A DNA stretch of 19,656 nucleotides from an uncultured Myxococcales bacterium (GTDB taxonomy: Bacteria; Myxococcota; UBA4151), in assembly GCA_964013405.1 (NCBI GenBank), contig CAXGWI010000060.1, positions 1 through 19,656 of the forward strand, read 5' to 3'. Below the pieces are notes generated by a model, which was not told where the DNA came from, made no database searches, and saw nothing but the letters and a program-made list of their open reading frames with translations. Made by a program: the position numbers and the translations under genes. Below, one piece after another: positions 1-19,656 of this stretch. The stretch's first letter is position 1; the number at the start of each line of letters is the position of its first letter.

Positions 1-787
1 TGCCGTCTTCAACACTCTTTGCGGTGAAGGAGACGTAGCCCATCCAATCCAGCAGCTCCGCCACAGCGGGGGGCTCGAGAACCACGTCATAAGCTCCGAC
101 GTCGAGGTCCACCTTATGGCTCGCCGCTTTCGCCTTGAACATGGCGTCCTCAGAGAGACTCTGCAATCCGACCTGACCTGCTTGGGTAAACTGCCCGCAG
201 CGAAACCCGGAACCGGTTTGGGTCTGGGCGATAAACTGTCCATTGCCCACAGCATGGCGCTGGTTCAGGAAGCGACCATTGGCCGCCAACAAGGTCTGGC
301 TCTGCATGCTCGTACTGACGCTGCCCGCCATCACAACAGTCGCAGCTTCCGCCTGGGCAAGGACATCGTGGATGGTTTGAACTTTCCCTCCCCCTTGGCC
401 CCAATCGACGAGGGCTGGGTCGCCGAAGGACTCGTTGATGTCGGCCTGTGGGCTTGGAAGCTGATAGGGGCACGCTGGACTGCCCCCACGGCGGGCCTGG
501 GCCTCCGCTGCCCGCAGCGCTTGGTCCCGGACCCATGTTAAGCCCTCGGGGTCGCAGCGCTCCGTGGTGGCGACACCAAGATAACCGTCGACGACGGCAC
601 GGACCGTGACCGAGCGGGAACGAACCGTGTGATCGAGGACGACCTCATTGCCGCCATAACGAAGGTGGTGGGTCTCATCACTGCCAACCTGCACCTCCAG
701 CGCCGCAGAACCGGTGGTGCTGAAAGCCTGCTCAGCCAAGGCACGGTCCGCCGTAACGAGGGCTTCTAAGCGTTCCTTTGCGCTCAT
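1..787 (-). CDS. pmbA: TldE/PmbA family protein, N-terminal part (runs off the left edge; absent from the ORF track)
   Basis: Manual translation from ATG at 787, which overlaps the tldD stop (ATGA 784-787), stays open to the window edge: MSAKERLEALVTADRALAEQ...RSVTVRAVVDGYLGVATT...KVDLDVGAYDVVLEPPAVAELLDWMGYVSF. The GxYxVVLEPxAVxxLL segment is typical of TldD/PmbA proteins. No HExxxH follows it, as expected for the non-catalytic partner, and it lies directly downstream of tldD. Confidence 0.85.
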   Translation of the reverse strand, partial: MSAKERLEALVTADRALAEQAFSTTGSAALEVQVGSDETHHLRYGGNEVVLDHTVRSRSVTVRAVVDGYLGVATTERCDPEGLTWVRDQALRAAEAQARRGGSPACPYQLPSPQADINESFGDPALVDWGQGGGKVQTIHDVLAQAEAATVVMAGSVSTSMQSQTLLAANGRFLNQRHAVGNGQFIAQTQTGSGFRCGQFTQAGQVGLQSLSEDAMFKAKAASHKVDLDVGAYDVVLEPPAVAELLDWMGYVSFTAKSVEDG

Positions 788-2235
788 GATGCGCTCCTTA
801 CCTGGACGTTACGGAAACGAGCCGGAGCCACACCGTGACCCACGTGCGCTAACTGCATCGGATCGCCCTTGCCGCAGAAATACCAGCCCCAGCTGCGCCA
901 GGCCTCGGGACCACAAATCGCATCGCAACTACCCCAGAATTCTGGGGTCCGCCCGACATAGAGTGGATCCCTGTACATGGTCCCCAACCTGCCATCCTTG
1001 ATCTCCCAAGCGACCTCACAGCCAAATTGGAAGTTGAGCCGCAACTGGTCGATCGACCACGAGCGGTTGTTGGAGAGTAGAAATCCGGACTCCGTGTCCG
1101 CAATGAGATCGGCGAGGCTACCGGCAGTCCCAGGCTCCAAGTCCACGTTAGCCATCCGGTCGATGGGGTATCCGGCCCAGCCATCACTGCGAGCAGTGCC
1201 CGCAGGTTCGTACCCGGCGCGCCCCGCACTCTGCCAGCCGCTCAGATAGCCAACAAGAACGCCGTCACGCACCAAGTCACTGCGATGGGATGGTGTCCCA
1301 TCATCGTCCCAACCAAAGGATCCGAGGGCTCCCGAGCGGGTTGGGTCGCTCACAAGGTTCACAATCTCCGAACCGTAACGTGTGCCCAGTTTATCCCGCT
1401 GGGCCCAGGACCCCCCAGCCAGACTGATCTCGTCGCCCAAGACCCGATCCAACTCCAGCGGGTGCCCTACACTCTCATGGACCTGAAGCGACAGTTGGCT
1501 GCCGTGAAGGATGATGGTGGCGGTCTGCTCAGGCATCGGTGGTGCGGCCGTCAGTAAGCCAGCCTCCACGCCCACACGGTCACAGTGACCGAGCAGGTCG
1601 AGCCCTTCCACCACTTCCCATCCGCCCTGGAGGATCTCCCCCTCGTGACTCTTGGGATAGGAACGAGACTGAGTGCGTCCATCGTCCCCACGGGCGATGG
1701 CCTGGATTCCGCCGCCGCAGCAGGTTTGCACTTGGTCAAAGGAGAGCCCGTCGGTGGCTCGCACTCGGGTCGCGTTGCGCTGAGTGACAAGCTGGCTCTC
1801 CGTCGCGATGACTCGTGACTCGGCCTGAGCCATACGCTCGTTGGCGCTCAACAACAGACCGTACTTTTCATCGAGGTCGATAGCGAAGGGATCTTTGGCG
1901 ACCGGTGTCTGCCATTGCCCGCCCTCGGTGGTGCGGGGGTACAGGGAACGAGGCTTTGCGCCTCGGGCGACTCGCTGCCGAGCGTTGTCCACTGCCCGCT
2001 CAACCAACGCATCCATCGCTCGCTCGCCGGAGACAACGCCGGCTGCAGAGCCCCAGACTCCGTCGACCACGGCGCGCACACAGTAGCCCTGCTCATCCGT
2101 CTGCTGATGGTTGTCGATTCGCTCGCCCCGGGCCGTAATCCATTCCGTACGCCGGTCCACGGAGCGTACATCACCAAAATCGAGACCCTCGCCATCGAGT
2201 CGAGACAGGGCGCGATCGAGAAGTCGGTCGGACAT
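784..2235 (-). CDS. tldD: TldD family metalloprotease
   Basis: HESVGHPLELDR zinc motif (HExxxH), GSFGWDDDG, LVRDGVLVGYL, PIDRMANVDLEPG and C-terminal CGKGDP. Start moved to ATG 2235 (MSDRLL), which has a GGAG RBS upstream; the ORF track start at 2262 is less likely. Confidence 0.93.
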   Translation of the reverse strand: MSDRLLDRALSRLDGEGLDFGDVRSVDRRTEWITARGERIDNHQQTDEQGYCVRAVVDGVWGSAAGVVSGERAMDALVERAVDNARQRVARGAKPRSLYPRTTEGGQWQTPVAKDPFAIDLDEKYGLLLSANERMAQAESRVIATESQLVTQRNATRVRATDGLSFDQVQTCCGGGIQAIARGDDGRTQSRSYPKSHEGEILQGGWEVVEGLDLLGHCDRVGVEAGLLTAAPPMPEQTATIILHGSQLSLQVHESVGHPLELDRVLGDEISLAGGSWAQRDKLGTRYGSEIVNLVSDPTRSGALGSFGWDDDGTPSHRSDLVRDGVLVGYLSGWQSAGRAGYEPAGTARSDGWAGYPIDRMANVDLEPGTAGSLADLIADTESGFLLSNNRSWSIDQLRLNFQFGCEVAWEIKDGRLGTMYRDPLYVGRTPEFWGSCDAICGPEAWRSWGWYFCGKGDPMQLAHVGHGVAPARFRNVQVRSAS

Positions 2236-2319
2236 GCTGTTTCTCCGAGCCTTCCATGGCACAGGGGCTTGCTTTGTTCATTCCTTTTCCGCCATTCAAG
2301 AGCCGCCAGGAGGCATTGC

Positions 2320-3018
2320 ATGCTTAAAGATATTCTGAATCGCTTAGAAGAAACCCCGGGCGCCGGCGTGGTCTTCGATCTGGACTCTACCCTCTTCGAC
2401 AATGGGCCTCGAACGTGGCGCATTCTTTCGGAGTTTGCGCGCCACGAGCGGCGGGACCTGATCGAACCCATGCAGAAGTTGCAACGCCACCGCCTGCCCT
2501 ACGACCTTCGAGCCATCTGTGATCTCGCCGTTCCCGGTGAGGGCGCAGCCATCGCAGCTGAAGCGAAGGACTTCTGGGCGAAGCGGTTCTTCAGTGAGGA
2601 CTACATCGATTTCGACGAACCCATCACCGGGGCCGTGGAGTTCGTCCAGGCCTGCCACCGCCGACGTGCTCGCGTCATCTATCTCACGGGCCGTGACGTC
2701 CCCGGCATGATTATCGGCACCAGTCGCAGCCTGAGAAACTGGGGCTTCCCCATCGGTGTGGCGGGCACGGAGTTGGTTCTAAAGCCCCGCTTTGACATGC
2801 CCGATCCCGAGTTCAAGGCCGAGGCGATTCGAAGCATCAACACGCACACCCCCAACGTCGTGGCGACCTTCGAGAATGAAGCCAAGAATTCCTTGGCCTT
2901 CCGCGAGATCTGGCCTGATGCCGTTCACTTGTTGTTGGAGACCAACTGGGACCCCAGGCACCCGGCGGAACTCCGAGACAGTTTTGAGAAGATCCACGAC
3001 TTTCGCTTGGGGACCTGA
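2320..3018 (+). CDS. HAD superfamily hydrolase (putative phosphatase)
   Basis: Motif I VVFDLDSTLFD, motif II IYLTGR, Lys in PEFKA and an acidic motif-IV-like ATFENE. AGGAGG RBS at 2308-2313 precedes ATG 2320. The ORF-track extension back to 1915 is antisense to tldD. Confidence 0.85.
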   Translation: MLKDILNRLEETPGAGVVFDLDSTLFDNGPRTWRILSEFARHERRDLIEPMQKLQRHRLPYDLRAICDLAVPGEGAAIAAEAKDFWAKRFFSEDYIDFDEPITGAVEFVQACHRRRARVIYLTGRDVPGMIIGTSRSLRNWGFPIGVAGTELVLKPRFDMPDPEFKAEAIRSINTHTPNVVATFENEAKNSLAFREIWPDAVHLLLETNWDPRHPAELRDSFEKIHDFRLGT

Positions 3019-4056
3019 TTGAGGCGCTGGATCCGGTCAGTGGCGGTGCGTTGGCTGCTGCTTGTCCCGCTCTGCGCCGCGTGCAGCGCGGAGGATATCG
3101 AAGCCTACGACCCGAGCCACCCCAAAGACCAGCTGCTGCGGATGAACCACCTGCAGGCCATGGGCACCCACAACAGCTATCATCAACTCCCGCCGGGAGG
3201 TGCAGATACCTTTTGGGATTACGATCACCTCCCCTTGGATCAGCAATTAAACGATCAGGGGGTCCGGAAGTTTGAGTTGGATCTGTATTGGGACCGAGAA
3301 GCAGGCACCTTCGAGGTCTATCACGTCCCGGTCGTCGACCGCTGGACCGTCTGCGAGACCTTCCGTCTGTGCCTCAGCCAGATCCAAGGCTGGTCGGAGG
3401 AACATCCCGGACATCACCCCCTCTTCATTATGATTGAACCCAAGGAAAGCGATCTCGATGAAACGGCTGCTGCGTTATGGATTGATCACCTTGAGCAAAG
3501 GATCTCTGCGGTCATCCCCCGGGACCACATCATTACCCCTGATGAGGTCCAAGGCGATGCAGCAAGCCTGCGCGATGCGGTGACTGGAACCGGTTGGCCT
3601 CTGCTCGGTCAGGTTCGGGGCCGAGTCCTCTTTTGGGTCAATACCAGCGGGGTGATCCGTCGAGTCCTCGATCGGGATGGGCAGGATCTCTCCGGCCGCC
3701 TCGTGTTTGCCGAAAGCGACCTCAATACACCGGTGGGTTCCATCACCAACTACAACACGCCCACCGAAGCGAATCTTGCCGAAATCCAAGCGGCGGTGGC
3801 TCAAGGATTTATCATTCGCAGTCGTGCCGACGCGGACCCGATGGATGTCCTCGCTGGGCGGATCGAGCCACGCCGGAGTCACGCGCTCGACAGCGGTGCT
3901 CACTTGCTCAGCACAGACTTTCCCGGTGACCATCCACGAACCGACTATGTCTTTCGGATGCCTGAGGGCAGTCCGAGCCGATGCAATCCCGTCAACGGGC
4001 CGGCCGACTGCAGGCCCAACGATATTGAAGATCCAGTGCGCCTGAGCGCGCCATGA
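3019..4056 (+). CDS. Phosphoinositide-specific phospholipase C-like phosphodiesterase (bacterial Ca2+-dependent PI-PLC family), predicted lipoprotein
   Basis: GTHNSYH, GVRKFELD, VYHVP, HPGHHPLFIMIEPK, TPDEV, GWP...RGRVLF and SGAHLLSTDFP match this PLC-like TIM-barrel family. The N-terminus is basic then hydrophobic and ends in lipobox-like LCAAC. TTG start directly follows the HAD stop; the exact start is uncertain. Confidence 0.85.
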   Translation: MRRWIRSVAVRWLLLVPLCAACSAEDIEAYDPSHPKDQLLRMNHLQAMGTHNSYHQLPPGGADTFWDYDHLPLDQQLNDQGVRKFELDLYWDREAGTFEVYHVPVVDRWTVCETFRLCLSQIQGWSEEHPGHHPLFIMIEPKESDLDETAAALWIDHLEQRISAVIPRDHIITPDEVQGDAASLRDAVTGTGWPLLGQVRGRVLFWVNTSGVIRRVLDRDGQDLSGRLVFAESDLNTPVGSITNYNTPTEANLAEIQAAVAQGFIIRSRADADPMDVLAGRIEPRRSHALDSGAHLLSTDFPGDHPRTDYVFRMPEGSPSRCNPVNGPADCRPNDIEDPVRLSAP

Positions 4057-6077
4057 GCAGACCCACGCTCGCTCAAGAGCAGATCAAACGCTTAGAGCAA
4101 CTCTGCCGATGGGATGAGCCGGCGCTGATCGCCCAAGGGAATGCGCTGGCAGAGAGTCTTCTGGGCCAGGCCTGGATCGATCGATGCGCGGACGAGCTGC
4201 TGGCCCAGAGCACGCGCAACGACATGGAATCGCTGAAGCTCAACTTTCAGCTCGCTGAGGAACTACAAAGGGACGAACCCGACCATCAAAAGTGCCTCCG
4301 CATACTCCCGAAGCTACGAACAAATCCGACCCTTGCGAGACAACTTCTACTCGATTGGCCCCGCGCAGGCAGCTACACCCCTCCCAGCTATGACCTGGGC
4401 TGGCACTTGGTCAATGCCGGGCTCTACCAGCTCCAGCAACTGGGGGATCCAAGCCTCTTCGACGACCTGCTTGAGGGCATCGAAGTCTCACCGCAGGCCG
4501 ACGGCTTTGTCATCGACCCCGAGCGCTGTCTGCTGCCGGTCGCAGAGGGCTTCGAGATCCTGATTCAGCACGAAATCCGGGGCATTGTGGGCTTCGCACC
4601 GGCCTCCAGCGAACGGGCCGTCAGGCTACGCTCTGGGATGAAGCGTCTCACTATCGACGCCAGGTATGATGGCTACAAATGGGAACGAGAGTTCCCGGTC
4701 GACTGCAATCCGCTGGCGAATTTCGACAAGCTGTCGAGCTTGGAGGTTTGCCACGCTCTCCCCCTTCTCAACTGGTCGGCCCTCGACCACTGCGACCGAC
4801 TCCAAGACACCAGCTTCACAAACTGCCACCTTCCCTGGACGAAAAAACCTAACTGGAACCTTCGTGAGTTGCGTGCCGCTCTTGACGGACAAGAGCTTCT
4901 GCCGCCCTCGTGGGCACCCGATGACTACATCTGCCTTGAGACCGGCCGTCGGCTCTACATCAGCCGACGGTATGATGGCTTCGATGCCGCAGCGGAGCCC
5001 CCCGCCCCTCCTGAGCTCGGTTTTGCGACGGACAGCCTCGAAGCGAGAATGCTAAGGCGGCTCCTCTCGGGACGGCGGGCCCAACGAAGGGATGGATTGG
5101 CCTTGGCCCGGACCCATCCCGACACGAGTCGCCGGGTGATCTGGGCTGAGGTGGATCGCCTCGAAGATTGGGGGTATTTCCCACGCTTTAAAGCCCCCCA
5201 TACCCCCCTCGTGCGCAATGAGATTAACGAAGAGATTCTCGAGCTCGTTCTCGCCCGGGATGCCGAGACCTTTGCGGGATTAGAGACGTTTCGAATGGAG
5301 TGCCCTTGGCTCGAGTCCCTCGATTTCCTCCAATTCCTCCCGAACCTTCGAGCTCTGGAACTGAAATCCTGTGCCGCCTTGGAGAACGTGTCTGCTTTCG
5401 AGTTTGCCAAGAATCTGCGGCATCTCGACTTGAGTGGAACTGCGGCCCTTCGCAGTCTCGCCGGCCTGGAATCTTGCCAGGCACTGCTGAGTTGTCGCCT
5501 CACGCCCGATCAACCACTCGATGACCTCAGAGCCCTCGCTTCCCTCGATGAACTGCGGCGGCTCGCCTTCCCCTGGAACACGTTCACTGACCTCAAGGGC
5601 CTACCCCACGGCCTTCGACTGGACCGGTTCGATCTGAACGATTGCCGGTCCCTGGAGCGCCTGGCCGGAATCGAGCGGATCCAAGCCTCCGACGCCCGTC
5701 AACCGCTCCGGGTGAACCTGAGGGATTGCACGCAACTTCGCGATGTCACCGGACTGGGTGGGGAACTCACGAACGTTCACGTCAACCTGGCAAACTGCAG
5801 TTCTCTTGTGACCTTAAGCGGACTGGAGCAGGCCAAAAACCTAGAAAAGCTGCTGCTGATCTTCGTCGGCTGCGATGCCCTGGAGGACATCAGCGCACTC
5901 AACCACCTGCCAAAGCTCCGCAAGCTCCATCTCAACCTGGCCGATCTCGACCAGGCTCCAACGCTCATCGATCGCCTTACACTGGGCGAGGGGGTCAAAG
6001 TCGTCGTCGAGGAGCGCTTTAGCTTCCGCCAATACCCATTTGCTTCGTCGGGACCGATCGCCTGGGACGGTGACTAG
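4053..6077 (+). CDS. Leucine-rich repeat protein with an unrecognised N-terminal region
   Basis: The C-terminal ~260 aa hold about 9-10 LRRs (LPNLRALELKSCAALENV, KNLRHLDLSGTAALRSL, LRVNLRDCTQLRDV, VHVNLANCSSLVTL). ATGA overlap with the PLC stop. No signal peptide visible. Confidence 0.8.
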   Translation: MSRPTLAQEQIKRLEQLCRWDEPALIAQGNALAESLLGQAWIDRCADELLAQSTRNDMESLKLNFQLAEELQRDEPDHQKCLRILPKLRTNPTLARQLLLDWPRAGSYTPPSYDLGWHLVNAGLYQLQQLGDPSLFDDLLEGIEVSPQADGFVIDPERCLLPVAEGFEILIQHEIRGIVGFAPASSERAVRLRSGMKRLTIDARYDGYKWEREFPVDCNPLANFDKLSSLEVCHALPLLNWSALDHCDRLQDTSFTNCHLPWTKKPNWNLRELRAALDGQELLPPSWAPDDYICLETGRRLYISRRYDGFDAAAEPPAPPELGFATDSLEARMLRRLLSGRRAQRRDGLALARTHPDTSRRVIWAEVDRLEDWGYFPRFKAPHTPLVRNEINEEILELVLARDAETFAGLETFRMECPWLESLDFLQFLPNLRALELKSCAALENVSAFEFAKNLRHLDLSGTAALRSLAGLESCQALLSCRLTPDQPLDDLRALASLDELRRLAFPWNTFTDLKGLPHGLRLDRFDLNDCRSLERLAGIERIQASDARQPLRVNLRDCTQLRDVTGLGGELTNVHVNLANCSSLVTLSGLEQAKNLEKLLLIFVGCDALEDISALNHLPKLRKLHLNLADLDQAPTLIDRLTLGEGVKVVVEERFSFRQYPFASSGPIAWDGD

Positions 6078-7522
6078 AACCGGAAGGTGAGGCCTGCACC
6101 CACGTAGTTACCTCGTTCGGCACTGTGACCGCCGAGACCGTAGAACTCCAAGTTCCCTTTCTTGTAGCCGGCGGACAGCTCGGCTCCCGTCGTTCCCGTA
6201 TTCAGGTTTCGATTCAAACTGCCCCGATAGGTCCACTCGCCTCGGCTCAGCAGAAGATCGGCGCTGCCTTTTGTGAGGTCACCGCCGGGCCCCACTTCAA
6301 CGCTACCACCCAGATTGAGCGACCGGGCCGACAGACTGCTCTCGCCGCTGACCTTGTACCGGGCTGATAAACGGGCCGACTCCAGGTCGAAGTTTCGGTC
6401 CCACTTGCTCTTACCATCGAGGGTGAGGCCCTCGTTGCTGTAGCGACCAGATAGACGGTAACGGTCGATCGAGCCATCGGCAGCCAGATCGGTCCCAAGG
6501 CCGATGCGACTGTGCTCAGGCCGGAAGGTCAGGTCGAGGGCCGTCGACTTATGAGCCCCCTCTCCATCAAGCTTGCTCTTGGCAGCGAAATCCATGCCGT
6601 CGGTACTGAGCTTGGCGCCGACTTCGTGTTCGAAGACCTCCAAGCCGTGAGTGTACTTCTTCGCCGTCGTCGCGGCATTAAGATTCAACTTCAGGTCGTC
6701 GCCCAGCTGCCGATCCACGCTGGTCCGTGCCCGTAGCCGAGTCATCTCTAACTCACCGAGTGTCCCCCCCTTAAAGGTCGCGTTGACACCCACTTTCGCC
6801 TTCGTGTTGTCACCGAGGTCCGTTCGATATTCGAGGTCACTGTTGATGTGCACATCGGTCGCTTTGGCACCCCAACTCGCCTTGGCCTTCGCCACGAGAG
6901 CGTCATCGAAGAAGGTCTTCTTGAACTCGGGTTTAATCCCCAAATCTTTGAGGAAATCGGAGCCATCTTGATAGGCCTTGTAGCCAATCCCCGCAGCCAG
7001 ACCTGCAGCCAAGCCGTAGTAAGCACCCGGATGGGCTTCCTTGAACTGCTTCGCCATTCTTGAAGCGAGTTCGCTGCCATAAGGGGCCAGTTCCTTGATG
7101 GGCTTGTCACCCAGTGCGTCGACGTTCTCGACGCCCCGGCGGCGCAGGAAGCCCTTGGCTTGTTCGGCCATTTTCGGGCTCAGCGCGTTCAAGGGGAGAT
7201 TCTGGAACAGTTCCTTGGTGGCATCCTGCATCGCTTGGGCCTGATCGGCGCTCATGGCGTCGCCAGATCGAACGGGGCTGTTGCCCCGGGCGAGGCTCTC
7301 AGCGTCGTGATTGAGAATCTTTCGCACCTTGTTCTGGTAGGCATCCAGGGCCTTGCGGGCCTGGGGGTGGGTGGTTTTGATACCACCGACGAACTCGTCT
7401 CCGAAGGTAGCCGGGCTGCGTGCCCCGCTTTCGGTCCCCGAACTCGACCGATCCCGGTTCGGTTGACCCGACTCGGTGATCGGCTGACGGGGAGTGGATG
7501 ATCCCGTTGGACGTATAGGCAT
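6074..7522 (-). CDS. Hypothetical protein: low-complexity N-terminus, helical middle with glycine zipper, C-terminal beta-barrel-like region
   Basis: Long ORF with GGAGG RBS (7529-7533) before ATG 7522 (MPIRPTGSS). The C-terminal ~285 aa show alternating hydrophobic/polar segments and end in NYVGAGLTFRF. Confidence 0.75.
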   Translation of the reverse strand: MPIRPTGSSTPRQPITESGQPNRDRSSSGTESGARSPATFGDEFVGGIKTTHPQARKALDAYQNKVRKILNHDAESLARGNSPVRSGDAMSADQAQAMQDATKELFQNLPLNALSPKMAEQAKGFLRRRGVENVDALGDKPIKELAPYGSELASRMAKQFKEAHPGAYYGLAAGLAAGIGYKAYQDGSDFLKDLGIKPEFKKTFFDDALVAKAKASWGAKATDVHINSDLEYRTDLGDNTKAKVGVNATFKGGTLGELEMTRLRARTSVDRQLGDDLKLNLNAATTAKKYTHGLEVFEHEVGAKLSTDGMDFAAKSKLDGEGAHKSTALDLTFRPEHSRIGLGTDLAADGSIDRYRLSGRYSNEGLTLDGKSKWDRNFDLESARLSARYKVSGESSLSARSLNLGGSVEVGPGGDLTKGSADLLLSRGEWTYRGSLNRNLNTGTTGAELSAGYKKGNLEFYGLGGHSAERGNYVGAGLTFRF

Positions 7523-7542
7523 GGACACCTCCGGCAGCTACC

Positions 7543-7576
7543 TTATCGGACATTTGAGCGATACGGTGTTAAATTT
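7543..7576 (-). promoter_or_regulatory. Possible sigma28/FliA-like promoter
   Basis: Minus strand reads AAATTTAAC-accgtatcgctcaaatg-TCCGATAA, ending 20 nt before ATG 7522. The -10 box matches GCCGATAA at 7/8. The TAAA-like -35 is 2-3 nt further away than the canonical 15 nt. Confidence 0.4.
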
Positions 7577-7587
7577 TCTGCTGCCGC

Positions 7588-8085
7588 TTATCGAGTCCGA
7601 ACCCGACCTCGCACGGGGCCCTGCAATTCCAGGTTCTCAAAAGCCTCATCGGCCACCGCGCCGCCCTCGGCCACCAACTGATGACCATCACCGGCAAAGA
7701 CAGCTGGCCCGGACAGGCTGACCATCCCCGGCCCAGAGTAATAATCGAGCCGGGGTGTTGTGAACCGTCGGCCATCGGGCATGACACCCTTCACCTTACC
7801 CCACATCTGTAGGTTCCGGCCCGACAGCTCGGCCCGCTCACTGCGGAGGACAACGCGCCGGCGCATCAACTCCACGGTCACCCCCGTCAGGGACTGACGC
7901 TCGCCATCCCGGTCCCCGGAGAAGCTCACGGCCCGCAGCCGGGCAAAGACCTTGCCGTCGCGGGGGTTGTGGAGCTCGGTCTTGAGGGCATTGCCCACAA
8001 CCTCTGGCTCGTTGCCATCCACAGCCACGGGAACCGGAGCCTCCGGCGCACAGGCCACAAGTCCTAAGCAGAGCAGGCCTCTCAT
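7588..8085 (-). CDS. LptC/OstA-like beta-jellyroll protein, predicted lipoprotein
   Basis: Short signal with lipobox LVAC, followed by short beta-strands with LptC-like motifs ([37 protein letters not shown]). ATGA overlap with the POT stop (8082-8085). Confidence 0.6.
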
Positions 8086-10079
8086 GCAGCCTCAGCCTCT
8101 CCCTCGTCCTGAATATAGGTACGCTCCTTATAGAAGTACGCATAGGGGACAAAGAGCAAGGCTGTGAGGAACATCATGAGGGCGAAGAACAGGTAATACT
8201 CGGTGCCGGAGATCTTCGCGGTTTGCGTGGGCTGGTCGTCGGCGACCAGTTTCACGTCGCTACCTTCAGGTTGCTCGATCAGCTTCCATTGGTAGCTGAG
8301 CTTGTCGCCGGCCAGATCATAGGAGCCACTGGCATCCAACTCGAAGAACTCGTCGAGCGTCGCCACGCCCGTTCCAGCCACTGCGATGGGCTTGAGATCT
8401 TCGGCGGTCGCCACCACATCGAGGGTTGCGCTGGCTTCTTTGGCCTCCGCCCCCTCGCCCACGGTGAAGGTCATCGCCAAGCGGTAGGCCCCCGGCTTGT
8501 CGGTGACCAACTCCGCATAGCGCCGATCGGAATGGCTCAAGCTGGCTTGACTGCCGGCCGGCTTCAAGCTGAGCTTCCAAGCGTAGCTGCGGCCGCCTTT
8601 GGCGTCGCCTTCATCCACTTGGGCAAAGACATTCACTTGCCCCCCCGGCTCAACGGCCCGAGCATGCCCGAGGTCGACGGTGGGTGGCTTGGCCTTCGCC
8701 TCTTTCGCTTCTTTCTTGCGGGCTTTGGCTTCCCGCTCTGCTTTTGCCTTCTTCTGGGATTCGCTCAGCGGCTTCACCACCTGGATGATCTGCTGAGTAT
8801 ACACCGGAGCCTTGCCATCCTCCACCTTCAACTCCACCACATAGCGGCCAGTTTTCGTCGGCGTAAATCCGGGCTGAGGATTCTGGATGAAGTGATTCAC
8901 TGCGCCCACAAAGACATTGCCCAGGCTGACACTCATCAGGAAGCAAGCCATGATCACCGACTTCATCTTCTTCGGCGCCTGAGTGTAGCTGAACTCCAAG
9001 CACGTGATGCTCACAAACACCTCGGCCGCCGTGATGATCACGTAGGCGAAGAGTTGCCAGCCGATGTTCACCACCTCGCCGGCGGCGATCTGGGTCTCGA
9101 TCCATGCAGGGATCAAAAAGGCGGGAACGGTGAGAAAGAGACCGATCCCGATTTTACGGATTGGGGTCAGCTTGAAGACCCGGTCGATGGCCGGATAAAT
9201 CCAGAATCCAAAGATCGGGATGAACACCATGATCATGATGGGGTTCACGGCTTGGATTTGGGAACTCAGCCATTCAAAGCCCAAGAAGCGCCGGTCCATC
9301 TGTTCCGCCTGCAGCACCCAGGCGGAGCCCGTCTGATCAAACAAAGCCCAGAACATAGCCACGAAGGCATAGATGACGAAGAGCTTCCCTAACGAGAAGA
9401 TCCCTTCCCTCGAAAAGACCTCCCGCACGAAGGCCATGCCGCCCGGCGGAATGTGGATGAACTTATGGCGACCCATCCAAAACACGACGGTGGCGACGCC
9501 CATCAAGAGGCCAGGGATCCCAAAGGCGAGGTGGGGCCCGTAGTTCTTTAAGAGCCAAGGGGTGAGCAGGGTCGAGGCAAAGGCACCGAGATTGATGGAG
9601 AAGTAGAACCAGCCAAAAACCTTCTCAAGCAGATGGGAATTGCTCTGACCAAACTGGTCGCCCACGTGGGCGCTGACACAGGGCTTAATCCCGCCACTGC
9701 CGATGGCGATGAGCGTGAGGCCCCACCACAAACCCATTCGAGTTTCGTCCACAGCCAGGGCGGCGTGCCCGGCACAATAGACAATGCTCAGCCAAAGGAT
9801 CGTTCGGTACTTGCCCAGAAACCAATCCGAAATCAGCGCGCCAAGAATCGGGAAGAAGTAAACAGCAGAAGTGAAGCTATGGTACCAGACCATGGCCTCT
9901 TCCCGGCTCATGGTGTCGTTGACCCCTGAACTGTCCACCAGGTACTTGGTCATGAAGACGACCAAGATGCCCTTCATGCCATAAAAACTAAAGCGTTCCG
10001 CTGCCTCGTTGCTGACGATGTAGGGAATGCCACCGGGCATCTTGTCTGTGGCGACGGGAGCGTTGCGATACGCGTTCAT
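8082..10079 (-). CDS. POT/PTR family proton-coupled oligopeptide transporter with a large inserted PKD/Ig-like region
   Basis: Signature [13 protein letters not shown] (ExxERFxYYG), [42 protein letters not shown] and [15 protein letters not shown] ~225-aa soluble insert precedes the last TM helix. Confidence 0.95.
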
Positions 10080-10223
10080 AAGATTCCTCGCTTGCCCGCC
10101 CCCCTAGCGCCTAGAACCTAGAGGCACCAGCACTGTTGAAGGCCCACTGACCATGAAGACCCGGCCGATCCACGGAACCTGCCCCTCTTCACGCTTCAAT
10201 GATCAAGGCAGGCTGGGAACTAT

Positions 10224-13200
10224 CTACCAGTCTTCAACGGACCAAAGGTAAGCAAAATATGTCGTGTTAGGATTCCACGTCCCATTCAAAACACCATGGC
10301 GACTGTAACCCCAGCACCGGAATTCACCCCGATCAAGGAGACGGCCGCAATTGGCGTACTCGGCAGACCAGACCCGATCGTAGGCCACGCCCTGGGGCTG
10401 CACGGGGGCTGGCACAGGCTGGCTGTTACCCGGTAATTCTTCCCCTCGTCCGAGGCGGCCCGATTCCTCGTAGCCCCAACAAAGGATGTCATGGGAACCA
10501 TCCACTGCGCAGGCATGACCTCTTCCCACCGAGAGATCCGTCACCCCGGACAGCCCCTCCACCAGACCCCAAGGAACAGTGCTTCCTTCCTCTACCGGGC
10601 GTCCGGACTGTCCGTATTGGTTTCTGCCCGAACAAAACACCGTGCCTGCCTCAGTACGACCGCAAAGAAAGTCCTCGCCGATGCCAAAGTCGGCCAGATC
10701 ATCCAAAAGCGACAGGTGAATGGGGTCCGCCGCTGCGCCCCAAAGCGTTCGGGAGGGAAAAGGCGTCTCTTCAACTTCCCCATCCAACGCACCGGAACTG
10801 GGCATTCCTTTTAAGTAGCCAAAGCAGCGTGTGCTTTCATCTTCGAGGCGCACACAACCTCTGCCATGCCAGATTTTGAATGAGACCGCTCGCAACTCAC
10901 CTTCACCGGACCCAACGCCTCTGAGCCGCATGGCTGGCGCAGAATCTGAGCTATGAAGTCCGGCCGCCTTATAGCCCCAGCACCAAACCTCTCCAGACTC
11001 GGTTCGCACACAATTACTCCACCGGCCTGATTGCAACTCCACGATCCCATCCGGCAAATCCAGAACCTGTGCGGGGAAACGAGCATGAACCGTACGATTC
11101 GGCCCCAACTGACGGTAGTGATTGTCCCCCCAGCACCAAACAACCCCCGCTTCAGTCAGAGCGCAGGTATGTTCGGAACCCACGGCCACCTGCCGAACCG
11201 GTCCGAGATGATCCAGGCGAGTCCGCAGAGACTTTCTAAAGGTCCCGTCACACCGGCCGGGATAATTACCATGACCTAACTGACATTGGTCGTTGTAACC
11301 CCAGCACGACAACACACCCCCTTGATCGATCACGCAACCATGGTTCTTACCGAGTTGCAGTTCGGCATACCGATTTCGACAGGTATTGGGGCAGCGGTCC
11401 TCATCAACATCATTGCCGTCGTCACAGTCTTCACCAGGATCGAGAACACCATCACCACAGACTGCTCCGCACTCTCCACTCCAACCATTCACATCCAATA
11501 AGGGGCCTGGATCAAAACGCTCTGGGGCCTCGACAACACCATCACCACAACCTGGTCGACGTTGACTTAATCGGGTGACAAAAAGCTCTTGGTGATTCCT
11601 CCAGAAAGTCGCCGCCGAATCCAAATGATCAGGCTGGGCCATGACATGGTCACCAAAGGGTGTGGCCAAATGCCCACCTTTTCCGGAGCCACACCAATAG
11701 TCGTCAAGACATGCCCCAAGACTGCTGTCATCTAGATTCACCAAAGAGAGCGCATAGGTTGGCCGTCGATGCTGAACCAGCATCTGCCGACCATTGGGGC
11801 TCACCCGTAAGCGATCCACCTCCTCGATGGACCATGCCCGAAGATAGTCTCCGGAGAGGGTGATTTGCTGCAACGGCTCTCGCGAGCACGCAACCAGCAA
11901 ACTCGCCTCGGCAGCCGCTGTCGCTGGCACAAAACGAAGGCTGGTGATCTCTGCATTGGGGTTGCGCTTACAGGGCCGGAGATCATGCATCAAAGCACCA
12001 TCCTGGCCCTCATAGATTCGAACCTTCGATGTGTGTGAAGACACTGCGACCCAACGGCCGTCGGGACTCAGATCCACAAGTCCCCGCCCGTCGTCGTGGG
12101 GCCGAGGTTGGCTCCACAAGACTTCCCCCGTACTCAATCGCAGCAAGATGACTCTGTCGTCCGAATCGACATTGTCCACCCGCAATCCTTCAGCCAGCGC
12201 GACGACCAGATCAAGCTCGGGCTCACCGGTCAGAGATTTGACCGCACTCACACCCAAGGTATTCCGGCTTGAGACCTCCCAAGCCGTCACCGGCACATCC
12301 GGCCGCAGGTCGACAGCCCTCAGATTATCAGCCCGATACCGGTTTCTAATGCCCACCAGAATGGAACCATCAGCAGACCAAGCAAAATGAGTTCGACTAT
12401 GGAATTCAAAGTCTCTGACCACAGCCCCGCGATCCACCACATCCGATTGGGTCAGATCCGCAACGAGGAGATGGTCGTCACCCAAGAGCAGCATCTGTCG
12501 CCCGTCACTCCTCAAAACGGCCGCGTTGCTGCGCAGCGATGGGCGTTCCCAGTTGTAGACTTCGGGCTCGCGCTCGGAGAGGGGAGAATAGGTATGAAGA
12601 TAAGCCTCTCTCCGATGGCTTTCTGTACCGAAGGTCATAATTGCGGGGGATCGACCGCCCCACGAGTAATCAGCGACATAAAAAGCCTGGCTGCCATCGG
12701 GATGAAACATAATGTCCAGAGCCGGGTGACGACTCACGGCTCCATTGGGCTCCCCGTCAAGTCTGTAGACCCCTTTATGGAACTGTGTCTCCTTCGTCAG
12801 GCTGCCAAGGGGGTCAGCCAACGGGGTGTAGCCATGATCGTTCAGCGCACCCCATCCTGCTGCCAGGCCTTCAAGGCGCCGGCCGATCGTCGCCTGTGGA
12901 TCTCCGGCGAACGGGTTGCCCTGAAATTCGATGGTGCTCTGGTACGAGACCCCACGTGATGGGTTTTCACAACCGTAGCCGTTGTAGGCGTAACAGAGAC
13001 TAATTCGCCGCGGATTTTCGCTGAGCGTGATCCCGTGGGGTGCTCGCCGCCGTGACTCCTCGTTCAAGTAAAGGGCCACAGGCGCCTCAAAATAAGGTGC
13101 TTCTCGGGTCCCTTTAAAGGCCAACAGGCGAGGGACGGGGTTGGCTGCACTGGTGTTCGTCGGCACCAAAACATCGGGCGTGCCGTCATCATCGAAGTCG

Positions 13201-16200
13201 CGCACAATGCACGCTGTGCCCGGACGGGTGTAGCCCGAATAGGGCCATTCATTGGTCGCGCAATTATCGGAACCATCGTCCCGCATCTGACAGTGCCAGG
13301 TTCGCAGGGTCTGCAGATCCGGTCGATAAGGCAGTCGACCCGCTTCCGTGGGATCCACAAGGGTGATAAATCCTCCTCGATCATCAACACCGCAAACGAC
13401 AATCTCCAGGTCCTCGTCATCGTCCCACTGGACCCGATGCCCACCCTTGATCTTCAAATTCCCATCCGGTCGATCAGGAGGGTTTGGAATCACAACCCGA
13501 TCACCACGCCAGTAATGAGTGGGCTCCACCCAAAAGTGGAAGATGTTCCCTAAGGTCCCGTCCTCCTGCATCAAACGCAGTGCGAAGTGTCCACCATCAA
13601 GCGTATGATCTGCATCAACATGGACCTCGTGAACTGGTGTTTGTCCTGAAAAACGCTCCCTCAATGGGAGATCACGAACGAGGGTATAGGACCAACCATG
13701 AGGCCCTGCTCGTTCGGCCCTCAACAACTGCGCACGAGTGCAATGGGCGTAAGGGTTTCCTCCGTCCTCTTCCGCCAATCCCTCGTCGTAACAAGGCCCT
13801 TCATCCACCGCCTCCCCGTTGGCCCACTCATTGGGGCGCCGAACATTCTCGGTGTAGAGGCGAAGGGTATGTCTCGATGACTGTTGTTCGATCCGCCTCG
13901 GTTCAAGATTGAGGATGTTCGCCGCATCGGCATGCCCCACGGCCAGTTCCAACCGCGGTGGATTCTCCCAGGGGGTTTCCCCCATCCAATCAGGGGTCAC
14001 TTCACAAGACCCCACACTCCGCCCACCGGCAACGCGCCAGCGTGCTCTGCCCTCGCCGTCGGTGGTCTGGACCCGGGTCTCGATCCAACAATTAATACCG
14101 TTCAAGTAGACCCTTGTACCGACCCGAGGCTGCCCTTCTCGGTCCGTAACGTTCAGCGTAATCTCTACACTATTTTCATCACCAAAGGTTTGCGGGCTCA
14201 TGACATAGGAGGTCAAACTGGCCCCCTCATGACCGGACCAGGTCCCACCCACTGGTGAACCAGCCACTTGTCCGACCTTCACAGTGCGTGTGAGTCCGGT
14301 GGCACCATGGCTCAATCGCCACGAGCACAAGGCCACTCGGGGCCCGGCTTGAAGGGGTTCGCCGTCTTCGGCACCAAACCGGACCTCACCCTCTGCGTCG
14401 GTTTGCAGGGCCCCCTCCCCGAACTGTCCACAATCAGCGGGCTCCCCGTCGATCAACTGGGCGCTGAGTCCCAAACCGGGCATGCCGCCGCCCTGTGCAT
14501 TTTCAATGCGAACTACCAACGGATCGACCGGCGCGGTGCCTACGGCCAACTCAAAGGGAATCGTTCCATCCCGGTCATCGAAGAGTCGCCGATCTCGATG
14601 ATAAACTTCAATGGCTTCTGGAACGCCTGCCCCCACCTCGAAGCGCACCTGCGTGGTCCCCTCGAAAGGCGGTTGCTCACTGGCTCCCCAAGCCTTCAAC
14701 TCAAGGGTCCCTGCCCGAGTCAAACCGGTGACCCAACTGCGAAAGACACCCAAGGCGTCGGTCCGACCATGGGTGCGGGCCAGATAGATTCCTTCGGGCA
14801 GGGCTGCCTCCGGATCATCCCCCACGCTTGTCCAATGAACGGGAATGCCGGGCACGCCATTACCTGCCTCATCCAAAACAGCGACTTCCAGAGGGCCACC
14901 GCTGCCACCAACAACGGCCCGAATGGGCGAGCCAGAGACCACCTCCATCCGGCGAGGCTCCCCGGGAATGATGTGCACGAGGAGCAATTTTTGGACCGGA
15001 CGATCCACTGCTTTAACCAAGAGCTGAATGGGCCTCCCTAAGGTGGCCATCCCTACGGCCCGTAAGCGCAGGTGAACCTGACCGGAACGACCGGTATTGA
15101 GTACCTGACCATGGAGGAAGCCATGACCGTCCTCGAAGGCCAACCACTCCTGGTGCCCCATACTCATCACCCGAAAACGAACATCCATTTCCGGCATCCG
15201 AGCACCGTTGGCATCGATGCCAGCCACCACCAAACCAAAGGGCCTCTGCCCCGGAGTGACCACTTCCGTCACCCGTGCCTCCCCATCCCCATAGACCACC
15301 AACTGGTCCACATCACTGGGAGTCACCAACACTTCGCGTTGGGCCGACAGGCGCAACTCGGGAATCGAAGCAATCAAATAGGAATCGACCACGTTGCGAT
15401 TCGGACAAATCGCCTGGGCATAGACGATGCCATCGACGCTACTACGCATCTCCGTCGGCGCAACTCCCTCTAGTTGAGTCGATGAAAACTCGACTTGGAC
15501 CCCAGCGATTCCGCCCCCACCGGCACCCACCACACGAAAGCGAGCCAAATCTGTGGGGCCTCCCGGCTGGCAGAGCAACACATCGGCACCGGCATCAAGC
15601 GCGTCGCCGGCACCATCCACGGGAAGAATTGCCACTGGTTGGCTGTCCCGTGTGTCTCCATCAAGCCGGAACTCGCCATCGCCGGCCAACATCTCTGGCT
15701 GGACCAAACCAGTCCAACGCAGTGCGAGACGCCAGGCCCCTGCCTTCGATCCCGGCAACAAACACAAGCCTTCAGCCTCCCCGTCGAGTTGCCCGGCCGA
15801 TGGGAGATCCACAGCGCCACAGTCATCTCCGGTGAGCGCCCGGAGTTGGAGTGTTTCTCCTTCAGAAATGGCGGCGGCACCGGCATCAGCGCCGGAGCCG
15901 ATGTCCGAGACCGTACCGATATCCGGAGTCACCGCGGCGTCGGCAGGCCCCTGACCGCTGTCGACAGCAGCATCGCCGGGCCGAGGCTCCCCATCCACAT
16001 CCAGACCTACCGAACCGATATCGGCGCCACCATCGGCATCCATGGGGGCAGCCCCATCCATCGCTGCGTCGGCTGCAATGCCCAGGTCTCCAACGAAACC
16101 CGCGTCCATCGGCACGCCGCCATCCGAGGGTGGGGCCGGAGGGGCAGGAGGCGGCGCGTCCGCCTCGACAGGTAGAATCTCCCAAGCCACCGGCACATCG

Positions 16201-16814
16201 TCGATCTCATTACCCCGGTCATCTCGAATGAGAAAGCGCAAGCGCATGGGACGTGGATCGTCCCGGTTCAGCCCTGGCAAGGTCCACGACCTCAAGGGAT
16301 CGGGGAACCCAGCCTTCCAGGCCTTGCTACCGACTTCATCGATGACAAAATCGATGTTGAGCGCAGCACGATCCGCCTGCAAATCAATGCTATGAACCTC
16401 ATCGACATCCGGCCGGCTGACAGCCCGCAGCCGTAGCTTTAGAACCCCCTGCGTGCCCGTCGAGAGCAAGCGGATCTCGCACTCCCCATCGCTGCGGTCG
16501 GTTCGACAACTCGAACCAAAAGGGAAGCTTGCGAGGGACTCCCAGCTTTCAGACTCCACCACCATCGCATCGATGAGCTGGTTACCCAGGGGCTGACTGG
16601 TTTGGTCGAGCAGCTTGACCCGAAGCGCTAAACGCCCACCGACGGTCACCGGTTGGTCAAGCCCGAGGGCCGTTCTCTCGTCGCCCTCACCGTAGACGAA
16701 GACTTGCAATAACTCGATGCGGTTCGGCTGCGGGCTGTCGCTGTTCTGCGGCAAACTGGGCAGGGCCGGCGTGCACGCCGCAAGCATCCCACAAACGAAG
16801 AAGCGGTGAATCAT
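10224..16814 (-). CDS. Giant (~2200 aa) multidomain predicted lipoprotein: Ig-like repeats, D/A/G-rich linker, FG-GAP motif, beta-propeller, Myxococcus Cys-rich repeats, RCC1 repeats
   Basis: ATG 16814 gives MIHRFFVCGMLAAC (lipobox LAAC); the ORF track start is 16874. Invasin/Big-like motifs (VAVLDEAGNGVPGIPVHW, TDGEGRARW), DFDDDGTPDVLV, WD40-like blades (DLSPDGRWVAV, VSPNGRQMLV), CGDGVLDPGEDCDDGN...RCPNTC and RCC1 repeats (VAVGSEHTCALTEAGVVWCWGDNHYRQLG). Confidence 0.85.
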   Translation of the reverse strand: MIHRFFVCGMLAACTPALPSLPQNSDSPQPNRIELLQVFVYGEGDERTALGLDQPVTVGGRLALRVKLLDQTSQPLGNQLIDAMVVESESWESLASFPFGSSCRTDRSDGECEIRLLSTGTQGVLKLRLRAVSRPDVDEVHSIDLQADRAALNIDFVIDEVGSKAWKAGFPDPLRSWTLPGLNRDDPRPMRLRFLIRDDRGNEIDDVPVAWEILPVEADAPPPAPPAPPSDGGVPMDAGFVGDLGIAADAAMDGAAPMDADGGADIGSVGLDVDGEPRPGDAAVDSGQGPADAAVTPDIGTVSDIGSGADAGAAAISEGETLQLRALTGDDCGAVDLPSAGQLDGEAEGLCLLPGSKAGAWRLALRWTGLVQPEMLAGDGEFRLDGDTRDSQPVAILPVDGAGDALDAGADVLLCQPGGPTDLARFRVVGAGGGGIAGVQVEFSSTQLEGVAPTEMRSSVDGIVYAQAICPNRNVVDSYLIASIPELRLSAQREVLVTPSDVDQLVVYGDGEARVTEVVTPGQRPFGLVVAGIDANGARMPEMDVRFRVMSMGHQEWLAFEDGHGFLHGQVLNTGRSGQVHLRLRAVGMATLGRPIQLLVKAVDRPVQKLLLVHIIPGEPRRMEVVSGSPIRAVVGGSGGPLEVAVLDEAGNGVPGIPVHWTSVGDDPEAALPEGIYLARTHGRTDALGVFRSWVTGLTRAGTLELKAWGASEQPPFEGTTQVRFEVGAGVPEAIEVYHRDRRLFDDRDGTIPFELAVGTAPVDPLVVRIENAQGGGMPGLGLSAQLIDGEPADCGQFGEGALQTDAEGEVRFGAEDGEPLQAGPRVALCSWRLSHGATGLTRTVKVGQVAGSPVGGTWSGHEGASLTSYVMSPQTFGDENSVEITLNVTDREGQPRVGTRVYLNGINCWIETRVQTTDGEGRARWRVAGGRSVGSCEVTPDWMGETPWENPPRLELAVGHADAANILNLEPRRIEQQSSRHTLRLYTENVRRPNEWANGEAVDEGPCYDEGLAEEDGGNPYAHCTRAQLLRAERAGPHGWSYTLVRDLPLRERFSGQTPVHEVHVDADHTLDGGHFALRLMQEDGTLGNIFHFWVEPTHYWRGDRVVIPNPPDRPDGNLKIKGGHRVQWDDDEDLEIVVCGVDDRGGFITLVDPTEAGRLPYRPDLQTLRTWHCQMRDDGSDNCATNEWPYSGYTRPGTACIVRDFDDDGTPDVLVPTNTSAANPVPRLLAFKGTREAPYFEAPVALYLNEESRRRAPHGITLSENPRRISLCYAYNGYGCENPSRGVSYQSTIEFQGNPFAGDPQATIGRRLEGLAAGWGALNDHGYTPLADPLGSLTKETQFHKGVYRLDGEPNGAVSRHPALDIMFHPDGSQAFYVADYSWGGRSPAIMTFGTESHRREAYLHTYSPLSEREPEVYNWERPSLRSNAAVLRSDGRQMLLLGDDHLLVADLTQSDVVDRGAVVRDFEFHSRTHFAWSADGSILVGIRNRYRADNLRAVDLRPDVPVTAWEVSSRNTLGVSAVKSLTGEPELDLVVALAEGLRVDNVDSDDRVILLRLSTGEVLWSQPRPHDDGRGLVDLSPDGRWVAVSSHTSKVRIYEGQDGALMHDLRPCKRNPNAEITSLRFVPATAAAEASLLVACSREPLQQITLSGDYLRAWSIEEVDRLRVSPNGRQMLVQHRRPTYALSLVNLDDSSLGACLDDYWCGSGKGGHLATPFGDHVMAQPDHLDSAATFWRNHQELFVTRLSQRRPGCGDGVVEAPERFDPGPLLDVNGWSGECGAVCGDGVLDPGEDCDDGNDVDEDRCPNTCRNRYAELQLGKNHGCVIDQGGVLSCWGYNDQCQLGHGNYPGRCDGTFRKSLRTRLDHLGPVRQVAVGSEHTCALTEAGVVWCWGDNHYRQLGPNRTVHARFPAQVLDLPDGIVELQSGRWSNCVRTESGEVWCWGYKAAGLHSSDSAPAMRLRGVGSGEGELRAVSFKIWHGRGCVRLEDESTRCFGYLKGMPSSGALDGEVEETPFPSRTLWGAAADPIHLSLLDDLADFGIGEDFLCGRTEAGTVFCSGRNQYGQSGRPVEEGSTVPWGLVEGLSGVTDLSVGRGHACAVDGSHDILCWGYEESGRLGRGEELPGNSQPVPAPVQPQGVAYDRVWSAEYANCGRLLDRGEFRCWGYSRHGVLNGTWNPNTTYFAYLWSVEDW
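10227..11370 (-). repeat. RCC1/BLIP-II repeat region (about 7 blades) in the giant protein
   Basis: Recurrent G..H.C.....G.v.CWG.N..GQLG units: LGKNHGCVIDQGGVLSCWGYN, VGSEHTC...WCWGDN, SGRWSNC...WCWGY, WHGRGC...RCFGY, IGEDFLC...FCSGRN, VGRGHAC...LCWGY, AEYANC...RCWGY. Confidence 0.85.
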
Positions 16815-16883
16815 CAAAGACTTGGTAGCCAGTGGGGACGAGGCCGCCAAGCCATTAGAAGACAAGGCAGGCAATCTTTCGCC

Positions 16884-18692
16884 CTAGACGTCGGTCTTCA
16901 GGACACTCAAAAACGCCGACTGGGGTATCTCCACCTTACCAAACTGCCGCATCCGTTTCTTCCCCTTCTTCTGCTTTTCAAGAAGCTTGCGCTTGCGGCT
17001 GATGTCACCGCCGTAACACTTCGAAGTCACGTCCTTGCGCAGGGCTGGAATCGTTTCACGGGCGATAATGCGACTGCCAATGCTGGCCTGGATCGGAATC
17101 TTGAACTGGGCTCTTGGGATTAACTCCCGCAGCTTTTTGCACAAAGCCCGGCCCCGGAAATAGGCATTATCCTTGTGCAGAATCACCGCCAACGCGTCCA
17201 CGCGCTCGCTGTTGATCAGGACATCGAGGCGAACCAGGTCGCTCTCTTCATAACCGGACAGCTCATAATCCATGGAGGCATAGCCCCGGGTGATACTCTT
17301 CAAGTGGTCGAAGAAATCGAAGACGACCTCTGCCAAGGGCAGGCGGTATTGAAGATGCACCCGATCCGAGGTGAGATATTGCAAATCCAGTTGGACCCCT
17401 CGGCGTTCCTGACACAGCTTCATGACGGAGCCGACGAACTCTTCGGGCACGTGGATGTCCGCCCGAATCATGGGCTCAAGGACCGCCTCCACCTCGTTGA
17501 GCTGGGGAAAGTCCGCCGGGTTCGAGAGCTCGCTCTCATTGCCCTCGAGATCGCGGCGGCGATACACCACCGTCGGTGCCGTGGTGAGCAAGTCCAGATT
17601 GAACTCCCGCTCCAAGCGCTCTTGAACGATCTCCATGTGCAAGAGGCCAAGAAAGCCACAACGAAAGCCAAGGCCCAAGGCAGCACTGGACTCGGGCTCC
17701 CAGACCAAGCTGGCGTCATTGAGCACCAGTTTATCGAGGGCATCTCGTAAGTCCGAGTAATCAGCCGCATCCACCGGGAAGATCCCGGCGAAAACCATCG
17801 GCTTGACCTCTTCAAAGCCGGGCACGACTTCAGTCTCGCCCTTCGAAGCCGTCAGGCAAAGGGTGTCGCCGACCTTGGCATCATGGAGATCCTTGATCCC
17901 CGCAACCACATAGCCAATCTCGCCAGTCTCAAGGTGCTGGAGTGGCTCGGCATGGGGATTGTAGGCCCCCAACTCCAGCACTTGGTGTCTGGCTTGCGTG
18001 TGCATCAGGGTGACATCATCACCAACCTTCAGCGAACCGTCCACCACCCGAACCATGAGGACAACGCCCTTGTAGGGGTCGTACCAGCTGTCGAAAATCA
18101 GGGCTCTGAAGGGGTCGGCGGGTGCGCCCTGCGGGCCAGGGAGCAGGGCCACCAGGCGCTCAAGTAAGGCTTCTACGCCGAGCCCTGTCTTTGCGGACAC
18201 ATGGAGGATCCCCTCCGTGTCGAGGCCCACGACCTCCTCGATCTCCTGGGCGACTCGGTCCGGCTCGGCTGCCGGCAGGTCGATTTTATTGAGAACAGGA
18301 ACGATCTCCAAGTCGTTCGCCACGGCCAAATAGACATTGGCCAGGGTCTGGGCCTCGACCCCTTGACTCGCGTCGACCACGAGCAGCGCACCATCGCAAG
18401 CCGCCAGACTGCGACTCACTTCGTAGCCAAAGTCCACATGCCCAGGCGTATCCACGAGGTTCAGCATATACTCCAGACCGTCCTCGGCCCGGTGGACCAG
18501 GCGAACAGCTTGAGCTTTAATCGTGATGCCCCGCTCCCGCTCGATGTCCATCTTATCAAGAAACTGTTCCCGCTCTTCCCGTTGGGTCAACGCACCGGTC
18601 GCTGCCAACAATCGGTCAGCCAAGGTCGACTTGCCGTGATCGATGTGGGCGATGATGCAGAAATTGCGAATGCGTTCCCGGGGAATACTCAA
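16884..18692 (-). CDS. lepA: Translation elongation factor 4 (LepA)
   Basis: [67 protein letters not shown] and [32 protein letters not shown] start overlaps the upstream TGA (TTGA). Confidence 0.99.
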
Positions 18693-18859
18693 GGGGCCGC
18701 CTCCTCGTGGGACTTTGCCTCGCCATAGCGCCGAAGCACCTCGTCGATGCCCTCCCGGATGTAAGCTGACACCGGCACACGAGTCCGGGCTTTCAGCCGC
18801 TTCAAAGCAGCCACCTGCTCGGCCTCCAGATAGATGGTGGTACAGACCTTCCGACCCAC
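18689..18859 (-). CDS. Small ribbon-helix-helix DNA-binding protein (56 aa)
   Basis: GTG at 18859 with GGAG 7 nt upstream. (M)[44 protein letters not shown] has the RHH pattern: alternating beta-strand TTIYL, helix, turn, then SxxIRxxI helix. Confidence 0.85.
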
Positions 18860-18878
18860 AAACGAACTCCCGGCCCCG

Positions 18879-18907
18879 CTCTTAGGTGGCACGGCGGCGC
18901 AAGGCAA
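18879..18907 (-). promoter_or_regulatory. Weak sigma70-like promoter candidate for RHH-lepA
   Basis: TTGCCT-N17-TAAGAG on the minus strand in the 55-bp gap upstream of the RHH gene. Matches are only 4/6 and 3/6. Confidence 0.25.
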
Positions 18908-18914
18908 GGAAGGC

Positions 18915-19656
18915 CTACTCCCGGCAGGCCTCCTCATGACGAATGCTTACCCCCTGACTGTGGGCTACACAGCCGTTGCTGTAGGTTCGCCCGTCACAAC
19001 CGCAGACCGGCTGCACGACCCCAACACAGGCCTCAGGTCTGGCCTGGCAAGCTCCAGCAGCGTCGCAGGCTCCGGGCGCCTTGGCGCAGAAATCCCGCGG
19101 CCCGCATTGTTCATTGCTCTGACAGGCCCCCGGGGGTGGCTCGGCGCACTCGCCCTGATAGTCTAGCTGCACCCCAGCCTGAAGCCGACGGCAGTCGTTC
19201 GAGTACGTCTCGCCATCACAGCCACAGACGGGCTCGAACTCCCGACCACACTGCCGGGGGACTTGGACGCATTGTCCCAGGCCATCAGCCATCTGGCAGG
19301 TCCCTTGAGGGTGCTCACAAAAGTCGTTCTCACCGGGACATGGCCGGCCGGCGAAGCCACCACACGCTCCTTCAGGTGGGTCGTCTTCACAGGCTCCCAG
19401 GTGATCCAGTTGGGCCCGGGCTCGCAGTCGTTCACAATCGTTGCCGTAGGTGGCCCCGTCGCAACCGCAGACGGGCAGCCACTGATCATCGCAAGCCTCT
19501 GGAACCGCCCGGCACATACCCATGCCATCGGCAACCTGACATTGCCCCTCCGGTTGATCGCAATAATTGTCCCGGTCCTGACACATGAAGCCGGCAATCC
19601 TGCCACAGCGTTCATCACCGGGAGGGCCGCCAGCGTCAGCCCCAGGCAGGCCTGCA
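18915..19656 (-). CDS. Kazal-type domain repeat protein, C-terminal part (5' end outside the window)
   Basis: Three PVCGCDGxTYxNxC units, each preceded by a Cys-rich module. The frame stays open beyond the ORF-track start at 19586 to the window edge (AGLPGADAGGPPGDERCGRIAGFMC). Confidence 0.88.
   Translation of the reverse strand, partial: AGLPGADAGGPPGDERCGRIAGFMCQDRDNYCDQPEGQCQVADGMGMCRAVPEACDDQWLPVCGCDGATYGNDCERLRARAQLDHLGACEDDPPEGACGGFAGRPCPGENDFCEHPQGTCQMADGLGQCVQVPRQCGREFEPVCGCDGETYSNDCRRLQAGVQLDYQGECAEPPPGACQSNEQCGPRDFCAKAPGACDAAGACQARPEACVGVVQPVCGCDGRTYSNGCVAHSQGVSIRHEEACRE

Follow-up and report, generated by a model that had tools for sequence, protein, structure and literature searches.

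Solved bacterial peptide transporters of the POT family contain the helices HA and HB and no soluble domain, and the accessible portions of two papers (PMC4597091, PMC8565842) state a large outer domain for the mammalian members only. The window analysed here, a 19,656-nucleotide stretch of DNA from an uncultured Myxococcales bacterium, contains a POT gene in which about 225 residues are inserted ahead of the last transmembrane helix, and no description of a bacterial POT with such an ectodomain was found in searches of a largely open-access literature. The locus raises the questions of what this insert consists of, how it came to occupy its loop, and what it may contribute to the transporter.

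The transporter core and its surroundings

The gene and the elements of its core are listed below. For TM1–TM11, helices are taken from the model, equivalence to PepTSo from pairwise alignment and invariance from the alignment of homologues.

8082..10079, reverse strand: predicted POT/PTR2 peptide:H+ symporter gene (P0001), 665 residues, 12 predicted TM helices plus ectodomain
8889..10028, reverse strand: TM1–TM11, residues 18–397, with E25/E28/R29, H67, K132, D248, E353 and N388
9411..9464, reverse strand: short TM6–TM7 linker without HA/HB, residues 206–223; residues 213 to 224 are aligned with PepTSo 208 to 292
9072..9074, reverse strand: residue 336 in the TM9–TM10 loop, candidate docking point, hydrophobic when the PKD ectodomain is present
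8133..8207, reverse strand: TM12, residues 625–649, from the model helix and the PepTSo alignment

The identification as a POT transporter, made originally from the sequence, was borne out. The protein scores 274 bits with PF00854 (PTR2; cut-off 27) and 166 bits with TIGR00924 (cut-off 130.2), and among solved structures it is closest in sequence to PepTSo (347 bits), PepTXc (292) and PepT2 (248). A full-length AlphaFold model built from 80 sequences (pLDDT 89.5, pTM 0.84) contains 12 long helices, and its Foldseek match to 4uvm at E 5e-23 predicts a 12-helix MFS fold. PepTSo from Shewanella (PDB 2xut/4uvm) and PepTXc (6ei3), the top sequence matches and also Foldseek ranks 1 and 2, share with the window protein the ExxER motif (E25/E28/R29) and the positions of the TM2 His, Asp, Lys, Glu and Asn. 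The residues E25, E28, R29, H67, K132, D248, E353 and N388 do not vary in any covering row of an alignment of 80 homologues, and the PepTSo residues aligned to these eight are important for proton coupling according to the accessible part of PMC5740623. K132 and E353 are the equivalents of Lys127 and Glu419, and a mammalian-like gate set is present in the TM2 His (H67), the Asp316 equivalent (D248) and the Asn454 equivalent (N388). The gene likely encodes a proton-coupled di/tripeptide importer, for which family knowledge would predict transport via a mammalian-like gate.

PepTSo and PepTXc have 14 helices including HA/HB and a short TM11–TM12 loop, whereas the window protein has 12 predicted helices and the large ectodomain. 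The helices HA and HB were not found between TM6 and TM7 by any of three measures, namely the gap in the PepTSo alignment, the helix model, and the distance from ExxER to EFxY, which is 334–346 in 83 proteins with the same kind of insert (type A below) against 409–457 in most PepTSo-like loci. In this respect the protein resembles mammalian PepT1 and PepT2 (SLC15A1/A2), described in the accessible text of PMC8565842 and PMC4597091 as having 12 TM helices, no HA/HB and an outer domain of ~200 residues made of two Ig folds on the C-terminal bundle. The model superimposes on PepT2 (9bis) with a TMt of 0.74 and an rmsd of 2.5, and the score with TIGR00926 is 335 bits, below the cut-off of 821.6.

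The open reading frame is intact, with no stop or frameshift within 8082–10079 on the reverse strand. A contig from another public run (X2) aligns over 8126–9009 with 53 substitutions and no gaps and spans both insert junctions; together with the many homologues, this establishes that the insert is real and rules out an assembly artefact as its source. In a marine metagenome run (X1), two short contigs match with zero differences, and coverage of the gene in RNA run X16 is limited to 9292–9732; four of the 19 listed runs were compared with the window. A relative that is 90% identical over residues 330–665 carries the source label Myxococcota.

A 165-residue ORF at 7588–8085 (reverse) with a lipoprotein-like start overlaps the transporter stop by 4 bases; it matched nothing in Pfam and NCBIfam scans, and we presume a likeness to an LptC-type β-jellyroll. 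Directly upstream of the transporter, 10224–16874 (reverse) encodes a likely surface protein of 2216 residues with Big_1, β-propeller, myxobacterial Cys-rich and RCC1-like repeats. A PI-PLC-C1 family phospholipase (345 residues) followed by a 674-residue LRR protein, with a 4-base overlap, occupies 3019–6077 (forward). Two adjoining ORFs at 1–2262 (reverse) presumably form a TldD/PmbA peptidase pair, and the region 16884–19586 (reverse) includes an ORF that we take to be a LepA/EF-4-like GTPase and a Cys-rich protein with Kazal repeats.

Composition of the insert and its probable split domain

The insert comprises residues ~399–621 (window ~8885–8217). A count on the AlphaFold model placed it between the 11th (H370-397) and 12th (H625-649) of the 12 long helices, and residues 618–655 align weakly to the last PepTSo helix, so that the TM11–TM12 location proposed originally stands. 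Lys+Arg content is biased, at 16.6 for the N-terminal side and 7.2 for the side of the insert. This bias and homology put the insert outside the cytoplasm, likely on the periplasmic side, and a cytoplasmic insert was rejected on these grounds. The four peptides by which the insert had first been described were found in their expected order, and correspond to the following parts.

8769..8885, reverse strand: part 1, second half of a PKD/K319L repeat, residues 399–437, with D421 as predicted distal calcium ligand
8688..8768, reverse strand: part 2, variable linker, residues 438–464, helical in this lineage only (helix 440–459 in the model)
8409..8687, reverse strand: part 3, complete PKD-type β-sandwich without calcium motif, residues 465–557
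8220..8408, reverse strand: part 4, first half of a PKD/K319L repeat, preceded by the junction of fixed length, together residues 558–620

The description of part 2 as a K/E/A-rich helical linker holds for the window protein and fails as a family trait, since it spans 12–41 residues among 80 homologues, in most of which it is short and rich in P/K/E. The junction that precedes part 4, on the other hand, has 7 residues in all 80 aligned rows.

The insert searched as it stands scores 34.3 bits with PKD_4 and 32.7 bits with the K319L-like profile (cut-off 27), part 4 covering positions 11–55 of the 84 in the latter; against the sequences of solved structures the only matches are at E 0.8–3.5. AlphaFold models of the insert alone, built from 88 sequences, reach a pLDDT of 96.8 and a pTM of 0.83 (five models, 96.4–96.8), and both half-domains are at pLDDT 92–96 in the full-length model. 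PKD domains lead the fold searches with the insert, and the PepT1/2 ectodomain is not among the top rows listed, which leaves room for kinship with it. The middle domain can be superimposed on 2yhg (Sde0182) with Z 11.4 and rmsd 2.4 over 96 residues, on the PKD of AAVR/KIAA0319 with Z 10.7 and rmsd 2.6 over 91, and on the PKD of collagenase ColH with Z 9.9 and rmsd 2.3 over 85. Structure prediction and fold search thus agreed with the original prediction as regards the middle domain, which has the PKD fold, but the structural aligners matched that domain only and did not extend to the proposed split one.

The circular permutation itself was recovered with two profiles. On a profile of the middle domain, part 4 occupies positions 1–59 and part 1 positions 60–90 (hhalign probability 97.7% each), and single sequences match that profile at E<0.01 in 67 of 80 homologues for part 4 and 75 of 80 for part 1, against 0/80 for shuffled pieces. 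An independent profile built from the 1455 repeats found in 145 array proteins other than transporters places part 1 at 57–87 (80/80) and part 4 at 2–53 (79/80; medians). The two parts therefore tile one repeat without overlap, and in swapped order. When 120 homologous POTs were surveyed, the order second half, whole domain, first half was found in 115 by a strict cut; in four of the other five all three pieces are present but narrowly miss the cut, and in the fifth no first half was scored. The 120 were the best matches listed to an insert-bearing query, so that this figure describes the spread of the arrangement and not its frequency.

Whether the halves close on each other bears on a further prediction, that they fold into one domain. 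In the PKD domain of collagenase ColH, calcium is bound by Asn685, Asp713, Asp715 and Asp754 (PMC4356367, accessible text). By a weak alignment, in which residue 561 is placed via a conserved Pro, these ligands map to residues 561, 588 and 590 in part 4 and to 421 in part 1. The equivalent positions are occupied in 80 homologues by N (77/80), D (80/80), N/D (75/80) and D (80/80), respectively; part 4 of the window protein carries D561, D588, A590 and D592. In array repeats, profile position 76 is coupled to positions 27, 29 and 31. Across the transporter family, D, N/D and D are retained at the latter three in part 4, and D at 76 in part 1 (all 80), and the middle domain has lost both sides of the motif (G 92%, A/Y, V 81%). 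That the motif is kept across parts 1 and 4 and lost from the middle domain supports the pairing of the halves, and a putative calcium site to which both contribute would probably lock the split domain. In the window protein the predicted ligand 590 is Ala, and its site may therefore be weaker; the coupled Asp408 is Thr.

Pair scores derived from the repeats favour part 4 with part 1 over swapped pairings in 53–59 of 80 sequences and fail to do so in 21–27, and they do not distinguish closure in one chain from closure between two. Aligners bound to chain order cannot display a split domain, and the pairing is something we infer. On these grounds the two ends of the insert probably complete one PKD domain within one chain, and the models likely represent a two-domain PKD cap with one domain divided between the ends of the insert.

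Relatives, insert types and history

A search with residues 1–400 returned many proteins of ~455 residues that are 71–78% identical, have an IQNxDG[ST]SKL-like loop and carry no insert. Core identity of insert-less relatives to the query is 73–78%; another insert-bearing protein has insert-less relatives of up to 90% core identity. Classification by pattern was possible for 234 of 245 proteins (11 with a missing motif or end were dropped, and L052 was moved to type C by hand), and gave 130 without insert, 89 with the PKD insert (type A), 9 of type C and 6 of type B. None of the 234 has a loop between 16 and 185 residues long. A genome scan in which 8 of 64 parts of the collection were read, the best 80 loci kept and the types read by eye yielded 7 loci of type A, 1 incomplete type B, 9 of type C and 63 insert-less. 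The source labels of type A proteins include Myxococcota, Verrucomicrobiota, Planctomycetota and Pseudomonadota, labels that may be wrong for assembled genomes. In one type A locus (L013:5977-8208) a long, repetitive linker rich in A/E/P/T extends the loop to 307 residues.

Type B consists of a different, Cys-bearing Ig-like repeat that lies out of register in the same loop, its end pieces mapping to positions 43–68 and 2–38 of the repeat profile with one Cys each. Four members were found later than the first six, one of the four without a scored first piece, and three carry two whole repeats. The members are P0316, P0326, P0329, P0338-P0340, P0356-P0359 and L008:4362-5641; their halves enclose either a single whole repeat or two, and the repeat also occurs in the non-transporter proteins P0360, P0366, P0375 and P0378. 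Types A and B are not detectable homologues (hhalign probability 3%); cross-searches gave two weak matches (13.2 and 6.8 bits) in one direction and no match in the reverse, and the two types may share a very old common ancestry. Type C is an insert of ~190 residues, again in this loop; four of five tested show a weak resemblance to T2SSG (pseudopilin GspG), below the Pfam cut-off. It is found in Verrucomicrobiota, Planctomycetota and, by eye, in three genomes of the window's own family (loci L036, L046, L049-L052, L054, L075, L077, L085-L088). In the ESM Atlas, two clusters (77 and 54 members) combine PTR2 with a K319L-like PKD domain, so that automatic annotation does pick up this architecture. 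A further cluster, of 62 PTR2 proteins (699 residues, commonest in Bacteroidota), has Big_9 in 19% of its members and possibly represents a further Ig-bearing POT.

The core tree was computed without the loop from 78 rows chosen from 119 non-redundant of 232, and rooted on distant insert-less relatives. Insert-bearing and insert-less proteins are interleaved in it, and type A requires about 13 changes (12–14), at least 9 of them forced by supported branches. A single core clade of type A is ruled out (AU p 1e-10, for a grouping defined by the insert in a test run after the first tree was known). Trees of insert and core for 48 type A proteins agree for the most part, although 22 of 45 splits are identical, and 1 of 21 supported insert splits conflicts, which disfavours repeated free transfer of the insert among distant cores. 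The history is best read as one gain followed by repeated loss. The loop motif [DE]G[ST] is present in 72 of 74 near insert-less proteins and 39 of 56 distant ones, and since separate deletions should not keep rebuilding it, recombination that replaces capped by insert-less alleles appears the likelier route of loss. Pairs of capped and uncapped proteins differ more in the C-terminal half (0.067 against 0.033–0.038 in other pairs). Gene conversion between capped and uncapped paralogues was rejected, as a single match was found in each of 10 genomes of unstated completeness and likewise in the window's own genome. The GC3 of the insert (0.74) compared with that of the core (0.77) gives no sign of recent capture.

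PKD/K319L-like repeats (PF22352, PF18911; Sde0182, AAVR/KIAA0319, ColH) occur whole and in order, in long arrays in large proteins, whereas the window insert has one repeat cut, its order reversed, a calcium motif shared by both ends, and a location inside a transporter loop. The insert would derive from a segment of a tandem PKD array that was cut at the same place of two repeats and was taken up, out of register, by an ancestral loop that was short. In PepT1 and PepT2 the ectodomain lies between TM9 and TM10 and consists of two tandem Ig folds; the different loop, the PKD type and the split repeat of the bacterial insert agree with the independent acquisition suggested at the outset.

A possible role for the cap

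We consider it reasonably probable that the protein is a peptide importer whose outer, split-domain PKD cap serves for docking, is dispensable and takes no part in the transport pathway. In such an arrangement the cut ends would adjoin in the split domain and rejoin the membrane there, the calcium site from both halves would lock that domain, and the middle domain would bridge its native ends. On this geometric argument two repeats are the minimum, consistent with the lack of loops of intermediate length noted above. The cap would rest on the TM9–TM10 loop, which has 6 residues, and move with the C-terminal bundle. Residue 336 in this loop is hydrophobic in 84 of 87 type A proteins and 18 of 127 insert-less ones, and 4.6 of 5 independent pairs agree (sign test p 0.06, for a column picked after the fact). 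By analogy with trypsin binding to PepT1/2, the likeliest use of the cap would be to hold a periplasmic partner, either a peptidase or a peptide-delivering protein, near the entry. These proposals weaken in the order closure of the halves, calcium locking, TM9–TM10 docking and partner binding.

The cap is probably dispensable for basic transport. According to PMC4597091, trypsin binds to the ectodomain of the mammalian transporters, which still transport without appreciable loss once it is removed, and a preprint on horse PepT1 (10.1101/2022.03.01.482558) reports that its deletion impairs transport, so that dispensability is disputed even in mammals. Docking of a partner as the selected role of the cap is put forward tentatively, by the same analogy. 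No neighbour family is common to more than three of the seven type A loci and none is shared with the window; hence no partner is suggested, and a conserved operon partner was not found at these seven loci.

It is unlikely that the insert is a nearly neutral passenger, a fold captured once, harmless, kept only by its need to fold and lost via insert-less alleles. The many changes on the core tree would suit such a history, as would the absence of conserved neighbours and the patchy spread, with 1 of 301 sampled genomes of the phylum (at most eight candidates scored per genome) matched by the insert-bearing query, and that its own. The most conserved positions of the insert are moreover ordinary PKD core residues. 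However, the insert was kept although its identity fell to about 30%, the middle domain has its own conserved G491/D492/G495/R520, residue 336 co-varies with the insert, and three different inserts occur at one site.

It seems improbable that the cap modulates gating, either by leaning across the entry or through contact with the N-terminal bundle, and thereby adjusts opening or the range of substrates, perhaps depending on calcium. The insert follows TM11, which bears the gate residue N388; position 178 near the TM5–TM6 loop is the second most insert-linked column (0.71), and in the accessible text of the preprint the horse PepT1 ectodomain contacts TM1 and aids transport. Against this, insert-less forms retain the same gate residues, the strongest insert-linked site is in the C-terminal bundle, and the human structures, in the accessible text of PMC8565842, are without contact of the ectodomain to the N-terminal bundle. 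Least probable of all is a domain-swapped dimer in which part 4 would be completed by part 1 from a second transporter and the insert would serve as an oligomerisation clasp: linkers of 12–13 residues could hardly span two colinear domains, so that closure in one chain needs a folded-back arrangement, and sequence coupling does not tell one chain from two, but in the single-chain models confidence is high along the entire insert, also in the linker.

Returning to the docking surface, a wider and rather doubtful proposal is that the TM11–TM12 loop acts as a plug-in socket in the 12-helix POT clade, with at least three insert origins, two of them by out-of-register capture of an Ig array (split domains locked by calcium and by a disulfide, respectively), with capped and uncapped alleles swapped by recombination in the flanking helices and each cap having its own periplasmic partner. 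If this were true, bacteria would have reached the PepT1/2 design several times.

The structure of the insert-bearing POT is well supported, and its function is proposed by analogy. A 12-helix bacterial clade joins both mammalian traits, the 12 helices and the two-Ig outer domain, the latter at another loop. Repeat arrays captured out of register, probably twice at one site, make the family a clear natural example of domain insertion, and the TM11–TM12 loop stands out as a tolerant position on the outer side where an MFS transporter could be given extra mass or sensors. What the PepT1/2 ectodomain does is disputed, the two views being a dispensable dock for trypsin and an aid to transport, and bacterial capped and uncapped cores that are up to 90% alike make this kind of question testable in a simple system.
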